Shown here: positions 1-64,000 of the stretch, in pieces
Position numbering within the stretch: position 1 is the stretch's first letter
How the letters are laid out: each line of letters starts with the position of its first letter
Sequence record: NC_014636.1
Direction: 5' to 3' (one strand)
Length of the DNA stretch: 64,000 nt
The notes under the pieces: generated by a model
What the model was told of the DNA's origin: nothing
Databases searched by the model: none
The model's input: the letters and a program-made list of their open reading frames with translations, nothing else
Made by a program: the position numbers and the translations under genes

Positions 1-227
1 GAGGTAATGCGCAGCAAACGCTGGCTTTCGTGAAGTTTAGACACTCGATTTACCATGTTACTGAGTGCGGTAAGATTAGCCATGACTTTATCACACAGCT
101 TGGCGATACCAGCTTTCTCGTTAAGCTTTTCCATATCGCACACGCGAACAGTGCCGAACTTGGTATCGTTATACTGCTTGAATTCACCGTTAACAACTTC
201 ACCCATTTGACACGCAAAACCAATCAT
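1..227 (-). CDS. UV-damage endonuclease (UvsE/UvdE family), 5' part; runs off window edge
   Basis: Hand-translated, not in ORF track: GAGG SD then MIGFACQMGEVVNGEFKQYNDTKFGTVRV...ANLTAL...RLLRITS, matching the UvsE N-terminal pattern (IGFAC...T...N...RISS). Confidence 0.7.
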   Translation of the reverse strand, partial: MIGFACQMGEVVNGEFKQYNDTKFGTVRVCDMEKLNEKAGIAKLCDKVMANLTALSNMVNRVSKLHESQRLLRIT

Positions 228-234
228 ATATTCC

Positions 235-510
235 TCACACTTTAAGATTTTCGAAATCAGAGATCAATTTCTTCAACTGTTCTTTCTGACTACCAGTTAA
301 CCCTGACATGGTATACCGATTTACCAATGATGTCAACGTGGATTGCACAAGAATTTGTGCTTGTGCTCTTGCGACAACTCTTTCCTCAGTGGGAAGATTT
401 CGATCTTTGTTTTTAACACGGAGTGCCTTGCACTCCGCATAGATGTTTTCGTATGCTTTGATTCGATGTTGGAACAAAGCAATCATTGGACTCAAACTAA
501 AACCGTACAT
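235..510 (-). CDS. hypothetical protein
   Basis: Start MYGFS overlaps stop of upstream ORF (TAATG). Confidence 0.7.
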   Translation of the reverse strand: MYGFSLSPMIALFQHRIKAYENIYAECKALRVKNKDRNLPTEERVVARAQAQILVQSTLTSLVNRYTMSGLTGSQKEQLKKLISDFENLKV

Positions 511-932
511 TAGAACTCCGGATTCCATTTGTTGTGATGGCCTTGTACCAGACCCCACATTTTGGAGTACAGCCAAGTGCCGGTCTTTTTGCGACGGTAG
601 AAAGTCTTTCCAGTCGAGGTAGTGATTTGCAGAGATTTGGAAATCTTAACGATAGTCCCCTCTGGATAGTAATCACCGTTAAAGGAACGGCTCACTTCGT
701 CACCAACTTGCGGCATACGAACAACATCAAAACGAGGAGAAACCCACTCACCACGGTCAACAGCCAACAGAGATTCTTTCTCGGAAAACAGCTCAACAAC
801 TTGTTCGGCTTGCTCCAGAGATTTCCAGTCCCAGCGAGAAACAACGATGTCGCCAGCTTCTTTAGCTGCTTTATAAGCATCAGAGCTAACAGATTCGATG
901 ATTTCTAGTTTGGTGATGTTGAAGTGTTTCAT
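510..932 (-). CDS. hypothetical early protein
   Basis: GAGG SD before MKHFNIT; downstream of early promoter. Confidence 0.8.
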   Translation of the reverse strand: MKHFNITKLEIIESVSSDAYKAAKEAGDIVVSRWDWKSLEQAEQVVELFSEKESLLAVDRGEWVSPRFDVVRMPQVGDEVSRSFNGDYYPEGTIVKISKSLQITTSTGKTFYRRKKTGTWLYSKMWGLVQGHHNKWNPEF

Positions 933-981
933 GATGTTTTCCTCAGTTTGTTGATAAGACGTCTCTCGTCTTGATGTGGCC

Positions 982-1009
982 ATAATAACACGGCCACACC
1001 TAGCGTCAA
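982..1009 (-). promoter_or_regulatory. early sigma70-type promoter
   Basis: TTGACG-N16-TATTAT, A-rich UP element, conserved ACATCAA leader. Confidence 0.75.
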
Positions 1010-1392
1010 CTACTTTTTGAAAAAAATTTCACTAGAACGGTTCGACCACCGCTCAATACTAATTCACGATACAGTTTGAAACTTTCCTCATATGGATCAA
1101 TAGGATAGACAAACTGACGTCCAAGATCCGCGATCTGTTTACGTTCGACAATATGCTGGAGCTGACAACTCAAACCACGAAGATATGCCTTCATAGTAGA
1201 AGTTTCGAGTTCAATGCCGCTAATTGTCCGTAGAAGCTTCGCGATTCCATCGAAATCAGTAAACGCTTGATCGTAATACTCGGAAAACTCAGCATATGAA
1301 GCAACATCAAGCCGAGCTCGGTTCATAAGATACAGAGATTCAGCTAGTCGTTCAGTGAGTTTCATAAACTCTAGATTAAAATCATTTGTCAT
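1006..1392 (-). CDS. hypothetical protein
   Basis: 128-aa ORF in coupled operon. Confidence 0.75.
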   Translation of the reverse strand: MTNDFNLEFMKLTERLAESLYLMNRARLDVASYAEFSEYYDQAFTDFDGIAKLLRTISGIELETSTMKAYLRGLSCQLQHIVERKQIADLGRQFVYPIDPYEESFKLYRELVLSGGRTVLVKFFSKSS

Positions 1393-1664
1393 AAAATCTC
1401 GTTTCCTTTAATAAGAGAGTTAGCGTAATGGCGATGCGCCGACTCCGTGAATGCTCGTTCGGCTCGAACGACTTCTGGAACAATCTGAGTCATACGATGT
1501 TCATACATCGCGTTGATTCTACTCAACAGTTTAACGCCTTCGCGTGACAACTTCGAGCCAACACGCTCGGCAGAATACAGTTCTTCCAGCTCTCGAATCT
1601 GTCTAAGTTGCTCTTTGCTAACGGCACTTGCTGCCATGTAAGCGATCATTTCATCATTGATCAT
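1389..1664 (-). CDS. hypothetical protein
   Basis: 91-aa ORF, ATGA coupling. Confidence 0.75.
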   Translation of the reverse strand: MINDEMIAYMAASAVSKEQLRQIRELEELYSAERVGSKLSREGVKLLSRINAMYEHRMTQIVPEVVRAERAFTESAHRHYANSLIKGNEIL

Positions 1665-1935
1665 TTCTAAGTCCTATATACCAGATTTTACCAACGCTCG
1701 TTTGTTGGTATTTTTCACTATTCCACATGCGGCGACGTACCGCAGATGCATGAGGACTGTTATGTCCCATCTTATCTACCCAGCGCAGCATTTTGCGGCA
1801 GCATAGTCCGATATCGATTCGACATTGACAAGCCATTTCGTCGTATAGTTTTCCATCAACGAACAAACGGATGTGGTAACGATTTTTGATTCTCGTTACC
1901 TTAGTCTCCGTCTTTACGGGTTTGAAATCATACAT
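1654..1935 (-). CDS. hypothetical protein
   Basis: 93-aa ORF, coupled. Confidence 0.75.
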   Translation of the reverse strand: MYDFKPVKTETKVTRIKNRYHIRLFVDGKLYDEMACQCRIDIGLCCRKMLRWVDKMGHNSPHASAVRRRMWNSEKYQQTSVGKIWYIGLRNDQ

Positions 1936-2120
1936 TAGATCAAACGCTCTCCCATAACAACAGTCTTACCAGAGGAATAATATCCGTAGTTCTTCCACTT
2001 ACGCATATTGCCAATCATGATGTTACGACCGGCGTTAGTTGCTTCTTCGGCAGTAGCATAAGAAACGGTGTAGTCAACGCGAGAAACACCAGCAGCAGAT
2101 ACGAACGGATAGAATTTCAT
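1935..2120 (-). CDS. hypothetical protein
   Basis: GAGG SD before MKFYPF. Confidence 0.65.
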   Translation of the reverse strand: MKFYPFVSAAGVSRVDYTVSYATAEEATNAGRNIMIGNMRKWKNYGYYSSGKTVVMGERLI

Positions 2121-2183
2121 GATTACTTCCTCTTGATTTGATAAAGCTATCTTAGCAGGTTTGATTTCGCGATTCAAGCATTA

Positions 2184-2501
2184 TTAGCGTTTAACACAAG
2201 TCCAGTGGTTGATATCGATTTCGCCTTTCGCAAGAATCTTTTCCATGAAAACAGTTGCAACTGAATGCGCGTTCATGTAATAGCTATCATCTTCGGCATG
2301 AACAATCTTACCAACGAAACGATGATTCAGTCTGAATTCGTCAGCCATGAAACCACTGAACAACATGATGCTACACTCGAAATCGTCGCTCGGGCCTTCT
2401 GGTGTCATACATGCAACAATGTCGCCACGCTCAACACGCAGATCCCACAGCTTGATAGTCATGCCGTCGTTTGTCTTGATAGTTTCGTTGATGTTGATCA
2501 T
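2184..2501 (-). CDS. hypothetical early protein
   Basis: GAGG SD, directly after early promoter. Confidence 0.8.
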   Translation of the reverse strand: MININETIKTNDGMTIKLWDLRVERGDIVACMTPEGPSDDFECSIMLFSGFMADEFRLNHRFVGKIVHAEDDSYYMNAHSVATVFMEKILAKGEIDINHWTCVKR

Positions 2502-2531
2502 GATGTTTTCCTCAGTTCGTTTGATGTGTGT

Positions 2532-2586
2532 AAAATATCAGGTCCAAAAACGATGTCAACAAAAAAGGCACCCGAAGGTGCCTTTT
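2532..2586 (-). repeat. terminator + early promoter cassette, copy 1 (PeSL-like)
   Basis: AAAAAAGGCACCCGAAGGTGCCTTTT hairpin abutting TTGACA-N16-TATTTT; same hairpin at 9230, 19233, 22452. Confidence 0.85.
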
Positions 2587-2590
2587 ATTT

Positions 2591-4033
2591 TTAAGCTTGT
2601 TCGTCGCTGCGGAGTCGGGCTTCTTCAAACACACTCATGTTATAAACATGGGTGCAAGTGCCTTCACGCAGATACTGGACATATTCGTTGTCGTTCTCAT
2701 ATTTCGCATATTGCGGGTCGAGAATATCAACAGTCTTGTATTCACCGTCAATTTTCACCAGACGCAGACGACCGGCTTTGGAAGCTTTCCACGCTGCATC
2801 TTTCGGGTTCTTACGCACACGACGCCAGACACCGTTAACGCGAATCGCAGAGCATTTGTAAGCCCATTTCTGAGTGTCACGGTCGCATTTCTGCAACAGA
2901 CCACCACCCATACCGAAAGCGACGTTTTCGATACTGTAACCCAGCACTTTGATGAACTGGAGACAGGCTTCAACATCTTTGTCGGAACTCAGGCCGTCGC
3001 CCTGAATAACACGGTAGCTACCATGCAGGACTTTGTAACCCTTACTGTTCACAGTGAAACCGACGTTCTTCGCGATAGTTTCAAGAGCATATCCGATATT
3101 ATCAAACATGTCACCAGAGTCAGGACGAATCACGCAAGTACCGCCGCGAGCCAGAATTTCGCGCTTGAACTCACCAGTGGTCAGACGATCTACCGCTGAT
3201 TTGTAGTCGATAGAGTCAGCCACAATCGCGTAAACACCGTCACCCCAGTTACGAATGCTGTTCCAGAATGCTTCATCTTCCTGTTCAGGAGTCAGCAAAC
3301 CTTCATCACCGTAGCAAATGGTAGTGGTGTGTTCGCGAGCCGGAATACTGATACCAACAGCGATATCATGTGCCAGATCGTACAGGTCTTGTGCCATAAT
3401 CAGAGCTTCGACGGTATCGGTACCGATGAAGTTGATCAGATGTGCCAGACCACCCAGCTTTGCCGCTTGTTCACAAGTCGCACCACGAGCACCGAAGTCA
3501 TGCAGACGGGTTTTCAGTACGAAATCGAAATCGGCACCAGTCAGATCGGAGGTTTCTTTCAGATACTTTTTAACGAGTTTCTTGATCTTGAAGCTGATAG
3601 AAGCAACGGTACTGGGATACCAGTGACCACGCAACAGGAAAGTTTCAAGGTGACCACCGAGACTGTAGTTCGGTCCGAAGATTTCAACTACCATAGTCGC
3701 GTTACGACCAGGGATTACTTGACCTTCTTTCGCACCATACAGGTTAACCGGAAGTTTGCCGCCGTTGGTTGCAATATTCATCCACATTTCATATGCGAAC
3801 ATGTCGCGACCGAAGTGGGATTTGAACAACATGTTAGCGCGGTTGACGTCAGCGACGGTCACACCCTGCTCCAGAGTACGCGCAACAAAATGCAAACCGG
3901 AGATCATTACATCATCGTCCACACGCGGCTCAGCGTAAAGACTGATTGCATCGGTCCCAGCTGGGAACTGATACGGATGGCTGATTTTGTAAGAGTCGGT
4001 AGTTACTGCCAGGTTGGTTTTAAATACGTTCAT
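2591..4033 (-). CDS. nadV: nicotinamide phosphoribosyltransferase (NAMPT)
   Basis: TDSYKxSH, LHDFGARG, GTDT, VIRPDSGD, IQGDG, FGMGGGLLQ motifs. Confidence 0.95.
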   Translation of the reverse strand: MNVFKTNLAVTTDSYKISHPYQFPAGTDAISLYAEPRVDDDVMISGLHFVARTLEQGVTVADVNRANMLFKSHFGRDMFAYEMWMNIATNGGKLPVNLYGAKEGQVIPGRNATMVVEIFGPNYSLGGHLETFLLRGHWYPSTVASISFKIKKLVKKYLKETSDLTGADFDFVLKTRLHDFGARGATCEQAAKLGGLAHLINFIGTDTVEALIMAQDLYDLAHDIAVGISIPAREHTTTICYGDEGLLTPEQEDEAFWNSIRNWGDGVYAIVADSIDYKSAVDRLTTGEFKREILARGGTCVIRPDSGDMFDNIGYALETIAKNVGFTVNSKGYKVLHGSYRVIQGDGLSSDKDVEACLQFIKVLGYSIENVAFGMGGGLLQKCDRDTQKWAYKCSAIRVNGVWRRVRKNPKDAAWKASKAGRLRLVKIDGEYKTVDILDPQYAKYENDNEYVQYLREGTCTHVYNMSVFEEARLRSDEQA

Positions 4034-4067
4034 TTTTGAAGGCTCCCTTCATGATTGATATTTTGGT

Positions 4068-4120
4068 TTAGTGAGTCTTTCTCACAAAAAGATTGTCTCA
4101 TACTTTTCAACACAAGACAA
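4068..4120 (-). promoter_or_regulatory. promoter of nadV with downstream 21-bp palindrome
   Basis: TTGTCT-N17-GACAAT; TTAGTGAG-N5-CTCACAAA at 4068-4088. Confidence 0.5.
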
Positions 4121-4156
4121 GCTTTTTATGAGGGGTATTTCTACCCCTTCACGTTA

Positions 4157-4831
4157 TTAGAATACCAGAGCGGCACCCAGTACGGCAGAGTTATCATAGC
4201 CAACACCGGTGGTAACAGTGTGGCGCATCTTGACATACGGCTGAATCATGTGATCGGTAAAGGTCAGAGCGATTTCATGTTCGTTCTCGGTAGCCAGACC
4301 CAGGTCAAAATCGGTACGCTCGTGGAAGCCCTTGCGAGTGTAGTTATAAGCAATGGTCATTTCAGGATGCAGCTCATAACTAACGCCAGCTTTGATCTTG
4401 CTGTAATCTTGACCCTCGTTCATGAAGCTGTAACCGGCACCAGCATAAGCCAGGAACTTAGCGACCGGCATATATTCGACGATACCTTGTACGTAGGTTT
4501 CGTGATCGGTGTTGTCGCCTTCGAAGATGCCGTATTCTACGCTCGGAACAAAGGTGAAGTCGTCGCTAACTTGCAGACTCTTACCCAGCACACCAGCAGT
4601 GTGTTTGTTGGTTTCGTGCTTCACTTCCATGAAGTAGTTAGCCGGAAGAGCTACGCCCATGCCATACTCGGTAACGTCGGTATTGGTGTTGCGCTCAATG
4701 TAAATCTTTTCCAGTTGTACTTGAGCCACGGTTTCGGTCAGATCGGATGCCTTAGCTTGTTGGCAACCAAAAGCAGAAGCAGCGATAGCCAGACCGACGA
4801 TTACAGAGTGAATGAAATTCTTAGACATCAA
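4157..4831 (-). CDS. outer-membrane beta-barrel protein
   Basis: N-terminal signal peptide, alternating amphipathic strands (YAGAGYSF, AGVSYEL), C-terminal Phe. Confidence 0.7.
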   Translation of the reverse strand: MMSKNFIHSVIVGLAIAASAFGCQQAKASDLTETVAQVQLEKIYIERNTNTDVTEYGMGVALPANYFMEVKHETNKHTAGVLGKSLQVSDDFTFVPSVEYGIFEGDNTDHETYVQGIVEYMPVAKFLAYAGAGYSFMNEGQDYSKIKAGVSYELHPEMTIAYNYTRKGFHERTDFDLGLATENEHEIALTFTDHMIQPYVKMRHTVTTGVGYDNSAVLGAALVF

Positions 4832-4842
4832 AATGATACCTC

Positions 4843-5061
4843 TTAGTTTGTTGAGAGTAAAGCGATAACCAGCACAAGTAATATGAGTAGGCTTTTGTTA
4901 TCGCCAAGTTTGTTTAACGTTTCCAGTATACGATTCTCTATTGCGAGTGTCAACAACTTTTTCATTATTGCTAACGGTATTACCAGAAACGTTAGTGCTA
5001 GAAACTGATATTGATTATACATCAGCCCCAGAAGATTGCAAACAATATCGTAAAAATCCAT
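4843..5061 (-). CDS. small membrane protein
   Basis: Two hydrophobic segments. Confidence 0.6.
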   Translation of the reverse strand: MDFYDIVCNLLGLMYNQYQFLALTFLVIPLAIMKKLLTLAIENRILETLNKLGDNKSLLILLVLVIALLSTN

Positions 5062-5109
5062 ATGATTACAATCGTTGACGGTCGGTGTAAAAAATCAAAC
5101 CAATCGTCC

Positions 5110-5340
5110 TTACAGACGCTCCATATATCGACTATACGCGATAGTGTAATCGGAGCCAAAACCAGTAATGTCTTCCCATCCTTGGGCGGGATCTACCAGA
5201 ATGATAAATCCATACCCCAAGAACGGAATTTCGTTGTTTGTAGCCACGCCGACAACCGACGCGGTACACTCAATCACATTTCCTTCTTTTTGGGAAACGA
5301 GTTCTACCTTGACTCGTTCCCCGCGTTTAAACGGGTACAT
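5110..5340 (-). CDS. hypothetical protein
   Basis: 76-aa ORF in operon. Confidence 0.7.
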   Translation of the reverse strand: MYPFKRGERVKVELVSQKEGNVIECTASVVGVATNNEIPFLGYGFIILVDPAQGWEDITGFGSDYTIAYSRYMERL

Positions 5341-5566
5341 CTATAAGTCCTTGTTTCACAGCTTGATTGAATAGAGGATGTGTATCTGTGATGCTCACAT
5401 CCCACATACGCAGAATAAGCGAAACATCCTCTAGTGTCAAGTTTTCTTTTGTGATTTTATACGTTTTCGGGATTCGAAGATGTCCGGATATAAAATCCGG
5501 ACTATAATATCTGAGATTTCGACTATCGAATCCAATTTCGTCTTGATGAAGCGCGTCCATACTCAT
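5327..5566 (-). CDS. hypothetical protein
   Basis: 79-aa ORF, coupled. Confidence 0.7.
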   Translation of the reverse strand: MSMDALHQDEIGFDSRNLRYYSPDFISGHLRIPKTYKITKENLTLEDVSLILRMWDVSITDTHPLFNQAVKQGLIDVPV

Positions 5567-6516
5567 GACAGCAGCTCCGCGAGATAAACCTCATAGACAA
5601 AATCGTCCCAGTATTCACGATTCACAGTTTCGCGCATACCGTTTTTGCGAGCGATCACAACCTCTTTCTCAACATCGTTCATAAGTTGTTCGAGATAGGG
5701 ATTAACTTCGTCTACCAGACTACGCTTTCCTAGCTTAACGTCAAGAATAAATTCACGATGTTTCAGCGGGAATTTCAGATCACCGGTCCGATAGATCTCA
5801 AGCAGTTGTTCACCGCCTCGGATAGCATGACTCAACGCTTTCCAGTCTACACCGACTTCCTCTTTCGCACGTTTAGCGCGATCACCATATTCTTCCCAAA
5901 TCTTCTGGACTTGCTGGATAAACTCGGTGATCTTGATTCCATACAGATACTTGCGACCCAGCACCTCATAGAACTCGACAGTTTCACCGGTTCGGGATAC
6001 TTCGGTACCAGAGAATGTGAATTCATCAGTTGGCAGACGATCAACAAAATAACGGAGACGATAGTTCATGTCCGACTGAGGAATGTTAGAGATAACGGTC
6101 ATCACTCGTTCGAGTGCAGCTAGTCGAGTACCCTTAACACCGTACTTGGTAGCTTGTTTTCGGCAGTAGCCCAAGAATGCATCCATACGAGTCGTGTAAA
6201 ACATAGACCGATTTTGCTGAATGACTTCCCAATAAGGAGAAGTTTCCAGCAGCTGGTTACTGTGCAACATATCGATACACATAGTTTCGCCTTTGCTCGC
6301 CAGCTTGATGAACTGACGCAAAGACATCATTTCGGTATCGATATCATCGGCGCCGTTTTTACCTTTACCACCAGTGCTTTCGTTGTAGACTTCGCGACCA
6401 CCCAGAATGATCTCCCGCTTAGTGGGAATAAAGATCCCTTTGTAGTCCCGATCGGAAGTCGGGGTACTCAGCCCGTACAGATGCGAGCCGAATACGGTTT
6501 TCATCATTGTTTTCAT
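5563..6516 (-). CDS. Pol-beta superfamily nucleotidyltransferase (RlaP/PF10127-like)
   Basis: FGSHLYG...SDRDYKGIF (GS-x-DxD) and WKALSHAIR motifs. Confidence 0.85.
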   Translation of the reverse strand: MKTMMKTVFGSHLYGLSTPTSDRDYKGIFIPTKREIILGGREVYNESTGGKGKNGADDIDTEMMSLRQFIKLASKGETMCIDMLHSNQLLETSPYWEVIQQNRSMFYTTRMDAFLGYCRKQATKYGVKGTRLAALERVMTVISNIPQSDMNYRLRYFVDRLPTDEFTFSGTEVSRTGETVEFYEVLGRKYLYGIKITEFIQQVQKIWEEYGDRAKRAKEEVGVDWKALSHAIRGGEQLLEIYRTGDLKFPLKHREFILDVKLGKRSLVDEVNPYLEQLMNDVEKEVVIARKNGMRETVNREYWDDFVYEVYLAELLS

Positions 6517-6863
6517 TAGTCACCTTTTCTCATAAAGTTAACAGGACTTGGAATAACGCTAGAGTGAATCCTAAAGCAATCCATTACCTGTGTTCTTTCT
6601 TCGCCTAGCTGTTTCAGAAAATATTCAGTATCATATGCATTCATAGGACGGGTGATTCGGTTTCCATCTGTAATCACATACTTTCGTTTGTCGATCTTGA
6701 TAGACAGGCCAAATTCTGCCAAATTAGCATTGATATAAACCAGACTTTTTGCCATTGAGTCACGCGCCAACGCATGTTTAGTAACATTGCAGATCAACGC
6801 AACCGTGCCAGCGACGACCATTATACCAACCGATAACTCAAACGGATCAACTGTGATAATCAT
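6516..6863 (-). CDS. membrane-anchored hypothetical protein
   Basis: N-terminal TM segment. Confidence 0.7.
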   Translation of the reverse strand: MIITVDPFELSVGIMVVAGTVALICNVTKHALARDSMAKSLVYINANLAEFGLSIKIDKRKYVITDGNRITRPMNAYDTEYFLKQLGEERTQVMDCFRIHSSVIPSPVNFMRKGD

Positions 6864-7186
6864 TGCATAGCCTTTTGCTTGTAGAGTTCAGCCAGATTGG
6901 TGTTCAGACGTTCGATTGCTTGTTCCAGAGTTTCGGCATTAGGATCATAGTTGTCGGCAGTCGAGTCATAATGCGAGGTACTCTTACCGTTTGATATGTC
7001 CCAGTGAGTTGAAGTAGTTGTCGGACAACGAGTCACATACAGATTTTGTTCGGTTTTAGACCGAAGATGAAACACCTTACAGCCATCAAGGCCAGGCACC
7101 ATCTGATACCCATTGGTTGTTTCTTGTGTGATAGTATCACATCCAGTCAGCAACAGAGCAATTGCTAGAATTCCAAACTTTTTCAT
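6860..7186 (-). CDS. putative lipoprotein
   Basis: MKKFGILAIALLLTG-C lipobox; start uncertain (frame is open to 7333). Confidence 0.7.
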   Translation of the reverse strand: MKKFGILAIALLLTGCDTITQETTNGYQMVPGLDGCKVFHLRSKTEQNLYVTRCPTTTSTHWDISNGKSTSHYDSTADNYDPNAETLEQAIERLNTNLAELYKQKAMQ

Positions 7187-7304
7187 ATTTGCATCCACAT
7201 TAAAATTGGGTAAATCGCCTTTAAGACCATGATCATGAAGTCGTTGCTCCCGATCATGGCCCATATTACGATGTTCAGAATAATGAGCAAACACCAGATT
7301 GCGT

Positions 7305-7535
7305 TTAGTCCTTTCTCCACCATTTGTCATCACTCCTCATATCATTTGAATCTGAGAGAGATTTTATCACAACTGGTCTAGGAACTACAAGTGGTTTGTC
7401 CATTATTTTTGTGACATTTGTCACATATACCGGAATATATTTTTCATCAAAGCGTTGTCCGTCTATCAACTTCTGGAAATTTTGCAGGACTATTTCTTTC
7501 GAAGCCCCGCTAATGTCCTGATAGTTATTTGACAT
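7305..7535 (-). CDS. hypothetical protein
   Basis: Likely start MSNNY. Confidence 0.6.
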   Translation of the reverse strand: MSNNYQDISGASKEIVLQNFQKLIDGQRFDEKYIPVYVTNVTKIMDKPLVVPRPVVIKSLSDSNDMRSDDKWWRKD

Positions 7536-7899
7536 TAAAACGCCTGTAGATGTAACGTTGCGCAAATAGATATTTGCGAATGTTATTTGTTCCCTGAACT
7601 TGCATCATGAGATCATAGAATTCATGAATGGTAAGATTGCGAGTTTGCGCACCCTCAACGTTATCAATGAATCGAAACCAAGACGCGGCACCCGCGAAAT
7701 CGGTAATAATTCCATTGTTATACATTTCGAGCCGAATGCCTTTCTCTTGCAGAACTTCGCGAACTTCGCGATAGTGCTCCAATACCCAGTTAACTCGACG
7801 TTTACGCTTCTTGGTACGATATTGATCGATGCCGATAAACAAACCAACCACTACCGCGATACAAGACAAGATACTAAGGGAGATAATGAACAGTGCCAT
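7525..7899 (-). CDS. membrane-anchored hypothetical protein
   Basis: N-terminal TM followed by basic patch. Confidence 0.75.
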   Translation of the reverse strand: MALFIISLSILSCIAVVVGLFIGIDQYRTKKRKRRVNWVLEHYREVREVLQEKGIRLEMYNNGIITDFAGAASWFRFIDNVEGAQTRNLTIHEFYDLMMQVQGTNNIRKYLFAQRYIYRRFNVK

Positions 7900-7900
7900 T

Positions 7901-8209
7901 TTATTCCTCTATTGGTGTTGAGTGTTGTTCGAAGTTCGCGCCCTTATCACACGCTTTCCAAAAGCTATAAACTTCGGAAGCAAGTAACGGGCGACTCGTT
8001 CGAGTGCTAGACTTGAAAACAAACTGAACGACATTTACCCGTTCTAGTTGTATACCAGTTCTAGTGATTACCATGTTAATCGAATGCATATCTCGGCTTA
8101 CGCGAATAAACTTTGGCAGTTCTTCGATTATCATGATTGCGATCATCGCCATCAATATCCCACAGGCAGAGATGGCGATTACATCAAAAACATTTAAGTT
8201 AGATCCCAT
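7901..8209 (-). CDS. membrane-anchored hypothetical protein
   Basis: GGAG SD before MGSNL; TM segment. Confidence 0.65.
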   Translation of the reverse strand: MGSNLNVFDVIAISACGILMAMIAIMIIEELPKFIRVSRDMHSINMVITRTGIQLERVNVVQFVFKSSTRTSRPLLASEVYSFWKACDKGANFEQHSTPIEE

Positions 8210-8561
8210 AACACTCCTTGAAAATCTCGACGTTAGCGTTAACAAAGGCAATCACTTTATCACATGCCAGTTCCAAGGATTTCTGCTTGCGAAGAACTGG
8301 GAATTTCACACCGGATTTCCACTTGCAGTCACCACACAGCGCGGTAAATTTGTCGTCACCGTCGTGAAGCATGAAATGCGCCCAACGAGCGTTGAAGTAT
8401 TCAACATCAGAACAACCTTGCTTTGCACCGACCATGATGATCTCTACGGTATATTCACCGACAGATTTCAGACTGCGAACACGGACATATTCTGCAACTC
8501 GGGAGTCGATACGCGGCTTGATGTATTCTACCAGAGCTTGCATCTTTTCTTGATTAGTCAT
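8199..8561 (-). CDS. hypothetical protein
   Basis: GAGG SD before MTNQEK. Confidence 0.75.
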   Translation of the reverse strand: MTNQEKMQALVEYIKPRIDSRVAEYVRVRSLKSVGEYTVEIIMVGAKQGCSDVEYFNARWAHFMLHDGDDKFTALCGDCKWKSGVKFPVLRKQKSLELACDKVIAFVNANVEIFKECYGI

Positions 8562-8571
8562 GACTATCTCC

Positions 8572-8799
8572 TCATGCAGCTTTCTTCGGGTTGTTGTAAA
8601 CGTAGACTTTACGACGCTGAACTTTGCCAGCGAACTGTGCTTCCAGCTTCGCGGAAACTTGCTCACGCACCATGTCAACGGTCTTGTCAATCCAGCGACC
8701 GATAGTACGCGGAGAAACATTCAGTTCACGGGCGACTTGAGCTTTGGTCTTTTTAGAAGCAGTTACAGCGAAGTAGGCTTTGATTTCGACGTTGTTCAT
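8572..8799 (-). CDS. HTH DNA-binding early protein
   Basis: KTKAQVARELNVSPRTIGRWI helix-turn-helix; GAGG SD. Confidence 0.8.
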   Translation of the reverse strand: MNNVEIKAYFAVTASKKTKAQVARELNVSPRTIGRWIDKTVDMVREQVSAKLEAQFAGKVQRRKVYVYNNPKKAA

Positions 8800-8839
8800 G
8801 ATGTATTCCTCAGTTTCGTTAGAAGTTGTTTTGTTTCGA

Positions 8840-8874
8840 TGTGGACATATTATCATGTCCACACATTGAGTCAA
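8840..8874 (-). promoter_or_regulatory. early promoter with inverted repeat over the -10
   Basis: TTGACT-N16-TAATAT; TGTGGACAT/ATGTCCACA arms. Confidence 0.75.
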
Positions 8875-8877
8875 GCA

Positions 8878-9168
8878 TTATTTTTGAGATTTTTTGATTT
8901 CGTTCCAAACTTCTTTTTGCAGACGATCACGACAACCATTGCGATTCATCAGATAGTCATTGGTCAACTTTTGTTGAGCGTTGAACCAGTGAATCACGGC
9001 TTCATGCAAAACGGCACGCTGTTCTTCTGAACTCAGGGCAACGAAACGCTCTTTGCCGAAGTATTCAATGCGACTCAGAACACCGTCAGTCATACGCTTG
9101 ACAGCTTCGGCGTTTACGTTGAATTGTTTTGCGAGTTCGTCAAACTTAGCTTGGATTTCCATGTTCAT
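8878..9168 (-). CDS. hypothetical early protein
   Basis: Start MNMEIQ after promoter leader. Confidence 0.8.
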   Translation of the reverse strand: MNMEIQAKFDELAKQFNVNAEAVKRMTDGVLSRIEYFGKERFVALSSEEQRAVLHEAVIHWFNAQQKLTNDYLMNRNGCRDRLQKEVWNEIKKSQK

Positions 9169-9200
9169 GATGTAGTTCTCTTGTTTGTTTCGATGTGGAC

Positions 9201-9255
9201 ATCTTATCAGGTTGAAATGCGTTGTCAACAAAAAAGGCACCCGAAGGTGCCTTTT
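9201..9255 (-). repeat. terminator + early promoter cassette, copy 2
   Basis: Same GGCACCCGAAGGTGCC hairpin + TTGACA-N16-TAAGAT. Confidence 0.85.
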
Positions 9256-9256
9256 A

Positions 9257-12200
9257 TTACTTACAAGCGATGGACAAGAATTTCTCCAAGTCTTTACCCT
9301 TGATTTTCTTACACATAGAATACCGATTGTACTCGGTACGAGTAGCCGGCACGTAAACGGTAACGTGTGAATCGTCGCCGTATTCAAGCTCAACGCCAGT
9401 TGCTGGATTGAACTCTTTTGGATCAACATACTCAATCACACCGTTTTTACGCATCGGGATCATACCGTCATAGAAAGTATAAATCGCGTAGTCTTTGACG
9501 CTTGCGCGTTTTGCTTCTGTCAGCATTTCTCCAAACTTCATCCGGTTACTTTCAACCAGACTACCTTTCATTTTTGATTGATGCTCTTTGTACTTGCTGA
9601 ACGTGTTAAGCTCAACCTCATAGCATTTCAGCACCTTGATTTGTTTCTTAGGATCGAACACCGCCCATTCCGGAGATCTAACGCCGTGATGATCAGTTGG
9701 GTTCGGAACACCAGCAGAACGATAGTCCTTACGACGCTCGCCAAGAATAGATTCCATTTCGAATACATAGCCACGTGTGCCAGAATGACGGCCATAACCT
9801 TCGTTACTCACGTATTGTAGGATCTTGTCAATCTTGTTACTGAAATACAATCCATCACCAAGCATACGACCAACAACAGATTTATCCTTACTTGGAATAA
9901 TCTTGAATCCATAGCGAAGAACCATGTTAGCAGCAATACCGCCTGTTCCGTGGAAACATGGCACAATTTGCTCCAGTTTTCCTTCCGCTTCTTGTTGCTT
10001 CAAGAACTCGTTATACTCTGGATAAGTCATATTAACAGTAAATGATTTATGAATCAACGGATAAGTGTTACCGTGTTTACCAGCGTAATAATTATCAACC
10101 AGATGCTTGCCAATCAAATATTTCTGTTCATCGGTGATGTTATCATCGACAACAGCAGGAGGAGGAACAACAACGTTTGTATCCGCAGCGGCTTCAACGC
10201 GAGCGATATAATCACTGAACGTTTCGCCTTTCTTGGCGCGTATTTTTGCCGATTTAACCAGTTCATCTGGATCAATCTCGTTAAACTCAAACATCTTTTT
10301 AACGCGAGCCATATTTGGCGTATCAAACATGTTGATTGGACCGCCGTGAACTTGCTTGTAAATGAAGTTAATACCAGTCAAAGTAGTCCGAACTTTACCC
10401 TTGTAATAGTCGTCCATGTTTTCATAGAAAGCATTGGCAACCGCTGGATTAGCTTTCATACCGTTAAACATGATATCAACCAATGTTTGCTGTGCTTTCG
10501 CTTTATCATCACGACGACGAATGCCCATCAGATTTTCTTTGTTCATGAACTTAAAGCCGTGTGCAACTTCAAGACGCATAAACTCAGCCGCGGATTCATC
10601 GTCAAAATCAATCTTGTTGACGAAATCATAAGCGAAATCACCAATATAACTGGATTCCATATCATTGCCCAACTTAGCATAAGACATCAGCAACAGCGGA
10701 ACTCTAACGTGTGGATCGCATTGTCCAGAACGACTAACAAATCGTCTCAGTCCGTCTTTAGTCTTGATGTTAGTCAGCAAATAAGAAATGCGATTCTTCA
10801 ATTCATTTCCGGTTGCGGATTCAAGATAAGCTGGCATAAGCTGCATTGCCTGATAAACTTCGGCAGGATTATCGATCTTCTGAATAATCATGTCTCGAAC
10901 TTCATTTGCAACTTCCGGGAACTTTTCCATTGAACGTTTCAGAGCTTCAATCGGCAAATTATCACCAACCAACTTAGCATAGCGAATCATTGCTTTAGCA
11001 AGGGTAGCAATCGCAATAGAAGGCAGAATACGCAATGGAGTATAAACCATCTGCGCCGGACTAGAATTCATAACTTGTTTAACTTCGTAAACGAATTCTT
11101 TATCCTCAAGATAATTCTTCTTGGTCCAATATTCTTCGATGAAACTGAAATTGGCGTTGGTGATATAATCACGTGCCATATAACGGATCATATTCATATA
11201 TTGATGAACCGGCTTTGTTCCAGCTCCCCATGTCGGTAGACTAGGGATCGTCGGATAAATGCTCGCACATTCTTTATTGAAGATATTCACCATAGTAGTA
11301 ATGGCTTTTGTTCCAATAAACACGTCCGATTCGGAGCCAAACAGAGGATTTAACTTCATATCCACACCTTGCTGAGACATCAGAGAAGTTGTGGCGGAAA
11401 TAAAAGTAACTTCCAATCCGTCTACCATTGCAATTCGGCGCTCGTCTGGTGCGTTGTCCAGTCTAATCGCTAGTGTGATAACCATGTCAGTTGTCATGCC
11501 AAAAGACAACGCTTCCATTTTGCTACCAAGTGCCGATCCGAACAACTCATACATGATATCATCGGCACTAAAGCCAAACAACCAGGATTTGTTATCTACT
11601 TTGCTACCAGCGATAGCATATAGGACGGTATATAGTTCAATTGCGCCAGTAAACGGATTATTCTCTCCGTATACGCCATAACGCTTATACAGATTAATGA
11701 AATCGGAACGATTCTTAATGAAGAATGTGTCCTCGTTCATCTTGTAATTGGTTACATCGAAACTGATATTGTCAATTGAACTTGAATGCAACTTAAATTG
11801 ACGACCGTATCCAGCTAGTTTTGTGATAACGTCGGTGAAGCGTTCGCGATATCGGATAAACATTTCTTCCTGTACTGGGTCTACCAATTCGAATTCGAAT
11901 CCGGTTGGCCAGAAGTCGGAGCCGGAAGTGTATGTGTTCGGGTCAAGTGTATTCATTCCAGAAATACCGGATTTATTCTCCGCAATATGCTGACCAACGA
12001 TAGACAATACAGCATCAGCAAAACCACCTTCGTGATCATAAGTCAGATAACCGGGCTTGACAGGTTCAGCAACGGGCTCTGGCGCAACAGGAGCATCACC
12101 AACAACGTCGATAACAGCGTTGGTATCATCACCAGTTGTAGTTTGTGGAATCGCGGTATCGTTATCCTGTGAGTCACCAGCACCAGTACCGGTAGTAACA

Positions 12201-12808
12201 GTGTCCATATTCTTGAATCGAATGCGGCGACTGACATCCCAATAATCTGTAGAGATCTCGGTATGTTTGTTGCGTTGACGGCGCATTTCCTTTGACGCAT
12301 CAATCATGGAAATTGCACTGTTTTTGAATTTTAGTAGAACGTCACGCAGTTTTGGATCTGCTTTCATGATTGCGCTGTTTTTGATGTTCGCAACCCAGGC
12401 ACGGACAATATCGTCATCAACTGTATTAACCACGCCTGATTTACACAGAACAAGGAAACGGGTCATTTCGTTTACCTTGGCAGAGTTGATAAACATATCT
12501 TTATCATGCATCAGCTTAACGATCAGTGAAATATTGTGATTTCGGTCATCGATGTTACTGATTCTCAACTGGGCATCAGTCTTGAAATAACGCTGGATGA
12601 ATTTGATAGTGGTCTGATCGTTGATCTGTCTAGCAGCATTGAAGCTACCCAGGATACCAAGGAAGTTAAATGCAAATGCATTAATGATAGAAGTTTCATC
12701 ATTAACGAATGTAACTTTGGTATCTTTGTCGTATAAAGTATTTTCAGTCAGAAAACGATTATACGCATGATCGTTTTGACTTTCGAATAATTGTTTAGTT
12801 GTTAACAT
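9257..12808 (-). CDS. large PARP-like (H-Y-E) ADP-ribosyltransferase, probably late/virion-packaged
   Basis: C-terminal FHGT...GDGLYFS...SPEWAVF catalytic motifs; GAGG SD before MLTTKQLFE; late promoter upstream. Confidence 0.8.
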   Translation of the reverse strand: MLTTKQLFESQNDHAYNRFLTENTLYDKDTKVTFVNDETSIINAFAFNFLGILGSFNAARQINDQTTIKFIQRYFKTDAQLRISNIDDRNHNISLIVKLMHDKDMFINSAKVNEMTRFLVLCKSGVVNTVDDDIVRAWVANIKNSAIMKADPKLRDVLLKFKNSAISMIDASKEMRRQRNKHTEISTDYWDVSRRIRFKNMDTVTTGTGAGDSQDNDTAIPQTTTGDDTNAVIDVVGDAPVAPEPVAEPVKPGYLTYDHEGGFADAVLSIVGQHIAENKSGISGMNTLDPNTYTSGSDFWPTGFEFELVDPVQEEMFIRYRERFTDVITKLAGYGRQFKLHSSSIDNISFDVTNYKMNEDTFFIKNRSDFINLYKRYGVYGENNPFTGAIELYTVLYAIAGSKVDNKSWLFGFSADDIMYELFGSALGSKMEALSFGMTTDMVITLAIRLDNAPDERRIAMVDGLEVTFISATTSLMSQQGVDMKLNPLFGSESDVFIGTKAITTMVNIFNKECASIYPTIPSLPTWGAGTKPVHQYMNMIRYMARDYITNANFSFIEEYWTKKNYLEDKEFVYEVKQVMNSSPAQMVYTPLRILPSIAIATLAKAMIRYAKLVGDNLPIEALKRSMEKFPEVANEVRDMIIQKIDNPAEVYQAMQLMPAYLESATGNELKNRISYLLTNIKTKDGLRRFVSRSGQCDPHVRVPLLLMSYAKLGNDMESSYIGDFAYDFVNKIDFDDESAAEFMRLEVAHGFKFMNKENLMGIRRRDDKAKAQQTLVDIMFNGMKANPAVANAFYENMDDYYKGKVRTTLTGINFIYKQVHGGPINMFDTPNMARVKKMFEFNEIDPDELVKSAKIRAKKGETFSDYIARVEAAADTNVVVPPPAVVDDNITDEQKYLIGKHLVDNYYAGKHGNTYPLIHKSFTVNMTYPEYNEFLKQQEAEGKLEQIVPCFHGTGGIAANMVLRYGFKIIPSKDKSVVGRMLGDGLYFSNKIDKILQYVSNEGYGRHSGTRGYVFEMESILGERRKDYRSAGVPNPTDHHGVRSPEWAVFDPKKQIKVLKCYEVELNTFSKYKEHQSKMKGSLVESNRMKFGEMLTEAKRASVKDYAIYTFYDGMIPMRKNGVIEYVDPKEFNPATGVELEYGDDSHVTVYVPATRTEYNRYSMCKKIKGKDLEKFLSIACK

Positions 12809-12839
12809 TTTGTTCCTCATTAGTGAACTGATATACGAT

Positions 12840-12847
12840 TATTTAGT
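12840..12847 (-). promoter_or_regulatory. late promoter
   Basis: ACTAAATA about 30 nt upstream of PARP-like start. Confidence 0.65.
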
Positions 12848-12879
12848 GGAACACCGCGAGCGAAGCGAGCTAGAAAGAC

Positions 12880-12971
12880 AAAATAAAATCTCTTATAATA
12901 CTTTAATGAGAATCTACTTTGTCTTTTCGTTAGATATCAATGAGTTAGCGCCTACGGCGCTATCTTCGATT
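12880..12971. repeat. dispersed ~92-bp element, copy 1
   Basis: AAAATAAAATCTCTTAT...TGAGAAT...TCAATGAGTTAGCGCCTACGGCGC(T/A)ATCTTCGATT; same blocks and spacing at 43110-43201. Confidence 0.8.
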
Positions 12972-13851
12972 CGCTAGATTGTTCATTATTTATACCGAGT
13001 ACCTGTTCCATGAACTTATCCGATATGCTATTGATCAGATCTGGTCGCTTGATGTTCTCATGAAGCCAAGGATCAAAATCGCCGCTATGGTGTAACACTG
13101 AATAAGCACCAATCATTGAGCCATAGATACTCGCAACGGTATCGCTATCATAGCCGAGATTCGCTATGTAAAAGATCCCGTTCTGCTTCTTATCAAAGAG
13201 CATAAACGTTCTCCAAGCGATGGTGAGCGAATCCTTGACATACCCCGTAGGCTTGCAGTCTGCATTATCAAAGAACAAGCCAAACTCATTCTGGAGCTGT
13301 TCCTTGCTCGCTCCGTCGATGATTCGATGCATGATACGAACATACAGCAGAGAATACTCCACGACGAACTCGATAGGATGCGTAATCTCGGTCAGTTCTC
13401 GCACAACACTTTCGATCTCTTCTTTGCTTTTCCCATACGTCGCAAACGCAACAGGATAGAATCGCATAAGTGCACCATTACCGCAACCTTTGCTCGCGTC
13501 TGTGATTGGCTTGTCCCGCATTATAGCGTTGTATGTGCTAGTACCAATATCGAAGCATTCACCAGTTGACGAAAACGCACCACGATTGACCCAGCGACGG
13601 ATATCACGCTTAATTCCAGCGATGTCGAATTTGCCATCCTGATAATTGTTCATCGTGATTAGTGCGCAAGTCGTATCATCGGTAAAGTAACCGTAATCGT
13701 GATCAAAGCTGTTTTTCTCTGCTTTCAGCGTCTCGATGTCAATTCGGCGAATCTTCTTGCCGGTATTGAACTCGTTGAAGCTACCAACACAATCACCTAT
13801 GATTGCTGCACTAGATGATTGAATCATCATAAGATTTAAGATAAAGTTCAT
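12952..13851 (-). CDS. ADP-ribosylglycohydrolase (ARH/DraG family)
   Basis: IIGDCVG, YFTDDT, GNGALMR, GYDSDTVASIYG motifs; GGAG SD before MNFIL. Confidence 0.92.
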   Translation of the reverse strand: MNFILNLMMIQSSSAAIIGDCVGSFNEFNTGKKIRRIDIETLKAEKNSFDHDYGYFTDDTTCALITMNNYQDGKFDIAGIKRDIRRWVNRGAFSSTGECFDIGTSTYNAIMRDKPITDASKGCGNGALMRFYPVAFATYGKSKEEIESVVRELTEITHPIEFVVEYSLLYVRIMHRIIDGASKEQLQNEFGLFFDNADCKPTGYVKDSLTIAWRTFMLFDKKQNGIFYIANLGYDSDTVASIYGSMIGAYSVLHHSGDFDPWLHENIKRPDLINSISDKFMEQVLGINNEQSSESKIAP

Positions 13852-13862
13852 ATTTCTCCAAT

Positions 13863-13888
13863 AAAAAAGCCACTCATTGAGTGGCTTT
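13863..13888 (-). terminator. hairpin / possible terminator
   Basis: AAAGCCACTC-ATT-GAGTGGCTTT with U-tract on minus strand. Confidence 0.5.
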
Positions 13889-13912
13889 AGTTTACTATAT
13901 ATCACTTTTATG

Positions 13913-14527
13913 TCAAGCGATATGTTTCAGATTTTGTTCCATGTAGTTGTTCACATACACGATATCACCACAAACTTTCTGGAGTTGATAGTTGTTCTGT
14001 TCAGTTTTTACACTGTGGAACATAGTCTCAACGAACGGCTTTCCATCACGCGGGCTGTTGAAGCTGACCAGGATGAATTCACGCTTGGTTTCGTCAGGAT
14101 CGCCGCTAGTGGCGACAACGTTACCAAATCGACCGCTGTTTTTGTGGATCTCGAAGATATCACCATCCAGCAGCGGACGACCACGAATGTAACCTTCTTC
14201 CAGCACAACGCGACGACGATAGGAATAGAAACCACCACGCTTGACCCAGCCCAGTTGACCAGCTTCGATGCTATCGTTTTTGATCTCGAAAGTAACTTTA
14301 TTTACAGTCGTGATCAGTACGCGACCATTTACGATTCGCATGGAAGCGCGAAGATCGCTGGTTTCCAGATTGTAAACGGGCTCAACTGCGGTACCGTTGC
14401 GCTCGATATTCAGCAGAACATAAGACTTATCGCCGATCGGCAGTGTATCACCAGGGCGCATGTCGACCAGACGTTGATATTCTTCGCTAACACGAGGCAG
14501 TTTGATTTGACTTACATTGTAGTACAT
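13913..14527 (-). CDS. hypothetical protein
   Basis: 204-aa ORF. Confidence 0.8.
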   Translation of the reverse strand: MYYNVSQIKLPRVSEEYQRLVDMRPGDTLPIGDKSYVLLNIERNGTAVEPVYNLETSDLRASMRIVNGRVLITTVNKVTFEIKNDSIEAGQLGWVKRGGFYSYRRRVVLEEGYIRGRPLLDGDIFEIHKNSGRFGNVVATSGDPDETKREFILVSFNSPRDGKPFVETMFHSVKTEQNNYQLQKVCGDIVYVNNYMEQNLKHIA

Positions 14528-14536
14528 AATTTATCC

Positions 14537-14734
14537 TTACAGAGTGATTTGTTGAATACGGTCTTCGTATACTTTGATCTTGCTGCGGAACAAATCCATG
14601 TTTTCATCATGTTCCATGATTACTGCTTGTGCCAGTGCGCGTTGTGCGAAAGCGTGAGACTCGATCAAAACGTCTTTTTCGTCTTTGAATCCACGTTTAG
14701 CTCGCATTGCTTTCAGTTCGGCAGTAGTTTTCAT
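14537..14734 (-). CDS. hypothetical early protein
   Basis: GAGG SD after early promoter leader. Confidence 0.75.
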   Translation of the reverse strand: MKTTAELKAMRAKRGFKDEKDVLIESHAFAQRALAQAVIMEHDENMDLFRSKIKVYEDRIQQITL

Positions 14735-14762
14735 GATTTGTTCCTCAGTTCGTTTGATGAGG

Positions 14763-15071
14763 CTATACTAACAGGTCAGTTTTTGATGTCAACTCTTTTT
14801 TCGGAATTATTTTCACGAAAATTTTCATTGAAAGTTGGGACCCTTCATAACTGAACTCTTCTACCATACCGGACTCTTGTGTTTGCGTGAGTTCTGGACA
14901 TAGCTTAGTGAATAGCCAATAAGTATCTCGCTTGAACTGCTTGAACCCTTCGGTTTCGCGAATTTTGGCAGACTTGTTCTTTCCGTAGAAGTCGTTCAAC
15001 ACCCGCAGAATGTAAGCGAATCGATTTACCAAAACTGGATGTTTTAGATAGTGCTTAGTTTCAAAATGCAT
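14763..15071 (-). CDS. hypothetical protein
   Basis: 102-aa ORF. Confidence 0.65.
   Translation of the reverse strand: MHFETKHYLKHPVLVNRFAYILRVLNDFYGKNKSAKIRETEGFKQFKRDTYWLFTKLCPELTQTQESGMVEEFSYEGSQLSMKIFVKIIPKKELTSKTDLLV
14765..14792 (-). promoter_or_regulatory. early promoter
   Basis: TTGACA-N16-TAGTAT, CATCAAACGAACTGAGG leader. Confidence 0.75.
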
Positions 15072-15080
15072 AGTTGCTCC

Positions 15081-15100
15081 AAAGAGGGCCGAAGCCCTCT
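15081..15100 (-). terminator. intrinsic terminator
   Basis: AGAGGGC-TTCG-GCCCTCT hairpin + U tract. Confidence 0.65.
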
Positions 15101-15102
15101 TG

Positions 15103-15624
15103 TTATTCTTCCAGCCAGTCGAAGCTGTGCGCGTTCATTGCACCCTTGTCGTTCTTACGAACAAGAATGGTTTTGTTCTTGTCGTCTTTCAGAATCACGC
15201 TATCATCGGTGATCAACAGAACTTCACAAACACCGTTTCGGTTATTCACTTGATCTCCGACTTGCAGAGGAGCACCAACACCGATACGATATGCGTTTTT
15301 CTCAACAAACAGACCGTTAGAGTTGTGCTTGGTAGTGAAACCGAGACGCTTGACATTGTTGGTGTGGATACTATAACGACCATCATCATAAATCATGGTA
15401 GCTTCAACGTCAGACATACCGCGCAGTTTCATGGTCAGTTTCACTTTACCGCAATTGCTTTCAGCGATATACAGCGGCGCGTAACCAGACCCACCAATCG
15501 GAGCATAACGACGGAAGTTTTTGAACGTCAGATCTTGATCCGGCAGTTCGTAAGGTTTATCGAAGTTGTTGATCTCGATTAGTTCAACCGGTATGTCCTT
15601 AATATTGCCTTCACGATAAAACAT
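15103..15624 (-). CDS. hypothetical protein
   Basis: 173-aa ORF. Confidence 0.8.
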   Translation of the reverse strand: MFYREGNIKDIPVELIEINNFDKPYELPDQDLTFKNFRRYAPIGGSGYAPLYIAESNCGKVKLTMKLRGMSDVEATMIYDDGRYSIHTNNVKRLGFTTKHNSNGLFVEKNAYRIGVGAPLQVGDQVNNRNGVCEVLLITDDSVILKDDKNKTILVRKNDKGAMNAHSFDWLEE

Positions 15625-16015
15625 TTTTCAGATTCTCCAATTTGTAATAACCAGAATTTACACGTTCTTTATACTCGGCGCGTTGTTCGCGTGTGAGTCC
15701 TTTATTCATAACGGTAACGAGTTTGTAAGGTTTCGGTTGATCTTGCATAATCAGATACTTATTCGGCTCGTTTTCCATTGGCGGGCGTCGTTCTGATTGA
15801 TACAGAAACGCTTTACCAAGAATCTCACAATCAGGATCTTTCATATCGTGACTGTAAAGATACTCAATGGGAGGCGAACACAGACAAGTAATGTCGTGAT
15901 CTTTCGCCATCGCCTTTACTTTTTCATAGACTTCTTTCGTTACCTCTGCATAGTCGCGAGTTACTTCACCAACTTTACAAAGATAATCTACTGGTCGAAA
16001 ATTTTCAACTATCAT
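15611..16015 (-). CDS. hypothetical protein
   Basis: 134-aa ORF. Confidence 0.75.
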   Translation of the reverse strand: MIVENFRPVDYLCKVGEVTRDYAEVTKEVYEKVKAMAKDHDITCLCSPPIEYLYSHDMKDPDCEILGKAFLYQSERRPPMENEPNKYLIMQDQPKPYKLVTVMNKGLTREQRAEYKERVNSGYYKLENLKNVLS

Positions 16016-16022
16016 TTGCGCC

Positions 16023-16388
16023 TCAACTGTTTACCCAACAAGCAAAATTATCAGGGGTAAACTCCTCTGTTTTGTAGAACCATTTGATTGCCGCATCCTT
16101 ACTGCGGAAACGCTTCAAATAGCTGATGTTGTCATTACCCTTTAAGTATAAAACAACATGATTCCCACTGTCAATCAGTTTTCTTTCTTTTTGTTCATCG
16201 TCAGAACGTGGAAAGTTGGATTGTTCATCCGATAAATGACAAGCGGCGAACTTTCGATCACCGCTCTTGATTCCCCAATATTCGTCTTTTCCTAATGGGA
16301 CAAATCCCAGAAATACATAGCCTTTTAACGGGGAACTCATGTAATTTATCAGATTCATCATAGGATCCGATAAACCTTTATGAATCAC
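16023..16388 (-). CDS. hypothetical protein
   Basis: 121-aa ORF. Confidence 0.75.
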   Translation of the reverse strand: MIHKGLSDPMMNLINYMSSPLKGYVFLGFVPLGKDEYWGIKSGDRKFAACHLSDEQSNFPRSDDEQKERKLIDSGNHVVLYLKGNDNISYLKRFRSKDAAIKWFYKTEEFTPDNFACWVNS

Positions 16389-16999
16389 TTTTCGTATCCG
16401 TAGAACTCAAATCCCAACAGCTTACCGACATAATCACCAGTCAAAGACTGATACAAATGGCGCGGGGTATCGTCAGTGAACTTGCTGGCGTTAGTAACGT
16501 CGATTGACATCAGTCCTTCAAACGGCAGCGGAGATTGTTGAGTATTACCCAATGGAATATCTTTCCACACTTCATCGACGACTACGTTGATCGCTTCCTG
16601 GCCGTCTTTGCGCATAACATCGATGGTAAACGCAATATCCAGCGAATGGACGTGTTCCATCTTTTTCAGATAGGATTGTAGTGGCTCGACGCCTTTATCG
16701 AGGCAAGCGACTCCTACAACGTCCAGAACCATGACGTTAAACATTTCACGGCCGAGATAATTGTGAATCTCGGATTGGATATCAGTCAATCGGAAATTAT
16801 CACTCTCAACAACGGTAATATCACCACCATCGAGTGGAACATCACCGATTGTCTCCAAGATTTTGGCTACCAGAGTTTCTTGGGTTTCTTCGTTGTTGAT
16901 GAAAAGAACGTTTTTGCCTTCTCTGGCTCGTTCTACCGCAATTTCGATAGCTTTGGTAGTCTTACCGGATGCGGCAGATCCTTTAATGCAATGAATCAC
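16385..16999 (-). CDS. P-loop NTPase (RecA/DnaB-like fold)
   Basis: GSAASGKTT Walker A, VLFINNEE, VMVLD Walker B. Confidence 0.75.
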   Translation of the reverse strand: MIHCIKGSAASGKTTKAIEIAVERAREGKNVLFINNEETQETLVAKILETIGDVPLDGGDITVVESDNFRLTDIQSEIHNYLGREMFNVMVLDVVGVACLDKGVEPLQSYLKKMEHVHSLDIAFTIDVMRKDGQEAINVVVDEVWKDIPLGNTQQSPLPFEGLMSIDVTNASKFTDDTPRHLYQSLTGDYVGKLLGFEFYGYEK

Positions 17000-17337
17000 T
17001 TTCTTTCTCCTAAGATTTCTACATCGATTCTAAACGTTTGTTTACCGTTGTTGATTCGATTTGCTTCTTTCTGCATTGAGTTGGAAACGATAGCATGATT
17101 TTTGATCACACCAGCGTCAAGCTCCGAAACGTCATGTGCTTTTACAGGCATATTGATCGTCTCAACGTGTATGGGACATTGTAGTTGATCAAATCTGGAT
17201 ATGTCAACCTTTATGTCGTATGTTTTTGGTTTCTTTTGCCAAAATTTCCAGTTCATAGAAAAACGGGGATTACTCCCCGCCCTCAAGAGCTTTAACACGC
17301 TTTTCAAGCTCGATGTATTTGGCATGAACAACATCAA
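16996..17337 (-). CDS. hypothetical protein
   Basis: ORF; start uncertain. Confidence 0.6.
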   Translation of the reverse strand: MMLFMPNTSSLKSVLKLLRAGSNPRFSMNWKFWQKKPKTYDIKVDISRFDQLQCPIHVETINMPVKAHDVSELDAGVIKNHAIVSNSMQKEANRINNGKQTFRIDVEILGERK

Positions 17338-17548
17338 TCACGCGACGCTGAATCACAATCATGATGTAAGCTACCGTGAACAGGAACAGCGGGGTGATTA
17401 CCCAGGTATTGGATTGTTTATAGTAGTCATATGCTACCGAGATTTCGGCAACACACCAACTACCGAGTACGATCATCAGCAACAGGAACCAAACGTTGTC
17501 CATTTTGAAATTCCACTTGCCATCTACTTTCATTCGAGTATCAATCAT
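17270..17548 (-). CDS. membrane protein
   Basis: Two TM segments. Confidence 0.65.
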   Translation of the reverse strand: MIDTRMKVDGKWNFKMDNVWFLLLMIVLGSWCVAEISVAYDYYKQSNTWVITPLFLFTVAYIMIVIQRRVIDVVHAKYIELEKRVKALEGGE

Positions 17549-17557
17549 TTCATTTCC

Positions 17558-17749
17558 TTATTTCACTATCAATTCAAACGGGCATGATGTAAAAACAAAA
17601 TACCATGCTGCGATTGCGGCCGCTAATGGAATTAGCATTTCGCCGCCAACTTTACCGGTAAACCCGTGTTCGACATATGAGCCCATTACGACAACAAATG
17701 ACAGATACAACGAGATCAGAACGGTAATAATCCATCCGAAAACTTCCAT
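17558..17749 (-). CDS. small membrane protein
   Basis: Two TM segments. Confidence 0.7.
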   Translation of the reverse strand: MEVFGWIITVLISLYLSFVVVMGSYVEHGFTGKVGGEMLIPLAAAIAAWYFVFTSCPFELIVK

Positions 17750-17976
17750 TACAGAGACAGATCCTTATGAATCTGACCGAGTGCGGCCATTTCGTTGTCG
17801 TCTTTACAGTCAAACGCTGCATCCTCGATCAGTCGCATGATAACATCGTGGTGTTTTACCAGATTCATCATAACACGGCGAGCATTTTTGAATTCAGCGT
17901 CGCTCATTGCTTTCGGTTTACCTTGAATGCGCAGACCGTTACGAGCGTTGTCCGGAAGTAGTTCATTCAGAAACAT
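17749..17976 (-). CDS. hypothetical protein
   Basis: 75-aa ORF. Confidence 0.7.
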   Translation of the reverse strand: MFLNELLPDNARNGLRIQGKPKAMSDAEFKNARRVMMNLVKHHDVIMRLIEDAAFDCKDDNEMAALGQIHKDLSL

Positions 17977-17980
17977 TTTC

Positions 17981-18532
17981 TTAGTCCATTTTGAGTTTAA
18001 TTTTCAGAACAGCGAGACGATCTTTTGTTTCTTGTTCCAGCTCTTTACAAACGCGATCATAATATGCATTGGCTGCCATGTCAACCACTTTTTGTATGTG
18101 TTTTGATTCTTCACCAGCTTCTACAGTTACAGCAGCAACGGTAACAACCAAACTATGAGAAATGGTAATATCGAGCGTTCGACGATTTTCAACTTTGGTA
18201 GTTTCGACTTTTACACCAGAGCTTGACGCGATTGCGCGAATATGAACATACGGATAAACTTTGGTATCAAGTTCCGCATAATCAACGAGGATTGTATTTT
18301 CACTTTCAAGAACTTTCATGAATCGAAGCGGAACCCTACCCAGATAATTCCCATTGTGGATTCCACTCAGATCGTAATAACGAACATCACATAGATCGGA
18401 ATCTTCATCTTTGCGATGGATTAGATAGATGTTTTTCGGTTCACCGACACCGCGCATAATGTCATCAACTCGGAACACATAACCTTTCTCGGTTAGCAGC
18501 TCAACGAGATAGTTAGTCGCTTTTGTAATCAT
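17981..18532 (-). CDS. hypothetical protein
   Basis: 183-aa ORF, GGAG SD. Confidence 0.8.
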   Translation of the reverse strand: MITKATNYLVELLTEKGYVFRVDDIMRGVGEPKNIYLIHRKDEDSDLCDVRYYDLSGIHNGNYLGRVPLRFMKVLESENTILVDYAELDTKVYPYVHIRAIASSSGVKVETTKVENRRTLDITISHSLVVTVAAVTVEAGEESKHIQKVVDMAANAYYDRVCKELEQETKDRLAVLKIKLKMD

Positions 18533-18921
18533 CGTTTATTCTCCAGTTTTTCAATAAGTGCATTATACAGTGAGATCGCTTCGGCTTCAACAAAATCTGG
18601 TAGATCTAGCATGTCGAAGCACAGACAACGACCGTAGTCCCAACCCAGATTGTAAGCGATGGACTGCCACTTTGCTTTACTGCCAAACGGACGCTTGTTT
18701 GTTTTCAGAAACTCAAGCATGTCAACGGGAACAAAGCTTTCATCGGTTTCACTGAAATCGGCATAGTAGCCTTTCAGGATCATCATGAGTCGATCAAGCT
18801 CGAAAGCTCGTGGCATACGACGATTCATGATTTGCGACCAGTAGGTTATCCGTTTAAGACCAACCGTTTTGGTGTATTCCGCATCCATTTGATTGACAAG
18901 CTTTTTCTTTCTTGCGTCCAT
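18529..18921 (-). CDS. hypothetical protein
   Basis: 130-aa ORF, coupled. Confidence 0.8.
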   Translation of the reverse strand: MDARKKKLVNQMDAEYTKTVGLKRITYWSQIMNRRMPRAFELDRLMMILKGYYADFSETDESFVPVDMLEFLKTNKRPFGSKAKWQSIAYNLGWDYGRCLCFDMLDLPDFVEAEAISLYNALIEKLENKR

Positions 18922-19175
18922 TATTCACCCTTCATTTTGGTTTCGTACTCTTCGATTTGTTCCATAGTCAGCCACTCTGGCTTAGTATCAAAACTGTTCC
19001 ACAGTGCTTTCATGCCTTCGATCTGTTCGGCTACGTTACCCGCCCATAGAGCGCGAGTGGAGCGATTGCCGAATCCAAGGAAGTATTCACAATCCGATTT
19101 CATACGACTCAGCAGCATGTATTTGAATTCCGCATCAGCCTCGCGAGTTTCGATTACTTCTTGAATATAGCACAT
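18921..19175 (-). CDS. LPD11-like protein (large polyvalent protein-associated domain)
   Basis: YMLLSRMKSDCEYFLG...LWAGNVAEQI...KPEWLTMEQIEEY signature. Confidence 0.75.
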   Translation of the reverse strand: MCYIQEVIETREADAEFKYMLLSRMKSDCEYFLGFGNRSTRALWAGNVAEQIEGMKALWNSFDTKPEWLTMEQIEEYETKMKGE

Positions 19176-19203
19176 GATTAAGTCCTCTCGTTTCTATGTG
19201 ACC

Positions 19204-19256
19204 ACTATAGCAGGCTGAAAATCGATGTCAATAAAAAAGGCACCCGAAGGTGCCTT
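19204..19256 (-). repeat. terminator + early promoter cassette, copy 3
   Basis: Same hairpin + TTGACA-N16-TATAGT. Confidence 0.85.
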
Positions 19257-19437
19257 ATAGTTTAGCTCGAACAAAACAATCCTTCGCTTCGATTAGCTTT
19301 TGTAAGCCGATCTTACGTTGTTCGTTGTCCGGTAATTCCGCAATCATCTTCTCGGCTAAGTCATGAAACGGCTTAGAGAATGGTTGCAGATGTTCCGGTA
19401 GGTGTTGATAACGAAAGTATTTTAACTGATCAATCAT
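19255..19437 (-). CDS. conserved small phage protein
   Basis: YFRYQHLPEHLQ...GLQKLIEAKDCFVRA. Confidence 0.75.
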   Translation of the reverse strand: MIDQLKYFRYQHLPEHLQPFSKPFHDLAEKMIAELPDNEQRKIGLQKLIEAKDCFVRAKL

Positions 19438-19708
19438 CTTCCCATGATCGTTTTGCATTTCGACCATCACGACGAGGACGAGATTTGTCTTTCGCCGGGC
19501 GCTCGATGTGTTCCCGTTCTTCCATGACAGATTTGATCAGATCGTAATACTCAGCCAGAGTAGCAGCGCGTTCCGTGTCAGCTTGGGAGCTAGAATCATG
19601 TTCAGCGTGATATTCAGCAGCAGCCCGAGATTTCAGAACTACTTTACGCAGTGCATTCAGACGCTCGGTAGTGAGATTACGCAGTTTCTTTTCGCTAAGA
19701 ATTTCCAT
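19430..19708 (-). CDS. hypothetical basic protein
   Basis: 92-aa ORF with SD. Confidence 0.75.
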   Translation of the reverse strand: MEILSEKKLRNLTTERLNALRKVVLKSRAAAEYHAEHDSSSQADTERAATLAEYYDLIKSVMEEREHIERPAKDKSRPRRDGRNAKRSWEDD

Positions 19709-19764
19709 CTTTATTTCCTACAGGTGGTTTAACTCTATCTCTCGATAGCTTGACTTAACAAGAT

Positions 19765-19885
19765 TGGAGGGGAAGGTGGGACTCGAACCCACATACGACA
19801 GTTTGATTTCGATTTAGTTGCCGTAAAGATTCTTGACAGAATCCGCTTTTTCGACTATTGCCTATACCGATTCGGCTACTTCCCC
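19765..19885 (-). ncRNA. tRNA-scaffolded RNA B (121 nt, 3' UCCA) with insert replacing the anticodon loop
   Basis: GGGGAAG/CUUCCCC acceptor, D arm GCC-GAAUCGGUAUA-GGC, T arm GUGGG-UUCGAGU-CCCAC; insert AAAAAGCGGAUUCU-GUCA-AGAAUCUUUACGGCAAC. Confidence 0.8.
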
Positions 19886-19903
19886 AAATTTTTAACAACA
19901 CTA

Positions 19904-20021
19904 TGCTGGCGGTCTGGGATTCGAACCCAGGTTACAGGCTTAACAGGCGAGTATTTGTTGCGGAATACATTCTTATCAGAATGAATTTTACAGTGTCCTA
20001 CCACTAGACGAACCGCCAGCA
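19904..20021 (-). ncRNA. tRNA-scaffolded RNA A with the same insert motif, no CCA
   Basis: UGGCGGU/ACCGCCA acceptor extended ~13 bp, D arm, T arm CUGGG-UUCGAAU-CCCAG; insert AAAAUUCAUUCU-GAUA-AGAAUGUAUUCCGCAAC. Confidence 0.78.
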
Positions 20022-20030
20022 TAATGCTGT

Positions 20031-20159
20031 TTGTTGACGCGATGCTGGATTCGAACCAGCGACGTTTCTCGGTGTGCCCACACTATACCGGATTCGAACC
20101 GGTCCCGATACTTCTCTGCGATCAGAGGCGCTCTCCCACTGAGCTAATCGCGTCAACAA
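20031..20159 (-). ncRNA. tRNA-like RNA G with two T arms
   Basis: GACGCGA/UCGCGUC acceptor, D arm GCUC-AGUGGGA-GAGC, T arms ACCGG-UUCGAAU-CCGGU and GCUGG-UUCGAAU-CCAGC; no CCA. Confidence 0.75.
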
Positions 20160-20176
20160 AACAATCTTCTCATAGT

Positions 20177-20635
20177 TTACTTAGTTTGTAAACCTTTTTC
20201 TTTAAACTTTTTCACAGCAAGCATGAGGCTACAAATAGTTGACTGTATTTCGCCACTGTCTTTCAGAATCTTGCCGTTACCTCTGGTAATCAGAGTATAA
20301 ACGTCTTTGATATCGTTCTGCATGATCGTTTTGATCATTTCATCACTATATCGAAGTTGCATGGTAAAGTCTATCATTTCTTTACCGGAAATGAGGTCTA
20401 CCGATAGTGTCACACCATGAACATAATCAGTGTTAACAACAACACGAACGATGCCATTGCCGTCGATTGAGATCATCGGAACACCAAGCGGACGTTCGTA
20501 ATTGCGACGACACTCGGAATCTTTCTTTGCGAGATCGTCGCGACGTTTCGACTCGGCACTGACGCCAGTCAGTTTACCCTCTTCCACAATATCAGCATAG
20601 CTTTGCGGAAACAGAAACTTGATTAAAGATTTCAT
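20177..20635 (-). CDS. hypothetical early protein
   Basis: GAGG SD before MKSLIK. Confidence 0.8.
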   Translation of the reverse strand: MKSLIKFLFPQSYADIVEEGKLTGVSAESKRRDDLAKKDSECRRNYERPLGVPMISIDGNGIVRVVVNTDYVHGVTLSVDLISGKEMIDFTMQLRYSDEMIKTIMQNDIKDVYTLITRGNGKILKDSGEIQSTICSLMLAVKKFKEKGLQTK

Positions 20636-20654
20636 GATAACTTCCTCTCGTTTA

Positions 20655-20691
20655 GATGTCGCCATTATAGCGACATCGGATTATCTGTCAA
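20655..20691 (-). promoter_or_regulatory. early promoter with inverted repeat over the -10
   Basis: TTGACA-N16-TATAAT; GATGTCGC/GCGACATC arms. Confidence 0.85.
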
Positions 20692-21030
20692 GTAGAAATA
20701 CGCGATAACGATAAAAACTTTACAGACAATGTGCAGCATTTGATCCGCGAACAAGTTGATCTTGTTCTTGCACTTCATGAGATCGATAATCCAGTGGCTA
20801 ATAAGCTCTGCCAAACTTAGCCAGACGCTCTGGGTTACGACATATACCACGACTGCATGAGTAGATGCGTGGGCAGTGAGCCAGTAAATCCAATGCACTC
20901 CATAGAGTGGAGAGTTGACTGGATGCTTCCCCCTTGCGACGCTATCCGGTTGTAACGTGTAATCGGCAACAAAGTGGCCAATCATCAGCAGATATAAGAT
21001 CTCAAACAATTTTGTCCATTTCTCCCACAA
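20665..21030 (-). CDS. DUF3307-like membrane protein
   Basis: GHFVADYTLQ, AHASTH, SHWIID, DQMLH motifs. Confidence 0.8.
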   Translation of the reverse strand: MWEKWTKLFEILYLLMIGHFVADYTLQPDSVARGKHPVNSPLYGVHWIYWLTAHASTHAVVVYVVTQSVWLSLAELISHWIIDLMKCKNKINLFADQMLHIVCKVFIVIAYFYLTDNPMSL

Positions 21031-21262
21031 CGACCCGATACAGGTCTTCCGGTTCTTTCAGAACATCAGCGCCGATTGTGATGCTGAATGCTGCTTTCAT
21101 TGTAAAAGCGTCCGAAATGATCTCGAATCGATAATCACCTTGTTCCAGATCTGTCCACAATTCATATCCAGCGAACGTTTCCGTCGGATGTTTGTCTTGC
21201 CAATGATGGAGCAGCATAGATGCGGCTTCGCACATTTCCCGCATTTCTTTACAAGTCAGCAT
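21002..21262 (-). CDS. hypothetical protein
   Basis: 86-aa ORF. Confidence 0.7.
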   Translation of the reverse strand: MLTCKEMREMCEAASMLLHHWQDKHPTETFAGYELWTDLEQGDYRFEIISDAFTMKAAFSITIGADVLKEPEDLYRVVVGEMDKIV

Positions 21263-21524
21263 CTTTGCCCTTAACGATTAAGTAAACGTAATGACCATTT
21301 TGTGTTTGTTGCCGAGGATGAAATTCATATCCCAACTCCAACATATGACCATGATCGTTTGGACTTAGATAGTCATGTTGGTGGCAGTTGTCTTTGTCTG
21401 TGGTTACCAGTTTGTATCCAATCAATTCGATTGCGCGACTGAACTTGGTAATTTCAAGTGAATAATCAAAGGCCACTGTTCTTTCCTTGCATACGAGCGC
21501 GACAGTTCGCAAGATGATTTTCAA
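21249..21524 (-). CDS. hypothetical protein
   Basis: 91-aa ORF. Confidence 0.7.
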   Translation of the reverse strand: MKIILRTVALVCKERTVAFDYSLEITKFSRAIELIGYKLVTTDKDNCHQHDYLSPNDHGHMLELGYEFHPRQQTQNGHYVYLIVKGKDADL

Positions 21525-21750
21525 TCACGCGATCATCAGAAAACAGCTTCATATTCAGCGTGGTATAGAAGAAATCTCCTTCGCCCGCGCGAGAATGCAG
21601 CTTGAATTCCAGATCGCCATTGTCCGACATAGTTACATCATCAGCTTCCCAATTTTGATCGTCGTTCAGCTTGATTGAATCGGCATAGTTTACCAACGCC
21701 TTCTTGAATTCGTTGATGTTGTATATGAGTAAGTTGATATTAGTTGGCAT
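21466..21750 (-). CDS. hypothetical protein
   Basis: 94-aa ORF. Confidence 0.7.
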   Translation of the reverse strand: MPTNINLLIYNINEFKKALVNYADSIKLNDDQNWEADDVTMSDNGDLEFKLHSRAGEGDFFYTTLNMKLFSDDRVIENHLANCRARMQGKNSGL

Positions 21751-21991
21751 TTGCTTCTACCATTTCTTTTACGCGCTCGATATGAGACGCGATTGATTGT
21801 TGACTACGAAACAGATCGATATGCATACGATGCACCAGATCTTTACCATCATGTTCGAATCGAATCAAGAAGTTATTCTTGGTCATATCGAATCCGATAT
21901 CATCTTTGATGAATCGAATGCCATGGATTTTCTCCATCGCTTCGCCGTACATTTTCACATTTGCGAAAATAAATTCAATGATGGAACTCAT
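21740..21991 (-). CDS. hypothetical protein
   Basis: 83-aa ORF. Confidence 0.7.
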   Translation of the reverse strand: MSSIIEFIFANVKMYGEAMEKIHGIRFIKDDIGFDMTKNNFLIRFEHDGKDLVHRMHIDLFRSQQSIASHIERVKEMVEANAN

Positions 21992-21992
21992 T

Positions 21993-22394
21993 TCATTCTC
22001 CGAATTCAGCTTTCAGTTGCTTGTATTGCTCAAACCGTTGTTTCTTCTCGATTTCTTTGGCGCGATTCATTCGCTCAACGTATTCCGCATCGCGTTTTAC
22101 GTGGTGTTCCAAATGCTTGGCGATCTCGGTTTCGATGTCTTTGATGATATCGCTTACTTCAACACCATCGATATTAACGTCGATGCAACAAACCGCGAAG
22201 TCATCATTCCAACCAGTTTCGAACTTGACTTCCATGGTCATGTCTTCGATATCCACTTTAACAAAAGTCCACTTGACAGTCAAAGCGCGTTTGTTGCTTT
22301 TATTCTCGAACTTGTCAACGATACCGTTCCAGTTGTTTTTCAGACCTTCAACGGTATTCAGGATAAGTTGGGAGTCTTCTTTTTTGATGAACAT
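21993..22394 (-). CDS. hypothetical early protein
   Basis: GGAG SD after promoter. Confidence 0.8.
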   Translation of the reverse strand: MFIKKEDSQLILNTVEGLKNNWNGIVDKFENKSNKRALTVKWTFVKVDIEDMTMEVKFETGWNDDFAVCCIDVNIDGVEVSDIIKDIETEIAKHLEHHVKRDAEYVERMNRAKEIEKKQRFEQYKQLKAEFGE

Positions 22395-22421
22395 AATGTT
22401 CTCCTTGTTTAGATATTGGCA

Positions 22422-22477
22422 TTATTACATGACTCATACCAGTTGTCAAACAAAAAAGGCACCCGAAGGTGCCTTTT
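22422..22477 (-). repeat. terminator + early promoter cassette, copy 4
   Basis: Same hairpin + TTGACA-N16-TAATAA. Confidence 0.85.
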
Positions 22478-22478
22478 C

Positions 22479-23912
22479 TTAGTAGTCGATACCGACGTAT
22501 CGGTCACTCATGATCTTGTCGAGCATGATTTGCAGCGGGTTGAAGTCCTTCGCACTCAGGATTGTCTCCATGATAGAAGGGCTGAAACCGGACACAAGCG
22601 CGGTACCGTTGTCATCCTTAGTCACCGGATTATTAGTCGGGCGCGGACACAGGTTCCAGAACACCAGCTTGGGCATTTCGTAACCAGCTTTGCGGTACTT
22701 CGCTTTGATCGATTCGAAGTTGGTTTGTTCACCAACACCGTAACGACGACGGCTGTAACCACCATCAGCCATGTTAAATTCCATGTCAGACAGAACAACC
22801 ATCATAGTCGGCATATCAGACTGGGGAACACGGTTGCGAACAGCGCGATCCAGAATGATATCGAATGCACCAGTGAAGTTGGTAGAACCACCCCACGGAG
22901 CACGACTCAGATGCTCGACCATCGCTTTCAGATTGTCACCTTTCTGCTTGATGTTGTAGAAGCACGGATTATCATCGAATGTAATAATCTCATTCTGGAA
23001 CACACCACGGGAACGTTCGCCGATATACAGACCCAGAGAGATCGCGATATCCATAGCAGACAGACCAGCAACAGCGGTCGGACAGCTCATGGAGCCAGAA
23101 ACGTCGACCATTGCGATCACGTTCTCAGTAGAACCAGCCATCCAGTCGCGTTGTGCTTTCCATTGTGCGTCAGCAGCAACAGAAGAACCATTACGCAGAG
23201 ACTTGATCATGTCGTACGGATATACCGCACTAGCGTTGATCTTGGCATCACCCTTTTTCAGAGATTCCAGATAAGCGACATAACGAGAGTTAGCGTTTTT
23301 CAGGAATGCTTTCTGATAACGAGCAGAAGCAACAGACGGCAGCTTACCGAAGTCGATGCCATCCCATTGACGAGCACACATCTTTTGTTCAACGGTATTC
23401 GACAGACCAACGACCAGTTGACGATACTCTTTGGCAGTCAGGCTCATTGCCTTAGCCAGAATACCAGCTTCTTTGCCCTTACGAGGTGCCCACTTTGCAG
23501 CAAGACCATTACCTTTGATCGCGATAGCGTCAACCATGATCGCAACAGCAGCCTCGCCAATCGGAGAGTCAATCATTGCTACCACGTCTTTGAAGCGACC
23601 GATTTCCGGAGTGTTCATCAAAACAACGGTCGCGTCAACTTCGTGGCGATTAGCCAGGAATTTCAGCAGACGGATGAATTGCTCACGCTCACCAGCGCCA
23701 CCGCGAATATCGCGAGCCCATTGCAGAATGCGCACAGCCCAATCCGGAGATTCGGTATAAGCTTCCTGGAACATGCTAGTCAGATCTTTCCCGCGAGAGG
23801 AACCAATCTGAGAAAACAGATTCAGACACTTATCACCGGTGGTGTAGTTAGTAACAGCACCGTTAGCAGTGCGGGCTTGAGCTTGCACCATTGCGTTCAT
23901 AAAAGCAGACAT
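22479..23912 (-). CDS. DUF2828-family TROVE/Ro60-like protein with vWA domain
   Basis: TANGA, WARDIRGGAGERE, LAAKWAPR, YDMIK, MIDAS VDVSGSM, GGSTNF, LSDMEF, KLVFWNL, ALVSGFSP. Confidence 0.88.
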   Translation of the reverse strand: MSAFMNAMVQAQARTANGAVTNYTTGDKCLNLFSQIGSSRGKDLTSMFQEAYTESPDWAVRILQWARDIRGGAGEREQFIRLLKFLANRHEVDATVVLMNTPEIGRFKDVVAMIDSPIGEAAVAIMVDAIAIKGNGLAAKWAPRKGKEAGILAKAMSLTAKEYRQLVVGLSNTVEQKMCARQWDGIDFGKLPSVASARYQKAFLKNANSRYVAYLESLKKGDAKINASAVYPYDMIKSLRNGSSVAADAQWKAQRDWMAGSTENVIAMVDVSGSMSCPTAVAGLSAMDIAISLGLYIGERSRGVFQNEIITFDDNPCFYNIKQKGDNLKAMVEHLSRAPWGGSTNFTGAFDIILDRAVRNRVPQSDMPTMMVVLSDMEFNMADGGYSRRRYGVGEQTNFESIKAKYRKAGYEMPKLVFWNLCPRPTNNPVTKDDNGTALVSGFSPSIMETILSAKDFNPLQIMLDKIMSDRYVGIDY

Positions 23913-23928
23913 TCAGAAATTACCTCTT

Positions 23929-24528
23929 TCAGGTTTGTTTGAATTGATCCCAGTTATAGGACAGTTTTTCTTTCCAGCACTTGCGACAGAACGAAACATA
24001 ACGTTGTTCAGCGCCAATGCAAATTTGTTCACCACGACGAATAACGTTTCCATTATCATCAGTTCTAGCGACCATGCAGGTCTTACGTCCGCAGTCACAT
24101 ATGCCAGGGAGCTGGCGAGTTTCATCGGCTATTGCCAACAACGCTCTTGAGCCAGGGAATAGATTTCCTAGAAAATCCGTTCTGAGACCATAACACATGA
24201 CTGGGATTCCGAGCTTATCAACGATATCAGACAATTCCCAGATCTGTTTTTCAGTCAGAAATTGAACTTCATCGACAAGCACACAATCAATTTTCTGTAG
24301 TTTACTCTCAGTTTCTACCAAAGTAAACATATTTTCGTGAACGTGAACACACCGACATTCTCTTTGAATCCCAATTCTGGAACCGATTGTGTCTTTTGTT
24401 CTTGTATCAAACGCTGGCTTATAAAGCAAGACATTTTGACCACGTTCGTTGTAGTTATACGCAACTTGAAGCAATTGGGTACTCTTGCCAACATTCATTG
24501 AAGCGTATGTAAAGAAAAGTTTAGCCAT
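23929..24528 (-). CDS. tk: thymidine kinase
   Basis: YASMNVGKST, VLVDEVQF, CYGLRTDF, C-terminal Zn site CDCG...CRKC. Confidence 0.95.
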   Translation of the reverse strand: MAKLFFTYASMNVGKSTQLLQVAYNYNERGQNVLLYKPAFDTRTKDTIGSRIGIQRECRCVHVHENMFTLVETESKLQKIDCVLVDEVQFLTEKQIWELSDIVDKLGIPVMCYGLRTDFLGNLFPGSRALLAIADETRQLPGICDCGRKTCMVARTDDNGNVIRRGEQICIGAEQRYVSFCRKCWKEKLSYNWDQFKQT

Positions 24529-24578
24529 TAATCCCTCGTTTTTCGTTACTTTAACTCGCCTTCCGTGGCAAGTAAACA

Positions 24579-24923
24579 TCAGTAACAATATTTCGCTAAG
24601 AACTCAGCCTTAGGGCTAGGCATCACGTACTTAGAGTGATTTTTAGGTAGCCGATATTTCACGCCGTTGCTATAAACCAACTTCTCTAGTGTCACAGTTT
24701 CTTTGCTGTAATCACCAATCAATTTACAGCTACCGACGTCTATGCTATACAGAGTTTCGCCTTGATACAAGAATGAAACATGAGCATTTCTATGATACCG
24801 GATTCGATTTTCTTCTGGTACGTATCGAACGGAATCGGTAGTCACTTTGCGAACTGCGAGCGGCGGTCCGTCATCACAACCGATTAACAGAAGCGAGATT
24901 AATACTACCGAGATCCGTTTCAT
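24579..24923 (-). CDS. putative lipoprotein
   Basis: LLLIG-C lipobox. Confidence 0.7.
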   Translation of the reverse strand: MKRISVVLISLLLIGCDDGPPLAVRKVTTDSVRYVPEENRIRYHRNAHVSFLYQGETLYSIDVGSCKLIGDYSKETVTLEKLVYSNGVKYRLPKNHSKYVMPSPKAEFLAKYCY

Positions 24924-25348
24924 TACAGCACCGGAACAACAGTGATCGCAGAGCTGGCGTTATCGCCGTCCATTTTCTTGGTATAGCTGACATAGACCAT
25001 ATTCATGTGCTCTTTGTCGTATACGCGGTCGATCACCATAGATTTGAAGAACAGACCCTTTTTCTGAGAAAAGATGTTCTTACGGGAAGTCAGTTCAACG
25101 CCGGATTCGAATGGTGCAGACACGCATTGCATAGCGACATCTGTCTGATCTTCGAAACTCAGAGAGCGAGACGGCAGATTCACATAACAGGTAACATTCG
25201 GATAATCCGGGTCAGTGAACACTTCCACACTCAGGGTATCTTTGAATACCAGACCAGAAGTCTCGACTTCATACAGAGTGTCGGCTTTAACTGCACCGAT
25301 AGTCAGCATAGCACATACGAACATCAGACCTTGACAAAACTTTTTCAT
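24923..25348 (-). CDS. CreA-family periplasmic protein
   Basis: Signal peptide; VEVFTDPDYPNVTCYV, MQC, RVYDKEH..VYVSY..K..SSAITVVP. Confidence 0.8.
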   Translation of the reverse strand: MKKFCQGLMFVCAMLTIGAVKADTLYEVETSGLVFKDTLSVEVFTDPDYPNVTCYVNLPSRSLSFEDQTDVAMQCVSAPFESGVELTSRKNIFSQKKGLFFKSMVIDRVYDKEHMNMVYVSYTKKMDGDNASSAITVVPVL

Positions 25349-25349
25349 C

Positions 25350-25553
25350 TTAAATTTCCTTAGCAATAAGATTGCAACCAACAACATAACACGATTTGCC
25401 ATTGTATTTGAATGAGACAAAATCGCGGGTTATAGATAGATCATCAACTACCAGATTTTTAGCTGATGTCGTATGACCATTTTCATCCGGAATCCGATAA
25501 TAGATATCGGAACGTTGATCTTGATAAAAGATCGAAATAACATGTTGAGTCAT
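25350..25553 (-). CDS. hypothetical protein
   Basis: 67-aa ORF. Confidence 0.65.
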   Translation of the reverse strand: MTQHVISIFYQDQRSDIYYRIPDENGHTTSAKNLVVDDLSITRDFVSFKYNGKSCYVVGCNLIAKEI

Positions 25554-25555
25554 TG

Positions 25556-25798
25556 TTAGTTACCTATCGCAATAGAACAAACCGCACCGGTAACATAATG
25601 CTTTACACCGTTCAGGACAAAATACCAGCCAGTATTATACCGCTCAATATCTTGAACGCGAAGATTGTTTACAGTGACACCACTTGGTGTCTTGACGTAG
25701 TTAACACCGTTCTGATACCAGCATGTGATAACACCGTCTCTGGCAAACACGCTGCTATTAAACATCATCAGCGCAACAAATGCAAGAACTTTTTTCAT
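25556..25798 (-). CDS. secreted hypothetical protein
   Basis: Signal peptide MKKVLAFVALMMF. Confidence 0.7.
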   Translation of the reverse strand: MKKVLAFVALMMFNSSVFARDGVITCWYQNGVNYVKTPSGVTVNNLRVQDIERYNTGWYFVLNGVKHYVTGAVCSIAIGN

Positions 25799-26019
25799 TT
25801 TTCACCACATTTTTGTTTAAGACGTTCGATTTCTTTTACCAGAGCTTCTACGATATCGTGAGTATGTCGATAACCCTCGCCGCCTTGTGACCAACATGTG
25901 GTACAGCAGTATTGATCATCAAAACCCATGCCACGACAATCAGGACAAGCTACCGTACCGTCGAACTCATTTTCTTCCAGCATACGATTGATCATATGCA
26001 GCTCATTTCGGTCCATCAT
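25795..26019 (-). CDS. small zinc-finger protein (DnaJ-like CxxCxGxG)
   Basis: CPDCRGMG...CTTCWSQGG. Confidence 0.7.
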   Translation of the reverse strand: MMDRNELHMINRMLEENEFDGTVACPDCRGMGFDDQYCCTTCWSQGGEGYRHTHDIVEALVKEIERLKQKCGEK

Positions 26020-26297
26020 TGACCTTGTACGTCCATGAAAATATTGTCGCCGCCGTTCATCTTGATCATTCGTGTACCAACGTATACCAGCATGGTACCA
26101 TGCTCGGACACGATGTCGCCACAGTCATGATACATGTTATTGGTAAACACAGCGGGACGAACACCAAACACGTTTTGGAACAATTGTTCAGCGTCGATAT
26201 TGCGGTCATATCGAGTTTGACCAGCGACAATAGAAGTTACATTGTCCATCTTCTCGCCAATAGTTTTGTCCAGGTGATCTACTTGAATTGTATACAT
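26016..26297 (-). CDS. hypothetical protein
   Basis: 93-aa ORF. Confidence 0.7.
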   Translation of the reverse strand: MYTIQVDHLDKTIGEKMDNVTSIVAGQTRYDRNIDAEQLFQNVFGVRPAVFTNNMYHDCGDIVSEHGTMLVYVGTRMIKMNGGDNIFMDVQGQ

Positions 26298-26298
26298 A

Positions 26299-26532
26299 TT
26301 AAACCTCTTTGATTAGTTTGTCGCCAACTCGGACGACTGTTTCAAACTCAGAGCTAAAAGCAACAGAGTTGGAATACTTGGTGATTTTATAATGCAGCTC
26401 ATAACCGCGGTCACGGATATAAACTGTGCTTTCTTCCCCGAAGCTAACAGTAACATACTCGAATTTTTTCAATTCGTCAATGCTAAAGTCCTCTAGTTCG
26501 TCGATAGAGTTCACAGCAAAATTAAGTCTCAT
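26299..26532 (-). CDS. hypothetical early protein
   Basis: GAGG SD before MRLNF. Confidence 0.75.
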   Translation of the reverse strand: MRLNFAVNSIDELEDFSIDELKKFEYVTVSFGEESTVYIRDRGYELHYKITKYSNSVAFSSEFETVVRVGDKLIKEV

Positions 26533-26559
26533 AATTAACCTCACTTGGTTGATGTAGCC

Positions 26560-26587
26560 ATCATAACAGGATCAAAATAAAGATCAA
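26560..26587 (-). promoter_or_regulatory. early promoter
   Basis: TTGATC-N16-TATGAT. Confidence 0.7.
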
Positions 26588-26601
26588 CCACTTTTGGAAA
26601 T

Positions 26602-26624
26602 AAAAAATCCCGCCGAAGCGGGAT
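26602..26624 (-). terminator. intrinsic terminator
   Basis: ATCCCGC-TTCG-GCGGGAT + U tract. Confidence 0.8.
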
Positions 26625-26628
26625 CATT

Positions 26629-27009
26629 TTACCACAATACGAACCATCGATATGCACACGTACGGTACTTTCTATCGCACATGATGTCAGCATCTTCCGC
26701 CGACTCAAGACATATCGCCTTTAGTTGATCGCGTACTTTCGCACGGCCAAGATTCGCATACTCCAAAGCAGAACGATTTGAATAGTTCCCTTCTTTTGTG
26801 ACCTCGCAATTATACCCACGGGAGATCTGACTATCTTCGCGCTCGAATTCTTGCCGAACATCCATCTTTAGACGTTCTTCGCGTAAATGCTTACGCCAAT
26901 AATCATACTTTCCGATCCGATAAAACACGTTATTATTGTCTTTCCAGAAATCGTTACCGATCAGGTATTTGCGTTCGGTTTTATTCTTTACTCTTACAGT
27001 TCTTGACAT
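26629..27009 (-). CDS. basic hypothetical protein
   Basis: GGAG SD, MSRTVRVK, Arg/Lys-rich. Confidence 0.75.
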   Translation of the reverse strand: MSRTVRVKNKTERKYLIGNDFWKDNNNVFYRIGKYDYWRKHLREERLKMDVRQEFEREDSQISRGYNCEVTKEGNYSNRSALEYANLGRAKVRDQLKAICLESAEDADIMCDRKYRTCAYRWFVLW

Positions 27010-27063
27010 TTTGATTCTCCGTGTTAGTTAAAACAACGGAAGAACCTGCCCTTATGACTAATC

Positions 27064-27228
27064 TTAGCCTTTATGTTTTGCAATCTCAATAGCCTGTAGT
27101 TGATCTACCGCTTCTTTCCTAGTCTTGTGTGTACCAAGAACTTTAGTCTTAGCATGATTCAAGACCACCCATTCATCACCGCGTTTCTCGATGTATTCAA
27201 ACAACGTGGTAAAGTCTTTGAAATTCAT
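27064..27228 (-). CDS. small conserved phage protein
   Basis: GGAG SD before MNFKDF; KVLGTHKTRKEAVDQLQAIEI. Confidence 0.7.
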   Translation of the reverse strand: MNFKDFTTLFEYIEKRGDEWVVLNHAKTKVLGTHKTRKEAVDQLQAIEIAKHKG

Positions 27229-27246
27229 ACAAATCTCCAAATAATT

Positions 27247-27333
27247 TAGGTGTAGTCGGGTGGGACTCGAACCCACAACCCGAACGGTTTCTGCCGTTCA
27301 GCTCTTCCAATTGAGACTTACCGATAACACCTA
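27247..27333 (-). pseudogene. degenerate tRNA-like element
   Basis: Intact T arm GUGGG-UUCGAGU-CCCAC and D-like arm; 7-bp/6-nt-loop anticodon arm, broken acceptor, no CCA. Confidence 0.55.
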
Positions 27334-27337
27334 TTAT

Positions 27338-27607
27338 TTAGATCTCTTCCGCAGCGTCACATACCATTTCATGCAAACGGTCTTTGTTATCGCTAACGAT
27401 AAGACGGCGAGATTCGTTGATCTCACTGTGATACGGACACAACTGCCCATAACAAACATCAGCGCCGGATTTCATGATGTCGCGAATCTCGTCCGCGTCG
27501 TCTTCAATGTAATCCTCGTCAACGATATTCTTTCTCGCAAGAAATGCAATTATCTCCCAACGATAGTGAACTGTTTTTGTCTTATAGCCTTCAATCATCA
27601 GTTTCAT
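27338..27607 (-). CDS. hypothetical protein
   Basis: Likely start MKLMIEG. Confidence 0.7.
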   Translation of the reverse strand: MKLMIEGYKTKTVHYRWEIIAFLARKNIVDEDYIEDDADEIRDIMKSGADVCYGQLCPYHSEINESRRLIVSDNKDRLHEMVCDAAEEI

Positions 27608-27902
27608 GTTCGTATTCCCAGTTTGCTTCGTGCAAAGCTTTATGCATCTGAAAGTTGAAATCGTCTTTCTGGCGAGCCAATTCGCGGTTGAATGCGAACT
27701 CGCTGGCACTACCGATCAACATCTTTTTATCTTCTACCGCATTAAACGGTGATCCAGCAACATAAACGACTTTGCCTTGTTGCCACATTTCATTGATATA
27801 CCGACACAATTGTTCTCCATTGTGGAATCGATATTTCAGATACCGCCTCTGAAATTGAGACAATTTTACCTTTCTGTCTTTATCGACATCGATATAATGC
27901 AT
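27591..27902 (-). CDS. hypothetical protein
   Basis: Likely start MHYIDV. Confidence 0.7.
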   Translation of the reverse strand: MHYIDVDKDRKVKLSQFQRRYLKYRFHNGEQLCRYINEMWQQGKVVYVAGSPFNAVEDKKMLIGSASEFAFNRELARQKDDFNFQMHKALHEANWEYEHETDD

Positions 27903-28117
27903 TAGTTCGCACCACCTTCGAGTTCGCAAAAACTTTCTTCGGTATGTTCTTCAACCGAAAAACTGTAAGATTCACTAAATCCTTTTTCTGTATACTCGGC
28001 ATTGGCGCGAGCAGCCACAGATTCAGCGATCTTTTTGTTGGTGCGAACGGCATAAAACTCTTTATATTCGCCGCCGTATTCCACATCAAAGAAACTACGA
28101 ATTACAACATAAAACAT
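27902..28117 (-). CDS. hypothetical protein
   Basis: GAGG SD, 71 aa. Confidence 0.7.
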   Translation of the reverse strand: MFYVVIRSFFDVEYGGEYKEFYAVRTNKKIAESVAARANAEYTEKGFSESYSFSVEEHTEESFCELEGGAN

Positions 28118-28136
28118 GATAATTTCCTCACGAATT

Positions 28137-28211
28137 TGGTGGCCCCGAGCGGACTCGAACCGCTTTTCTTCGCTTATGAGGCGAGCACATTTACCCTTAT
28201 GTTACGGGGCC
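28137..28211 (-). tRNA. tRNA-CAU, Ile2-like body (could be Met)
   Basis: Cloverleaf, GGCCCCG/CGGGGCC acceptor, loop CU-CAU-AA, ACCA. Confidence 0.8.
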
Positions 28212-28253
28212 TTTGATTTATAAGAGCCATGATAACACAGCTCTTAGCTATTG

Positions 28254-28646
28254 TCAACCTTTAAGATTCAATTTATATCTAATTGAAGTCATAAAGGTCA
28301 TGATATCTTCTAGAGCATTGACTAGATCGAAATGCCGTTTTGTCTCTAGGTACTCATGCACCATAGTACACTCTTGTAGGAAGTTGTCAATCATTAATTC
28401 AACTTCTACCTCCGCGTGAGTGGCAGTAAAGCTTTGATCGTATCCCCGAGCAATAGAACTTTCTGCGAAACTATCGATAAGCGATGGAAGCCCCTCGTAA
28501 TACTCTCCAAGAGCTTTGTGACGGCTATAAATGGTAGTAGTTAGGTGTTGATGATGAACGTAGGCCACGCTTTTCAGAAGCTTGGAAATGAGTTCTCCAA
28601 CAGCTTTAGTTTGTTCTTTACCTTTGAACTCAGTAAATGATGGCAT
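28254..28646 (-). CDS. ferritin/Dps-like small helical protein (DUF5856-like)
   Basis: HHQHLTT...SRHKALGEYYEGL...IDSFAE; GGAG SD. Confidence 0.7.
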   Translation of the reverse strand: MPSFTEFKGKEQTKAVGELISKLLKSVAYVHHQHLTTTIYSRHKALGEYYEGLPSLIDSFAESSIARGYDQSFTATHAEVEVELMIDNFLQECTMVHEYLETKRHFDLVNALEDIMTFMTSIRYKLNLKG

Positions 28647-28661
28647 TGATATTCTCCTATG

Positions 28662-28686
28662 AAAAAAGGGAGCCGAAGCTCCCTTT
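28662..28686 (-). terminator. intrinsic terminator
   Basis: GGGAGC-TTCG-GCTCCC + U tract. Confidence 0.8.
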
Positions 28687-28694
28687 TATTTATC

Positions 28695-28778
28695 TGGTGC
28701 GGATGGTCGGACTCGAACCGACACGCCTATGGCGCTAGAACCTAAATCTAGTGCGTCTGCCAATTTCGCCACATCCGC
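28695..28778 (-). tRNA. tRNA-Leu(UAG)
   Basis: Type II cloverleaf, UU-UAG-GU, ACCA. Confidence 0.95.
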
Positions 28779-28784
28779 GTTGTT

Positions 28785-28872
28785 TGGAGGAGAAAGTGGG
28801 ATTCGAACCCACGGACCCTTGCGGGCCTACGAATTAGCAATCCGCTACGTTCGGCCTCTCTGTCATTTCTCC
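28785..28872 (-). tRNA. tRNA-Ser(GCU)
   Basis: Long variable arm, UU-GCU-AA, UCCA. Confidence 0.92.
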
Positions 28873-28976
28873 GTTAATATATTCAGCAGCTCGTTTAATC
28901 TGTTCCCATTGAGTATCAGTAACTCTTTGTCCAGATAGTTCAAACGACGCTCTGACGTTTTCCTCGATTTCTTTCT

Positions 28977-29198
28977 TTAAGCTTTGCAATAGTGCGTACC
29001 ACTGCGAACGAAGCCACGAAAATCCTTTTGTGCAACGCATTTGACATCGCGACACATCTTAATCAAGCCAAGTTTCAGAAGTCGTTCAATTTGAGCAGTA
29101 GAACACTTGGCAGCGGATTGAGTTGTACCGAATCCGTATGAATCGCCTTTGTCAACGAATCGGGATTGCAGTTCGATATCTACTTTGGTAATTTTCAT
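28977..29198 (-). CDS. hypothetical protein
   Basis: Coupled ORF MKITKV. Confidence 0.6.
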   Translation of the reverse strand: MKITKVDIELQSRFVDKGDSYGFGTTQSAAKCSTAQIERLLKLGLIKMCRDVKCVAQKDFRGFVRSGTHYCKA

Positions 29199-29199
29199 A

Positions 29200-29634
29200 T
29201 CATCGTCCAATCAGTATGATGTTTTGAATCTTCTTGTCAATGCAAGCATCATAAATCGCTTCTAGCAGATGCGGTTTATGTAAAGCTGGTTCATCGATAA
29301 CAACAACATCATAACTGTTTTCTCGGATTTCCGCAACAGCACCCTTTGAAAAAGTTATTCGGGTTTTACCTTTTGTATTACCGAAAACTTCACGCTGAAT
29401 CCATCTAGCATGAGCTTGATTAATCGTAACAAGAACACCGTTGTGATCCTGTGCGATATCAAACGCGGCTCTAGTCTTCATCGTACCGCGACCAAAGTCA
29501 AGGTGAATCGTTCTGTGCTGTTTCAGATATTCAACTGGATCAAATGACCAGTGATCAATCTTTTTTGATCGTTGCATGTTGATTGCGTATCTAGCAACCT
29601 CTACATAACAGCGACACATGTCTAACATTTCCAT
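29200..29634 (-). CDS. hypothetical protein with degenerate P-loop/helicase-like motifs
   Basis: FGRGTMKT and VVVIDEP. Confidence 0.7.
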   Translation of the reverse strand: MEMLDMCRCYVEVARYAINMQRSKKIDHWSFDPVEYLKQHRTIHLDFGRGTMKTRAAFDIAQDHNGVLVTINQAHARWIQREVFGNTKGKTRITFSKGAVAEIRENSYDVVVIDEPALHKPHLLEAIYDACIDKKIQNIILIGR

Positions 29635-29680
29635 CTACCGATGTTCTCCTTTACGCTACCGCGTATGGGTTAGTTTAAAT

Positions 29681-29774
29681 TGGCGGAAGGTGTGAGGGTC
29701 GAACTCACAAGGGGCTGTTAACCCTCGACGGTTTTCAAGACCGCTCCCGTCGCCGGCTATCGGGTTGACCTTCC
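29681..29774 (-). tRNA. tRNA-Ser(UGA)
   Basis: Long variable arm, CU-UGA-AA, GCCA. Confidence 0.9.
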
Positions 29775-29861
29775 TTAATTCTTTGTCATGCCTCTATGAC
29801 ATCGTGAATCTTGATCATTACGATCTGGCTACACACGCGCATCGGCATCCCGTTTGATAAT

Positions 29862-30026
29862 TTAAAGAGCAATGGGATTCATAACAGCTCTTTCCAACTC
29901 GTCGGCGTATTTGTCAAGATACTTAGCAACGATGTCATTAGTAACGCCTTCACGCATACTAACGAGGGTATCATTACGCAAGCTCTCAGCTTCTTTACGC
30001 ATTTTCACAATAACAGATTCAATCAT
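29862..30026 (-). CDS. small hypothetical protein (54 aa, not in ORF track)
   Basis: Hand-translated MIESVIVKMRKEAESLRNDT...AVMNPIAL. Confidence 0.5.
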   Translation of the reverse strand: MIESVIVKMRKEAESLRNDTLVSMREGVTNDIVAKYLDKYADELERAVMNPIAL

Positions 30027-30048
30027 GATAAATTCTCTTAGTTGAAAT

Positions 30049-30124
30049 TGGCGGGGGTAGCTGGACTCGAACCAGCGAATGACGGAATCAAAATCCGTTG
30101 CCTTTCCAACTTGGCGATACCCCT
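30049..30124 (-). tRNA. tRNA-Gln(UUG)
   Basis: Cloverleaf, UU-UUG-AU, GCCA. Confidence 0.93.
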
Positions 30125-30134
30125 ATAAACTGGG

Positions 30135-30378
30135 ACGAATATTAACGTTTAACGTGGGTCATCGTCGTATCGTTTCGGTAACTTAATCCTACTTTGTGTA
30201 ACCCCACTTCATTCAATGCGATGCAACGCATGAATCAATTCAAAGAACTCTATCAGAACTCTTTGAAATGACCCACAAGTGAATCATTCGCCCCTTCCTG
30301 GTGCATCATCGCTATTCGCGAGAGAGGGACCTTCAGCTGGACTTCCAACTAAGTTTCCTAGGACATAGTTGGCATTCT
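30135..30378 (-). ncRNA. candidate structured RNA between tRNA-Pro and tRNA-Gln
   Basis: No ORF; GUGGGUCAU/AUGACCCAC closing stem, UUCAAAGA/UCUUUGAA and CCAACUA/UAGUUGG hairpins. Confidence 0.4.
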
Positions 30379-30383
30379 CTATT

Positions 30384-30458
30384 TGGTCTCGGGTGAGTGA
30401 ATCGAACACTCGACGACCTGGTCCCAAACCAGGCGACATACCACTTGCCTAACCCGAG
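30384..30458 (-). tRNA. tRNA-Pro(UGG)
   Basis: Cloverleaf, UU-UGG-GA, ACCA. Confidence 0.93.
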
Positions 30459-30467
30459 ATAATTAGA

Positions 30468-30569
30468 CGCTAAGGATAGGAATCGAACCTATCATGAAAT
30501 CAATACCGACGGGGCAATCTATATCCCGACTTTCGAGAAGCTATCCCATTGCACTTAAAAGCATTAGCG
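30468..30569 (-). ncRNA. tRNA-like RNA (~100 nt) with T arm and expanded centre
   Basis: AUAGG-UUCGAUU-CCUAU T arm followed by CUUAGCG pairing with 5' CGCUAA; no CCA. Confidence 0.5.
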
Positions 30570-30593
30570 ATTTCACCTTTCAAAGCGATTGTT

Positions 30594-30669
30594 TGGTGCG
30601 CCGTGATGGACTCGAACCATCGACCCTCGGATTAAAAGTCCGATGCTCTACCAACTAAGCTAACGGCGC
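30594..30669 (-). tRNA. tRNA-Lys(UUU)
   Basis: Cloverleaf, CU-UUU-AA, ACCA. Confidence 0.95.
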
Positions 30670-30675
30670 GTTGTT

Positions 30676-30749
30676 TGGCAGGGGCGGTAGGAGTCGAACC
30701 CACCTCAACGGATTTGGAATCCGCCGCATAACCGATTTGCTACGCCCCT
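30676..30749 (-). tRNA. tRNA-Trp(CCA)
   Basis: Cloverleaf, UU-CCA-AA, GCCA. Confidence 0.93.
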
Positions 30750-30758
30750 ATAATCTTT

Positions 30759-30947
30759 TTACCAGCTATCGACATCAGTTACAGATTCGAATTCGCCGTC
30801 TTTACACACCGGTTTTGCCATGACGATTGAGCCGATACACCCTGAGGTATATTTGACATCAACCAGTGTTGTGTTATTCTCTTCCGCCAATTGAACCATT
30901 CGTTTCAGTTCTTTCAGCGTGAATCTCAATTCGGATTCTTTACTCAT
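30759..30947 (-). CDS. hypothetical protein
   Basis: AGGTGA SD, 62 aa. Confidence 0.7.
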   Translation of the reverse strand: MSKESELRFTLKELKRMVQLAEENNTTLVDVKYTSGCIGSIVMAKPVCKDGEFESVTDVDSW

Positions 30948-30950
30948 AAA

Positions 30951-31151
30951 TCACCTAATCGGTTCTTCTATCGAAACGTCCAGAACGGAATAATATGTGC
31001 CATAATCTGAACTTTTGTCGTTGTAATATTCGCGAACTTTGCTATCGGCCTCGTCTGCATCTTCTGCTTCTACCAGTTTAATGGTATCGAATGATTTAGA
31101 TGAACCCATGTATTCGCTTTTCATATAACGTATCTTAGCAAGAAATATCAT
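30951..31151 (-). CDS. hypothetical protein
   Basis: 66-aa ORF. Confidence 0.7.
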   Translation of the reverse strand: MIFLAKIRYMKSEYMGSSKSFDTIKLVEAEDADEADSKVREYYNDKSSDYGTYYSVLDVSIEEPIR

Positions 31152-31560
31152 CGCCGTAAACTACCTTCAACGAAAAAACGTTAGGAACATGACCAGTCAT
31201 TGGCTGAACTCCGCATATCTCAGCAGCGATCAATTCAGGAAGCATTCGATCAATCGGTTTCGTCCGTTCGATCATCTTCTGATGTAAATCTTCCCAACTT
31301 TGCTTACGCTTATTTTCAGCAATTTCTCTCAACTTAGCTTCCGTTTCTTCTGCTTTCAGAAGCTCGAATTCCAAGTCATTGCTATAGGTAACACCATACG
31401 CGATTACACTATCATAGTCGATAGGACATTCATCGGTTTCGGTATACCGGATAATCTGTCTCAGTGTTCTTGGTTCATCATGCCACCAACCGCAGTTGAT
31501 AAAGCAGTTCCCGACACAATCGCCGTTCTTCATGAACAGCGCATAACTAGGTGCGCTCAT
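31135..31560 (-). CDS. hypothetical protein ending in a gp23 capsid-like segment
   Basis: RMLPELIAAEICGVQPMTG...VFSLKVVYG resembles gp23 NLIAFDICGVQPM...VFALRAVYG. Confidence 0.65.
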   Translation of the reverse strand: MSAPSYALFMKNGDCVGNCFINCGWWHDEPRTLRQIIRYTETDECPIDYDSVIAYGVTYSNDLEFELLKAEETEAKLREIAENKRKQSWEDLHQKMIERTKPIDRMLPELIAAEICGVQPMTGHVPNVFSLKVVYGDDISC

Positions 31561-31576
31561 AAATTATTTCTCAATG

Positions 31577-31651
31577 TGGAGCACAGGATCTGGATCGAAC
31601 AGACGATAAAGTGATTTGCAATCACTTGCCTTACCGCTTGGCTACCTGCGC
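31577..31651 (-). tRNA. tRNA-Cys(GCA)
   Basis: Cloverleaf, UU-GCA-AA, UCCA. Confidence 0.95.
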
Positions 31652-31658
31652 GTTAATT

Positions 31659-31732
31659 TGGAGCCTCCTGTGGGAATCGAACCCACGACGTCTGCTTGGA
31701 AGGCAGTGGTTTTACCATTAAACTAAGAAGGC
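31659..31732 (-). tRNA. tRNA-Gly(UCC)
   Basis: Cloverleaf, CU-UCC-AA, UCCA. Confidence 0.92.
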
Positions 31733-31743
31733 AGTTTTAAATT

Positions 31744-31819
31744 TGGTGGAGACAATGGGACTCGAACCCACGACCCCCAGCTTGCAAGGCTAGTGCTCTC
31801 CCAACTGAGCTATATCCCC
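31744..31819 (-). tRNA. tRNA-Ala(UGC)
   Basis: Cloverleaf, G3-U70, CU-UGC-AA, ACCA. Confidence 0.95.
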
Positions 31820-31889
31820 AAATTCTAATATACAATCGTGATTATACATTAGAATAACCACTATTTGCAAGTGGTTATCGCAAGTCTTC

Positions 31890-32037
31890 GGATTCACATA
31901 TGGGAGCGGTGACTAACCCGCCGTTACTTTTATATGCTGTTCCCTCTCAGCCGCACATCCAACTACCGAAGTAAAGGAGTGCTATCCATTTAATAGTAGA
32001 GTTTGTTTTGTATTTTAGGTTTTGCTGTAGTGAATCC
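31890..32037 (-). ncRNA. candidate Y-like RNA F (148 nt)
   Basis: 8-bp terminal stem GGAUUCAC/GUGAAUCC followed by UACAGCAAAAC; internal UUCG and other hairpins. Confidence 0.55.
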
Positions 32038-32104
32038 AGCGATAATCAAAGAGCTAAGAACTAAACTTTTGTCGGGTAAGTTCTCTTTCCTGCTAGGCAG
32101 AAAC

Positions 32105-32179
32105 TGGCGGTACATACGGGAATCGAACCCGTATCCTGTGATAGACAGTCACGAATAATAGCCATTATACTAATGCACC
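32105..32179 (-). tRNA. tRNA-Asp(GUC)
   Basis: Cloverleaf, CU-GUC-UA, GCCA. Confidence 0.92.
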
Positions 32180-32186
32180 GTTTAAA

Positions 32187-32273
32187 CTACAAGTAATAAT
32201 GTGGACAATAATAACATCCGTTTGGGTGACAACCACTGTGATCATTATCACATAGGAACACTATCGGAATCAT
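32187..32273 (-). CDS. 28-aa Cys/His/Tyr-rich micropeptide
   Basis: GAGG-N6-ATG; MIPIVFLCDNDHSGCHPNGCYYCPHYYL fills the Tyr-Asp tRNA spacer. Confidence 0.45.
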   Translation of the reverse strand: MIPIVFLCDNDHSGCHPNGCYYCPHYYL

Positions 32274-32302
32274 TGTATACCTCGTTATTGACTTATTAAA
32301 TT

Positions 32303-32394
32303 TGGTGGAGCCGGTAGGATTCGAACCTACAATGTTCACCCTGTGGGGCCAGATTTACAGTCTGGTGCAATACCACCGTCATTGCAGCGTCTCC
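32303..32394 (-). tRNA. tRNA-Tyr(GUA)
   Basis: Long variable arm, CU-GUA-AA, ACCA. Confidence 0.9.
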
Positions 32395-32419
32395 GTATTC
32401 TTTATTTAGTACGCTATGA

Positions 32420-32492
32420 AGCGGGAGGTGGATTTGAACCACCGACCTTTAGCTTATGAGGCTAACGAGATTCCAGACTTCTCCATCCCGCT
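32420..32492 (-). tRNA. tRNA-Met(CAU), fMet-like D arm, no encoded CCA
   Basis: AGCGGGA/UCCCGCU acceptor extended 11 bp; CU-CAU-AA. Confidence 0.8.
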
Positions 32493-32512
32493 TCATAGCG
32501 CACTAACAAAAT

Positions 32513-32609
32513 TGGTTCTCCGTACGGGATTCGAACCCGTGTACTCGCCGTGAAAGGGCGATATCCTAGCCGTGAAAGGGCGATATCCTAGCCGTTAGAT
32601 GAACGGAGA
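32513..32609 (-). tRNA. tRNA-Glu(UUC) with 22-nt internal tandem duplication
   Basis: 75-nt tRNA plus duplicated GCCGTGAAAGGGCGATATCCTA (32547-32568, 32569-32590); ACCA. Confidence 0.85.
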
Positions 32610-32858
32610 TCAGTATGCAAAGGCAAACAATTTTCGTTGCTTTGCTTTTAAGTCGTCTTCATCGACAACAGAATCATTATTACATGTTTCCGTAGCATTG
32701 TAAACAACTTCTTTTTCTTTTTCAGCTTTAGCAGCGGCTTCGGCTGCTTTCTTTCTAGCTAATGGGCCAACATTTTTCCACAATGGGGCGTCGTACCAAG
32801 CTTTACTGCATTGATTACCCGAGCCACGATTGGCGCGAGCGTCAAGATCATTACTCAT
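32610..32858 (-). CDS. hypothetical late protein
   Basis: GGAG SD before MSNDL; ACTAAATA at 32883-32890. Confidence 0.7.
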   Translation of the reverse strand: MSNDLDARANRGSGNQCSKAWYDAPLWKNVGPLARKKAAEAAAKAEKEKEVVYNATETCNNDSVVDEDDLKAKQRKLFAFAY

Positions 32859-32890
32859 TATAAACTCCTTTACTAGCAAGTCTATTTAGT

Positions 32891-33033
32891 ACCAAATTTA
32901 AATGCACTGTCGCGATCCCCGTCAGGTATTACCCACTGACTAGCCTTTGATTGCTACAAGCTTGCGGCTCGTTTGCTGCATACGAGGGCTTATCTCGTCC
33001 AATGATGTCTAGGGCAATGCACTTAAATTTGGT
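32891..33033 (-). ncRNA. candidate structured RNA closed by 19-bp stem
   Basis: ACCAAAUUUAAGUGCAUUG / CAGUGCAUUUAAAUUUGGU plus internal hairpins. Confidence 0.55.
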
Positions 33034-33103
33034 GGAGACGACGGGATTTCCACCCGTATCTCAGATCCCAGTGACCTGCGATTGTGTAGTTATCTACGTC
33101 CCC
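33030..33103 (-). ncRNA. tRNA-like RNA with Ala-type acceptor and degenerate D/T/anticodon loops
   Basis: GGGGACG/CGUCUCC-ACCA with G3-U70; T stem ACGGG/CCCGU with loop UGGAAAU. Confidence 0.65.
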
Positions 33104-33147
33104 GAGAAGGCTTAAACGTGTTAATCAGCGGTTTAAGCGCGATTATC

Positions 33148-33222
33148 TGGTGGTGCATGGTAGATTTGAACTACCGACCGACGGCGTATGAAACCGCAGC
33201 TCTACCACTGAGCTAATGCACC
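33148..33222 (-). tRNA. tRNA-Met(CAU)
   Basis: Cloverleaf, UU-CAU-AC, ACCA. Confidence 0.85.
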
Positions 33223-33434
33223 AGACGGTACCCAGAATATCAGATACCGAGGCAATAATCAACACTTGGTGTTGTAAAGAGATTTAACTATCACTCTGCT
33301 CATGAGCCCAAGTAATAAGAAGCGCAAAGAAGTCAATATTAACGTTTAAGTTATTCGCCCCTTCTTCAATCTATCGCTTTTTATAGCCTGTCGCCACATT
33401 GTTAGTCATGACCAACAACATGACTCGACTATTT

Positions 33435-40203: not shown

Positions 40204-42071
40204 CTACTTTGTACTCCAAATGGCGCATGATTCGAATACATATTATCCGGTGCGAATGCAAACGGAGCAGATTGAATCGTGGTGTTATTGTTGTTTATTT
40301 GAGTCGAGTTAGCCATATAAGCCCTAGCCGCATCAGCATCCCGTTTTTTATCTCTAGCAGCTTTTGCTTCCTGTGCTTTTTTAACGGATTCTTCCGTGTT
40401 TTCAACTTGATCGCTTGCACTCGGCATACCAGCTTGAATATTAGAAACTGGGGTTAATTTCTCTTTCAAGAAATCACCAGCATTACCTACCATTTCATCA
40501 ACTTTGCCGTCGCTAACATAATTCGCCAAGTCATATAGATCACTCAACAATAAAGCCGTACCAACGAACGGAATAAATTTCGTTGCAACTCTACCAACAA
40601 CTTTAGCAGCACCCTTTAATCCAACTTTACCAGTCATACGTTTAAAGAAACTTTCACCACCTTCTTTAGCAGCAGTCTTAGCAGTCTTAGATGCCGCGTC
40701 TTCTGCAACCTCCGCTCCCGCTTTCTGACCAGCTCTCATATCGACATCAGGGGTTTTACCAGGCTCAATACTAGCCTTAGGCTTGCCGTTCGCATCAACT
40801 TCAACAGTGGATCTTGGTTTACCAGGCTCTGCCTTTGTTTTTGACTTCGTATCAATGTCACCACTAGGCTTTTTCTTTCCGTCGATATCAACATCTGGCG
40901 TCTTTGTCTTGCCAAAGCTCGGGAATGCGCGTTGGAACAATCCCGATAAGGATCTAGTCATAGCAGAAGCTATGCCAGCTCCAAGCGATCCAAGCTTCAT
41001 TAAGAGCGATCCAAAGCGAGTGAATAATCCGCCAGCGAGTCCACTAATAGAGGTTGCTAATCCAAGAAGCATTCTACCGATTCCACTAAGCAACATCATT
41101 TTGCCCAGATCTTTCAAAGTATCGATCAACGATTTATGACGCTTTTCATTTTCACCACGCTCGCGCTTGTTCTCGCCTCGCTCTTGTTTCTGTTCTTGCT
41201 CGCTCTTTTTGACTCTTTCTTCCTGTGCTTGTTGCTCACCAGTCCCAGTTGTATTGACTTCCGTTGTCGCTCGAAATTCTTTGACAGCCTTTTCTCGTTG
41301 TCGCTCGAAACGACTTTCTTTAAACTTCTCAACAGCATGTCCACCGACTTGTCTAACGAACTTACCAGTCCCCTTCGCCGCACCAGTCAATAAACTTTTT
41401 GCCTCGCGATATCCAGGAATATCTTTTACCAAAGCATTTTCTAAGCCAGATGTCATCATACTAGCAGCGTCTCTTAATCCGCCCATAGTCGATGAAACTA
41501 TACCTCTAGCAACAGATTCACCAACCTTTCGAGTAAATGACTTTGCTTCTTGTTCGGCTTCTTTGTTTTTCTTCTTTAAGTCCTCGAACTCTTTACGACT
41601 AGATAGTCCTTTGGACTTCAAAAACTTTTTAAGTTCTTCGTCAACATCTTCCGGCTTTTTCGGTCTCTCAACTGGAGTTTCCTGTTCAGCAGGAGTTTCA
41701 ACTGGCGTTGGTGTGCCAGGAGTTTGTTGACTCGCGACTTGCTCGGAGAATCTAATGATTTCTCCTTGCTTCGCGATTTTATTTTCCAGCTCCGTTCTAC
41801 GCTGTAACGCTTTCTGATAATCAGACTCTATTTCTGCCGACGCTCGCTGACTATAGGCAACAGTATCAATATAATCCGTTGCCCTTTCAGTGGCTTTATT
41901 CTTGGCATTGATTGACTTAACTAGCCCATCTTCTGCCTTAGCGACATCGAGACTTGAATCGGTAGTCATATCGAATGCCGTTTCTAAGTCTCTAGCCTGT
42001 TTTCTAGTGTCGTCAAGCTGAACGGCTAATTTCAGGCTGGAATCTTCCAATATTTCATTGGCTTCTCTCAT
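40200..42071 (-). CDS. 29: gp29-like baseplate hub / tape measure protein
   Basis: 623 aa, coiled coil, Gly/Ala-rich amphipathic stretch, NNNTT tail; follows gp26/51. Confidence 0.75.
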   Translation of the reverse strand: MREANEILEDSSLKLAVQLDDTRKQARDLETAFDMTTDSSLDVAKAEDGLVKSINAKNKATERATDYIDTVAYSQRASAEIESDYQKALQRRTELENKIAKQGEIIRFSEQVASQQTPGTPTPVETPAEQETPVERPKKPEDVDEELKKFLKSKGLSSRKEFEDLKKKNKEAEQEAKSFTRKVGESVARGIVSSTMGGLRDAASMMTSGLENALVKDIPGYREAKSLLTGAAKGTGKFVRQVGGHAVEKFKESRFERQREKAVKEFRATTEVNTTGTGEQQAQEERVKKSEQEQKQERGENKRERGENEKRHKSLIDTLKDLGKMMLLSGIGRMLLGLATSISGLAGGLFTRFGSLLMKLGSLGAGIASAMTRSLSGLFQRAFPSFGKTKTPDVDIDGKKKPSGDIDTKSKTKAEPGKPRSTVEVDANGKPKASIEPGKTPDVDMRAGQKAGAEVAEDAASKTAKTAAKEGGESFFKRMTGKVGLKGAAKVVGRVATKFIPFVGTALLLSDLYDLANYVSDGKVDEMVGNAGDFLKEKLTPVSNIQAGMPSASDQVENTEESVKKAQEAKAARDKKRDADAARAYMANSTQINNNNTTIQSAPFAFAPDNMYSNHAPFGVQSR

Positions 42072-42250
42072 GATTCGTTTGCTTCCTTAGCTCGTTGTTT
42101 TAGATCGTTAATATACAGAGTTTGATAAATGGTACGTTCGAACGGAGTTGTTAATTCCAATTCATCAATCGACCATCCCTCTTTGTGCATTCGATAATTG
42201 ATATTGAATAGATCGTATATCGAATCGTTAACGAGGGTCAGGCGAAAAAA
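42068..42250 (-). CDS. 51: gp51-like C-terminal module in the -1 frame (not in ORF track)
   Basis: FFRLTLVNDSIYDLFNINYRMHKEGWSIDELELTTPFERTIYQTLYINDLKQRAKEANES; stop overlaps gp29 ATG; no SD/ATG at its 5' end. Confidence 0.75.
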   Translation of the reverse strand, partial: FFRLTLVNDSIYDLFNINYRMHKEGWSIDELELTTPFERTIYQTLYINDLKQRAKEANES

Positions 42251-43017
42251 TCAGACAGACCTACCAGTCTAATTGGCTCAGCGTGTCCACAGTTAGGACA
42301 TTTTAGAGCGATATCGAGAGTAGTCTGAGGAATATCGTTTACAAACTTAGCCATTTTTTCGTAGCCACTACTGTCGATATAGTCCAAGAGTTCGATCAAC
42401 TCTGACGGCTGAATATCGACACCGACTTTCATAACGTCGGAATTTAAATGAACTTCCTCGACACAACGCATGGTAATATCGAACAAGTCAGATTCTTTTT
42501 CAACATCAAAGAACTCAGATTCGTATACCGTTGGATAGCGCATAACAACGGAGAGTTTATCGCTGATCTTAACAACACTTTCCGGAATACGAGACAGTTT
42601 AGCTCTAGCCAGATTCGCATTGACTTTGATTTCTGCACCACACGGACGCATCATCTTATCGCCGTTAGGCAATAGAACAGGATTTCCTTCTTCGTCTGTA
42701 GCTTCGATCTCATTCTGACAGATAAACGTCACTGGAACGATGGAGGTGCCCTTAGACAGCTTCCATACAGCTAGATAGATAGTCTCTATGTCGAATATTG
42801 GCAACGTGTCCAAATCGATTCCAGACGCATCAATGACGCAGTTCTTCAATACTTGAATCATAGCATCTTCCATAGAAGACCCTGATTCACTTGCCAACAT
42901 CAAGATCTTGTACTCTTTCACCAAGAAAGCTCGCACCTTGATCTTTTTACCATTAGACAGTTTGACGCTTGATTGTTGAACAGCCTCAAGCAACATGTCT
43001 TTCGTGAATTTTGCCAT
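42238..43017 (-). CDS. 26: gp26 baseplate hub assembly chaperone
   Basis: KVRAFLVKEYK, CPNCGH, ends GLSDFFA like T4 gp26 GLKEFF. Confidence 0.88.
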   Translation of the reverse strand: MAKFTKDMLLEAVQQSSVKLSNGKKIKVRAFLVKEYKILMLASESGSSMEDAMIQVLKNCVIDASGIDLDTLPIFDIETIYLAVWKLSKGTSIVPVTFICQNEIEATDEEGNPVLLPNGDKMMRPCGAEIKVNANLARAKLSRIPESVVKISDKLSVVMRYPTVYESEFFDVEKESDLFDITMRCVEEVHLNSDVMKVGVDIQPSELIELLDYIDSSGYEKMAKFVNDIPQTTLDIALKCPNCGHAEPIRLVGLSDFFA

Positions 43018-43042
43018 TTCATATCTCCTTAACGTATATCAC

Positions 43043-43050
43043 TATTTAGA
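43043..43050 (-). promoter_or_regulatory. late promoter
   Basis: TCTAAATA upstream of gene 26. Confidence 0.65.
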
Positions 43051-43109
43051 AAGTAGTCGTTAGACTGCGACGTCAGTCGCTAGATGTTAATAGTATGTTA
43101 CAAAAAGAG

Positions 43110-43201
43110 AAAATAAAATCTCTTATATATCTTATATGAGAATTTAGTTTATCTTCTTCTTAATAATCAATGAGTTAGCGCCTACGGCGCAATCTTCGAT
43201 T
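43110..43201. repeat. dispersed ~92-bp element, copy 2
   Basis: Same conserved blocks and spacing as 12880-12971. Confidence 0.8.
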
Positions 43202-43267
43202 TCTGGAAGTGTTCACTATTTAATCAAATGAACACTTCCTAGTTTACTTCTTCAAATCACCTTGCTA

Positions 43268-44239
43268 TCATGCATTTCTAATACCACGAGCCATACCTTT
43301 GACTCGATTGTAGAAGGATTCAACACTATTAATAAGATTGTCTTTACCAGCGTGGGCAGCTTGTGTCATAGTGCTAACGGTAAATTCTACCTCGAATGTT
43401 GCTACCTGATTATTGTTCTCAAAGTCTAGCTGAACTTCTCCGACTCTAGTCGGGAAACATCCTTCGCTATGAACAACCGAGGTCATTACACCTCTTCTAT
43501 TCAGAGTAACAATATCGATGTCTCTTGCATAATTGTGATAGAATCCAAATGTCCCTTTCTTCTGATTATGAATAGATCCCATCCATGTCAGAAACCAAAT
43601 TCTTTCCGCATAATCCGGTGAACAATAAAACGTCATTCTTATCGGGTCAACAGTTCGACTGCGAACCTCGGTGAATGGAGTTCTTTCGTTGATATTTGTC
43701 TGAGTCTCAAATCCAGTGCCAGGTAATGTCACAGATTTCACCATCAGTGCAAGATCCCTGTTTACATCATATCCAGTTCCCAAAAATCCATCCATTAACT
43801 CGCCCGCACCCGGAATCATTCTAACGATAGTTGGGTCGATAGCTCCCATAATGTTCTTGATCTTAGGACTCAAGTGCTTTTGTGCTTGATTGTAGGCAAT
43901 ATCCGTGATACGATTCCACGAGAAGTTAGCTCCACCGAAGAAACCATTTGTAGCCTGACCCAATGCACTACTGATCGGCTCTAAGTGACTCAGAACACCA
44001 TCCGCGGCCGCTACCGATTTGAAATCACCAAAACGTACCAAGAATGTGTTAGACCGCGCAAGATCTCGATTTTCAATTACTCGCATGAATCTAGCATAGT
44101 CCGGTGTCGAGTTAGGATCATCTGCTAAACGATCCATGACATAATCTAGTCCATCATTTAACGCTTCTTGCGCAAGTCCAGGAATTTTCCCCGGGATGTC
44201 CTTGATGTAATTCGCTGCTGTGTCGAATAATCCAGCCAT
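43268..44239 (-). CDS. 54: gp54 baseplate tail-tube initiator
   Basis: DLARSNTFLVRF, VKSVTLPG, CFPTRVGEVQLDFENNNQVATFEVEF. Confidence 0.88.
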   Translation of the reverse strand: MAGLFDTAANYIKDIPGKIPGLAQEALNDGLDYVMDRLADDPNSTPDYARFMRVIENRDLARSNTFLVRFGDFKSVAAADGVLSHLEPISSALGQATNGFFGGANFSWNRITDIAYNQAQKHLSPKIKNIMGAIDPTIVRMIPGAGELMDGFLGTGYDVNRDLALMVKSVTLPGTGFETQTNINERTPFTEVRSRTVDPIRMTFYCSPDYAERIWFLTWMGSIHNQKKGTFGFYHNYARDIDIVTLNRRGVMTSVVHSEGCFPTRVGEVQLDFENNNQVATFEVEFTVSTMTQAAHAGKDNLINSVESFYNRVKGMARGIRNA

Positions 44240-44256
44240 CGTATTTCTCCAATAGT

Positions 44257-44278
44257 AAAAAGGCGGCAAAAGCCGCCT
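44257..44278 (-). terminator. intrinsic terminator
   Basis: AGGCGGC-TTTT-GCCGCCT + U tract. Confidence 0.7.
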
Positions 44279-44284
44279 CGTAAA

Positions 44285-45283
44285 TTAATAAGCTTTCCAA
44301 ACTTTCTGTGCACCAAACGATTTGCTCTGAGGACCAGAAACAAATTTTTGCGTTGGCAAGAAAACAGCATTCACCCAATCGGCTGGCTTGATTTCAATCA
44401 TACCACCCTTGATACGATTCGGGATATATGCTTTGATCATGTGATCCGCACCACGCATCGATTTAACCTTGTCCCAGTTAATTTTTAGCGTCGTCTTATT
44501 TGTTATTCTGTCTGTGCTTGCATACTTCAACAACTCTTCCAAGAAGTCTTTCCGAGCTTTCGGCGGGATATAGTGCAAGTTCAAGCCCATCATCAGACCT
44601 GGGTAACGAAGACTCGGGCCGAGATAGACGATCAACGGATATACGTCCCAATAAGGAAGCGTTGCTTTATGCTTCGCGTCATATATGTAGGTATATAGTT
44701 TGCCGATCTGTGGCTTGTTAGGCTTGAATCCCCTGATGTTTTTCTTGATTACATCGCTGAACCATTCATTTGACTTTCGTTCGTTTTTCTGAACTGAATC
44801 TCTGGTACGGGATTTAACCTGAGCGTTGAAATCAGCTTTCAGTAAATCATACTTCTGCTTTGCTGTCAACTTGCTTTTATTCTTCTTCGCGTCTTCCAAG
44901 TTTTTGGCAATGATAATATCGTCCCTATATTTTCGGAACGCTCGGCTCATTGTCTCTTGATTCAATTCTTTCTCTGCTGCGAACTTTGCTGGTGTAGTAC
45001 CTTTCTCTTTCGCTCTGAGATAAGCAACTCCCAACTCTACCCATTGAGCTTTATTCTTGTTGGGATTAATCGCGCTGTAATATTCCTTGATGTCGTCTTT
45101 ATAACGACGCATAGCGCGGCTGAATGTTTCATATTTCAGCTTGTTGTCTTCTGCGAATTTCTTAGCCGTTAAACCCGGCGTTTTCTTCTTCGCATTCATG
45201 AACTGGACGCCAACCTCGATCCAGGCTTTTCTGTTTCGTCTCTCTGCTGGCGTCTCTGGCACTTTGACTTCTTCGAATATCAT
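44285..45283 (-). CDS. 2: gp2 DNA end protector
   Basis: YDAKHKATLPYWDVYPL, GLNLHYIPP, LPTQKF. Confidence 0.93.
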   Translation of the reverse strand: MIFEEVKVPETPAERRNRKAWIEVGVQFMNAKKKTPGLTAKKFAEDNKLKYETFSRAMRRYKDDIKEYYSAINPNKNKAQWVELGVAYLRAKEKGTTPAKFAAEKELNQETMSRAFRKYRDDIIIAKNLEDAKKNKSKLTAKQKYDLLKADFNAQVKSRTRDSVQKNERKSNEWFSDVIKKNIRGFKPNKPQIGKLYTYIYDAKHKATLPYWDVYPLIVYLGPSLRYPGLMMGLNLHYIPPKARKDFLEELLKYASTDRITNKTTLKINWDKVKSMRGADHMIKAYIPNRIKGGMIEIKPADWVNAVFLPTQKFVSGPQSKSFGAQKVWKAY

Positions 45284-45744
45284 TCTCTAACCCCTTTGAA
45301 CCCCAATCGTTTCAGGGTGTCTTCGGTGATGATATTAAATCTCCACCCTTTCTGATCACATATTTTACTAGCAGTTTGCCATTTGTCAAGATTTACCTGA
45401 TATGTATAGATCTCATTCATAAATCTTTTCTTAGCCGCTGCCGTATTTCGAGTTGGCGGAATTGGAGCAACGGTTTCCTTCCGCGGCTTAACTTCCCAAA
45501 GTGAAATGCTTCCATTTTTCCAGCATACTGTAAAGTCCATGAAATATCGGCGCTTTTTACCGTCGGCATTTGAGAAATAAGGTATTACCGTTTCTTCACT
45601 TGACCACCATTTAACTTCTGGATTCTTGTCGAGCATACGCATAATAAACAGTTCCCAACTGCTGCGATATGTGATTTTGGAGGCATCACCTCTGTATTTT
45701 GCTTTATCTTCTGGGGTATATTTACCCTTGTATGTTTCGCTCAT
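45280..45744 (-). CDS. 4: gp4 head completion nuclease
   Basis: YKGKY...KYRGD...YRSSWE, RRYFMDF, EVKP. Confidence 0.93.
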   Translation of the reverse strand: MSETYKGKYTPEDKAKYRGDASKITYRSSWELFIMRMLDKNPEVKWWSSEETVIPYFSNADGKKRRYFMDFTVCWKNGSISLWEVKPRKETVAPIPPTRNTAAAKKRFMNEIYTYQVNLDKWQTASKICDQKGWRFNIITEDTLKRLGFKGVRE

Positions 45745-45762
45745 AATATTTCTCCTTTACAC

Positions 45763-45776
45763 TATTTAGCTAAATA
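45763..45776. promoter_or_regulatory. overlapping divergent late promoters
   Basis: Perfect palindrome TATTTAGCTAAATA = GCTAAATA on both strands between genes 4 and 48. Confidence 0.75.
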
Positions 45777-45796
45777 GATATAAAAAGGAGAATTCA

Positions 45797-46864
45797 ATGG
45801 CCAAAGGTGTCACTCTGTTAAGCAACGGAGTTAAAACTATAGGTGACGCGGCAGGCACGTTTATTGGTAGCCTGTTTTCTTCGCCTAGTGGTGAATCTGG
45901 AATCTTAGCATTGCAGTATCCACTTGCTATGAAAGGTAACACAGATGTTCACAAAAACTATCTTTGTATGTATTGCGTGGACGCGACTGGAAACGGTGGT
46001 ATGTCAAACGCTAGTATAGAGCGACGTAGTATGTCTAGCGTCAAAGGGAAATTCAATGAGAAGACTCTGGCCGTGATCCAGATGTATATGCCTAACTTAG
46101 TGCAGAATATCAGTCATGATTACGGAGACAATGATGGAGGATTCTTACAAGACATGTTAATGAACTTCCAGGGGTCGATGAATGATTCAGTTCTTGAAAA
46201 CGCCAAGGGATTGGGCATGGCATTCGCCAAAACTGCTGCAACTCAATTAGCAGTAAATGCTGGTAAAGTATCTCAGCAATATAACGCTCAAATTTCTGGA
46301 AAAATCCTAGGCGATAGAAGTGCTAATATGTATAAAAATACCGGTCTTAGATCTCAAACATTCTTGTTCAATCTTAGACCAAAGAATCTAGCAGAGTTAA
46401 AAGAAGTAGGACAGATTATTAGATCGTTTCTTGTTAATAGTGCTGCCTCCCTTGATAAGCCTACCAGTGTGAACGATATTCTGGACACAATAGGCGCCGG
46501 TAGTATGAAAACAGAAGTCACTGCTGGAGGATCAGAATCAATCCAAGTTCTTAAAGTACCACCTCTATGGTATTTGGAAGAGAGAGTTAACAATCAATCA
46601 GCTAAAGCTGAAATTAGATACACCCCGAAATTTGCTATGGGACCGTGTGCGTTGACAAACGTCCGTATCACAAACACTCCAGAGCAAGTTTACAATACGT
46701 TCGATGGCACAGCGGGAGACCCTATTGCTATCGATCTGGAACTGACATTCACCGAACTTCGTCCTGTATTCAAGAAATATTGGGAAGAGCTTACCAAAAA
46801 TCTTGGCGGTCAAGATGCTGGTCAATTCTTCTTTGGTTCTTTTGCAGGTAAGGATAGTAAATGA
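45797..46864 (+). CDS. 48: gp48 baseplate tail-tube cap
   Basis: LQYPL, FLFNLRPKN, FAMGPCALTNVRI, IDLELTFTE. Confidence 0.88.
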   Translation: MAKGVTLLSNGVKTIGDAAGTFIGSLFSSPSGESGILALQYPLAMKGNTDVHKNYLCMYCVDATGNGGMSNASIERRSMSSVKGKFNEKTLAVIQMYMPNLVQNISHDYGDNDGGFLQDMLMNFQGSMNDSVLENAKGLGMAFAKTAATQLAVNAGKVSQQYNAQISGKILGDRSANMYKNTGLRSQTFLFNLRPKNLAELKEVGQIIRSFLVNSAASLDKPTSVNDILDTIGAGSMKTEVTAGGSESIQVLKVPPLWYLEERVNNQSAKAEIRYTPKFAMGPCALTNVRITNTPEQVYNTFDGTAGDPIAIDLELTFTELRPVFKKYWEELTKNLGGQDAGQFFFGSFAGKDSK

Positions 46865-47427
46865 TAATGCAAATGTTTGACCCCATTGTTTACAATGGGG
46901 TACCAACCGCAAATATTTTCAAGAGTTATGGAAAATATTTTGATGAAGTAGCAGCAAGCTTTGTCCTTAGAAAATACTTCATTTCTGGTAATCCCAGACC
47001 GGAACTATTATCTTACCAGTTATATGGTGATTCATCATATTATTGGATTCTATTGTATTTGAATGGGATTTATGACCCATTTCATGGATGGATTAAATCC
47101 CAAGAACAAGTCCATACATCGACACAACAGAAGTATAAAAACTTCCCACAAAAAGAAAATACCGTATTGTATCATGTTGATACAAAAGGAAAGAAATACC
47201 AAAGAATGAGTGAATATCCGATTGGATCAGGAAACTGGTATGACATCGGAGACACGGCTCATTTACATTTACAGCATCAAGGAACACTCGCCCCGGTATC
47301 TGCGATTGAGCATGAACTTAATGAGAACGAAAATAAACGAAACATTCTCATATTGAGCCCAGGCGACTTACAGACTTTCTTGGATGCGCTTACCCGTAGA
47401 ATGGAGAAAGTTCGTCGTGGCAATTGA
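46861..47427 (+). CDS. 53: gp53 baseplate wedge subunit
   Basis: PRPELLSYQLYGD..YYWILLYLNGIYDPF. Confidence 0.92.
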   Translation: MIMQMFDPIVYNGVPTANIFKSYGKYFDEVAASFVLRKYFISGNPRPELLSYQLYGDSSYYWILLYLNGIYDPFHGWIKSQEQVHTSTQQKYKNFPQKENTVLYHVDTKGKKYQRMSEYPIGSGNWYDIGDTAHLHLQHQGTLAPVSAIEHELNENENKRNILILSPGDLQTFLDALTRRMEKVRRGN

Positions 47428-48643
47428 ACGTATTAGTCAAAGTGCGTTGGAAAACTTTACAATCGATCACATTATCATCATGCAAGGTGATACTGGATAT
47501 GAAGTTTCTGACGCATTTTACTCGCTAGAAATAAACGAAGGTATGACAAAAGGATTTATGAGTGGCACACTGGTGATCAACAACTCTATTGATCTTCTGG
47601 ATGGTGCACTGAATCCAAGAGGTGATGAATATATCGAAGTTAGTTTTTATCATAAGTACCCAGGTGGTGCAGCTGGACAGATTTTCACTAAGATGTTCAG
47701 AGTCAACAGCTATAAAGACTTTGTGGATGCAAACGCGATGAATCGTGGTCTAGTTGAGTTCAAATTTGAATCTTTTGGGTCAATCGAAAATGAGTTCATC
47801 CGTGTTTCTAAGTCATATAAAAACACAGGTACACATGCAATAGTCGATGATATGTTAAAGCTTCTTGGATATCAAGATCTGCAAATACGAATTGAGCCAA
47901 CTTTGCATAACAAGGACATTGTTATTCCTAATTTGACTCCGGTCGAGGTAATCAGCTATCTAGTTAATCACTCACAGTCTGGTGACTCTACAACTAAAGG
48001 TGATAGCAATTATTATTTCTTTGAGAATAGAGACTTCGTTAACTTTGTGAGTGGGTCTAATTTGATTAATGCCGATCCTGTTGCCGTTTATACATATGGT
48101 CCAACTATCGATCAGAACTTTCAAGGACAGTTGATTAAGTTTGCTCGCGATAGAGGATACAATCTACGGGATCAAGCTAGAGGCGGCTCTTTCGGTGTAA
48201 CTGTTATGTCAAACAGTTTAATTGATAAAAGCTATAAGGTAACTCCTCTTGAAGTTGAATCGGTAAAGGAAGTTTATAAGACGCTGAACGCAGATAAATG
48301 GTATGGTGGTTCATTATCAAACAATAGAAAAGCTTGCATGATAATGAGCTGTGAGGATCAGATGTATCAGCATCTTAATACTGGGTCAAACGGAAACAGT
48401 TTAGGTATTCAAAGAGTAAATAGATCTAACTTGAGTGCAAAACGCGCTTTCGCCAGAATAGGTGGAAATACCGATATAACAAGCGGTAGTGTAATTGACT
48501 TGAAAGTTCCAAGCGTTGGTGGCAATAGTAACGAGCGAGACACCGGTAAGTGGCTGGTATTTTCTGTCAGACATCTTATTACCAGGGATAATTACACAAT
48601 GGACTTGGAATTAATGAGCGATAGCGACATTAGGAGAATGTGA
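47417..48643 (+). CDS. 27: gp27 baseplate hub subunit
   Basis: GTG start with GGAG SD; YYFFENRDF..FVS, TGKWLVFSVRHLI; precedes gene 5. Confidence 0.75.
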   Translation: MAIERISQSALENFTIDHIIIMQGDTGYEVSDAFYSLEINEGMTKGFMSGTLVINNSIDLLDGALNPRGDEYIEVSFYHKYPGGAAGQIFTKMFRVNSYKDFVDANAMNRGLVEFKFESFGSIENEFIRVSKSYKNTGTHAIVDDMLKLLGYQDLQIRIEPTLHNKDIVIPNLTPVEVISYLVNHSQSGDSTTKGDSNYYFFENRDFVNFVSGSNLINADPVAVYTYGPTIDQNFQGQLIKFARDRGYNLRDQARGGSFGVTVMSNSLIDKSYKVTPLEVESVKEVYKTLNADKWYGGSLSNNRKACMIMSCEDQMYQHLNTGSNGNSLGIQRVNRSNLSAKRAFARIGGNTDITSGSVIDLKVPSVGGNSNERDTGKWLVFSVRHLITRDNYTMDLELMSDSDIRRM

Positions 48644-50463
48644 TGTTTTTTGGAATGAATTACAAATGGTTCGAAGGAGTGGTCGAGGATAGATTCGATC
48701 CTCTCGATTTGGGTCGCGTCCGTGTTCGTGTTATGGGTATTCATAGCGAACAAAAAGCGAAGAATAGCAATGAAGGTATTCCGACAGAAGAGTTATTGTG
48801 GATGCATCCTATGCTGCCAATTACATCTGCTGCGATGTCCGGTATAGGACAAAGTCCGACTGGATTATTAGAGGGCTCACACGTTGTTGGATATTTTAGA
48901 GACCCGTTCTGTCAAGATGGCGTTATTATTGGGTCATTGCCGGGTATCTATAAAAAGAAACCGGATTCTAGTAAAGGCTTCTCCGATCCGAATGGACAAT
49001 ATCCCAGATATGTAGGCAATGACGTTAATATTTTGGCCGGTGGTGGTCAAGCTGGTTCAGGCGGCTCTGGTAGTGGAGCAATGGTAGGAGACGACGGTAC
49101 TCCCATCGATGTATATACACAAAACCAAAATACCGGTATTGCAGTTAAGCCAGACGACACGCCGGTTGGTGAATATATAGCAGATGATGATCCTAATTTC
49201 ACAATCGAGAAAATGCTTGTTCAAGATGAAGGCGTTAGATTGAAATGGTATCTTGACTCTGAGGGATATCCGACAATCGGTATTGGACATTTGATTATTC
49301 ACGAAAATACCACAAATCTAGCGACGATAAACTCTATTTTGAGTGCTCAATTAGGACGAGTTGTTACTGGCGGTGTTATTACTTCCGAGGAAGTAAGTCG
49401 TTTGTTCGAACAAGACTTGAATAAAGTCCGAGCTGATATTATGAGATTCACCTCTATATCTCAGGTATACATCAAAGCAAATCGATCTCGTCAAATGGCG
49501 ATTGAGAATATGTGCTTTCAGATGGGAGCTGGCGGTCTAGCTAAGTTCAAGAACACATTAGCAGCAATGGCAAGAGAAGATTGGACAGCGGCTTATAATG
49601 GATTACGCGACTCATTATGGGCACGACAAACTCCTGGTCGTGCGTCTCGCGTTGCTAAGATCATCCTCACGGGTAATCTGGAATCGTATGGAGTGATGGC
49701 ACCAGCTACACCCAATAAACTATCTAGATTCAACAAAGAAGACGCCTATGGAGAATCTGGTGCGGTTTCCTATGCTGTTACTGACGTCGGTGATGATCCC
49801 GAAAATCCGCCAGAAGAAGCGAAATCTAGAATCATGTTTGAGGAACCAAAATCGAGTTATGCAGCGCAATATCCGTATAATCACGTTTATGAGTCTGAGA
49901 GCGGACACATTCAAGAATTCGACGATACTCCTGGCAAAGAGCGTTATCATAGAAAACATCCGACCGGTACGTTTGAGGAAATTAGACCAGACGGTAGTCG
50001 CTTAGTAAAAATCGTTGGTGATGATTATTTGATTGTCAAGAATGGACGTAATCTTAACGTCAAGGGAAATTTGAAAGTCGTTATTGAAGGAAACGCGGAG
50101 CTATATTACATGGGCAACGTGAGTCAAACAATCGATGGAAATATGACTCAACTCGTTAGAGGAAATGTAACAGAGACTATTGACGGTAGTGTGATGCAAA
50201 CTATTCATGGAAGCGTGGATACTTCAATTGATGGTAACGTAAATCAGCTTATCAAAGGCAACGTTGGTCAGAATATCGAAGGCAATGTGAATCAGAATAT
50301 CAAAGGAAATCACACTGAGACTGTTAATGGAAATTATAAACTGACAGTTAAAGGCACATATGACGTAGAAGCAACCGGTAATGCTAAGATGAAAGGTGCT
50401 AACGCGACAGTAGAAGCCCAGGGAACTGCTCAACTGAGTGGTGCAACAATTAACTTGAACTAA
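48640..50463 (+). CDS. 5: gp5 baseplate hub / tail lysozyme
   Basis: OB fold (DPLDLGRVRVRV), T4-lysozyme domain (DEG...DSEGYPTIGIG), octapeptide beta-helix repeats. Confidence 0.97.
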   Translation: MMFFGMNYKWFEGVVEDRFDPLDLGRVRVRVMGIHSEQKAKNSNEGIPTEELLWMHPMLPITSAAMSGIGQSPTGLLEGSHVVGYFRDPFCQDGVIIGSLPGIYKKKPDSSKGFSDPNGQYPRYVGNDVNILAGGGQAGSGGSGSGAMVGDDGTPIDVYTQNQNTGIAVKPDDTPVGEYIADDDPNFTIEKMLVQDEGVRLKWYLDSEGYPTIGIGHLIIHENTTNLATINSILSAQLGRVVTGGVITSEEVSRLFEQDLNKVRADIMRFTSISQVYIKANRSRQMAIENMCFQMGAGGLAKFKNTLAAMAREDWTAAYNGLRDSLWARQTPGRASRVAKIILTGNLESYGVMAPATPNKLSRFNKEDAYGESGAVSYAVTDVGDDPENPPEEAKSRIMFEEPKSSYAAQYPYNHVYESESGHIQEFDDTPGKERYHRKHPTGTFEEIRPDGSRLVKIVGDDYLIVKNGRNLNVKGNLKVVIEGNAELYYMGNVSQTIDGNMTQLVRGNVTETIDGSVMQTIHGSVDTSIDGNVNQLIKGNVGQNIEGNVNQNIKGNHTETVNGNYKLTVKGTYDVEATGNAKMKGANATVEAQGTAQLSGATINLN

Positions 50464-50471
50464 GAGGTATC

Positions 50472-51020
50472 ATGGCTGTAATAACTGAACCGCAAGGCGG
50501 GTGGCAGCAATATTCTAATATTTTCGAGTTCTATGAGGGAGCGGGCGATTTGCCCGTTCATCATAGTTTTGAATTTGATGTTAGTCTTGAGCCTAACGAA
50601 TTTATCGTTTCTAAAGGAATCCAAGCTTCGGTAGCATTGGAAACTTATGGAGGGTCAAGACAAGGTATGAGTGTTGTGTCTAAGTTTGTTGATTATTTCG
50701 AACGTAACGGAGCAATAATCACTTTGAAATATAGAGACAGAAAGACGCTTGAGATAAAGACCGTTAATGGATTCAACAATCTACCAGATCCTAAGACTTG
50801 TGATGTTATTGAGTTTACTCCACCGAATGAATTGACAGCTCAAATAATATACACACCGATCGCGACAATCAGAACTATTGATCCAGCTAATCCCACCGCT
50901 CCTCCAGTAATATCAACTGTTAGAGCAAACTTCACACAAACACTCCATGGAACATATCAGGGATATGCCAATAAACTCGTTGATTACATAAATAAGAGTG
51001 GACCATTTCCGAGGATATAA
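50472..51020 (+). CDS. gp5.1-like protein
   Basis: Position between 5 and 5.4; 182 aa. Confidence 0.65.
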   Translation: MAVITEPQGGWQQYSNIFEFYEGAGDLPVHHSFEFDVSLEPNEFIVSKGIQASVALETYGGSRQGMSVVSKFVDYFERNGAIITLKYRDRKTLEIKTVNGFNNLPDPKTCDVIEFTPPNELTAQIIYTPIATIRTIDPANPTAPPVISTVRANFTQTLHGTYQGYANKLVDYINKSGPFPRI

Positions 51021-51021
51021 C

Positions 51022-51315
51022 ATGGCAGGCATAGTATTGAACATGGCCCCAACAATTGGACCGGGGCCATGGAAACCATCTAAAGTTGTCGGCACAAGCA
51101 CAACCGTGTTTGCAGAAGGACAACAAATCGTAGTCAAACAAGACGATCAAGTAATAAGACATGAGCGACCAGACGGTCCCGATTGGAAGCAGGGTAAAGT
51201 AATCGCGAGAACTGGAAAAGTTTTTGTCGAGGGAAAACCTATTGCACAAATCGGGGACGTTTGCACAGACGGCGAAATATTAGTTAAGTCTGCCACAAGT
51301 GTTTTCGCATCATAA
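51022..51315 (+). CDS. 5.4: gp5.4 PAAR-like spike tip
   Basis: 97 aa; TVFAEG, KVFVEGKPIAQIGD, SVF. Confidence 0.8.
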   Translation: MAGIVLNMAPTIGPGPWKPSKVVGTSTTVFAEGQQIVVKQDDQVIRHERPDGPDWKQGKVIARTGKVFVEGKPIAQIGDVCTDGEILVKSATSVFAS

Positions 51316-51324
51316 GGAGAAATT

Positions 51325-51747
51325 ATGGGAGCATTAAGTAATCGACTTAGAATGCTTGCAGTAGAGACAAAAGAATATTATTCCGACATTGACGCGAGTA
51401 TGAAACGCGATTATCGGAATAATGACGTCGCCAACGTATCAAACTTGTCTGCTGTTCAGCAATCTATGGCAGGTATAATTGGGACTCGACGTGGAGAGCG
51501 TCCATTCGATCCAGCATTCGGGTGTGATATTCACCAAACTCTATTTGAAAATATGAGTGAGGTAGCAGCCATGGCGATTGAGAGATCGATTTATGACGCG
51601 ATTGGCAACTATGAGCCGCGCGTTAAACTGGAAAACGTTCATGTTGTTCCACTATACGACAGAAACGAATATATCGTAACAATCAGCTATCGATTGATTA
51701 CGGACTTAAATTACATTTACGAACTTAAACTGGGAGTGTCCGGCTAA
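51325..51747 (+). CDS. 25: gp25 baseplate wedge subunit
   Basis: YYSDID, GERPFDPAFGC, YEPRV. Confidence 0.93.
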   Translation: MGALSNRLRMLAVETKEYYSDIDASMKRDYRNNDVANVSNLSAVQQSMAGIIGTRRGERPFDPAFGCDIHQTLFENMSEVAAMAIERSIYDAIGNYEPRVKLENVHVVPLYDRNEYIVTISYRLITDLNYIYELKLGVSG

Positions 51748-53702
51748 TGGCAAACGGTATTAATGCGGTAGATCTACCGAAGGATTTCTCTGGTGCCTCG
51801 TTTGAACAAATCAAACTAAATCTAATTCGCTGGCTCCAGAATCAAGACGAATTCAAAGATTATAATTTTGCGGGTAGCCGTATGTCGGTACTCGTTGACT
51901 TGCTGACTTATGCGACATTGTATATTCAGCAATTCGGCAACGCTGCTGTTTTCGAAAGTTTCTTGAGACTTGCACAGCTTCGTTCCTCAGTTGTTCAGCA
52001 TGTTCAGGACATGGGATATTTGCCATCTACCGCGAGCGCGAGCGGGACAACTGTTAGATTCACTGGATATTACAGTCCGATCGAATCAAGTCCGATTTCA
52101 ATCACTATTCCTAAGGGAACTAAGTTCACTGGTTCAATTGAGGATGTTGATTTCTATGATTATGTGACTTGGGACGATGTTCAAGTTATTCGTGGTATCA
52201 ACAATCGATATATTACGGATCTCGCATTGAAGCAAGGTCGTATTATTCGACAAGAGTTGATTTATCAAAAGGACAGTATTATTGAGATCAACGACAAGAG
52301 CATTGACCGTAATTACGTTCGTGTGTTCGTTGATGGTGCTCCATGGACAGACTGGACAACTAAACCTCTTGTTACTATCGGCGGCACAAGCACTGTATTT
52401 TATCAGCGTGAGACAATCGATGGATATACCGAGATCTTCTTCGGTGAAGGCGAGAAAGTTATTAAAGCAAATGGACAATTATCATCAAGTTTTGTTGGTG
52501 GTCTTAAACCTTCTGTTGGCTCAACTATCGTAATCGAATATTTGAGTACCGATGGTACAGCGGCAAACGGATGTCGTAATTTCGCATACGTTGATACGAT
52601 CCCTAATATCGTTGTTGAGAAGATCGAAGAGAACCCGACTTCTACACTAGGAAAACTTGACCCGGGATATACTGGTGCTGCCGGTGGCGGTGGAGAGGAA
52701 GATATTGAGCGTCTACGTGAACTTGGACCTATTATGCGTGAAACTCAGCGCAGAGCCGTTACCAGATCTGATTACGAAGCTTTCGTAAACTATCGCTTTG
52801 GTAATATCGTTCAAGCCGTTCAATGCTACACAGACTCGGAGAAGCCGGGATATGCGTTTATTGCAATTAAGCCTAAAGACGGTCTGTATCTGACTACCGT
52901 TCAGAAAGAAGATATTCAGAACTTCTTGAGGGATTACAACGTGGCAACTATTACACCAGTCGTTCATAGTCCAAATTACTTGTATGTCAAGTCGAATGTT
53001 AAAGTAACGTATGCGATGAATAACTTGAGTCAGACCGAAGAATGGCTACAAGGTAAAGTTCTTGACGCTATTGATCGTTATTACATAGAAGAAGTTGAAA
53101 TTTTCAACAGGGGTTTCTATACATCCAAATTGAATGGACGCATCGACGATGCCGATATTTCAATTCTTGGCACAACAACTTCAATTGGCCTAGTTCGCGA
53201 AGTCGAGAATTTCTATTCTTCTCCCATGATTGGCGTTAAGTACATGAATCAAGTAACAAACGGTTCTGTATACAGTTCTGATATCAAATACACACCGCGA
53301 GCAGGAACAAGCTACGGCATTCACTATGTCGGCACAAGAAAAAATAATGTTGCATTCGAAGGTAAAGTAAATGCTAACGCTGGTCTAACTCTAGTTGGAC
53401 CATTTGCTGCTGGTGATGTTACAGGCGTTGCTGCTTATACTGGTACCGACTTTGATAGAAAAGTTATTAGTGGTAGAAGCCTGTATTATGCTGTTGGTGA
53501 AGTTGATTATGTTGCGGATGAAATAACATTCGATCTTGGGGTATTGAATCAGAATATGGATAAATTCAGTGCCGCGTATATCGAGTTCCATGCAACACCA
53601 GTTGAAACTAACATATATACATCAGATGGCACAATGATTGTGTTTGAGAATAACCTCAGACCACAATATACCACAATTCAGATGGAGGCGGTAGTTCGCT
53701 AA
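51747..53702 (+). CDS. 6: gp6 baseplate wedge subunit
   Basis: EFKDYNFAGSRMSVLVDLL, QRRAVTRSDY. Confidence 0.95.
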   Translation: MANGINAVDLPKDFSGASFEQIKLNLIRWLQNQDEFKDYNFAGSRMSVLVDLLTYATLYIQQFGNAAVFESFLRLAQLRSSVVQHVQDMGYLPSTASASGTTVRFTGYYSPIESSPISITIPKGTKFTGSIEDVDFYDYVTWDDVQVIRGINNRYITDLALKQGRIIRQELIYQKDSIIEINDKSIDRNYVRVFVDGAPWTDWTTKPLVTIGGTSTVFYQRETIDGYTEIFFGEGEKVIKANGQLSSSFVGGLKPSVGSTIVIEYLSTDGTAANGCRNFAYVDTIPNIVVEKIEENPTSTLGKLDPGYTGAAGGGGEEDIERLRELGPIMRETQRRAVTRSDYEAFVNYRFGNIVQAVQCYTDSEKPGYAFIAIKPKDGLYLTTVQKEDIQNFLRDYNVATITPVVHSPNYLYVKSNVKVTYAMNNLSQTEEWLQGKVLDAIDRYYIEEVEIFNRGFYTSKLNGRIDDADISILGTTTSIGLVREVENFYSSPMIGVKYMNQVTNGSVYSSDIKYTPRAGTSYGIHYVGTRKNNVAFEGKVNANAGLTLVGPFAAGDVTGVAAYTGTDFDRKVISGRSLYYAVGEVDYVADEITFDLGVLNQNMDKFSAAYIEFHATPVETNIYTSDGTMIVFENNLRPQYTTIQMEAVVR

Positions 53703-56700
53703 TGATTAAGGCACCCACTATTACCAGCTTGCGAGTTGCAAAGCTTGGTGCAAACTTTTTGCATCTTATTTGGGATGATGTGGGTTCTAACTTCTTCTAT
53801 ATCGTAGAATATTCCATTGACAACGGAAATGGAAATTATTCGTGGATTCAGCGCGGGGTCACACCAGACCCCGACTGGTTCGAAGATAGAATCCTTGCAC
53901 CAAATACAAAATATATTTTTAGAGTGTCAACCACATTCTCGGGATTCGAGCAATCGGATTGGGTTTATTCTGACGTACTGGAGACATTCGAAACAAACGC
54001 ATATTCGATCAGCACTATGTCTCAGTTCATTCCGAATAATGTGTTTGTGAAAAACAAATTGACCGATAACAAAGGTTATGTCAATTTTAACAAAGACCCC
54101 ATCTATGCAACGTTGATGAATGAAAACTTTGTATATGATCCGGGCATTGCAAATATTACCAACATCGAAAACTTTATCGCTGCGGACGAAGAATCACATT
54201 TGATCCAAGAGCAGGTAGAAAAGGTTTGCGTTAGCGTTGATCGCACATATCTCGGATATAAGGATGATGTTCTTTACACATTCGAGCGTTTCCAGAATAT
54301 GGCTAAGGTATCTAACGACGGCGGTCAGAACTGGTGGTATTATCAAGCACTGACTGGACGAATTGGATATCCAGTTGCAAGGACTGTAATGTATCAGAAC
54401 GCAAACAGTAGTTTCTTGCTGGGATATGATGATGTATTTTACGGACGTCAGTCTGATGAAATTCGATTCAGTAGCAATACACATTTCTGGTCAGATGATC
54501 AAATCACTTTCGTTCGTATGGACGTCGATGCCAGTATCCCATTTAAGACTTTGGTATTTGGTCGATACACTTCATATCCAGACAACATTCGACGTAAGGT
54601 AGAAGCACAGGCCGCGAGTAATCAGTGGATCTATGCTGTAGCAGAAGACAATTTCCGTCGTATTCTCGTGAAAAACGCACCAATTGGTGACGACGGTAGC
54701 GGTAACACAGTTCGACTATGGGATCCAAATACATACAAAATCACAAATAATCCTCTTTGTGTTGTCAAGAAACTGGATGTATTCAAAGACAAATGCTATG
54801 CATTAGTGACTGGTAAAGTTGCTACTATGGACACCGACCGTCGAGTTGAATCAAATATTCTTCCCGCTACAGAAGCTGGTATTTACCGTTTTGATGAAGT
54901 CTATATTCCTGAGGTATTCAAGCTGGGAAATATTAACACCGGTGGATATACAGCGGGTATAGATTTTGATAAAATGCAAGTCACATTCGCAGGCGGAAGT
55001 CATGCTGGTCAAGTAAGTACCTCATGGGAAAATCGCGTATTCAGAGGAAAGAACGGTGTTCAAATGACTGTTGCTAGAACTATTAGCAGCAAGAATAAAG
55101 ACGCTTTTGTTTTTGATGCCGATTTGAAAGATACTGACGGTAATCTTGTTCAGTCAAAAGTCGATGCATTTAAAGCTGCATTCGCTAACCCGAATGAATT
55201 TGAATTGATTATGCAAAACGGTGAGATCGTCGTTCCTGGAATTCCCAACGGTGGTTCTTGGGTTCGTGTGTTTGGTAATACCGAAAAAGAACGTGAGTCA
55301 ATCGAACACAAATACAGTAACATGAGCACAGACGGAGAAAGAATTTTCGTTTCTTCTGCTGCTTATAAGTTTGATGAAACGGTAGTGGATGAAGATCTTC
55401 CACTTGCTTATCCAGATGATGTTACATCCGCTGTGAAATATGCATCGGAATATCCTTATCTGAGCTATAAGCGTTTCCACTTCTACACATGGAAATCAGA
55501 AGACGGAGAGAAATACGAAAGACGTCCTCAGACTTATTACAACGAGGCTAATTTCAGTTGGATGGCTACACTAGGACAACGCTGCTGGATTTCTCATGAT
55601 AACAAAGCCGTTGTTATTAATCCAAGAAAACTGCACACATATAGACTTGACCCAGACCTCAAACTGAATAAAGAAGTTTGGGATAAAGGGAATGTGAAAT
55701 TCTATCTGGAAAACGTCAAGTTTAGTGGTTTCACCCAATACTGTAACGGTATTATGATTCATAAAGGATATGATCGCGAACGTGCATCTGGCGGTGAAAT
55801 TGTTGCTTATTACGAGTATCCATATCGAGTGCGTGATAACGCCACTATCGTTTGGAGACCGGAGTTAGTTGCAATTGAAGCAAATCTACAGAATCAAGAA
55901 CGAGAACTTCCACCAGTTGTAGAAGAAGACAAGGGACTTGTTGACCCAGACCTTAGTCACTTTATCAGAACTATGGGACCAGAAGCATATTTTGGAGACG
56001 AAAGTAACTTTACCAAATTCGGTGAATATTACCTGCGTTATATCTCGGACGGAACTGAAACTTATTATAACAGATTGCTGAATCTGATCAAGAATAAGTA
56101 TCCACGCGAGGAAGACAACTTCCAATATTTGTGGTCTGAAATCAGAAAACGTAACATTTATTTGGATCAAGAGAAGCGCGACGCTGTTATTCGTTTCTTC
56201 GAATCACAAGCGGCTAATTTCTATTCTTCGAAAGGAACTGCTGCTAGTTATAAGTTCTTGTTTAAGCTGTTATATGATGCTGATGTGGAAATCGAGATCG
56301 AGAGTTCAGTTGGTATCGATTATGATATTATCGTCAAATCTGGTAATGTCGATTCTAGCTTAGTAGGACGCACTATATACACTCCCACTGGTAGAGCTAA
56401 TGTTACCTATGTCGAGCGTGTCTATGATAATGGCCTGCTTCGTTGGAAGATTACCATACACAACTTGATTGGTAAGTACGTCGAAGGACAGATCATCAAG
56501 TCTGAAACGTCTGCGTTTGAGGGTGAAATCGTTCGAGGTGTGACTGGTAAAGAACTTGCTTATTCCGATATTGATTATATCAACCGGAATCGCTCTTATT
56601 ATGTCATGAAAATTCGAAGCGAATTAAACACTGCTAGATATCGTGATGACATTTTGAGATTTGTTCATCCTGTTGGTTTTGGTTTTATTGGTATCGCAAT

Positions 56701-57193
56701 GCTGACTGTTTTTATTAACGGCGGTATTAGTATGGTGCCGCAACAAACGATGGTCGAGCTAAATAAGACATATCGTTGGGACTCGGGTTTACCGAGTGTA
56801 ACACCAAAACTGAAAACCAGTGTCGATCCTGATTCAAGTCTAGTTGACCCAGACCCGTTATTTCACGCAACGACTGGAGAGCTTGTAGAAGTTCAGCAAC
56901 CACAAACCGCGTTTGATATCGCAACGTGGCAGACAGCTAAAGATGAAAATGGCGTTGCTCACGGTGGTAGAAGTTATGATACCGATGAAACAAACGTAAC
57001 GTGGAATGGAGTTGTTTATAAGCCGTCACAAAGACGACTTGAATGGAGTCCATTGTTTAGTGATTTCAGTACCAGATTCAGTGATTATCGCAGACTGGTA
57101 GAATTGAGATTGAAAGACGACTTAAAAGAACCCCGCGATGTTAGTCGTTTGACAAGTCTCAAGGAAGCGACACAAATTAGAATTGGAGAATAA
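53702..57193 (+). CDS. 7: gp7 baseplate wedge initiator
   Basis: IKAPTITSLRV, FYSSKGT..SYKFLFKLLY, FVHPVGFGF. Confidence 0.95.
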   Translation: MIKAPTITSLRVAKLGANFLHLIWDDVGSNFFYIVEYSIDNGNGNYSWIQRGVTPDPDWFEDRILAPNTKYIFRVSTTFSGFEQSDWVYSDVLETFETNAYSISTMSQFIPNNVFVKNKLTDNKGYVNFNKDPIYATLMNENFVYDPGIANITNIENFIAADEESHLIQEQVEKVCVSVDRTYLGYKDDVLYTFERFQNMAKVSNDGGQNWWYYQALTGRIGYPVARTVMYQNANSSFLLGYDDVFYGRQSDEIRFSSNTHFWSDDQITFVRMDVDASIPFKTLVFGRYTSYPDNIRRKVEAQAASNQWIYAVAEDNFRRILVKNAPIGDDGSGNTVRLWDPNTYKITNNPLCVVKKLDVFKDKCYALVTGKVATMDTDRRVESNILPATEAGIYRFDEVYIPEVFKLGNINTGGYTAGIDFDKMQVTFAGGSHAGQVSTSWENRVFRGKNGVQMTVARTISSKNKDAFVFDADLKDTDGNLVQSKVDAFKAAFANPNEFELIMQNGEIVVPGIPNGGSWVRVFGNTEKERESIEHKYSNMSTDGERIFVSSAAYKFDETVVDEDLPLAYPDDVTSAVKYASEYPYLSYKRFHFYTWKSEDGEKYERRPQTYYNEANFSWMATLGQRCWISHDNKAVVINPRKLHTYRLDPDLKLNKEVWDKGNVKFYLENVKFSGFTQYCNGIMIHKGYDRERASGGEIVAYYEYPYRVRDNATIVWRPELVAIEANLQNQERELPPVVEEDKGLVDPDLSHFIRTMGPEAYFGDESNFTKFGEYYLRYISDGTETYYNRLLNLIKNKYPREEDNFQYLWSEIRKRNIYLDQEKRDAVIRFFESQAANFYSSKGTAASYKFLFKLLYDADVEIEIESSVGIDYDIIVKSGNVDSSLVGRTIYTPTGRANVTYVERVYDNGLLRWKITIHNLIGKYVEGQIIKSETSAFEGEIVRGVTGKELAYSDIDYINRNRSYYVMKIRSELNTARYRDDILRFVHPVGFGFIGIAMLTVFINGGISMVPQQTMVELNKTYRWDSGLPSVTPKLKTSVDPDSSLVDPDPLFHATTGELVEVQQPQTAFDIATWQTAKDENGVAHGGRSYDTDETNVTWNGVVYKPSQRRLEWSPLFSDFSTRFSDYRRLVELRLKDDLKEPRDVSRLTSLKEATQIRIGE

Positions 57194-57194
57194 A

Positions 57195-58181
57195 ATGTCC
57201 TCGATCATTTATCGTTCGATAGTAACAAATAAGTTTAGAACTGAAAACCTTCTAAACTTTTATAACTCGATCGGTGATGAAGCAGGCAAACACACAATCT
57301 ATACAACATTTGGCCGCCCAGATAAATGGGCGGACAATGAAACAGATTCGAAGTTTGCTCCGCCATATCCCGACGACTCAGTAGAAGGTATTGCCGATGT
57401 TTGGTCGCGTATGCTTGGTGCTGTGAAAATTCAACAAGAAATGTTAAGACCTGTTGTTCCTCGTGATGACTGGGGAGATCAGCGTTATTCTGATCCGTTT
57501 ACACACCACATTGGTGATATTGTTGTAACTAACAGCGCACCGTATAACAGAACTGAAATCGGTAGCGGTTGGATGGTATATCGTTGCGTTGACGTTCCAG
57601 AAGTTGGTCAATGTAGCATTAAGACTATTACCGAGAAAGGCGCGTGTATGAAAATCGGCGGCAAGTGGACACCGAGTCGTGAATCATTGCTGCCTGTAGG
57701 CAAGAGTGATGGTGTAGATATGAAAGATGGATACATCTGGGAATATCTATATACGATTCCGCCTGATGTCGCAATTAACGAATGCACTAACGAGCATATC
57801 GTTGTTCCTACTCCACAGGAGCTTATTGCTAATCCTACTCGGTGGGGTTATCAGCACGTTCTGAAATGGTATCCAGCTAAGTATGATGTCATTTTTAGAA
57901 TGAAATGTCATACGCTGCGGTTTAGAGCTTATATCGACTCGATCTATTTTAAAGAAGCGTCGATGGTAGGTAATAAAGGTTTCCGTCAACTTAGTGTTAT
58001 TCTTGACCCTATTTTAACAAAATCAAATCCAGCGGCAGCAGATGTAAAAGCAACGGCGGCAAATTATTTGCCCTCTCAGCTTGAGCGGCATTCTGGTGAA
58101 ATGATATACATGGAAAACAGACAACCGATTATTCGTTCTAGAGATCAGACCGAAGAATTTAACTTGATTTTCGAGTTTTAA
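57195..58181 (+). CDS. 8: gp8 baseplate wedge subunit
   Basis: IYRSIVTNKFRTENL, SGEMIYMENRQPI..S.DQTEE. Confidence 0.95.
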   Translation: MSSIIYRSIVTNKFRTENLLNFYNSIGDEAGKHTIYTTFGRPDKWADNETDSKFAPPYPDDSVEGIADVWSRMLGAVKIQQEMLRPVVPRDDWGDQRYSDPFTHHIGDIVVTNSAPYNRTEIGSGWMVYRCVDVPEVGQCSIKTITEKGACMKIGGKWTPSRESLLPVGKSDGVDMKDGYIWEYLYTIPPDVAINECTNEHIVVPTPQELIANPTRWGYQHVLKWYPAKYDVIFRMKCHTLRFRAYIDSIYFKEASMVGNKGFRQLSVILDPILTKSNPAAADVKATAANYLPSQLERHSGEMIYMENRQPIIRSRDQTEEFNLIFEF

Positions 58182-58183
58182 TT

Positions 58184-58207
58184 AAGCCACCTTCGGGTGG
58201 CTTTTTT
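58184..58207 (+). terminator. intrinsic terminator
   Basis: GCCACC-TTCG-GGTGGC + T tract. Confidence 0.85.
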
Positions 58208-58219
58208 GCAGGCGAAATT

Positions 58220-58227
58220 GCTAAATA
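58220..58227 (+). promoter_or_regulatory. late promoter
   Basis: GCTAAATA upstream of gene 9. Confidence 0.7.
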
Positions 58228-58250
58228 TGTTATAGACAAAGGAGAACAAA

Positions 58251-59177
58251 ATGCAACAAACCAAATTATTGATTGATACGGGTGAAGAAGGTGTGGAAGG
58301 CACCGGTGATACCCTGTATCAAGGTGGCACTTCTCTAAACAGAAATTTGAACAGCGTTTATAATGTTTTTGGTGATTATAGACAATTCAAATCTGATGCT
58401 GGACAAGGCAACCAAATAATGCTGCTACATGCTGGCGGATATTATCAGAAACATTCTCGCGCATATTATGCGGGAGCAGAAAACCCAAGTGGAAGTCCTG
58501 TTGAATTTGGGTCACTACACGATCTGTCTGTTACCAGAGACGGTGCTGGAGATCTAGTTGTTACATTGCCAGCTGGTAATAACCACGCGGGAGAATACGT
58601 CCATTTCATTAATACCGATGGAACAGTTGGCGTAGGAACAGGCAAAGAAGTTATTATTCGTGTTAGCGGATCCGGTGATAGTATTGGGTCACTTGGAACA
58701 CAGATGAAAATCCAGAAGTCCTATTTCTCAATTCGATTCTGGGTAGATAAAGCGAGTCCTACAGGCTCACACTGGAGCTATAAAGTTGAGAGTTTGTTCG
58801 GAGATGGCTCCGTTCCATATAATAGCGTCATTAGCAATATCGGCACTGGTGTTACTAAAGATATTCCGCTATTCAATAAGTTTCAATATAACAGCGTGAA
58901 GCATATGGTATTTGTTACCGAGCGTGGTAATAACATCCAACAAGAGGCAAGCGAAGTTTTGGTGCTCGTAAATAACAGCAACCCAAACGACAATAACGTT
59001 TATTCTACCGAGTATGCTCGTATCAGAACAAAAGATACCGCCAATTCGAAAGATAATTTGCTGTACGAAACCGAATATAAGATCGTTAGCGGAGTCGTGA
59101 GAATGTATGTAAAAAATATCGGATCAACTGCAATTGACGTAACAGTTAAAGCAATTGAGTCCATCGGAGGACAATAA
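58251..59177 (+). CDS. 9: gp9 baseplate tail-fibre connector
   Basis: IDTG..G..GTGDTLYQGG..LN.N, HAGGYYQK. Confidence 0.9.
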   Translation: MQQTKLLIDTGEEGVEGTGDTLYQGGTSLNRNLNSVYNVFGDYRQFKSDAGQGNQIMLLHAGGYYQKHSRAYYAGAENPSGSPVEFGSLHDLSVTRDGAGDLVVTLPAGNNHAGEYVHFINTDGTVGVGTGKEVIIRVSGSGDSIGSLGTQMKIQKSYFSIRFWVDKASPTGSHWSYKVESLFGDGSVPYNSVISNIGTGVTKDIPLFNKFQYNSVKHMVFVTERGNNIQQEASEVLVLVNNSNPNDNNVYSTEYARIRTKDTANSKDNLLYETEYKIVSGVVRMYVKNIGSTAIDVTVKAIESIGGQ

Positions 59178-61330
59178 TGAGTAAGCAAACGATTGTTATC
59201 GGTAATGCTGTTGATGACGGTACCGGCGACTACATGCGTCGTGGTGGACAAAAAATTAACAGCAACTTTACCGAATTATATGGGGAGCTGGGCGACGGTG
59301 CTGTTCCTCATGCTGCTGGTGCGTGGAAGCGTTATTCTACAGTAGGCACACCGCTAACTGTTACTTTCGGTAAGTCGTACACCATCGACACAACCGGAGG
59401 ACAAATTACTGTTAACTTGCCGGCTGGTAAGCCATCTGATTACGGCAAAGTAATTAGACTTCGTGACGTAAATGGCTCATGGGCAACTAATCCAGTCAAC
59501 TTAGTTCCTGGTGGTACTGATACAGTAAAAGGAACAACAAAAAAGCACAAGCTTTGGAAAAACTACCTTGATGCTGAATTAGTATATTGCAGTCCTGGTA
59601 AATGGGAATATGCGGATAATAAGCGCGTTAACGGTATTAGCACTGCAAACGGAGCCACTGTAGCGCGTCGCGAAATTATCGCAACTGCTGGTCAAACTGA
59701 TTTCTCTGATATTTTCGAATCTAGCTATAACCCAGGCGCTTTGGAAGTATATCGTCGCGGTAACTTGCTATATTACGGCGATAAAGTTGGAGCAAACACC
59801 GACTATGGTTCAATGACGATTAGAACTCCTGTTGCTAGTAATGTAACTATTACCGGTGGCACAAAGAATGGTACCGTTGGATATGCAAACGGAGTCGTCG
59901 GTACTATTAGCGCAACTGCTAATAAAGTCGAAGGACTTGTTATCGTTGATTTTAAGGCAGAAGTTGCGACAAATACCGTTATTCTGCAATTCTCAAACGG
60001 TGCTCGCCCTATGGAGTCGAACGTAATTACGGTCACTCAAAACGGCAGTATTTGGTTCCTGCAATATGATGCTAGTCGCACTGCGTATATTGGCGTTTAT
60101 TCAGATCTGAGAACTAAGCTGGCATCTACCGCAAGTCAAACATATTCTGTTTCTGTATACAGACTGAATACACTAGACGGCTACTCCATTCGATTGGCAG
60201 AGCCCTGTGAAGCGGGAGACGTTGTTACCATAGTTACCTACTTAGACGGTATTGCCTCTTATCGTAGCTCATACCAACGCTATACATTGCGCGTTTATGA
60301 TGAAAAGCTAACGACAGAAGATATCACAACTGTTCCGGGGCAACGTTGGGTTGGAGATCTTGAGAAGAAATCACGCTTTAGTCTGAACGATTTCGACTTG
60401 CTAGAGAATGAGACATATAATCCATTTAGTCTTGAAATTGTTCTTAACGGACGCACACTGACTCGCGCGGGCGAAGGCGATTTGCCAGCCTTTATTTGTG
60501 AAGGTGCTAACGCGACAACTGAAAGCGCGTGTATTGCTCAAGGTGGTGCATGGGTAGCTTCTGGTGGTGACTATTCAACTGTTACCGATTTGAATGATCG
60601 TTATCGCGAATTTGTCATTAATGAGCCGTTGAGTCACAAAGATATTATTACGATTCGTTGGTACAATAATGACATCGGAACAACATTAGACTGGGACGGC
60701 GATGGCGGTATTCAAGAAAAAGCGGATGCTCGTTATATTGTGTCGGAAGATACATTTACCCGTCAAGGCAAGATTATGTATACCGACGTTTCTAATCCAA
60801 GTGCATCGACTGCTGTTGCAGATCCAGAAGTAGAAAGCGCGATTCGTTTTACAAACGTTCCTAGCTTGTTGGAGTCGATTTATCCAGTTGGATCGATTTA
60901 TACAAATGCGAATAATCCAAACAACCCTAAGACATATATGGGATTTGGTGAATGGCGCAGATTTGGTCAAGGTCGAGTTATGGTTTCTTGGAATGAAGAT
61001 AATCCTAACGATCCTAATTTCGGTCTGAATACAAACGATAAAGACGTAAATGGAAACCCGCGTCACTCTGCTGGTAATACTGGTGGGACAACAACAAACA
61101 CACTAGGCATTTCGAATATTCCGCCGATTACATCAAGCGAAAAAGCTTTGATTGTTGATCCGGTTGGTGATGTTCTTGTTGGTGGATGCCAATTTGACCC
61201 AGATGATCAGGGACCTGGTTTCAAACGCTATCGTGAAGATTTGGTAAAAGCGCGTCCAAATGAAATTGCGCTACCTGTTAATAACTTGCAACCGTATATT
61301 ACGGTTCATATGTGGATAAGGGTTCTATAA
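59177..61330 (+). CDS. 10: gp10 baseplate wedge / tail pin
   Basis: GNAVDDGTGDYMRRGGQKIN, IYPVGSIY, NLQPYITVHMWIRV. Confidence 0.95.
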   Translation: MSKQTIVIGNAVDDGTGDYMRRGGQKINSNFTELYGELGDGAVPHAAGAWKRYSTVGTPLTVTFGKSYTIDTTGGQITVNLPAGKPSDYGKVIRLRDVNGSWATNPVNLVPGGTDTVKGTTKKHKLWKNYLDAELVYCSPGKWEYADNKRVNGISTANGATVARREIIATAGQTDFSDIFESSYNPGALEVYRRGNLLYYGDKVGANTDYGSMTIRTPVASNVTITGGTKNGTVGYANGVVGTISATANKVEGLVIVDFKAEVATNTVILQFSNGARPMESNVITVTQNGSIWFLQYDASRTAYIGVYSDLRTKLASTASQTYSVSVYRLNTLDGYSIRLAEPCEAGDVVTIVTYLDGIASYRSSYQRYTLRVYDEKLTTEDITTVPGQRWVGDLEKKSRFSLNDFDLLENETYNPFSLEIVLNGRTLTRAGEGDLPAFICEGANATTESACIAQGGAWVASGGDYSTVTDLNDRYREFVINEPLSHKDIITIRWYNNDIGTTLDWDGDGGIQEKADARYIVSEDTFTRQGKIMYTDVSNPSASTAVADPEVESAIRFTNVPSLLESIYPVGSIYTNANNPNNPKTYMGFGEWRRFGQGRVMVSWNEDNPNDPNFGLNTNDKDVNGNPRHSAGNTGGTTTNTLGISNIPPITSSEKALIVDPVGDVLVGGCQFDPDDQGPGFKRYREDLVKARPNEIALPVNNLQPYITVHMWIRVL

Positions 61331-64000: not shown

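What the first reader, a model, noticed from the sequence alone, without database searches (positions are those of the whole stretch)
9257..12847. 1184-aa PARP-type ADP-ribosyltransferase that looks virion-packaged
The C-terminal domain has the H-Y-E triad of PARP/diphtheria-toxin-like ARTs: FHGT (~9950), GLYFS (~9846) and SPEWAVF (~9669). T4 Alt/ModA/ModB use R-S-E instead. The gene has a late promoter. L-x-E motifs like gp21 prohead-protease sites occur at both ends (QLFE, FLTE, LVES, MLTE), so it may be processed, packaged and ejected like Alt. The ~950-aa N-terminal region is unassigned. A PARP-like gene has been noted in Aeromonas phage Aeh1, but I know of no function for it. A retained catalytic Glu allows poly-ADP-ribosylation or nucleic-acid ADP-ribosylation.
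Basis: partly seen in the sequence, partly recalled or inferred. Interest (0 to 1): 0.75.

Follow-up and report, generated by a model that had tools for sequence, protein, structure and literature searches.

The report
Late-expressed PARP-type enzyme, probably head-packaged
This Aeromonas phage gene encodes a very large protein ending in a PARP-like ADP-ribosyltransferase, and it carries several indirect marks of being made late, trimmed by the head protease and injected into the next host like T4 Alt, but no virion or enzyme data exist yet.

Summary
The gene is real. It is phiAS5 ORF0265, on the minus strand, with start at 12808, stop at 9257-9259, and 1183 aa.

**ART domain.** The C-terminal domain is a PARP-type ART.
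- The AlphaFold model has pLDDT 91.
- H953, Y988 and E1047 are invariant in 111 of 111 relatives.

**Family.** The protein belongs to a large family of about 1050-1500 aa proteins, with 364 cluster representatives. Every member whose genome I examined came from a T4-like phage. This architecture does not seem to have been described.

**Late expression.** The phage's late motif is CTAAATA, not TATAAATA. One copy lies 31 nt before the ATG and is conserved in four Aeromonas-phage lineages. Similar terminator, late-motif, gene, terminator units occur in two distant phages.

**Processing motifs.**
- The N-terminus carries an [LIVF]-x-E motif before N-S-L-Y, with the Glu kept in 103 of 103 relatives.
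- Two conserved [LIVM]-x-E motifs lie in a disordered linker after the ART domain.
- This mirrors T4 Alt, which gp21 cuts at both ends.

**Limits.** Packaging is plausible but unproven, because I found no proteomics. The adjacent ADP-ribosylglycohydrolase has a sigma-70-type promoter, which suggests a timed write/erase pair. The PARP-like gene and the ART-ARG pair are already in the literature. An earlier scan note already describes the repeat element upstream of this gene, as found at other loci of this genome.

The parts
12840..12846 (-). Late-promoter motif CTAAATA, 31 nt upstream of the start codon
   Evidence: CTAAATA precedes gp15, gp18-20, gp22-24, the tail fibres and the Alt-like gene in phiAS5. 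It sits at the same place before the homologues in Aeh1, PX29 and Ahp1_CNU-2021.
12806..12818 (-). Shine-Dalgarno GAGGA (12818-12814) and start codon ATG (12808-12806)
   Evidence: Sequence read; annotated start of ORF0265.
12743..12808 (-). aa 1-22: candidate propeptide / capsid-targeting-like segment with QLFE9 and FLTE22
   Evidence: pLDDT is about 49. This segment varies in length and sequence across the family, but [LIVF]-x-E is kept: E22 in 103/103, L/I at position 20 in 95/103, N23 in 97/103.
12209..12742 (-). aa 23-200: conserved all-alpha N-terminal domain of unknown fold
   Evidence: pLDDT is 96-98. The domain is found at the N-terminus of 110 of 153 family representatives. No PDB, BFVD or AFDB match outside the family.
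12059..12208 (-). aa 201-250: acidic, Pro-rich disordered linker
   Evidence: pLDDT below 50 for residues 205-240; low-complexity, gap-rich columns in the alignment.
10169..12058 (-). aa 251-880: variable all-helical region; aa ~550-800 resemble ARM/HEAT solenoids
9596..10162 (-). aa 883-1071: PARP-type ADP-ribosyltransferase domain (H953, Y988, E1047)
9497..9574 (-). aa 1079-1104: linker with two conserved [LIVM]-x-E motifs (LVE1086, LTE1098)
   Evidence: E1086 is kept in 101/111 and E1098 in 98/111. Model residues 318-324 (aa 1097-1103) have pLDDT below 50. This parallels the LTE-619 C-terminal cut in T4 Alt.
9260..9490 (-). aa 1107-1183: conserved small beta-rich C-terminal domain, function unknown
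   Evidence: pLDDT is about 90-95 with six strands. It is conserved in most of the family. No detectable homology to the Alt C-terminal propeptide.
9230..9251 (-). Intrinsic terminator GGCACC-TTCG-GGTGCC followed by T6
   Evidence: Read. It is conserved with compensatory stem changes in Aeh1, PX29 and Ahp1.
9201..9228 (-). Sigma-70-type promoter TTGACA-16-TAAGAT that restarts early transcription downstream
12952..13851 (-). Upstream neighbour: ADP-ribosylglycohydrolase (ORF0266)
   Evidence: Pfam PF03747 at E 2.4e-33. The best solved relatives are Lmo0067, a Thermus ARH, Tri1/DraG-type hydrolases and DraG; ARH3 is weaker. Adjacency is kept in Aeh1 and PX29. A sigma-70-like promoter and no CTAAATA lie upstream in all three phages.
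12874..12971 (-). Repeated intergenic cassette between the hydrolase and the ART gene: GC mini-hairpin 12960-12948 plus a 17-bp AT-rich hairpin
   Evidence: Seven copies in phiAS5. The AT hairpin is kept with a few compensatory changes, and the cassette is present at this same locus in Aeh1 and PX29.

Best explanation
ORF0265 is an active PARP-type (H-Y-E) ADP-ribosyltransferase fused to a ~880-aa all-helical N-terminal region.

**Shown in silico.**
- The fold and an intact NAD+ site.
- A self-contained transcription unit: terminator-like hairpin, late motif, gene, terminator.
- Conserved [LIV]-x-E motifs at both ends.

**Inferred.**
- The protein is made late and is taken into the prohead core through its N-terminal segment.
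- It is trimmed by the phage's gp21-type prohead protease after E22 (and possibly E9) and after E1086 and/or E1098.
- It is ejected with the DNA into the next host, where it ADP-ribosylates a host macromolecule before any phage gene is expressed.

**More speculative.** The neighbouring hydrolase is transcribed from a sigma-70-type promoter. It may later erase or limit these marks, and it may protect the producing cell while the enzyme accumulates late in infection.
For: **Enzyme.**
- Model pLDDT 91.
- Foldseek E 2.5e-10 to the PARP1/2 catalytic domains.
- Family profile against PDB sequences: E 7e-9.
- All 111 aligned relatives hit Pfam PARP at E <= 0.01, best 4.6e-11.
- H953, Y988 and E1047 are invariant in 111/111. 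K995 and Y999 are also invariant. In the ungapped alignment they fall opposite the Lys and the final Tyr of PARP1's SKSANY segment.

**Late unit.**
- CTAAATA is the motif before phiAS5 structural genes and before its Alt-like gene.
- One copy lies 31 nt before this ATG and is kept in Aeh1, PX29 and Ahp1.
- The downstream terminator is kept with compensatory changes.
- A terminator plus xTAAATA also precedes the homologues in an oral T4-like phage, where the same TTTAAATA precedes its tail-tube gene, and in Stenotrophomonas phage Ps15.

**Processing and packaging.**
- The N-terminus reads M-x(0-20)-[LIVF]-x-E-N-[ST]-[LF]-Y in 103 representatives, with the Glu in 103/103.
- Residues 1-20 have low confidence, ahead of a compact domain.
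- Two [LIVM]-x-E motifs lie in a low-confidence linker after the ART domain.
- Aeh1, Ps15, pf16 and RSP15 all encode a gp21-type protease, Peptidase_S77. phiAS5 has an annotated prohead protease.
- gp21 cuts after L/I-x-E. Ten N-terminal residues suffice to target IPIII into the T4 head (PMC9026906).
- T4 Alt is cut at ITE-6 and LTE-619 (PMC5694885).
- In phiAS5, gp22, gp24 and Alt-like also start with [LI]-x-E within 10 residues.
Against: - No virion proteomics, transcriptome or enzyme assay was found for any family member.
- N-terminal [LI]-x-E is not specific. 14 of 227 genes without the late motif have it, including Acb1. The late gene gp51 has it too.
- The residues after E22 (N-S-L-Y) and the C-terminal beta domain are themselves conserved, so these motifs could be structural rather than cleavage sites.
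- There is no sequence or profile similarity to Alt or its propeptides.
- The gene sits in an early-gene region, not in the head cluster.
- Late expression does not by itself mean virion incorporation.
- At 134 kDa the protein is about twice the size of Alt.
- The phiAS5 sequence alone scores under Pfam's PARP cut-off: 19.8-22.1 bits against 26.7.
Confidence: 0.5

Rival explanations
1. The protein is a cytoplasmic toxin-antitoxin-like or write/erase pair. The ART and the adjacent ADP-ribosylglycohydrolase act together inside the infected cell, like DraT/DraG or Tre1/Tri1. The ART is not packaged. This is the reading published by Iyer et al. 2022.
For: - ART and ARH are adjacent in three Aeromonas-phage genera.
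- The hydrolase's best solved relatives include the Tri1/DraG type.
Against: - The two genes are not an operon. A hairpin, a repeat cassette and a late motif separate them, and their promoter types differ.
- The pairing is missing in Ahp1, in Ps15 and in the oral phage, while the ART family and its terminal motifs persist.
- This reading does not explain the invariant N-terminal [LIV]-x-E or the ~880-aa N-terminal region.
Confidence: 0.25
2. The protein is made late and acts on nucleic acid rather than on a host protein. For example, it could ADP-ribosylate phage or host DNA/RNA ends or bases to protect phage DNA or to block host nucleic acids. It might or might not also be packaged.
For: - PARP-type and related ARTs are known to modify DNA and RNA (reviews listed).
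- The catalytic Glu is retained.
- The enzyme accumulates when phage DNA is being packaged, as inferred from the late motif.
Against: - No nucleic-acid-binding domain was detected in 1183 aa.
- The paired eraser is an ARH. From general knowledge of the field, the known DNA-ADP-ribose erasers are macrodomain or NADAR proteins; no tool result here tests that.
- There is no direct data either way.
Confidence: 0.12
3. The ART domain works mainly as an NAD+ glycohydrolase or as an auto-modifying structural component, and the conserved terminal motifs are fold elements unrelated to proteolysis.
For: - Residues just after E22 and the C-terminal domain are conserved, which fits structural roles.
- The phage carries NAMPT nearby, so NAD+ turnover matters to it.
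Against: - An invariant H-Y-E triad, plus the invariant K995 and Y999 in the same segment as PARP1's SKSANY, is typical of transferases.
- The N-terminal segment before E22 varies freely in length and sequence, as expected of a propeptide.
Confidence: 0.08

Closest known systems
T4 Alt (head-packaged ADP-ribosyltransferase processed by gp21)
   Same: - Made late in a T4-like phage.
- [LI]-x-E close to the N-terminus and again some 60-100 residues from the C-terminus. T4 Alt is cut at ITE-6 and LTE-619.
- ART domain in the C-terminal half.
- The gene lies outside the head-gene cluster and is bounded by its own signals.
   Different: - A different ART clade: H-Y-E PARP type, against R-S-E (PF03496).
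- No sequence or profile similarity.
- About twice the size, with an orphan ~880-aa helical region and a folded C-terminal domain.
- phiAS5 has its own separate Alt-like gene.
- Packaging is unproven here.
Eukaryotic PARP catalytic domains (PARP1/2, tankyrases, PARP10)
   Same: - H-Y-E triad, plus K995 and Y999 opposite the Lys and final Tyr of PARP1's SKSANY segment.
   Different: - About 19% identity.
- No WGR, zinc-finger, BRCT or macro domain, and no clearly matched helical regulatory domain.
- Phage context.
- Polymer synthesis is not shown.
Aeromonas phage Aeh1 PARP-like protein (Aeh1p141) and the phage 'PART' family of Iyer et al. 2022
   Same: A direct homologue: 44% identity over the full length, with the same neighbour genes. 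It is listed in the literature as a putative functional PARP of unknown function.
   Different: As far as I could find, the literature notes only the domain and the ART-ARG pairing. It does not describe the full-length family architecture, the late transcription unit or the terminal [LIV]-x-E motifs.
DraT/DraG and Tre1/Tri1 ART-hydrolase pairs
   Same: An ADP-ribosyltransferase sits next to an ADP-ribosylglycohydrolase-fold protein that could reverse its marks.
   Different: - These ARTs belong to other clades.
- Here the two genes have different promoter types and a hairpin between them.
- The pairing is limited to three Aeromonas-phage genera.

Membership tests
PARP / diphtheria-toxin-like (H-Y-E) ADP-ribosyltransferases, Pfam PF00644 | Sequence match to the PARP catalytic-domain profile | tested here: inconclusive
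   phiAS5 alone scores 19.8-22.1 bits, under the 26.7-bit cut-off. All 111 relatives match at E <= 0.01, best 4.6e-11. The family profile finds PARP1 at E 7e-9.
PARP / diphtheria-toxin-like (H-Y-E) ADP-ribosyltransferases, Pfam PF00644 | ART fold | tested here: met
   [not shown]
PARP / diphtheria-toxin-like (H-Y-E) ADP-ribosyltransferases, Pfam PF00644 | His-Tyr-Glu catalytic triad | tested here: met
   H953, Y988 and E1047 are invariant in 111/111. H and Y align with the His of PARP1's WHGS and the Tyr of GIYFA. E1047 lies 23 residues before the end of the structural match, where the PARP1 catalytic Glu lies 22 before it.
PARP / diphtheria-toxin-like (H-Y-E) ADP-ribosyltransferases, Pfam PF00644 | NAD+-dependent ADP-ribose transfer (mono or poly) | not testable with these tools
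   Needs an enzyme assay.
DNA-dependent PARPs (PARP1-3 type) | Helical regulatory domain and WGR/DNA-sensing domains before the ART domain | tested here: not met
   No Pfam hit other than PARP. Structural alignments to whole catalytic fragments add only about 8-10 aligned residues beyond the ART core.
T4 Alt-type head-packaged ARTs | Homology to Alt (R-S-E, PF03496) | tested here: not met
   BLASTP E >= 0.57. hhalign of the C-terminal tails gives probability 0.4%. The phage's true Alt-like gene is ORF0045.
T4 Alt-type head-packaged ARTs | Late promoter | tested here: met
   CTAAATA lies 31 nt upstream and is conserved in four lineages. The same motif precedes the Alt-like gene.
T4 Alt-type head-packaged ARTs | gp21 cleavage motifs L/I-x-E near both termini | tested here: met
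   Motifs at aa 20-22, 1084-1086 and 1096-1098 are conserved across the family. This shows the motifs only; cleavage itself was not tested.
T4 Alt-type head-packaged ARTs | Presence in purified virions and ejection into the host | not testable with these tools
   No proteomic data were found in the searchable literature.
ART-hydrolase toxin/immunity pairs (DraT-DraG, Tre1-Tri1) | ART and hydrolase encoded together and co-expressed | tested here: not met
   The genes are adjacent in phiAS5, Aeh1 and PX29. They are separated by a hairpin, a repeat cassette and a late motif, and the hydrolase has a sigma-70-like promoter. The pair is absent in Ahp1, Ps15 and the oral phage.
MuF-fused / polyvalent head-packaged effectors | MuF, portal or polyvalent-protein domains fused to the effector | tested here: not met
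   No such Pfam or PHROG hit. The only BFVD 'polyvalent' row has E 0.016 and TM 0.11.

The most novel reading that the evidence does not exclude
A widespread family of 1000-1500-aa PARP-type enzymes is a second, unrecognised class of head-packaged effectors of T4-like phages.
- The enzymes are targeted to the prohead by a short N-terminal [LI]-x-E segment and released or activated by prohead-protease cuts at both ends.
- They are injected to ADP-ribosylate host targets at time zero.
- In some lineages an early-expressed ADP-ribosylglycohydrolase then erases the marks, giving a timed write/erase switch.
- The cleaved-off C-terminal domain may act as a safety catch in the producing cell.
Probability: 0.3. 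Interest if true: 0.8.

Novelty: new variant of a known kind. Interest (0 to 1): 0.6.

Why it matters
PARP-like genes in phages have been listed for over ten years as "putative, function unknown". If this family is delivered in the virion, ADP-ribosylation at the moment of injection is not a peculiarity of T4 Alt and its R-S-E relatives. It would then be a general strategy that has recruited the PARP clade as well, in phages of Aeromonas, Stenotrophomonas, Xanthomonas, Pseudomonas, Ralstonia and uncultured hosts.

The work here yields concrete, cheap predictions:
- mature termini at N23 and at E1086 or E1098;
- late transcripts;
- E1047-dependent activity;
- reversal by the neighbouring hydrolase.

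It also defines an orphan ~180-aa N-terminal domain shared by more than 100 protein clusters. That domain may be the packaging or target-recognition module.

Tried and rejected
1. **TATAAATA as the late promoter.** The only perfect copy in the window (12994-12987) lies inside the 3' end of the hydrolase gene. The genome has just four copies, and this one is not kept in Aeh1 or PX29. I rejected it in favour of CTAAATA.
2. **Homology between this protein and Alt.**
   - Whole-protein BLASTP gave nothing significant.
   - A tempting local match, GSLVE...MLTEAK against GRLVE...MTEAKK, did not hold up. The Alt C-terminal site homologous to T4 LTE-619 is INE before VVYDGD.
   - hhalign of the two tails gave probability 0.4%.
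3. **N-terminal [LI]-x-E plus a late motif as a genome-wide detector of packaged proteins.** The enrichment is modest (6/30 against 14/227). The hits include gp51 and a homing endonuclease, and non-late hits include Acb1. It is too unspecific to use alone.
4. **A fold for the N-terminal 800 aa.** PDB, BFVD, AFDB clusters and a Foldseek-independent search gave only generic ARM/HEAT-like similarity for aa ~550-800, and nothing for the N-domain. The ESM Atlas feature search was uninformative.
5. **Virion proteomics in the literature.** I checked papers on pf16, Ps15, Xanthomonas phage X1 and an Ochrobactrum phage, plus general Aeromonas-phage searches. None reports this protein.
6. **Public sequencing runs.** Only metagenomes and wastewater RNA libraries hold the sequence, and none is a timed infection. 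I did not lay reads.
7. **Rfam on the upstream region.** No match.
8. **NAD+ salvage linkage.** ORF0256, annotated as a nucleotidyltransferase, is RlaP-type and not NMNAT. Only NAMPT is confirmed nearby.


Full report
**Identity and boundaries**

The window is Aeromonas phage phiAS5 (Straboviridae, Chrysonvirus), bases 161269-225268. The finding is ORF0265. The open frame runs from 12820 to 9257 on the minus strand. The ATG at 12808 follows a GAGGA Shine-Dalgarno and is the annotated start, which gives 1183 aa.

**The C-terminal domain is a PARP-type ADP-ribosyltransferase**

- Alone, the protein scores below Pfam's PARP cut-off (19.8 bits against 26.7), and phmmer finds no solved relative.
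- An exhaustive HMMER search with aa 900-1183 found 364 cluster representatives at E <= 0.001, of which 180 are at E <= 1e-30.
- With 111 of them aligned (A3), AlphaFold gave a model of aa 780-1183 with mean pLDDT 91.
- Foldseek's top PDB matches are all PARP1/PARP2 catalytic fragments, best E 2.5e-10.
- The family profile finds PARP1 by sequence at E 7e-9. It aligns FHGT with WHGS and GLYFS with GIYFA.
- K995 and Y999 are invariant. In the ungapped alignment they fall opposite the Lys and the final Tyr of PARP1's SKSANY segment.
- H953, Y988 and E1047 are invariant in 111 of 111 sequences, and every member hits Pfam PARP.

The ART fold and an intact NAD+ site are therefore established in silico. 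Whether the enzyme makes polymers cannot be told. H-Y-E is necessary but not sufficient, and no PARP helical regulatory domain or DNA-sensing domain is evident.

**A large family with a fixed architecture**

- The relatives have a median length of 1242 aa, with the ART domain near the C-terminus.
- In 110 of 153 representatives, the first ~200 residues are homologous to aa 20-200 of ORF0265.
- The middle of the protein (aa 250-780) is alignable only within the Aeromonas clade.
- Isolates carrying family members include Aeromonas phages of four lineages, plus Stenotrophomonas (Menderavirus), Xanthomonas, Pseudomonas pf16 and Ralstonia RSP15 phages.
- An uncultured oral T4-like phage carries two paralogues in tandem.
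- Sources name all of them "hypothetical" or "PARP catalytic domain protein".

The model of aa 1-800 has mean pLDDT 72.6.
- It shows a compact all-alpha N-domain (aa ~22-200, pLDDT 96-98) and a disordered acidic, proline-rich linker (205-245).
- A poorly predicted helical stretch follows, and then a better-predicted helical region (aa ~555-800).
- No PDB, BFVD or AFDB match outside the family was found for the N-domain.

**Late expression**

- The T4 late consensus TATAAATA occurs only four times in the 225-kb genome, so it is not this phage's late promoter.
- Upstream of gp15, gp18-20, the prohead core genes, gp22, gp23, gp24, the tail-fibre genes and the Alt-like gene, the shared motif is CTAAATA (occasionally ATAAATA), 10-60 nt before the start.
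- One CTAAATA sits at 12846-12840, 31 nt before the ORF0265 ATG.
- The same motif at the same distance precedes the homologues in Aeh1, PX29 and Ahp1_CNU-2021, which share only 35-74% protein identity.
- Directly after the stop codon lies a strong intrinsic terminator (9251-9230), kept in all four lineages with compensatory stem changes. A sigma-70-type promoter follows and restarts transcription of the downstream early genes.
- In Stenotrophomonas phage Ps15, the homologue is flanked by annotated terminators, and GATAAATA lies 28 nt before its ATG.
- In the oral phage, a terminator and TTTAAATA precede the gene, and the same TTTAAATA precedes that phage's tail-tube gene.

The gene is thus a monocistronic, late-type unit embedded in an early region. 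This arrangement recurs in three distant lineages.

**Signs of prohead-protease processing**

- Published work shows that T4 gp21 cuts after L/I-x-E, and that ten N-terminal residues of IPIII suffice to target a protein into the head (PMC9026906).
- It also shows that T4 Alt is cut at both ends, at ITE-6 and at LTE-619, which removes 63 C-terminal residues (PMC5694885).
- In the ORF0265 family the N-terminus reads M, then 0-20 variable residues, then [LIVF]-x-E-N-[ST]-[LF]-Y.
  - The Glu (E22) is present in 103 of 103 aligned representatives.
  - Position 20 is L or I in 95, and N23 is present in 97.
- Many members begin MLLSENSLY or MKSFKDYLxENSLY.
- From my memory of the T4 literature, these resemble Alt's MELITE and the IPIII targeting sequence. 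The Alt N-terminus was confirmed from the T4 record. The IPIII sequence was not fetched.
- Residues 1-20 of ORF0265 are low-confidence in the model, ahead of the compact domain.
- The Aeromonas proteins have an extra L-F-E at residues 7-9. This resembles the N-termini of phiAS5 gp22 (MLKDQLLAE), gp24 (MLKDLIAE) and Alt-like (MSIKDMLLTE).
- After the ART domain, two [LIVM]-x-E motifs are conserved: E1086 in 101/111 and E1098 in 98/111.
- They lie in the only low-confidence segment of the C-terminal model, with residues 1097-1103 below pLDDT 50. This segment sits just before a folded beta-rich domain, aa 1107-1183.
- Aeh1, Ps15, pf16 and RSP15 each encode a gp21-type protease (Peptidase_S77). 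phiAS5 has an annotated one.

**Cautions**

- No proteomic, transcriptomic or biochemical data were found for any member.
- N-terminal [LI]-x-E is found in 6 of 30 late-motif genes and also in 14 of 227 others. Among these are gp51 and Acb1, which are not head proteins.
- The whole protein has no excess of [LI]-x-E motifs: 7 observed against 9.1 +/- 2.6 expected.
- The residues after E22 and the C-terminal domain are conserved, so the motifs may have structural roles.
- There is no homology with Alt or its propeptides.

I therefore rate packaging as somewhat more likely than not, but unproven.

**The neighbouring hydrolase**

- ORF0266 (12952-13851, minus strand) is an ADP-ribosylglycohydrolase (Pfam E 2.4e-33).
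- Its closest solved relatives are bacterial ARHs and DraG/Tri1-type hydrolases at E 1e-18 to 1e-9. ARH3 is weaker, at about 7e-6.
- The adjacency is conserved in three genera but is absent in Ahp1, Ps15 and the oral phage.
- In all three phages that have the pair, the hydrolase has a sigma-70-like promoter and no CTAAATA.
- The two genes are separated by a hairpin, a repeat cassette and the late motif.

This argues against a simple co-transcribed toxin-antitoxin operon. It fits a temporal division in which the hydrolase is made early and the transferase late. That division is inference.

**What is known already**

- Perina et al. 2014 listed the Aeh1 PARP with an H-Y-E triad.
- Suskiewicz et al. 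2023 call it a putative functional PARP-like protein of unknown function.
- Iyer et al. 2022 count "PART (PARP)" among the commonest viral ART families and argue in general that myovirus ARTs are often head-packaged. [quoted passage not shown]

I did not find the following in the literature:
- the full-length family architecture;
- the correct late motif and the conserved late transcription unit;
- the invariant terminal [LIV]-x-E motifs, with their parallel to the two-ended processing of Alt;
- the early/late split of eraser and writer.

**Verdict**

The ART assignment is solid. The packaging hypothesis is strengthened but remains circumstantial. The finding is a new variant of a known kind: a head-delivered ART, but of the PARP clade and with a large orphan N-terminal region. 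It is directly testable by virion mass spectrometry.

Noticed in passing
window 12874-12971 (-); other copies at genome 7763-7860 (+), 45911-46008 (+), 89727-89802 (-), 115139-115220 (-), 134385-134511 (-), 204372-204490 (-): A repeated intergenic cassette occurs seven times in phiAS5 and at this same locus in Aeh1 and PX29. It consists of a GC mini-hairpin (GCGCC-GTA-GGCGC, with a GCGGC/GCCGC covarying form), a 17-bp AT-rich hairpin and TATAAGAGATTTTATTTT. Three copies are followed by a CTAAATA late motif (before gp15, ORF0265 and gp51). An earlier scan note reads it as a possible easily unwound DNA site such as a replication start. Rfam has no match.
   Followed up: partly
whole genome (G000); window 12987-12994: phiAS5 uses CTAAATA (sometimes ATAAATA) as its late motif. 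The T4 consensus TATAAATA occurs only 4 times in 225 kb, and the single copy in this window lies inside the hydrolase gene and looks incidental.
   Followed up: yes
window 12948-12960 (-): The stop codon (TAG, 12954-12952) of the ADP-ribosylglycohydrolase gene sits in the loop of the GC mini-hairpin of the repeat cassette.
   Followed up: no
window 38240-38735 (-): A 165-aa protein matches Pfam Acb1 (anti-CBASS nuclease) at E 8e-33. Its N-terminus, MIRSFSEFITE, looks like a capsid-targeting sequence by chance.
   Followed up: partly
window 42240-43017 (-): A T4 baseplate protein (PF12322, gp51-like) is preceded by a copy of the repeat cassette and a CTAAATA motif. Its N-terminus, MAKFTKDMLLE, also carries L-x-E although it is not a head protein.
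   Followed up: partly
window 2594-4033 (-) and 5566-6516 (-): Nicotinamide phosphoribosyltransferase (NAMPT) lies 5-10 kb from the ART/ARH pair. In Stenotrophomonas phage Ps15 the PARP-like gene also lies about 4 kb from Nudix and NAMPT genes. The gene annotated 'nucleotidyltransferase' (ORF0256) is RlaP-type (RNA repair), not an NMN adenylyltransferase.
   Followed up: partly
L010:33852-34418 (-) (genome 143852-144418, ORF0206): A 188-aa protein of unknown function starts MKTLAEFLAE followed by SH. As far as I recall the T4 IPII/IPIII capsid-targeting sequence, it is very close to it, which makes this protein a candidate internal head protein.
   Followed up: no
L017:10001-13141 and L017:13955-18583: A 137-kb T4-like phage contig from an oral metagenome carries two tandem PARP-type paralogues (1046 and 1542 aa) between regA and the DNA polymerase gene. 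Both start with [LV]-x-E-N-S-L-Y.
   Followed up: partly
L011:33374-35317 (+) (genome 33374-35317, ORF0045): phiAS5 also has a true Alt-like R-S-E ART (PF03496) with a CTAAATA motif and the N-terminus MSIKDMLLTE. It has a conserved INE before VVYDGD that aligns with the T4 Alt LTE-619 cleavage site, so two-ended processing of Alt is probably conserved in Aeromonas phages.
   Followed up: partly

What the first reader, a model, noticed from the sequence alone, without database searches (positions are those of the whole stretch)
19765..19885. A CCA-ended tRNA whose anticodon loop is replaced by the conserved CNGCAA helix module
The acceptor, D and T arms are intact and UCCA is encoded. The anticodon stem (AUAGU/ACUGU) opens into a ~50-nt insert: AAAAAGCG-GAUUCU-(GUCA)-AGAAUC-UUUACGGCAAC. 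This is the terminal helix of RNAs C, D and E (stem-UUCAGCAA ... AAAAG-stem) in circularly permuted form, closed by a tetraloop. It is the topological inverse of YrlA, where the tRNA module is permuted and the helix is terminal. It should be matured like a tRNA but cannot decode. T4 rnaC/rnaD are size and shape precedents of unknown function.
Basis: partly seen in the sequence, partly recalled or inferred. Interest (0 to 1): 0.85.

Follow-up and report, generated by a model that had tools for sequence, protein, structure and literature searches.

The report
tRNA-shaped phage RNA carrying Y-RNA module
This phage gene makes a tRNA-shaped RNA whose anticodon end is swapped for a conserved helix, the same helix that ends the small Y-like RNAs encoded next to the phage's Ro60-like protein. 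It is therefore most likely a non-decoding partner RNA of that protein, and related phage genomes label it as an ordinary tRNA.

Summary
Window 19885→19765 (minus strand; Aeromonas phage phiAS5) scores 46.3 bits with the Rfam tRNA model. Acceptor, D and T arms are intact and CCA is encoded. Between the anticodon-stem arms AUAGU and ACUGU lie 51 nt instead of a 7-nt loop.

The insert holds a module: an A-run, a 7-bp helix (GGAUUCU/AGAAUCU) closed by GUCA, then UUUACGGCAAC. The helix covaries across 20 relatives from Aeromonas and Vibrio phages and metagenomic phages.

The same module occurs split, as the terminal helix of Y-like RNAs. Examples are phiAS5 RNAs C/D/E, RNAs in Felix-O1-like phage JH2 and in IMG/VR loci, and an Rfam-YrlA-like RNA in a mycobacteriophage. 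All lie beside homologues of the DUF2828 protein and on its strand. That protein's model matches Ro60 over its full length (TM about 0.6).

Best reading: a tRNA-processed, non-decoding RNA that presents the binding site for the Ro60-like protein. It is a non-permuted counterpart of YrlA. Binding, expression and lack of charging are inferred, not shown.

Two corrections. T4 rnaC/rnaD show no such relationship. In several relatives the module is an added arm beside an anticodon-like loop, not a replacement.

Novelty: new variant of a known kind. Interest 0.7.

The parts
19765..19885 (-). tY3: 121-nt tRNA-shaped RNA gene, the finding. Acceptor 1-7/111-117, D arm 10-26, anticodon stem 28-32/84-88, insert 33-83, T arm 94-110, discriminator U118, CCA 119-121.
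   Evidence: Rfam tRNA 46.3 bits with a 50-nt insertion. Sequence. Orthologues in 13 Aeromonas phage records.
19817..19851 (-). Module inside tY3. A-run 19851-19847; helix 5' strand 19844-19838 (GGAUUCU); loop GUCA 19837-19834; helix 3' strand 19833-19827 (AGAAUCU); UUA linker; CGGCAA 19823-19818; C 19817.
   Evidence: Covariation. Module covariance model R1, 45.0 bits. Pattern position.
19904..20020 (-). tY2: sibling tRNA-shaped RNA with the same module (AAAAUU-CAUUCU-GAUA-AGAAUG-UAUUCCGCAAC), followed by an invariant anticodon-like CUGUUAA. No CCA is encoded.
   Evidence: R1 43.8 bits. Orthologues.
20035..20154 (-). tY1: third tRNA-shaped RNA of the cluster. It has two T arms and an anticodon stem closed by a tetraloop, and it carries no CNGCAA module.
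   Evidence: Rfam tRNA 40.4 bits using the second T arm. ARAGORN calls tRNA-Ala using the first T arm. Conserved in relatives.
20664..20691 (-). Consensus sigma-70 promoter (TTGACA-16-TATAAT, 12 of 12) upstream of ORF0283 and the tY1-tY3 cluster.
   Evidence: It is a consensus match only.
22479..23912 (-). Ro60-like protein gene (DUF2828 + DUF7788/vWA, 477 aa). It lies 2.6 kb upstream of tY3 on the same strand and is the proposed protein partner.
   Evidence: Pfam. AlphaFold2 model pLDDT 87.9. Foldseek hits Ro60 structures 2i91, 1yvr, 1yvp and 9nfa at E 1e-8, TM 0.58-0.64.
34739..34792 (-). RNA C: small Y-like RNA with the split form of the module (AGGCUG-cgUU-CAGCAA...AAAAG-U-CAGCCU).
34611..34674 (-). 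RNA D: Y-like RNA with the split module (GGAAUGAGU-U-CAGCAA...UUAAAA-GUUCAUUCC).
34373..34477 (-). RNA E: Y-like RNA with the split module enclosing a T arm (GGGGUUCGACUCCC), a closed stem-loop and a D-like segment. This is the YrlA-type topology.
   Evidence: No Rfam YrlA hit even at E<=10.

Best explanation
tY3 is a non-decoding, tRNA-shaped small RNA that serves as a partner RNA, a Y-RNA analogue, of the phage's Ro60-like DUF2828 protein.

Proposed mechanism:
1. It is probably transcribed with ORF0283, tY1 and tY2 from a promoter-like site at 20691.
2. It is cut out by the host tRNA-processing enzymes (RNase P at G1; 3' trimming to the encoded CCA) and folds into a tRNA L-shape.
3. In place of the anticodon loop, its anticodon stem carries a roughly 9-bp helix. 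The helix is bounded distally by conserved ...AUYCU / AGRAU... pairs. Proximally it is bounded by an asymmetric loop with an A-run on one strand and UUA-CNGCAA on the other.
4. This module is the element shared by all RNAs encoded beside DUF2828 genes, so it is the likely docking site for the Ro-like ring.
5. The tRNA body gives nuclease-resistant, precisely processed ends. It probably also offers a second, tRNA-like surface that tethers another factor, as Y RNA tethers Rsr to PNPase.

Shown here: the RNA structure and its conservation, the identity of the module in two topologies, the protein's Ro60 fold, and genomic linkage. Inferred: expression, processing, binding, the absence of aminoacylation and decoding, and the downstream role (RNA surveillance or counter-defence).
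For: - tRNA body: 46.3 bits. Compensatory changes occur in the D and T stems, and A15:U48 changes to G15:C48 among orthologues.
- No anticodon: 51 nt between the stem arms. The residual heptamer drifts and lacks U33. The discriminator is U or G. ARAGORN assigns unrelated anticodons to orthologues, and GenBank records call them Val, Leu or nothing.
- Module helix covaries: 0 of 500 shuffles reach the observed score.
- The family occurs in Vibrio phage phi-pp2 (five genes), Aeh1-type phages and many IMG/VR contigs.
- Same module in split form. In 79 DUF2828 loci there are 160 hits on the gene strand, 36 on the opposite strand and 72 in reversed-sequence controls (both strands). With 5'-AG...CU-3' ends the counts are 44, 2 and 0. 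The consensus matches on both strands.
- Linkage. In a motif scan of IMG/VR, 6 of 13 tRNA-context hits have an adjacent same-strand DUF2828-like ORF, against 1 of 105 other hits (Fisher p = 3.5e-6). Both the RNA cluster and close DUF2828 orthologues are found in 13 phage records with the same identity bands, 3 at >=99% and 10 at 80-90%.
- The protein has the Ro60 fold.
- In mycobacteriophage Clautastrophe, an RNA hitting Rfam YrlA (39.3 bits, E 6e-6; gathering score 69) lies directly 3' of the homologous 'Ro-like' gene. It has GGACCCC-ca-CAGCAA...AAAAAC-GGGGUCC at its ends.
- Literature. YrlA RNAs are tRNA mimics encoded within 4 kb of Ro60 on the same strand, with a 5' motif thought to bind Rsr (PMC4201824). 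The Ro60-like gp130 of Felixounavirus Bas63 counters the Ppl defence, and its authors guessed that some neighbouring 'tRNAs' are Y RNAs (PMC11482910).
Against: - There are no expression, end-mapping or binding data.
- The motif (CNGCAA) differs from the YrlA motif GNCGAAN0-1G, and Rfam YrlA does not hit tY3 or RNAs C/D/E.
- Several relatives keep a good anticodon-like loop next to the module: CUGUUAA, AUGAUAA, AUUCCAA, AUUUCAA, CUGUCAA. This hints that some members interact with anticodon-recognising factors or are processed further.
- In KVP40-type phages the RNAs lie about 12 kb from the gene, so adjacency is not universal.
- The promoter is a consensus match only.
Confidence: 0.68

Rival explanations
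1. Interrupted ('caged') tRNA gene. The module is an intervening sequence that is removed, perhaps with the Ro-like protein holding it and an endonuclease plus an RNA ligase acting on it, to release a functional tRNA.
For: tRNAscan-type annotation treats the orthologue as a two-piece tRNA-Leu in PX29. Relatives keep canonical-looking anticodon loops 3' of the module. A 2018 preprint raises the possibility that YrlA-type RNAs are processed toward canonical tRNAs (10.1101/312249).
Against: For tY3, no excision restores a loop with U33 and a conserved anticodon, and the heptamer and discriminator drift among close relatives. The insert is the most conserved part and is shared with RNAs that have no tRNA exons. 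No group I intron family is hit in Rfam, and I saw no bulge-helix-bulge by eye. The implied anticodons duplicate tRNAs the phages already have: GUU in phiAS5 and phi-pp2.
Confidence: 0.07
2. tRNA-mimic decoy or adaptor that works independently of the DUF2828 protein. The module binds some other factor, such as a host nuclease, a modification enzyme, a ribosome-associated factor or a defence tRNase.
For: Phage tRNAs are known to counter defence tRNases (PMC11555353 and 10.1101/2024.01.02.573894, titles and abstracts seen). Anticodon-like loops are retained in relatives. The distance to the gene varies from 0.2 to 12 kb.
Against: The only feature common to all module-bearing RNAs, with or without tRNA parts, is linkage to the DUF2828 gene on the same strand. 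The protein belongs structurally to the family whose defining activity is binding such helices.
Confidence: 0.2
3. Decaying tRNA pseudogene with a chance insertion.
For: ARAGORN default misses it. A neighbouring tRNA-Glu gene carries an internal duplication.
Against: It is conserved across genera with compensatory changes in the insert helix, T stem, D stem and 15:48 pair. The module recurs in independent tRNA bodies.
Confidence: 0.03

Closest known systems
YrlA-type bacterial and phage Y RNAs (Rfam RF02553; Chen et al. 2014, PMC4201824; structure preprint 10.1101/312249)
   Same: [quoted passage not shown] Encoded near a Ro60-type gene on the same strand. A short conserved motif flanks a helix thought to be the protein site. 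A mycobacteriophage YrlA-model hit carries the same CAGCAA...AAAAAC module.
   Different: The topology is inverted. In YrlA the 5' and 3' ends form the protein-binding helix and the acceptor stem is a closed loop without CCA. Here the ends are a normal acceptor stem with encoded CCA and the module helix is closed by a tetraloop. The motif is CNGCAA, not GNCGAAN0-1G. There is no RF02553 hit. The partner is DUF2828, not Pfam TROVE.
Deinococcus radiodurans Yrn1 and the Rsr-Y RNA-PNPase complex
   Same: A Y RNA with a T-arm-like element that tethers the Ro ring to another protein. This is the functional model borrowed here.
   Different: In Yrn1 the Ro-binding stem is formed by the RNA ends, and it has only partial tRNA likeness (PMC4201824). 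No PNPase link was tested here.
Thermus phage phiLo Ro60 with Yrl1/Yrl2 (PMC12135203)
   Same: A phage-encoded Ro60 homologue with adjacent small RNAs that it binds in vitro.
   Different: Those RNAs are stem-bulge-stem Y RNAs with a CGAA motif and are not tRNA-embedded. The protein is a TROVE-domain Ro60.
Engineered tRNA scaffolds for recombinant RNA (Ponchon and Dardel approach; PMC3753655)
   Same: An RNA module is grafted onto the anticodon stem of a tRNA chassis, so that tRNA processing and the tRNA fold give defined ends and stability. This design comparison rests on my own knowledge of the method.
   Different: That design is man-made. This RNA is natural and conserved.
Intron-containing and circularly permuted tRNA genes (archaeal and algal)
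   Same: Extra sequence in or near the anticodon arm, and permutation relationships between tRNA-like molecules.
   Different: Those inserts are excised at bulge-helix-bulge motifs to give decoding tRNAs. No such motif, enzyme or restorable anticodon loop is evident for tY3.
T4 rnaC/rnaD (species 1 and 2 RNAs)
   Same: Stable RNAs of about 120-140 nt at the end of a T4-type tRNA cluster, of unknown function. rnaC has a T-arm-like hairpin.
   Different: They have no CNGCAA module and no tRNA-model hit at E<=1. T4 was not among the listed DUF2828 matches, but that list was partial. I found no evidence of homology.

Membership tests
tRNA (RF00005), decoding tRNA | Cloverleaf with acceptor, D and T arms and conserved tertiary nucleotides | tested here: met
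   46.3 bits against a gathering score of 29. U8, A14, GG, UUC and A58 are present. The 15:48 pair covaries.
tRNA (RF00005), decoding tRNA | 7-nt anticodon loop with U33 and a conserved anticodon | tested here: not met
   51 nt lie between the stem arms. The residual heptamer is AAAUCAA, AAAUUAA or AAUUCAA. ARAGORN default makes no call.
tRNA (RF00005), decoding tRNA | Stable aminoacylation identity (discriminator, acceptor pairs) | tested here: not met
   The discriminator is U in phiAS5 and Aeh1 and G in PX29 and avDM12. Pair 3:70 is G-C or G.U. Charging itself is not testable here.
YrlA / Y RNA (RF02553) | Match to the family covariance model | tested here: not met
   No hit on tY3. The only hit is a spurious 17.2-bit match spanning tY1/tY2. 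There is none on RNAs C/D/E or the JH2 RNAs at E<=10.
YrlA / Y RNA (RF02553) | Protein-binding helix formed by the 5' and 3' ends; acceptor stem closed; no free CCA | tested here: not met
   The ends form a 7-bp acceptor stem with encoded CCA, and the module helix is closed by GUCA.
YrlA / Y RNA (RF02553) | GNCGAAN0-1G motif near the helix | tested here: not met
   The motif here is UUACGGCAAC; the family consensus is U(U/A)(A/U)CNGCAA.
YrlA / Y RNA (RF02553) | Encoded within about 4 kb of a Ro60-type gene on the same strand | tested here: met
   The gene is at 22479-23912 (-) and the RNA at 19765-19885 (-). The Ro60 fold is shown. The criterion comes from PMC4201824.
YrlA / Y RNA (RF02553) | Bound by the Ro60 orthologue | not testable with these tools
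   Needs RIP or EMSA.
Intron-containing tRNA (group I or bulge-helix-bulge) | Recognisable intron core or bulge-helix-bulge, with excision restoring a canonical anticodon loop | tested here: not met
   No intron family appears in Rfam scans. 51 nt is too short for a group I core. No restorable loop exists.
T4 rnaC/rnaD stable RNAs | Sequence or structure similarity to T4 species 1 and 2 RNAs | tested here: not met
   The T4 RNAs lack the module and get no tRNA-model hit.
Ro60/TROVE proteins (for the proposed partner) | HEAT-repeat ring plus vWA domain | tested here: met
   Foldseek matches 2i91, 1yvr and 1yvp over the full length, TM 0.58-0.64, E 1e-8. Sequence-profile matches to TROVE chains are only marginal, E 0.12. 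The Pfam hits are DUF2828 and DUF7788, not TROVE.

The most novel reading that the evidence does not exclude
The module is a portable protein handle that phages graft onto many different tRNA bodies (Asn-, Glu-, Gly-, Asp-, Ile-, Arg- and Thr-like). This would create a class of tagged or caged tRNAs. The Ro60-like ring would hold tRNA-shaped molecules that still display an anticodon loop. It might then deliver them as decoys or substrates to host anticodon nucleases and repair enzymes, or release working tRNAs by an undescribed protein-assisted excision. tY3 would be a member that has lost the anticodon loop.
Probability: 0.12. Interest if true: 0.9.

Novelty: new variant of a known kind. Interest (0 to 1): 0.7.

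Why it matters
- It links the large phage protein family DUF2828 to concrete candidate RNA ligands with a defined motif. Homologues turned up in about 700 phage records and at least 7,900 clusters. Binding and function therefore become directly testable.
- It shows that the Y-RNA design, a protein-binding helix plus a tRNA mimic, exists in both circular permutations. That argues the two modules are independent and that the tRNA part is selected for its own sake.
- It corrects annotation. These genes are recorded as tRNA-Val, -Leu, -Phe, -Asn or 'OTHER', or are missed altogether. This distorts counts of phage tRNAs and codon-usage arguments.
- A Felixounavirus Ro60-like protein counters a defence system (PMC11482910), so these RNAs may be cofactors of a counter-defence RNP.

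Tried and rejected
- A loose regular-expression scan for A-run + hairpin + CNGCA was uninformative: 624 real hits against about 400 in shuffles. I replaced it with a covariance model and with strand and terminal-pair statistics.
- MAFFT and RNAalifold on full-length RNAs mis-registered the D arm, acceptor stem and T stem between subfamilies. I therefore counted covariation only for the well-aligned module helix and read body covariation by eye.
- RNAalifold and the single-sequence fold propose CGGCA pairing with the 3' anticodon-stem region. I rejected this because it is broken in 2 of 5 orthologues and absent in other subfamilies.
- A possible UCGA/UCGA helix enclosing the module in phiAS5 is not conserved in PX29 or Aeh1.
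- T4 rnaC/rnaD as relatives: rejected.
- Rfam YrlA membership for tY3, RNAs C/D/E and the JH2 RNAs: no hits.
- phmmer of the protein against PDB sequences found nothing. Only the fold comparison shows the Ro60 relationship.
It is usable only after filtering for tRNA context.
- The supplementary tables of Chen et al., two Wolin-lab reviews and the KVP40 genome paper were not held.

Full report
**Source and setting.** The window is the last 64 kb of Aeromonas phage phiAS5, a T4-like Straboviridae phage of genus Chrysonvirus, on the same strand as the record. The finding lies on the minus strand in a 470-nt gap between ORF0283 and ORF0282. It is 2.6 kb downstream of ORF0290 (22479-23912), which the record calls an 'RNA-binding protein'. 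The phiAS5 record annotates nothing in the gap. Related records call the orthologue tRNA-Leu in two pieces (PX29) or tRNA-Val CAC of 122 nt (Aeh1).

**The observation.** The minus strand 19885→19765 reads as a cloverleaf:
- acceptor GGGGAAG/CUUCCCC
- D arm GCCG-AAUCGGUAUA-GGC
- anticodon stem AUAGU/ACUGU
- variable loop CGUAU
- T arm GUGGG-UUCGAGU-CCCAC
- discriminator U and encoded CCA

The Rfam tRNA model gives 46.3 bits (gathering score 29). It has to skip 50 nt between the anticodon-stem arms. ARAGORN misses the gene by default and finds it only in intron mode, with an arbitrary anticodon. The 51-nt insert is CG-AAAAA-GC-GGAUUCU-GUCA-AGAAUCU-UUA-CGGCAA-C-UAAAUCGAAAUCAA.

**It is a conserved gene, not a decayed tRNA.**
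- The three-RNA cluster (tY1 20154→20035, tY2 20020→19904, tY3) is present in 13 Aeromonas phage records at 81-100% identity.
- Among orthologues the insert helix changes GGAUUCU/AGAAUC to GGAAUCU/AGAUUC, which is compensatory.
- The T stem changes GUGGG/CCCAC to GCGGG/CCCGU, and the D stem changes as well.
- The tertiary 15:48 pair switches A:U to G:C.
- The discriminator (U or G) and the last seven insert bases (AAAUCAA, AAAUUAA, AAUUCAA; never U33) are not held constant.

The L-shaped body and the insert are therefore under selection. An anticodon and an aminoacylation identity are not.

**A wider family.**
- The KVP40-type Vibrio phage phi-pp2 has five such genes of 113-124 nt, recorded as tRNA-OTHER, Phe, Asn and Val. 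Its DUF2828 protein is 47% identical to that of phiAS5.
- IMG/VR loci centred on DUF2828 genes contain more of them. Some directly abut the gene: L011 has two immediately 3' of it, and L032 has one immediately 5'.
- In an alignment of 20 members the module helix covaries strongly. The score is 0.462 against 0.135±0.026 in shuffles (0 of 500 reach it) and at most 0.17 with slid partners. Individual pairs show GC:8/CG:6/UA:3/AU:2 and UA:10/AU:7.
- A module-only covariance model (R1) finds exactly two sites in the 64-kb window, tY3 and tY2. It also scores sequences outside its training set at E between 4e-4 and 0.04: L139, L132, L156, L130 and L093.

**The same module in the opposite topology.** RNAs C, D and E lie in the tRNA cluster at 34739-34792, 34611-34674 and 34373-34477. 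Each is stem-(N)UUCAGCAA...AAAAG-stem, and E encloses a T arm and further hairpins. In Felix-O1-like phage JH2, four RNAs with CAG-AAG-ACCnnnn-CAGCAA follow the DUF2828 gene. One of them has a T arm, a closed acceptor-like hairpin and a D arm.

Counts in 79 IMG/VR DUF2828 loci for the split pattern (at least 7 bp, then up to 4 nt, then CNGCAA, and an A-run before the partner strand):

| Pattern | Gene strand | Opposite strand | Reversed-sequence controls (both strands) |
|---|---|---|---|
| Split pattern | 160 | 36 | 72 |
| With terminal 5'-AG...CU-3' pairs | 44 | 2 | 0 |

The terminal-pair subset occurs in 25 loci.

Consensus strings anchored on CNGCAA agree on both strands:
- motif strand: CTGatAAGa.T..tTaCaGCAA (hairpin form) against ..ttaAAGaaT..tT.CAGCAA (split form)
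- partner strand: ...AAAa.g.A.tCT against ...AAAa...AttCT

A single example makes the point. L067 reads AGAAUCUUU-U-CAGCAAAC...AAAAAA-AGAGAUUCU, and tY3 reads AAAAAG-CGGAUUCU-GUCA-AGAAUCUUU-A-CGGCAAC. The terminal AG/CU pairs of the split RNAs are the loop-closing pairs of the hairpin form.

**The protein.** ORF0290 matches Pfam DUF2828 and DUF7788 (vWA-like). Sequence searches against PDB chains give nothing, or only marginal TROVE hits. An AlphaFold2 model built from 40 homologues (pLDDT 87.9, pTM 0.88) matches Ro60 structures 2i91, 1yvr, 1yvp and 9nfa over the full length, with E about 1e-8 and TM 0.58-0.64. The next hits are isolated vWA domains. Homologues occur in about 700 phage records, including Felixounavirus, KVP40-like, Listeria, Staphylococcus, Campylobacter and mycobacteriophages. 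The mycobacteriophage genes are annotated 'Ro-like'.

**Linking RNA and protein.**
1. Strand and adjacency statistics, given above.
2. A motif scan of IMG/VR returned mostly chance hits. Of the 13 hits in a tRNA context, 6 have a DUF2828-like ORF immediately adjacent on the same strand, some only about 23% identical to the phiAS5 protein. Of the other 105 hits, 1 does (Fisher p = 3.5e-6).
3. The RNA-cluster search and the protein search each returned 13 close Aeromonas phage records with matching identity bands, 3 at ≥99% and 10 at 80-90%.
4. In mycobacteriophage Clautastrophe, three tandem RNAs follow the Ro-like gene, each GGAC...-CAGCAA-...-...GUCC. The middle one hits Rfam YrlA at 39.3 bits and E 6e-6 (below the gathering score of 69). 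It has GGACCCC-ca-CAGCAA...UUAAAAAC-GGGGUCC as its terminal helix.

The module therefore occurs in an RNA that the curated Y-RNA model recognises, next to a homologue of the phiAS5 protein.

**Mechanism proposed.** A 12-of-12 sigma-70 consensus promoter at 20691→20664 precedes ORF0283 and the cluster. No terminator-like site intervenes on that strand. This evidence is weak. The tRNA-like ends imply RNase P and 3' trimming. The L-shaped body would protect the RNA and present a second interaction surface. The module would dock the Ro-like ring. The model is borrowed from Rsr-Y RNA-PNPase and from YrlA (PMC4201824; 10.1101/312249). It also draws on phage phiLo Ro60, which binds adjacent Yrl RNAs (PMC12135203). 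The Ro60-like gp130 of Bas63 counters the Ppl defence, and its authors speculated that neighbouring 'tRNAs' might be Y RNAs (PMC11482910). Binding, expression and biological role remain inferred.

In many relatives the module does not replace the anticodon loop.
- It can be inserted in the 5' strand of the anticodon stem. tY2 and pp2_5 keep CUGUUAA, L032 keeps AUGAUAA and L018 keeps AUCCUAA.
- It can form an extra arm between the D arm and an intact-looking anticodon arm. L011b and L139 have UUCC-AUUCCAA-GGAA/G, L130 has UUCC-AUUUCAA-GGAA and L133 has AGG-CUGUCAA-CCU.
- It can sit on the 5' side of the loop, as in L011a (...UGGUAA).

The bodies derive from different tRNA types. For example, tY2, L011b and L130 have a Glu-like D arm; this judgement rests on my own knowledge of tRNA sequences. 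The module thus looks like a portable handle grafted repeatedly onto tRNAs. That keeps open a decoy role, or less likely an excision role, for some members. For tY3 itself the loop is degenerate.

**Comparison and novelty.** The closest known class is YrlA-type Y RNAs. The function is probably analogous, but membership fails on the covariance model, the motif and the topology. No paper in the searchable library describes tRNA-embedded Y-like modules or RNA partners for DUF2828 proteins. Published genome papers list these genes as ordinary tRNAs (PMC1524935; PMC3468402). I rate this a new variant of a known kind.

Noticed in passing
window 20035-20154 (-): tY1 is a tRNA-shaped RNA with two complete T arms (CCGGUUCGAAUCCGG and GCUGGUUCGAAUCCAGC), a GUGU-GGGC-ACAC hairpin between them, and an anticodon stem closed by a 4-nt loop. 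It has no CNGCAA module. ARAGORN and phiWae14 call it tRNA-Ala. It is conserved in all 13 related phage records.
   Followed up: partly
window 19904-20020 (-): tY2 carries the module plus the sequence GCCUGUUAAGC, which is invariant across the Aeromonas phages and shared with Vibrio phage pp2_5. That sequence looks like a tRNA-Asn (GUU) anticodon loop, although both phages already have tRNA-Asn genes. Its D arm resembles tRNA-Glu, and no CCA is encoded.
   Followed up: partly
window 32513-32609 (-): The tRNA-Glu (UUC) gene is 97 nt long because it contains a perfect 22-nt tandem duplication (GGCTAGGATATCGCCCTTTCAC twice) spanning the D-arm 3' half and the anticodon arm. Rfam does not report it at the gathering score.
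   Followed up: partly
window 27250-27330 (-): An uncalled tRNA-like element lies in the gap between ORF0300 and ORF0301. It has a long acceptor-like stem (GGUGUUAUCGG/CCGACUACACC), a GAACGG-CAGAAA-CCGUUC arm with a 6-nt loop, and a canonical T arm GUGGGUUCGAGUCCCAC.
   Followed up: no
window 30470-30560 (-): An isolated T-arm-like hairpin (GAUAGGUUCGAUUCCUAUC) sits in an unannotated stretch between tRNA-Lys and tRNA-Pro.
   Followed up: no
window 34880-35170 (-): About 290 nt of unannotated, apparently structured sequence lies upstream of RNAs C and D. It includes a CCUCUUCGGAGG hairpin and long-range complementary AUAUGCCGAUAAGGA/UCUUUAUCGGCAUAU segments. No Rfam hit at the gathering score.
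   Followed up: no
window 38238-38735 (-): ORF0320, annotated 'RNA ligase' (T4 57B position), matches Pfam Acb1, an anti-CBASS phosphodiesterase, at E 8e-33.
   Followed up: partly
window 5563-6516, 9257-12808, 12952-13851 (-): Three RNA- or ADP-ribose-related genes lie upstream: an RlaP-family nucleotidyltransferase (RNA-repair associated), a 1183-aa protein with a weak PARP-catalytic hit below the Pfam cut-off, and an annotated ADP-ribosylglycohydrolase.
   Followed up: no
L008 (Escherichia phage JH2) 13180-14110: Four Y-like RNAs lie directly 3' of the DUF2828 gene. Their terminal helix carries a conserved 3-nt AAG bulge (CAG-AAG-ACCxx / xxGGU-CUG), reminiscent of the bulged helix of metazoan Y RNAs. 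The record annotates neither these RNAs nor the tRNA cluster.
   Followed up: partly
L020 3900-3930, L037 about 11500-11530, L047, L069 (IMG/VR): Minimal hairpins such as GGUAC-AGCAAAAA-GUAC follow the Y-like RNAs. CAGCAA and the A-run are joined directly as the loop, so these would be the module with no body at all.
   Followed up: no
L208 (Mycobacterium phage Clautastrophe) 5480-5740: Three tandem RNAs, each beginning GUGGAC and ending GUCCAGU and each with CAGCAA, follow the Ro-like gene. Only the middle one has the tRNA-like domain (YrlA model 39.3 bits).
   Followed up: partly
L041 21063-21346, L058 19381-19664, L081 11622-12401: ARAGORN in intron mode calls tRNA-Leu (UAA) genes with inserts of 199-695 nt in the anticodon loop. 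They look like group I introns, and the L081 insert appears to hold an endonuclease-like ORF. They are unrelated to the module.
   Followed up: no

What the first reader, a model, noticed from the sequence alone, without database searches (positions are those of the whole stretch)
19904..20021. Second tRNA-scaffolded copy of the same module on a different tRNA body
The scaffold differs (UGGCGGU/ACCGCCA acceptor, Glu/Asp-like D arm, no CCA, acceptor extended ~13 bp), but the insert has the same architecture: AAAAUU-CAUUCU-(GAUA)-AGAAUG-UAUUCCGCAAC. The stem change relative to RNA B (GAUUCU/AGAAUC to CAUUCU/AGAAUG) is compensatory. Two grafts in tandem argue for function rather than decay.
Basis: partly seen in the sequence, partly recalled or inferred. 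Interest (0 to 1): 0.8.

Follow-up and report, generated by a model that had tools for sequence, protein, structure and literature searches.

The report
Phage tRNA-scaffolded RNA with conserved arm
This is a real, conserved phage non-coding RNA: a complete tRNA-shaped body with a conserved 31-base extra arm, one member of an undescribed phage-only family that often sits beside a gene for a Ro60-like RNA-binding protein and may be that protein's partner RNA.

Summary
The window is Aeromonas phage phiAS5, a T4-like phage. The described RNA is real and lies on the minus strand. Its core is 20018-19906. It has a UGGCGGU/ACCGCCA acceptor stem extended by 13 further base pairs, D and T arms, no CCA, and the insert AAAAUU-CAUUCU-GAUA-AGAAUG-UAUUCCGCA.

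The insert is a fixed-spacing module: AA-N-R-N6-CUG-NN-AAG-NN-U-NNN-U-N-C-N-GCA. It is spliced into the 5' strand of the anticodon stem, and an anticodon-like loop (CUGUUAA) remains. An exact-pattern scan found 66 viral loci carrying it on many different tRNA bodies. It found no credible copy in 596 Gb of cellular genomes. The hairpin covaries strongly. The anticodon triplet is hypervariable in two subfamilies, which argues against a decoding tRNA.

A 477-aa DUF2828/vWA protein lies 2.5 kb upstream on the same strand. Its predicted structure matches only Ro60 significantly. DUF2828 neighbours 15 of 66 module loci, always on the same strand, against 1 of 119 control phage tRNA loci.

Best reading: a tRNA-scaffolded, Y-RNA-like partner of a phage Ro60-like protein. 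The family and structure are shown; binding and function are inferred. It fails the membership tests for YrlA, canonical tRNA and intron-containing tRNA. Databases annotate these genes as pseudo-tRNAs or leave them unannotated.

The parts
19906..20018 (-). RNA C core: a 113-nt tRNA-like RNA with a 7-bp acceptor stem, D arm, module arm, anticodon-like stem-loop, T arm and discriminator G. No CCA is encoded.
   Evidence: Sequence. Cloverleaf search. Fold z = -4.8. In the RNAalifold consensus, 15 of 24 pairs have compensatory changes. Not called by ARAGORN or by the Rfam tRNA model.
19894..20031 (-). RNA C including the 13-bp extension of the acceptor helix (20031-20019 pairs with 19906-19894). 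This gives a 20-bp terminal helix.
   Evidence: Pair count. Conserved in Aeh1, Ah1, avDM12 and PX29, with one G-U to A-U change. The same kind of extension occurs in a KVP40-type member (L009 and L128).
19959..19989 (-). Conserved module core, AAAAUUCAUUCUGAUAAGAAUGUAUUCCGCA. It fits AA-N-R-N6-CUG-NN-AAG-NN-U-NNN-U-N-C-N-GCA. The hairpin CAUUCU-GAUA-AGAAUG lies at 19983-19968.
   Evidence: Fixed spacing in all family members. Covariation. Covariance model R1 scores 48.6 bits (this sequence was in the training set).
19935..19948 (-). Remaining anticodon-like stem-loop, GC-CUGUUAA-GCCUG. The loop is at 19946-19940 and the triplet is GUU. CUG at 19993-19991, upstream of the module, can supply the outer three pairs of the stem.
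   Evidence: In Ahp1, L029 and L018 the equivalent split stem is ACG + GC paired with GCCGU, a perfect 5 bp.
19914..19930 (-). T arm, CUGGG-UUCGAAU-CCCAG.
   Evidence: Compensatory change to GCUGG/CCAGC in Aeh1.
19768..19885 (-). RNA B: the sister tRNA-scaffolded copy. Module core at 19849-19819. Has a 5-bp anticodon stem and an encoded CCA.
   Evidence: Rfam tRNA 46.3 bits with a 50-nt insert. R1 scores 43.2 bits. Annotated tRNA-Val in Aeh1 and intron-containing tRNA-Leu in PX29.
20036..20153 (-). RNA A: the first of the three tandem 118-nt tRNA-like genes. It lacks the module. Its insert holds a second T-arm-like hairpin.
   Evidence: Rfam tRNA 40.4 bits with a 56-nt insert. Fold. Conserved in relatives.
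22479..23912 (-). 477-aa DUF2828 + DUF7788 (vWA, MIDAS motif DVSGSMS) protein. It is Ro60-like by predicted fold and is the candidate protein partner.
   Evidence: Pfam. PHROG 850, 'RNA-binding protein'. AlphaFold2 model with pLDDT 85.6. The only Foldseek PDB hits at E <= 0.001 are Ro60 entries, E 6e-8 to 2.5e-6, TM 0.48-0.63 over about 560 aligned columns.
20664..20691 (-). Consensus sigma-70-type promoter (TTGACA, 16 nt, TATAAT; 12 of 12 matches). It lies upstream of ORF0283 and the three RNA genes.
   Evidence: a pattern match only. Ci1 and S13 have a similar promoter directly upstream of their two RNAs (read by eye).

Best explanation
RNA C belongs to a previously unclassified, phage-restricted family of tRNA-scaffolded non-coding RNAs.

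Anatomy. A complete tRNA cloverleaf carries a conserved arm of about 31 nt. The arm is an A-rich 5' flank, a 6-7 bp helix capped by a GNNA tetraloop closed by U-A and C-G pairs, and then U-N-C-N-GCA. It is spliced into the 5' strand of the anticodon arm.

Proposed roles of the two halves. The tRNA body most likely provides folding, processing by the tRNA maturation enzymes, and stability. The arm is most likely the specific protein-binding element.

Proposed function. The most likely partner is the phage's own Ro60-like TROVE/vWA protein (DUF2828), encoded 2.5 kb upstream on the same strand. The RNA would then be the functional counterpart of bacterial Y RNAs such as YrlA. It would bind the Ro-like ring and gate or tether it to tRNA-handling or RNA-decay and repair machinery during infection. 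RNA B would be a second such adaptor.

What is shown: the family, its structure, its restriction to phages, the Ro60-like predicted fold of the protein, and the statistical gene linkage.

What is inferred: transcription and processing, binding of the arm to the protein, and any downstream role.
For: Structure and selection:
- All tRNA arms are present and the fold has z = -4.8.
- Orthologues are more conserved than their surroundings, with compensatory T-stem and acceptor changes.

A family with fixed architecture:
- The same module, with invariant spacing, sits on many unrelated tRNA bodies. These include Aeromonas, Citrobacter, Cronobacter and Vibrio T4-like phages, Aeromonas phage LAh_8, and 66 IMG/VR loci.
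- Positions not fixed by the search pattern are also conserved. Column 7 is A in 59 of 59 sequences and column 2 is A in 53 of 59.
- Helix covariation is beaten by 0 of 500 shuffles and collapses when the register is slid.

Phage restriction:
- The 12 pattern hits in 596 Gb of cellular genomes all lack a tRNA context and have only 2-5 bp stems.

Not a decoding tRNA:
- The anticodon-like triplet is among the most variable positions, inside an otherwise invariant loop, in two subfamilies.
- phiAS5 already has a normal tRNA-Asn(GUU).

The protein:
- The predicted structure of DUF2828 matches Ro60 over its full length, and Ro60 entries are the only significant PDB matches.
- Homologues in mycobacteriophages are annotated 'Ro-like RNA binding protein'.

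Linkage:
- DUF2828 is the most frequent neighbouring protein cluster of module RNAs. It appears in 14-15 of 66 loci, on the same strand in every case, at a median distance of about 900 nt.
- Only 1 of 119 control phage tRNA loci fetched the same way has it (odds ratio about 35, Fisher p = 7e-7).
- All five cultured lineages with the module encode DUF2828.

Precedent:
- Bacterial and phage Y RNAs lie within 4 kb of Ro60 on the same strand and contain a tRNA-like domain (PMC4201824).
- A Thermus phage Ro60 binds phage-encoded Y-like RNAs (PMC12135203).
Against: - No binding or expression data exist.
- The module lacks the GNCGAAN0-1G / CGAA motif of known Ro-binding helices. The topology is not that of YrlA.
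- Adjacency is partial. Only 2 of 11 module loci with at least 4 kb of flank on both sides contain DUF2828.
- Only about 5 of 80 DUF2828-centred loci contain the module.
- KVP40-type phages keep the RNAs more than 6 kb from the gene.
- DUF2828 also sits beside ordinary tRNA clusters in Felixounavirus JH2 and Listeria phage AG20. Part of the linkage may therefore reflect a general tRNA association.
- The loci are not phylogenetically independent, so the Fisher p-value is optimistic.
- In 7 loci the nearest neighbour is a different vWA protein.
Confidence: 0.5

Rival explanations
1. The RNA is a tRNA-scaffolded aptamer or decoy aimed at a host factor, not at the phage Ro-like protein. The target could be an anticodon nuclease or another tRNA-targeting defence enzyme, a tRNA-modifying enzyme, or an RNase. 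The RNA would present a tRNA shape and an anticodon-like loop while the arm blocks or traps the enzyme.
For: - The anticodon triplet is hypervariable inside an invariant loop. This would fit an arms race over which host tRNA is mimicked.
- 31 of 63 loops carry U33-G34-U35.
- Most module loci have no DUF2828 in the stretch that was held.
- The RNAs are embedded in tRNA-rich regions.
- Phage tRNAs are known counter-measures to tRNA-cleaving defences (general knowledge; see also PMC12445682).
Against: - No specific host target can be named.
- The triplet variability is equally explained by lack of constraint, because the tetraloop NN positions vary just as much.
- The enrichment of DUF2828 next to the RNAs is left unexplained.
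Confidence: 0.25
2. The gene is a genuine tRNA gene (tRNA-Asn GUU for RNA C) interrupted by a short protein-spliced intron. The roughly 45-nt insert would be excised and the halves joined, for example by phage kinase and ligase enzymes, to give a functional tRNA.
For: - Removing the insert restores a canonical 5-bp anticodon stem with a 7-nt loop in many members. Examples are ACG+GC paired with GCCGU in Ahp1 and L029, and GAACU paired with AGUUC in subfamily II.
- 41 of 66 members encode CCA.
- tRNAscan-based annotations call some members intron-containing tRNAs.
Against: - The anticodon is not conserved within subfamilies that share one body.
- The insertion point varies (26/27, 27/28, 29/30, 31/32), and the distances to the conserved nucleotides are not fixed.
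- There is no bulge-helix-bulge motif by eye and no group I intron core in Rfam.
- RNA C would keep a U-U mismatch in the restored stem, has no CCA, and has a 20-bp terminal helix.
- phiAS5 already encodes tRNA-Asn(GUU).
- No tRNA-splicing endonuclease is known in these hosts (general knowledge).
Confidence: 0.07
3. The genes are decaying tRNA pseudogenes that picked up a repeated or mobile sequence and have no function.
For: Databases label several members tRNA-Pseudo or tRNA-OTHER. Papers list pseudo-tRNAs in Aeh1 and KVP40 (PMC1524935, PMC3468402).
Against: - Compensatory changes keep the acceptor, D and T stems and the module helix intact.
- The insert is more conserved than its flanks.
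- The spacing of conserved nucleotides is identical across distant phages.
- 66 viral loci carry an intact architecture.
Confidence: 0.03

Closest known systems
YrlA / bacterial and phage Y RNAs, partners of Ro60/Rsr (Rfam RF02553; PMC4201824, PMC12135203)
   Same: - A non-coding RNA of roughly 100-140 nt with a tRNA-like domain (D and T arms).
- Encoded within a few kb of, and on the same strand as, a ring-shaped TROVE + vWA protein.
- More than one copy in tandem.
- The specific element projects from the anticodon end of the tRNA-like domain.
   Different: - Not circularly permuted: the ends lie in the acceptor stem, not in a Ro-binding stem.
- No GNCGAAN0-1G / CGAA motif.
- The Rfam YrlA model scores 17 bits against a threshold of 69.
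- The neighbouring protein is DUF2828, with 13-14% identity to Ro60 and no Pfam TROVE hit.
- An anticodon-like loop is retained.
Phage T4 species 1 and species 2 RNAs (rnaC, rnaD)
   Same: Small stable RNAs of 119-139 nt encoded next to phage tRNA genes. rnaC ends in an acceptor-like stem plus a T arm. Their function is unknown (PMC3014915).
   Different: No module and no sequence similarity. Model R1 finds nothing in the T4 locus. The 5-kb T4 stretch examined (L160) has no DUF2828 gene among its annotated features; that the whole T4 genome lacks one is my recollection and was not tested.
Engineered tRNA scaffolds for expressing recombinant RNAs in E. coli, where the insert replaces the anticodon loop (from general knowledge; not checked here)
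   Same: A functional RNA element is embedded in the anticodon arm of a tRNA body. The body supplies folding, processing and nuclease resistance.
   Different: This case is natural and evolutionarily conserved. The insert enters the 5' strand of the stem and leaves an anticodon-like loop in place.
tRNA genes with introns (bacterial group I introns in the anticodon loop; archaeal bulge-helix-bulge introns)
   Same: Extra sequence lies inside the anticodon arm. Some annotations treat RNA B-type genes as intron-containing tRNAs.
   Different: The insert is about 45 nt with no ribozyme core and no bulge-helix-bulge motif. The insertion positions vary. The anticodon is not conserved.

Membership tests
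Canonical tRNA (Rfam RF00005 / ARAGORN) | A 7-bp acceptor stem, a D arm, and a T arm with a GTTCGA-type loop | tested here: met
Canonical tRNA (Rfam RF00005 / ARAGORN) | An uninterrupted 5-bp anticodon stem with a 7-nt loop, and a total length of about 70-95 nt | tested here: not met
   The RNA is 113 nt. The 5' strand of the anticodon stem is interrupted by about 45 nt, and only GC/GC closes the loop.
Canonical tRNA (Rfam RF00005 / ARAGORN) | Detected by the family models | tested here: not met
   Not called by ARAGORN. No RF00005 match at the gathering score or at E <= 10; only tmRNA at 13 bits. RNAs A and B do pass, with long inserts.
Canonical tRNA (Rfam RF00005 / ARAGORN) | The anticodon is conserved among relatives that share the same body | tested here: inconclusive
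   GUU is invariant in the five Aeh1-group orthologues. The triplet is hypervariable in subfamilies I and III.
YrlA / Y RNA (RF02553) | Encoded within about 4 kb of a Ro60 orthologue, on the same strand | tested here: met
   The RNA starts 2.46 kb downstream of the DUF2828 gene, on the same strand. The protein is Ro60-like by predicted fold only.
YrlA / Y RNA (RF02553) | A tRNA-like domain with D and T arms | tested here: met
YrlA / Y RNA (RF02553) | The 5' and 3' ends form the Ro-binding helix, which carries GNCGAAN0-1G | tested here: not met
   RNA C has no CGAA motif. phiAS5 RNA B has GUCGAA by chance of lineage, but its orthologues have GUCGCA.
YrlA / Y RNA (RF02553) | Reaches the Rfam gathering score (69 bits) | tested here: not met
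   A single 17.2-bit match that bridges RNAs A and C.
YrlA / Y RNA (RF02553) | Physically bound by the Ro60 protein | not testable with these tools
   Needs EMSA or immunoprecipitation.
Ro60 / TROVE proteins (for the neighbouring 477-aa protein) | A HEAT-repeat ring plus a C-terminal vWA domain with a MIDAS motif | tested here: met
   AlphaFold2 model with pLDDT 85.6. Foldseek top seven hits are all Ro60, E 6e-8 to 2.5e-6. DVSGSMS motif.
Ro60 / TROVE proteins (for the neighbouring 477-aa protein) | Sequence-level match to TROVE/Ro60 | tested here: not met
   Pfam gives DUF2828 + DUF7788, not TROVE. A profile search of the PDB gives only E = 0.1-0.8 to TROVE/Ro60, over the MIDAS region.
Intron-containing tRNA (group I or bulge-helix-bulge) | A ribozyme core, or a bulge-helix-bulge motif at fixed splice positions | tested here: not met
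   No intron family in Rfam. The insert is about 45 nt and the insertion positions vary. The bulge-helix-bulge check was by eye only.
T4 rnaC / rnaD | Sequence or structure similarity to the T4 RNAs | tested here: not met

The most novel reading that the evidence does not exclude
These RNAs define the missing RNA partner of the very large, uncharacterised DUF2828 clade of Ro60-like proteins (at least 7,900 homologues; about 700 GenBank phage records). This would be a new phage ribonucleoprotein in which a natural tRNA scaffold displays a protein-binding arm. The freely evolving anticodon-like triplet would select which host tRNA, or which tRNA-targeting defence enzyme, the complex engages.
Probability: 0.3. 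Interest if true: 0.85.

Novelty: new variant of a known kind. Interest (0 to 1): 0.68.

Why it matters
- Ro60 and Y RNA biology is well known in animals and a few bacteria. The DUF2828 branch is common in large phages (T4-like, Felix O1-like, Listeria, Staphylococcus, Campylobacter and mycobacterial phages), yet I found no described RNA partner or function for it.
- A defined, easily recognised RNA family that is genetically linked to this protein makes the question directly testable by binding assays and knockouts.
- It would be a natural example of the 'tRNA scaffold' principle used in RNA engineering.
- It shows that many database entries labelled 'pseudo-tRNA', 'tRNA-OTHER' or 'intron-containing tRNA' in phages are members of a conserved non-coding RNA family.
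- The hypervariable anticodon-like triplet may point to a role in the conflict between phages and tRNA-targeting host defences.

Tried and rejected
- **Rfam:** No family other than tRNA matches. Weak hits to WsnRNA46, YrlA, tmRNA and others lie far below threshold.
- **T4 rnaC/rnaD homology:** Rejected. No module and no R1 hit.
- **Anticodon-loop reading of the module hairpin:** I considered reading CUGNNAA as a 7-nt anticodon loop. It is rejected because covariation supports the register in which C-G and U-A close a 4-nt loop.
- **Small self-cleaving ribozymes:** Hammerhead (CUGANGA), pistol and similar were considered. There are no Rfam hits and the motif does not fit.
- **Lambda/P22 boxB:** From memory, boxB has a CU-GNNNA-AG hairpin top that resembles the module. 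This is a lead only and was not tested.
- **GenBank BLAST:** Searching GenBank phages with subfamily I and II RNAs found nothing. Genome-level co-occurrence could therefore not be extended beyond five cultured lineages.
- **YrlA near a mycobacteriophage DUF2828 gene (L090):** No Rfam hit at E <= 0.01.
- **The 340-aa neighbour in seven module loci:** It is a generic vWA protein by fold, not Ro-like.
- **Long tRNA-like genes:** They are only modestly commoner near DUF2828 than in control loci, 7% against 2% of tRNA-like hits by a crude detector.

Full report
**Source and setting**

The window matches Aeromonas phage phiAS5 (HM452126, Straboviridae, Chrysonvirus) at 100% identity. The finding lies in a 460-base gene-free stretch between two small ORFs. 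This stretch holds three tandem tRNA-like genes on the minus strand, each about 118 nt:
- RNA A, 20153-20036
- RNA C, the finding, core 20018-19906
- RNA B, 19885-19768

Rfam's tRNA model accepts A (40.4 bits) and B (46.3 bits), each with a 50-56 nt insert. It does not accept C, and ARAGORN misses both B and C. The phage's ordinary tRNAs lie at 28-38 kb in the window, and most of them encode CCA.

**Checking the observation**

- Acceptor UGGCGGU/ACCGCCA.
- D arm GUCU-AGUGGUA-GGAC.
- T arm CUGGG-UUCGAAU-CCCAG.
- No CCA.
- Insert AAAAUU-CAUUCU-GAUA-AGAAUG-UAUUCCGCAAC.

The acceptor helix continues for 13 more pairs (20031-20019 with 19906-19894). The terminal helix is therefore 20 bp long.

The RNA folds far better than shuffled controls: -43.9 kcal/mol, z = -4.8, 0 of 200 shuffles as good. 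Relative to RNA B, the base pair at the foot of the hairpin changes from G-C to C-G.

**Orthologues**

Thirteen GenBank records of Aeh1-like Aeromonas phages carry the whole three-gene cluster.
- RNA C is 90.6-94.5% identical in Aeh1, PX29, Ah1 and avDM12, while the surrounding 521 bases are 82.6-85.3% identical.
- Changes fall in the tetraloop (GAUA, GUCA, GACG), in a few positions 3' of the hairpin, and in the T stem.
- The T stem is rebuilt by compensatory changes, CUGGG/CCCAG to GCUGG/CCAGC.
- RNA B shows GAUUCU/AGAAUC against GAAUCU/AGAUUC, which is also compensatory.
- Existing annotations call B 'tRNA-Val' (Aeh1) or an intron-containing 'tRNA-Leu' (PX29), call A 'tRNA-OTHER', and leave C unannotated.
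- Published genome papers only list 'pseudo' tRNAs (PMC1524935, PMC3468402).

**A wider family**

Weak BLAST hits led to more distant members:
- Citrobacter phage Ci1 and Cronobacter phage S13: two tandem RNAs each.
- Aeromonas phage Ahp1: one RNA.
- KVP40-type vibriophages: at least five RNAs.

Aligning them on the hairpin showed a module with fixed spacing on quite different tRNA bodies: AA-N-R-N6-CUG-NN-AAG-NN-U-NNN-U-N-C-N-GCA.

I scanned IMG/VR for this pattern followed by GTTCGA at 20-50 nt.
- The scan returned 66 loci, and almost all have a 5-8 bp complementary hairpin.
- Positions the pattern did not fix are also conserved. Column 7 is A in 59 of 59 sequences and column 2 is A in 53 of 59.
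- The same pattern in 596 Gb of bacterial and archaeal genomes gave 12 hits. None has a tRNA context and their stems are 2-5 bp, so they look like chance.

The family is therefore real and, at this stringency, restricted to phages.

On 47 distinct module sequences the helix shows clear covariation:
- 82 cells have a change on both sides, against 39 expected.
- 0 of 500 shuffles reach the observed value.
- Sliding the register by one to three columns lowers pairing from 82% to 33-54%.

The helix is 6-7 bp. It is followed by a usually mismatched position and then a conserved R-U pair.

**Anatomy of the whole RNA**

The insert does not simply replace the anticodon loop. In most members a 7-nt loop of the form N-U-NNN-A-A sits directly 5' of a 5-nt strand and a 4-5 nt variable region before the T arm, exactly as in a tRNA.

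The 5' strand of that stem is split by the insert, at positions that differ between lineages:

| Member or group | Insertion position |
|---|---|
| Several members | 26/27 |
| Subfamily II | 27/28 |
| RNA C, Ahp1, L029, L018 | 29/30 |
| RNA B type | 31/32 |

In Ahp1, L029 and L018 the two pieces (ACG before the module, GC after it) pair perfectly with GCCGU. In RNA C the pieces are CUG and GC against GCCUG, which leaves one U-U mismatch.

RNAalifold on nine C-type sequences returns acceptor, D arm, module hairpin, a short stem closing the 7-nt loop, and T arm. Fifteen of its 24 pairs have compensatory changes.

Across the family, 41 of 66 members encode CCA after the discriminator. Only RNA C of the Aeh1 group and one KVP40-type RNA have the long terminal helix without CCA.

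**Not a decoding tRNA**

- In two subfamilies that each share one tRNA body, the anticodon-like triplet is among the most variable positions. Triplets seen are GUC, GUU, UUC, UCU, UCG, UAC, CAC, UCC and GAC.
- The flanking loop and stem nucleotides in those subfamilies are invariant.
- A working tRNA behaves the other way round.
- phiAS5 also already has a normal tRNA-Asn(GUU).
- The variable insertion point, the absence of any ribozyme core, and no bulge-helix-bulge motif (checked by eye) argue against an intron.

**The neighbouring protein**

On the same strand, 2.46 kb upstream of RNA C, lies a 477-aa ORF (22479-23912).
- Pfam assigns DUF2828 plus DUF7788, a vWA domain with the MIDAS motif DVSGSMS.
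- PHROGs calls the family 'RNA-binding protein'.
- Sequence searches of the PDB are not significant. The best are TROVE/Ro60 chains at E = 0.1-0.8.
- An AlphaFold2 model built on 36 homologues has pLDDT 85.6 and pTM 0.85.
- By Foldseek that model matches only Ro60 structures at E <= 0.001. These are 1yvr, 2i91, 9nfa, 9nf8, 1yvp and 9nen, with E 6e-8 to 2.5e-6 and TM up to 0.63 over about 560 aligned columns.
- The family is very large: at least 7,900 homologues, and 701 GenBank phage records. The records include mycobacteriophage genes annotated 'Ro-like RNA binding protein'.

**Is the RNA linked to the protein?**

*Evidence for linkage*
- In Ci1 and S13 a 48-49% identical DUF2828 gene is followed, about 500 nt downstream, by a consensus promoter and two module RNAs.
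- Ahp1 and LAh_8 also have both elements within about 3 kb.
- Among the 66 pattern-derived loci, DUF2828 is the commonest neighbouring protein cluster. It appears in 14-15 loci spanning at least seven distinct lineages.
- It is always on the same strand as the RNA, at a median distance of about 900 nt.
- As a control I fetched 119 phage tRNA loci the same way with a generic T-arm/CCA pattern. Only one contains DUF2828 (odds ratio about 35, Fisher p = 7e-7).

*Caveats*
- Relatedness among loci inflates the significance.
- Only 2 of 11 module loci with at least 4 kb of flank on both sides include the gene.
- Only about 5 of 80 DUF2828-centred loci hold the module.
- In KVP40-type genomes the two elements are more than 6 kb apart.
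- DUF2828 also sits directly beside ordinary tRNA clusters in Felixounavirus JH2 and Listeria phage AG20. In AG20, RtcB and an RNA ligase are nearby.
- In seven module loci the immediate downstream gene is a different vWA protein of about 340 aa.

**Interpretation**

Bacterial Y RNAs such as YrlA are encoded within 4 kb of Ro60 on the same strand and contain a tRNA-like domain (PMC4201824). A Thermus phage Ro60 binds two phage-encoded Y-like RNAs and host PNPase (PMC12135203). Jumbo-phage surveys place TROVE proteins among RNA-repair genes (PMC7824862).

The phiAS5 RNAs fit this logic but are not YrlA:
- The topology is that of a normal tRNA.
- There is no CGAA motif.
- The Rfam YrlA model fails.

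I therefore read RNA C and RNA B as tRNA-scaffolded adaptors. The conserved arm is the specific recognition element, most likely for the Ro60-like protein. The tRNA body gives folding, processing and stability.

Shown: the structure, conservation, phage restriction, the protein's predicted fold, and the statistical linkage. Inferred: transcription (a 12/12 sigma-70-type promoter at 20691-20664), processing, binding, and any role in tRNA surveillance or anti-defence.

The main rival is a decoy or aptamer aimed at a host tRNA-targeting factor. The hypervariable triplet would suit that reading. A spliced tRNA or a dead pseudogene is unlikely.

**Comparison with T4**

T4's species 1 and 2 RNAs (rnaC, rnaD) are the classical small RNAs of unknown role next to phage tRNA genes (PMC3014915). 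They share neither the module nor any sequence similarity.

**Verdict**

The element is one member of an undescribed phage RNA family. The Y-RNA-like mechanism is plausible but unproven.

Noticed in passing
window 32513-32609 (-): The gene called tRNA-Glu is 97 nt long. It contains a perfect 22-nt tandem duplication, ACGGCTAGGATATCGCCCTTTC x2, spanning the D-arm and anticodon-arm region. This could be a real variant or an assembly artefact.
   Followed up: no
window 20036-20153 (-): RNA A is a tRNA-like gene. Its 56-nt insert holds a second T-arm-like hairpin (ACCGGUUCGAAUCCGGU) and a GUGUGGGCACAC hairpin instead of the module. It is conserved with compensatory changes in Aeh1-like phages.
   Followed up: partly
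IMG/VR loci L099-L156 (subfamilies I and III): Within one tRNA body the anticodon-like triplet is hypervariable, while the rest of the stem-loop (..CCAU NNN AAGG..) is invariant. About half of all family members have U33-G34-U35.
   Followed up: partly
L104, L116, L131, L139, L144, L149, L159: A vWA/MIDAS protein of about 340 aa starts about 150 nt downstream of the module RNA in seven loci that show no DUF2828. It belongs to phrog_26613, has no Pfam match, and matches generic vWA domains by Foldseek.
   Followed up: partly
L091 (Escherichia phage JH2), L092 (Listeria phage AG20), L093 (Vibrio phage phi-pp2): DUF2828 genes lie directly beside ordinary tRNA clusters on the same strand. In the Listeria phage they also lie near RtcB and an RNA ligase. 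This suggests the whole protein family works on tRNAs.
   Followed up: partly
L033 9357-9479 and 9798-9945; L038 9748-9868; L054 8267-8381; L047 9309-9415: Other long tRNA-like genes (107-148 nt) lie near DUF2828 genes, with unrelated inserts on Leu/Ser-type or other bodies. They may be further scaffolded RNAs.
   Followed up: no
window 34502-34584 (-): tRNA-Asn(GUU) is 83 nt long, with an unusual GGGUAAUAACCC hairpin in the variable region and no encoded CCA.
   Followed up: no
window 18921-19175 (-) and 20665-21030 (-): Two small neighbouring ORFs match Pfam families: LPD11 (large polyvalent protein-associated domain 11, E = 2.6e-35) and DUF3307 (E = 1.4e-12).
   Followed up: no
L160 1554-1672 (-) (T4 rnaD): T4 species 2 RNA contains a hairpin, GGUUCC-CUGAGUAA-GGAAUU. 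Its loop begins CUGAGUAAG, a superficial echo of the module's CUGNNAAG, but the downstream spacing does not match.
   Followed up: partly

What the first reader, a model, noticed from the sequence alone, without database searches (positions are those of the whole stretch)
20031..20159. tRNA-like RNA with two perfect T arms
After the acceptor strand, a normal D arm and a short CUCUG/CAGAG hairpin, the variable region holds a nested junction (UCGG/CCGA stem, ACCGG-UUCGAAU-CCGGU, GUGUG/CACAC) before the normal T arm. A second TPsiC-type loop could form a second elbow and act as a decoy for tRNA-targeting nucleases or modification enzymes, or as a double T-loop platform. It is the first of three abnormal tRNA-like RNAs in one early transcript, 2.3 kb downstream of the DUF2828 gene.
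Basis: partly seen in the sequence, partly recalled or inferred. Interest (0 to 1): 0.7.

Follow-up and report, generated by a model that had tools for sequence, protein, structure and literature searches.

The report
Conserved two-T-arm tRNA-like phage RNA
This is a real, conserved tRNA-shaped RNA gene of an Aeromonas T4-like phage that has no anticodon arm but a second T arm, and it belongs to a large, apparently undescribed set of phage tRNA-like RNAs that sit beside a Ro60-like protein gene.

Summary
The window is Aeromonas phage phiAS5. It has an acceptor stem (13 bp with its flanks), a D arm, a short hairpin, a nested junction with a second perfect T arm, and the normal T arm. It is conserved in five phage lineages, better than the flanking genes. 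Compensatory changes occur in six of its seven helices. It has no 7-nt anticodon loop, so it cannot decode.

Its neighbours B and C carry a conserved module: a hairpin ending CUGAYAAG, then GCA exactly 10 nt later. A pattern holding this module plus a T loop found 78 viral-contig loci. These RNAs lie on the same strand as, and usually within 2.4 kb of, a DUF2828 gene (21 of 77 loci against 1 of 119 controls). The predicted fold of that protein matches Ro60.

A is a diverged paralogue. It keeps AAGUAUCG, but the GCA motif has been replaced by the second T arm. The best reading is a Y-RNA-like tRNA mimic belonging to this Ro60-like system. Neither expression nor binding could be tested. The decoy idea remains open.

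The parts
20036..20153 (-). RNA A, the finding: a 118-nt tRNA-shaped RNA without an anticodon arm
   Evidence: Rfam tRNA 40.4 bits; fold; covariation; 84-92% identity in five lineages
20154..20159 (-). leader UUGUUG that pairs with the trailer and extends the acceptor stem to 13 bp
   Evidence: invariant, so pairing is possible but not proven by covariation
20031..20036 (-). discriminator C plus trailer (CAACAA) pairing with the leader; no encoded CCA
20130..20144 (-). D arm (GCUC-AGUGGGA-GAGC)
20114..20127 (-). hairpin 1, CUCUG-AUCG-CAGAG; takes the place of an anticodon arm; CUGAU resembles the start of the family module
   Evidence: compensatory changes to CUUUG/CAAAG in PX29 and CCUC/GAGG in Aeh1; compared with tRNA-Ile and KVP40 P3
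20106..20114 (-). invariant linker GAAGUAUCG; AAGUAUCG is identical to the 3' half of the module hairpin of KVP40 Pseudo-3
20069..20108 (-). nested three-way junction closed by UCGG/CCGA
   Evidence: G-C changes to A-U and G-U in relatives
20087..20103 (-). inner (second) T arm, ACCGG-UUCGAAU-CCGGU
   Evidence: 18 of 19 identical to the T arm of the window's tRNA-Leu(CAA)
20073..20083 (-). invariant GUGUGGGCACA hairpin with a GG loop; a candidate D-loop mimic for the inner T loop (inference)
   Evidence: invariant columns
20044..20060 (-). normal T arm, GCUGG-UUCGAAU-CCAGC
   Evidence: same sequence as the T arm of KVP40 Pseudo-3
19906..20018 (-). RNA B: tRNA-shaped, with a roughly 42-nt module inserted in the 5' strand of an anticodon stem; the GC-CUGUUAA-GC arm (19948-19938) is intact
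19958..19984 (-). family module in B: hairpin with CUGAUAAG, then AAGAAUGUAUUCCGCAA
19765..19885 (-). RNA C: tRNA-shaped with encoded CCA; the anticodon loop is replaced by a 52-nt insert carrying the module (CUGUCAAG 19839-19832; motif 19834-19818)
   Evidence: Rfam tRNA 46.3 bits
20664..20691 (-). perfect sigma-70-type promoter, TTGACA-16-TATAAT, upstream of the 152-aa ORF and RNAs A, B, C
20177..20635 (-). 152-aa ORF (phrog_18954, function unknown) between the promoter and RNA A
22479..23912 (-). DUF2828/DUF7788 gene: a Ro60-like protein (helical-repeat ring plus vWA domain with an intact MIDAS motif)
   Evidence: Pfam and PHROG 850 'RNA-binding protein'; predicted fold matches Ro60
34395..34500 (-). 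a further motif-bearing RNA in the main tRNA cluster (AAGGAACAUUUCAGCAA, then a hairpin with a 7-nt loop, then a T arm)

Best explanation
RNA A is a functional, non-decoding, tRNA-derived structured RNA. It is a diverged paralogue of a widespread phage family of tRNA-scaffolded RNAs, to which its neighbours B and C belong. That family is genomically coupled to a Ro60-like (DUF2828) protein. What is shown: A keeps an intact tRNA 'top half' (acceptor stem, D arm with GG, T arm). Its anticodon arm is replaced by a short hairpin plus a three-way junction holding a second T arm and an invariant GG hairpin. The structure is under purifying selection. A lies in tandem with B and C, 2.3 kb downstream of the Ro60-like gene on the same strand, in all five lineages. 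What is inferred: the three RNAs are cut out of an early transcript by tRNA-processing enzymes. They then act like bacterial Y RNAs (YrlA-type tRNA mimics), as RNA partners or adaptors of the Ro60-like ring protein. The tRNA-like body would give stability and a handle for tRNA-binding or RNA-decay factors. In B, C and hundreds of relatives, the conserved module (hairpin CU-GAYA-AG, then N3-CNGCAA) would be the protein-binding site. A has lost the GCA half of that module and carries a second T-loop/GG-loop 'elbow' in its place. It may therefore bind differently, or serve as a two-elbow adaptor.
For: Structure and selection. tRNA likeness without an anticodon loop. The family: the module pattern found 78 viral-contig loci, nearly all tRNA-shaped. 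The hairpin has 5 covarying pairs and 2 invariant closing pairs. KVP40 'tRNA-Pseudo-3/4/5' are members. Linkage to DUF2828: 21 of 77 module-anchored loci hold the gene against 1 of 119 control loci (Fisher p = 7e-9). All 25 RNA-gene pairs are on the same strand and 22 of 25 lie within 2.4 kb. In the reverse direction, among 79 protein-anchored loci the motif ARG-N8-CNGCA occurs 73 times on the gene's strand within 600 nt of the gene ends (46 loci), against 4 on the other strand. This holds even in loci with no tRNA genes. The protein is Ro60-like: the six top Foldseek matches in the PDB are Ro60 or Rsr (E about 1e-6, TM 0.58/0.54 over the full length). The best PDB sequence match is phage phiLo Ro60, and the MIDAS DxSxS residues are invariant. 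A is a paralogue: a covariance model built from A finds KVP40 Pseudo-3 as its best foreign hit (34 bits, E 5e-6). The two share the D arm, AAGUAUCG and the T arm. A similar double-T RNA lies 2.4 kb downstream of another DUF2828 gene (L101:8795-8906). Precedent: Ro60 partners YrlA and Yrl are tRNA-like or lie beside the gene, within 4 kb on the same strand (PMC4201824; PMC12135203).
Against: A lacks the hallmark motif, so the linkage statistics apply to B and C, not directly to A. No expression, processing or binding data could be obtained: the reads were uninformative and the complex predictor does not handle RNA. A second promoter-like site lies between the DUF2828 gene and the RNAs, so co-transcription with the protein gene is not implied. 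In KVP40 the RNAs are 9-12 kb from the gene. Double-T-loop RNAs in general are not linked to DUF2828 (1 of 119 loci). A matches Rfam YrlA only at 17 bits against a gathering score of 69, and lacks the GNCGAA motif. Many family members keep perfect anticodon arms, which a pure Y-RNA role does not explain.
Confidence: 0.42

Rival explanations
1. Free-standing tRNA decoy or sponge. With two T loops and a tRNA body, A would titrate tRNA-targeting nucleases, modification enzymes or elbow-binding factors, independently of the Ro60-like protein.
For: A has an intact tRNA top half plus a second T arm and an invariant GG hairpin. Family members carry anticodon loops of tRNAs that known anticodon nucleases target (GUN, UUC, UUU, UCU). 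These usually duplicate a normal tRNA in the same array: 13 of 24 loci with at least 12 other tRNAs, and 6 of the 7 with at least 29.
Against: A itself has no anticodon loop to be cut. Nothing in the data points to a particular enzyme. It does not explain the tandem arrangement with motif RNAs or the synteny with the Ro60-like gene.
Confidence: 0.22
2. Processing or stability element. The tRNA-like fold serves only as an RNase P/RNase Z 'punctuation' site, or as a protective end, for the early polycistronic transcript (152-aa ORF, then the RNAs, then the rI.1-like gene).
For: It lies between coding genes downstream of a strong promoter. Leader-trailer pairing is also seen at ordinary tRNAs of related contigs, for example L102:5067-5151.
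Against: A plain tRNA-like fold would be enough for this. Here the inner junction, which such a role does not need, is invariant or covaries. Three different elaborate RNAs in tandem are more than punctuation requires.
Confidence: 0.12
3. Interrupted tRNA gene. The extra sequence is an intervening element that is removed to give a working tRNA.
For: In many family members, deleting about 41-55 nt restores a perfect 5-bp anticodon stem with a U33/A37 loop. Complete tRNAs nested in the anticodon loop of another tRNA exist in other phage contigs. The PX29 record annotates RNA C as an intron-containing tRNA-Leu.
Against: For A, no deletion yields an anticodon arm; its only 7-nt loops are the two T loops. 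The motif also occurs beside DUF2828 genes outside any tRNA scaffold. No bulge-helix-bulge or ribozyme signature and no Rfam ribozyme hit was found.
Confidence: 0.06
4. Decaying tRNA fusion: a pseudogene with no function.
For: Genome papers and records call these RNAs 'pseudo-tRNA', 'tRNA-OTHER', or give inconsistent names. Parts of A resemble tRNA-Ile and tRNA-Leu of the same phage. A is found only in the Aeh1-like Aeromonas phages.
Against: A is more conserved than the flanking coding genes, has 8 pairs with compensatory changes, and has invariant single-stranded linkers.
Confidence: 0.08

Closest known systems
Bacterial and phage Y RNAs with Ro60 (Rsr-YrlA; Thermus phage phiLo Ro60 with Yrl1/Yrl2)
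   Same: A non-coding RNA of about 100-130 nt with a tRNA-like domain (D and T arms). It is encoded within a few kb of, and on the same strand as, a ring-shaped Ro60-type protein with a vWA domain. There are several different RNAs per locus (PMC4201824; PMC12135203).
   Different: The protein is a DUF2828/DUF7788 family member recognised as Ro60-like only by fold, not a Pfam TROVE protein. The RNAs have normal tRNA topology, with the ends in the acceptor stem; YrlA is permuted, with its ends in the Ro-binding stem. The conserved motif is CUGAYAAG...CNGCAA, not GNCGAA. A matches Rfam YrlA at only 17 bits. Binding has not been shown.
KVP40 'tRNA-Pseudo-3/4/5' and the 'pseudo' tRNAs reported for Aeh1
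   Same: They are the same kind of object and partly homologous. Pseudo-3 shares the D arm, AAGUAUCG and the T arm with A, and the module and GC-CUGUUAA-GC arm with B.
   Different: They were only flagged by tRNAscan-SE as low-scoring pseudo-tRNAs; no structure, family or protein link was described. The KVP40 copies keep the module. A replaces its second half with a T arm.
Phage T4 stable RNAs species 1 and 2 (rnaC, rnaD)
   Same: Small stable RNAs of unknown function, 119-139 nt, encoded with the tRNA genes of a T4-type phage. rnaC has a T arm and an acceptor-like stem.
   Different: No D arm, no module and no second T arm were seen in the T4 sequences. No direct sequence comparison with A was made.
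Canonical tRNA (Rfam RF00005)
   Same: Acceptor stem, D arm and T arm; scores above the Rfam gathering threshold.
   Different: No 5-bp stem with a 7-nt anticodon loop, a 56-nt insert, and no encoded CCA. It cannot decode.

Membership tests
tRNA (RF00005) | Acceptor stem, D arm and T arm in cloverleaf order; score at or above the Rfam gathering score | tested here: met
   40.4 bits against a gathering score of 29 at 20036-20153
tRNA (RF00005) | 5-bp anticodon stem with a 7-nt loop (U33, purine 37) | tested here: not met
   Hairpin 1 has a 4-nt loop (5 nt in Aeh1). The only 7-nt loops are the two UUCGAAU T loops
tRNA (RF00005) | 3' CCA end and aminoacylation | not testable with these tools
   No CCA is encoded: discriminator C is followed by AACAAA
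YrlA / Y RNA (RF02553) | Match to the family model at the gathering score; GNCGAAN0-1G motif | tested here: not met
   17.2 bits against 69, and that hit spans the junction of A and B; the motif is absent
YrlA / Y RNA (RF02553) | tRNA-like domain with D and T arms | tested here: met
YrlA / Y RNA (RF02553) | Encoded within about 4 kb of a Ro60 orthologue, on the same strand | tested here: met
   2.3 kb downstream, same strand, in all five lineages. The protein is Ro60-like by predicted fold but is not a Pfam TROVE protein
YrlA / Y RNA (RF02553) | Physically bound by the Ro60 protein | not testable with these tools
   The complex predictor returned no fold for protein plus RNA
Module-bearing tRNA-like RNAs linked to DUF2828 (defined here) | Hairpin x5-CUGAYAAG-x5' followed by GCA exactly 10 nt after AAG | tested here: not met
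   Only B and C carry it in this block. A keeps CUGAU and AAGUAUCG, but has CCGGU where the family has CNGCA
Module-bearing tRNA-like RNAs linked to DUF2828 (defined here) | tRNA body (acceptor, D, T arms) with the insert on the 5' side of the anticodon-arm position | tested here: met
Module-bearing tRNA-like RNAs linked to DUF2828 (defined here) | Detectable homology to a bona fide member | tested here: met
   The covariance model of A hits KVP40 Pseudo-3 at 34 bits, E 5e-6. Much of that score comes from generic tRNA features
tmRNA (RF00023) | Model match and a conserved tag reading frame ending in a hairpin | tested here: not met
   13 bits against 47, for B only. No conserved reading frame upstream of the UGA of the module (my reading of the sequences)
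Self-cleaving ribozymes and intron classes in Rfam | Match to any ribozyme or intron model | tested here: not met
   No such hit in the permissive scans

The most novel reading that the evidence does not exclude
DUF2828 proteins are an unrecognised Ro60-like branch found in more than 575 viral contigs. Their RNA subunits are marked by the motif CU-GAYA-AG...CNGCAA. In phages with large tRNA arrays, this motif is grafted into the anticodon stem of otherwise complete tRNAs. The anticodons of these tRNAs duplicate those of nuclease-targeted host or phage tRNAs. This would make a phage RNP for tRNA surveillance, repair or defence evasion. RNA A would be a lineage-specific 'two-elbow' derivative of that RNA subunit.
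Probability: 0.35. Interest if true: 0.8.

Novelty: new variant of a known kind. Interest (0 to 1): 0.62.

Why it matters
Ro60/Y-RNA particles are known in animals, some bacteria and a few phages. Their RNA partners and roles in phage infection are barely understood. If the reading holds, three things follow:
- An 'unknown function' protein family (DUF2828) common in large phages gains a structural identity and a candidate RNA partner.
- The 'pseudo-tRNAs' that annotators of KVP40- and Aeh1-like phages have set aside since 2003-2006 gain an explanation.
- A compact conserved RNA motif becomes available for direct binding tests.

The double-T-arm RNA A would show how such an RNA can be remodelled while keeping a tRNA body. 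If the reading fails, A is still a clear case of a conserved, non-decoding tRNA derivative.

Tried and rejected
- **tmRNA-like reading.** I tested the idea that UGA/UAA in the hairpin loop are stop codons and GCA is a resume codon. The frames upstream of UGA are not conserved and often hit a stop at once, and the tags after GCA vary from 2 aa to open-ended (sequences). Rfam tmRNA scores are only 13-15 bits.
- **Ribozyme resemblances.** CUGAYAAG resembles the hammerhead CUGAUGA, and CAGAGAAGU resembles part of the hairpin ribozyme. Essential positions differ and no Rfam ribozyme model hits, so I treated these as chance.
- **Archaeal-type intron.** I saw no bulge-helix-bulge pairing around the insert boundaries (sequences).
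- **Inner arm of A as an anticodon arm (anticodon CGA).** Dropped, because the arm matches the T arm of tRNA-Leu(CAA) at 18 of 19 positions.
- **Protein-RNA complex prediction.** The job was not folded and gives no evidence either way.
- **Expression.** No infection RNA-seq was found for phiAS5-like or KVP40-like phages. The laid 'RNA' runs are probably DNA and gave only fragments.
- **Shared neighbour protein.** The ORF upstream of A and the ORF upstream of KVP40 Pseudo-3 are unrelated.
- **Cultured relatives.** Three metagenomic family members found no match among cultured phages.
- **KVP40 genome paper.** It is not held in the library.
- **Canonical module near DUF2828 genes.** It was found in only 2 of 80 protein-anchored loci. 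The link became clear only with the relaxed 3' half of the motif.

Full report
**Identity of the window.** The stretch 19700-20250 is 100% identical to Aeromonas phage phiAS5, a T4-like member of Straboviridae. It is 81-85% identical to four further lineages: avDM12, Ah1, PX29/AsFcp and Aeh1. No other cultured phage matches. An exact-pattern scan of IMG/VR with an invariant piece of the RNA found only these phages.

**The observation.** On the minus strand, Rfam's tRNA model matches 20153..20036 at 40.4 bits with a 56-nt insert. ARAGORN instead builds a 75-nt 'tRNA-Ala' from the 5' part and the inner T arm.
- a 7-bp acceptor stem, lengthened to 13 bp by leader-trailer pairing;
- a D arm;
- the hairpin CUCUG-AUCG-CAGAG;
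- a UCGG/CCGA stem enclosing ACCGG-UUCGAAU-CCGGU and a GUG/CAC hairpin;
- the T arm.

The proposed 5-bp GUGUG/CACAC helix is sterically impossible. Perfect T arms occur 31 times on this strand against 0.8 expected by chance, and two of them lie in this one RNA.

**Conservation.** On five distinct sequences, 96% of cells in the structure pair. Eight pairs changed on both sides, with at least one in every helix except the invariant GUG/CAC. No shuffle (0 of 500) reached the observed values. A is 84-92% identical between lineages. The flanking coding genes are 64-77% identical and the DUF2828 gene 83-84%. Single-stranded GAAGUAUCG, GUGUGGGCACA and GAGAAACGUC are invariant. So A is a selected, structured RNA and not a decaying fusion. 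It has no 7-nt anticodon loop and cannot decode.

**The neighbours.** Two further RNAs of about 113-118 nt follow directly.
- B (20018..19906) has an acceptor stem, D arm and T arm, and an intact GC-CUGUUAA-GC arm. About 42 nt are inserted in the 5' strand of that arm's stem.
- C (19885..19768, plus encoded CCA) has a 52-nt insert in place of the anticodon loop.

Records name these RNAs inconsistently. C is tRNA-Leu with an intron in PX29 and tRNA-Val in Aeh1. A is tRNA-OTHER in PX29 and tRNA-Ala in phiWae14. The Aeh1 genome paper lists three 'pseudo' tRNAs.

A perfect TTGACA-16-TATAAT promoter at 20691-20664 precedes a 152-aa ORF and then A, B and C. No terminator-like site lies between them.

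**A wider family.** The DUF2828 protein led to Vibrio phage KVP40 (47% identity). Its record lists three long 'tRNA-Pseudo' genes. These, and B and C, share a module: an A-rich run, a hairpin x5-CU-GAYA-AG-x5', and GCA exactly 10 nt after AAG.

A pattern made of this module plus a T loop found 78 IMG/VR loci. My own estimate of the chance expectation was 10-15. Nearly all hits are tRNA-shaped, often with encoded CCA. In an alignment of 31 members the hairpin has five covarying pairs, with 3-14 sequences changed on both sides at each. The C-G and U-A closing pairs are invariant.

In many members, removing 41-55 nt restores a perfect anticodon stem. The loops then read GUA, GUC, GUU, GUG, UUC, UUU, UCC, GCC, UCU, UGA or GCU. 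In 13 of the 24 loci with at least 12 other tRNAs, a normal tRNA with the same anticodon is also present; this holds for 6 of the 7 with at least 29.

**Link to the protein.** In the 77 loci fetched only by the RNA pattern, 21 encode a DUF2828 homologue. All 25 RNA-gene pairs are on the same strand and 22 lie within 2.4 kb. In 119 control loci fetched by a double-T-loop pattern, which are also rich in tRNAs, only one does. Fisher's exact test gives p = 7e-9.

The reverse test used 79 loci fetched by the protein alone; more than 575 such loci exist. The relaxed motif ARG-N8-CNGCA occurs 73 times on the gene's strand within 600 nt of the gene ends, in 46 loci. It occurs 4 times on the opposite strand. 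Many of these loci have no tRNA genes at all. The full canonical module is rarer there, in 2 of 80 loci.

**What the protein is.** Pfam gives DUF2828 plus DUF7788 and a weak vWA match. PHROG 850 is labelled 'RNA-binding protein'. A model built with 13 homologues (pLDDT 77.5, pTM 0.72) has Ro60 and Rsr structures as its six best PDB matches. These have E about 1e-6 and TM 0.58/0.54 over the full length. The best PDB sequence match of the profile is the Ro60 of Thermus phage phiLo, at E 0.0024. The MIDAS residues D270, S272 and S274 are invariant.

Bacterial Ro60 partners (YrlA) are tRNA mimics encoded within 4 kb on the same strand (PMC4201824). phiLo Ro60 binds two adjacent Y-like RNAs (PMC12135203). 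A survey of jumbo phages mentions TROVE proteins with a tRNA-like partner in a few phages (PMC7824862). I found no paper that links DUF2828 to these RNAs.

**Where A fits.** A lacks the canonical module. A covariance model of A finds KVP40 Pseudo-3 as its best foreign hit, at 34 bits and E 5e-6. The two share the D arm, the octamer AAGUAUCG (the 3' half of the Pseudo-3 module hairpin) and the same T-arm sequence.

Read against the motif, A has CCGGU where the family has CNGCA. That stretch is the 5' strand of the inner T arm. The inner T arm is also 18 of 19 identical to the T arm of the phage's tRNA-Leu(CAA). The D arm and CUGAU resemble its tRNA-Ile(GAU). A second double-T RNA with a long terminal stem lies 2.4 kb downstream of a DUF2828 gene in an unrelated contig, at L101:8795-8906. 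I conclude that A is a remodelled paralogue of the family.

**Mechanism.** This part is inferred. By analogy with Ro60 and Y RNA, A, B and C are released from an early transcript and serve as RNA partners or adaptors of the Ro60-like protein. The module would be the binding site in B and C. A may bind through other features, or act as a two-elbow adaptor: the invariant GG hairpin beside the inner T loop could mimic a D-loop/T-loop contact.

The rivals are a free-standing decoy, a processing signal, an interrupted tRNA (not possible for A) and a pseudogene (disfavoured).

Neither expression nor binding could be tested here.

Noticed in passing
window 32513-32609 (-): The 97-nt 'tRNA-Glu(UUC)' called by ARAGORN holds a perfect 22-nt internal tandem duplication. 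The repeated unit is the 3' D-stem strand plus the anticodon arm, so the gene has two anticodon arms. Rfam does not call it at its gathering score.
   Followed up: partly
window 34395-34500 (-): A fourth motif-bearing RNA lies just downstream of tRNA-Asn. It has AAGGAACAUUUCAGCAA, then a hairpin with the 7-nt loop CUUCUAA, then a T arm, closed by a short UUUGUC/GACAAA stem. It has no D arm or normal acceptor stem.
   Followed up: partly
window 27240-27330 (-) and 30476-30492 (-): Two more perfect T arms lie outside any called tRNA. The first sits in a tRNA-shaped fold with an abnormal anticodon loop (CAGAAAC).
   Followed up: no
L058:4944-5011 (-) (Vibrio phage KVP40): KVP40 has a fourth module-bearing tRNA-like RNA upstream of Pseudo-5 that is not annotated in the record.
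   Followed up: partly
L183:~5000-5160 (+), L211:~4975-5135 (+): In other viral contigs, a complete tRNA with its own CCA is nested in the anticodon loop of another tRNA. Excising the inner tRNA would leave two halves of the outer one.
   Followed up: no
L104-L122, first 20-400 nt downstream of the DUF2828 gene: DUF2828 genes with no tRNA genes nearby are followed by one to three copies of the ...UACAGCAA motif. These lie in what look like larger structured RNAs of about 250 nt.
   Followed up: partly
L102:1620-1655 (+): CUGAUAAGGA overlaps the ribosome-binding site of a DUF2828 gene, which hints at possible autoregulation by the protein.
   Followed up: no
L102:5067-5151 (+); window 20019-20025 with 19899-19905: Leader-trailer pairing that extends the acceptor stem to 12-14 bp recurs at RNA B and at an otherwise ordinary tRNA in a related contig. 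It may be a processing feature of these phage tRNA arrays.
   Followed up: no
L042:1-337 (-): A phage-contig tmRNA (Rfam 52 bits, cut off by the contig end) lies about 900 nt downstream of tandem motif-bearing RNAs.
   Followed up: no
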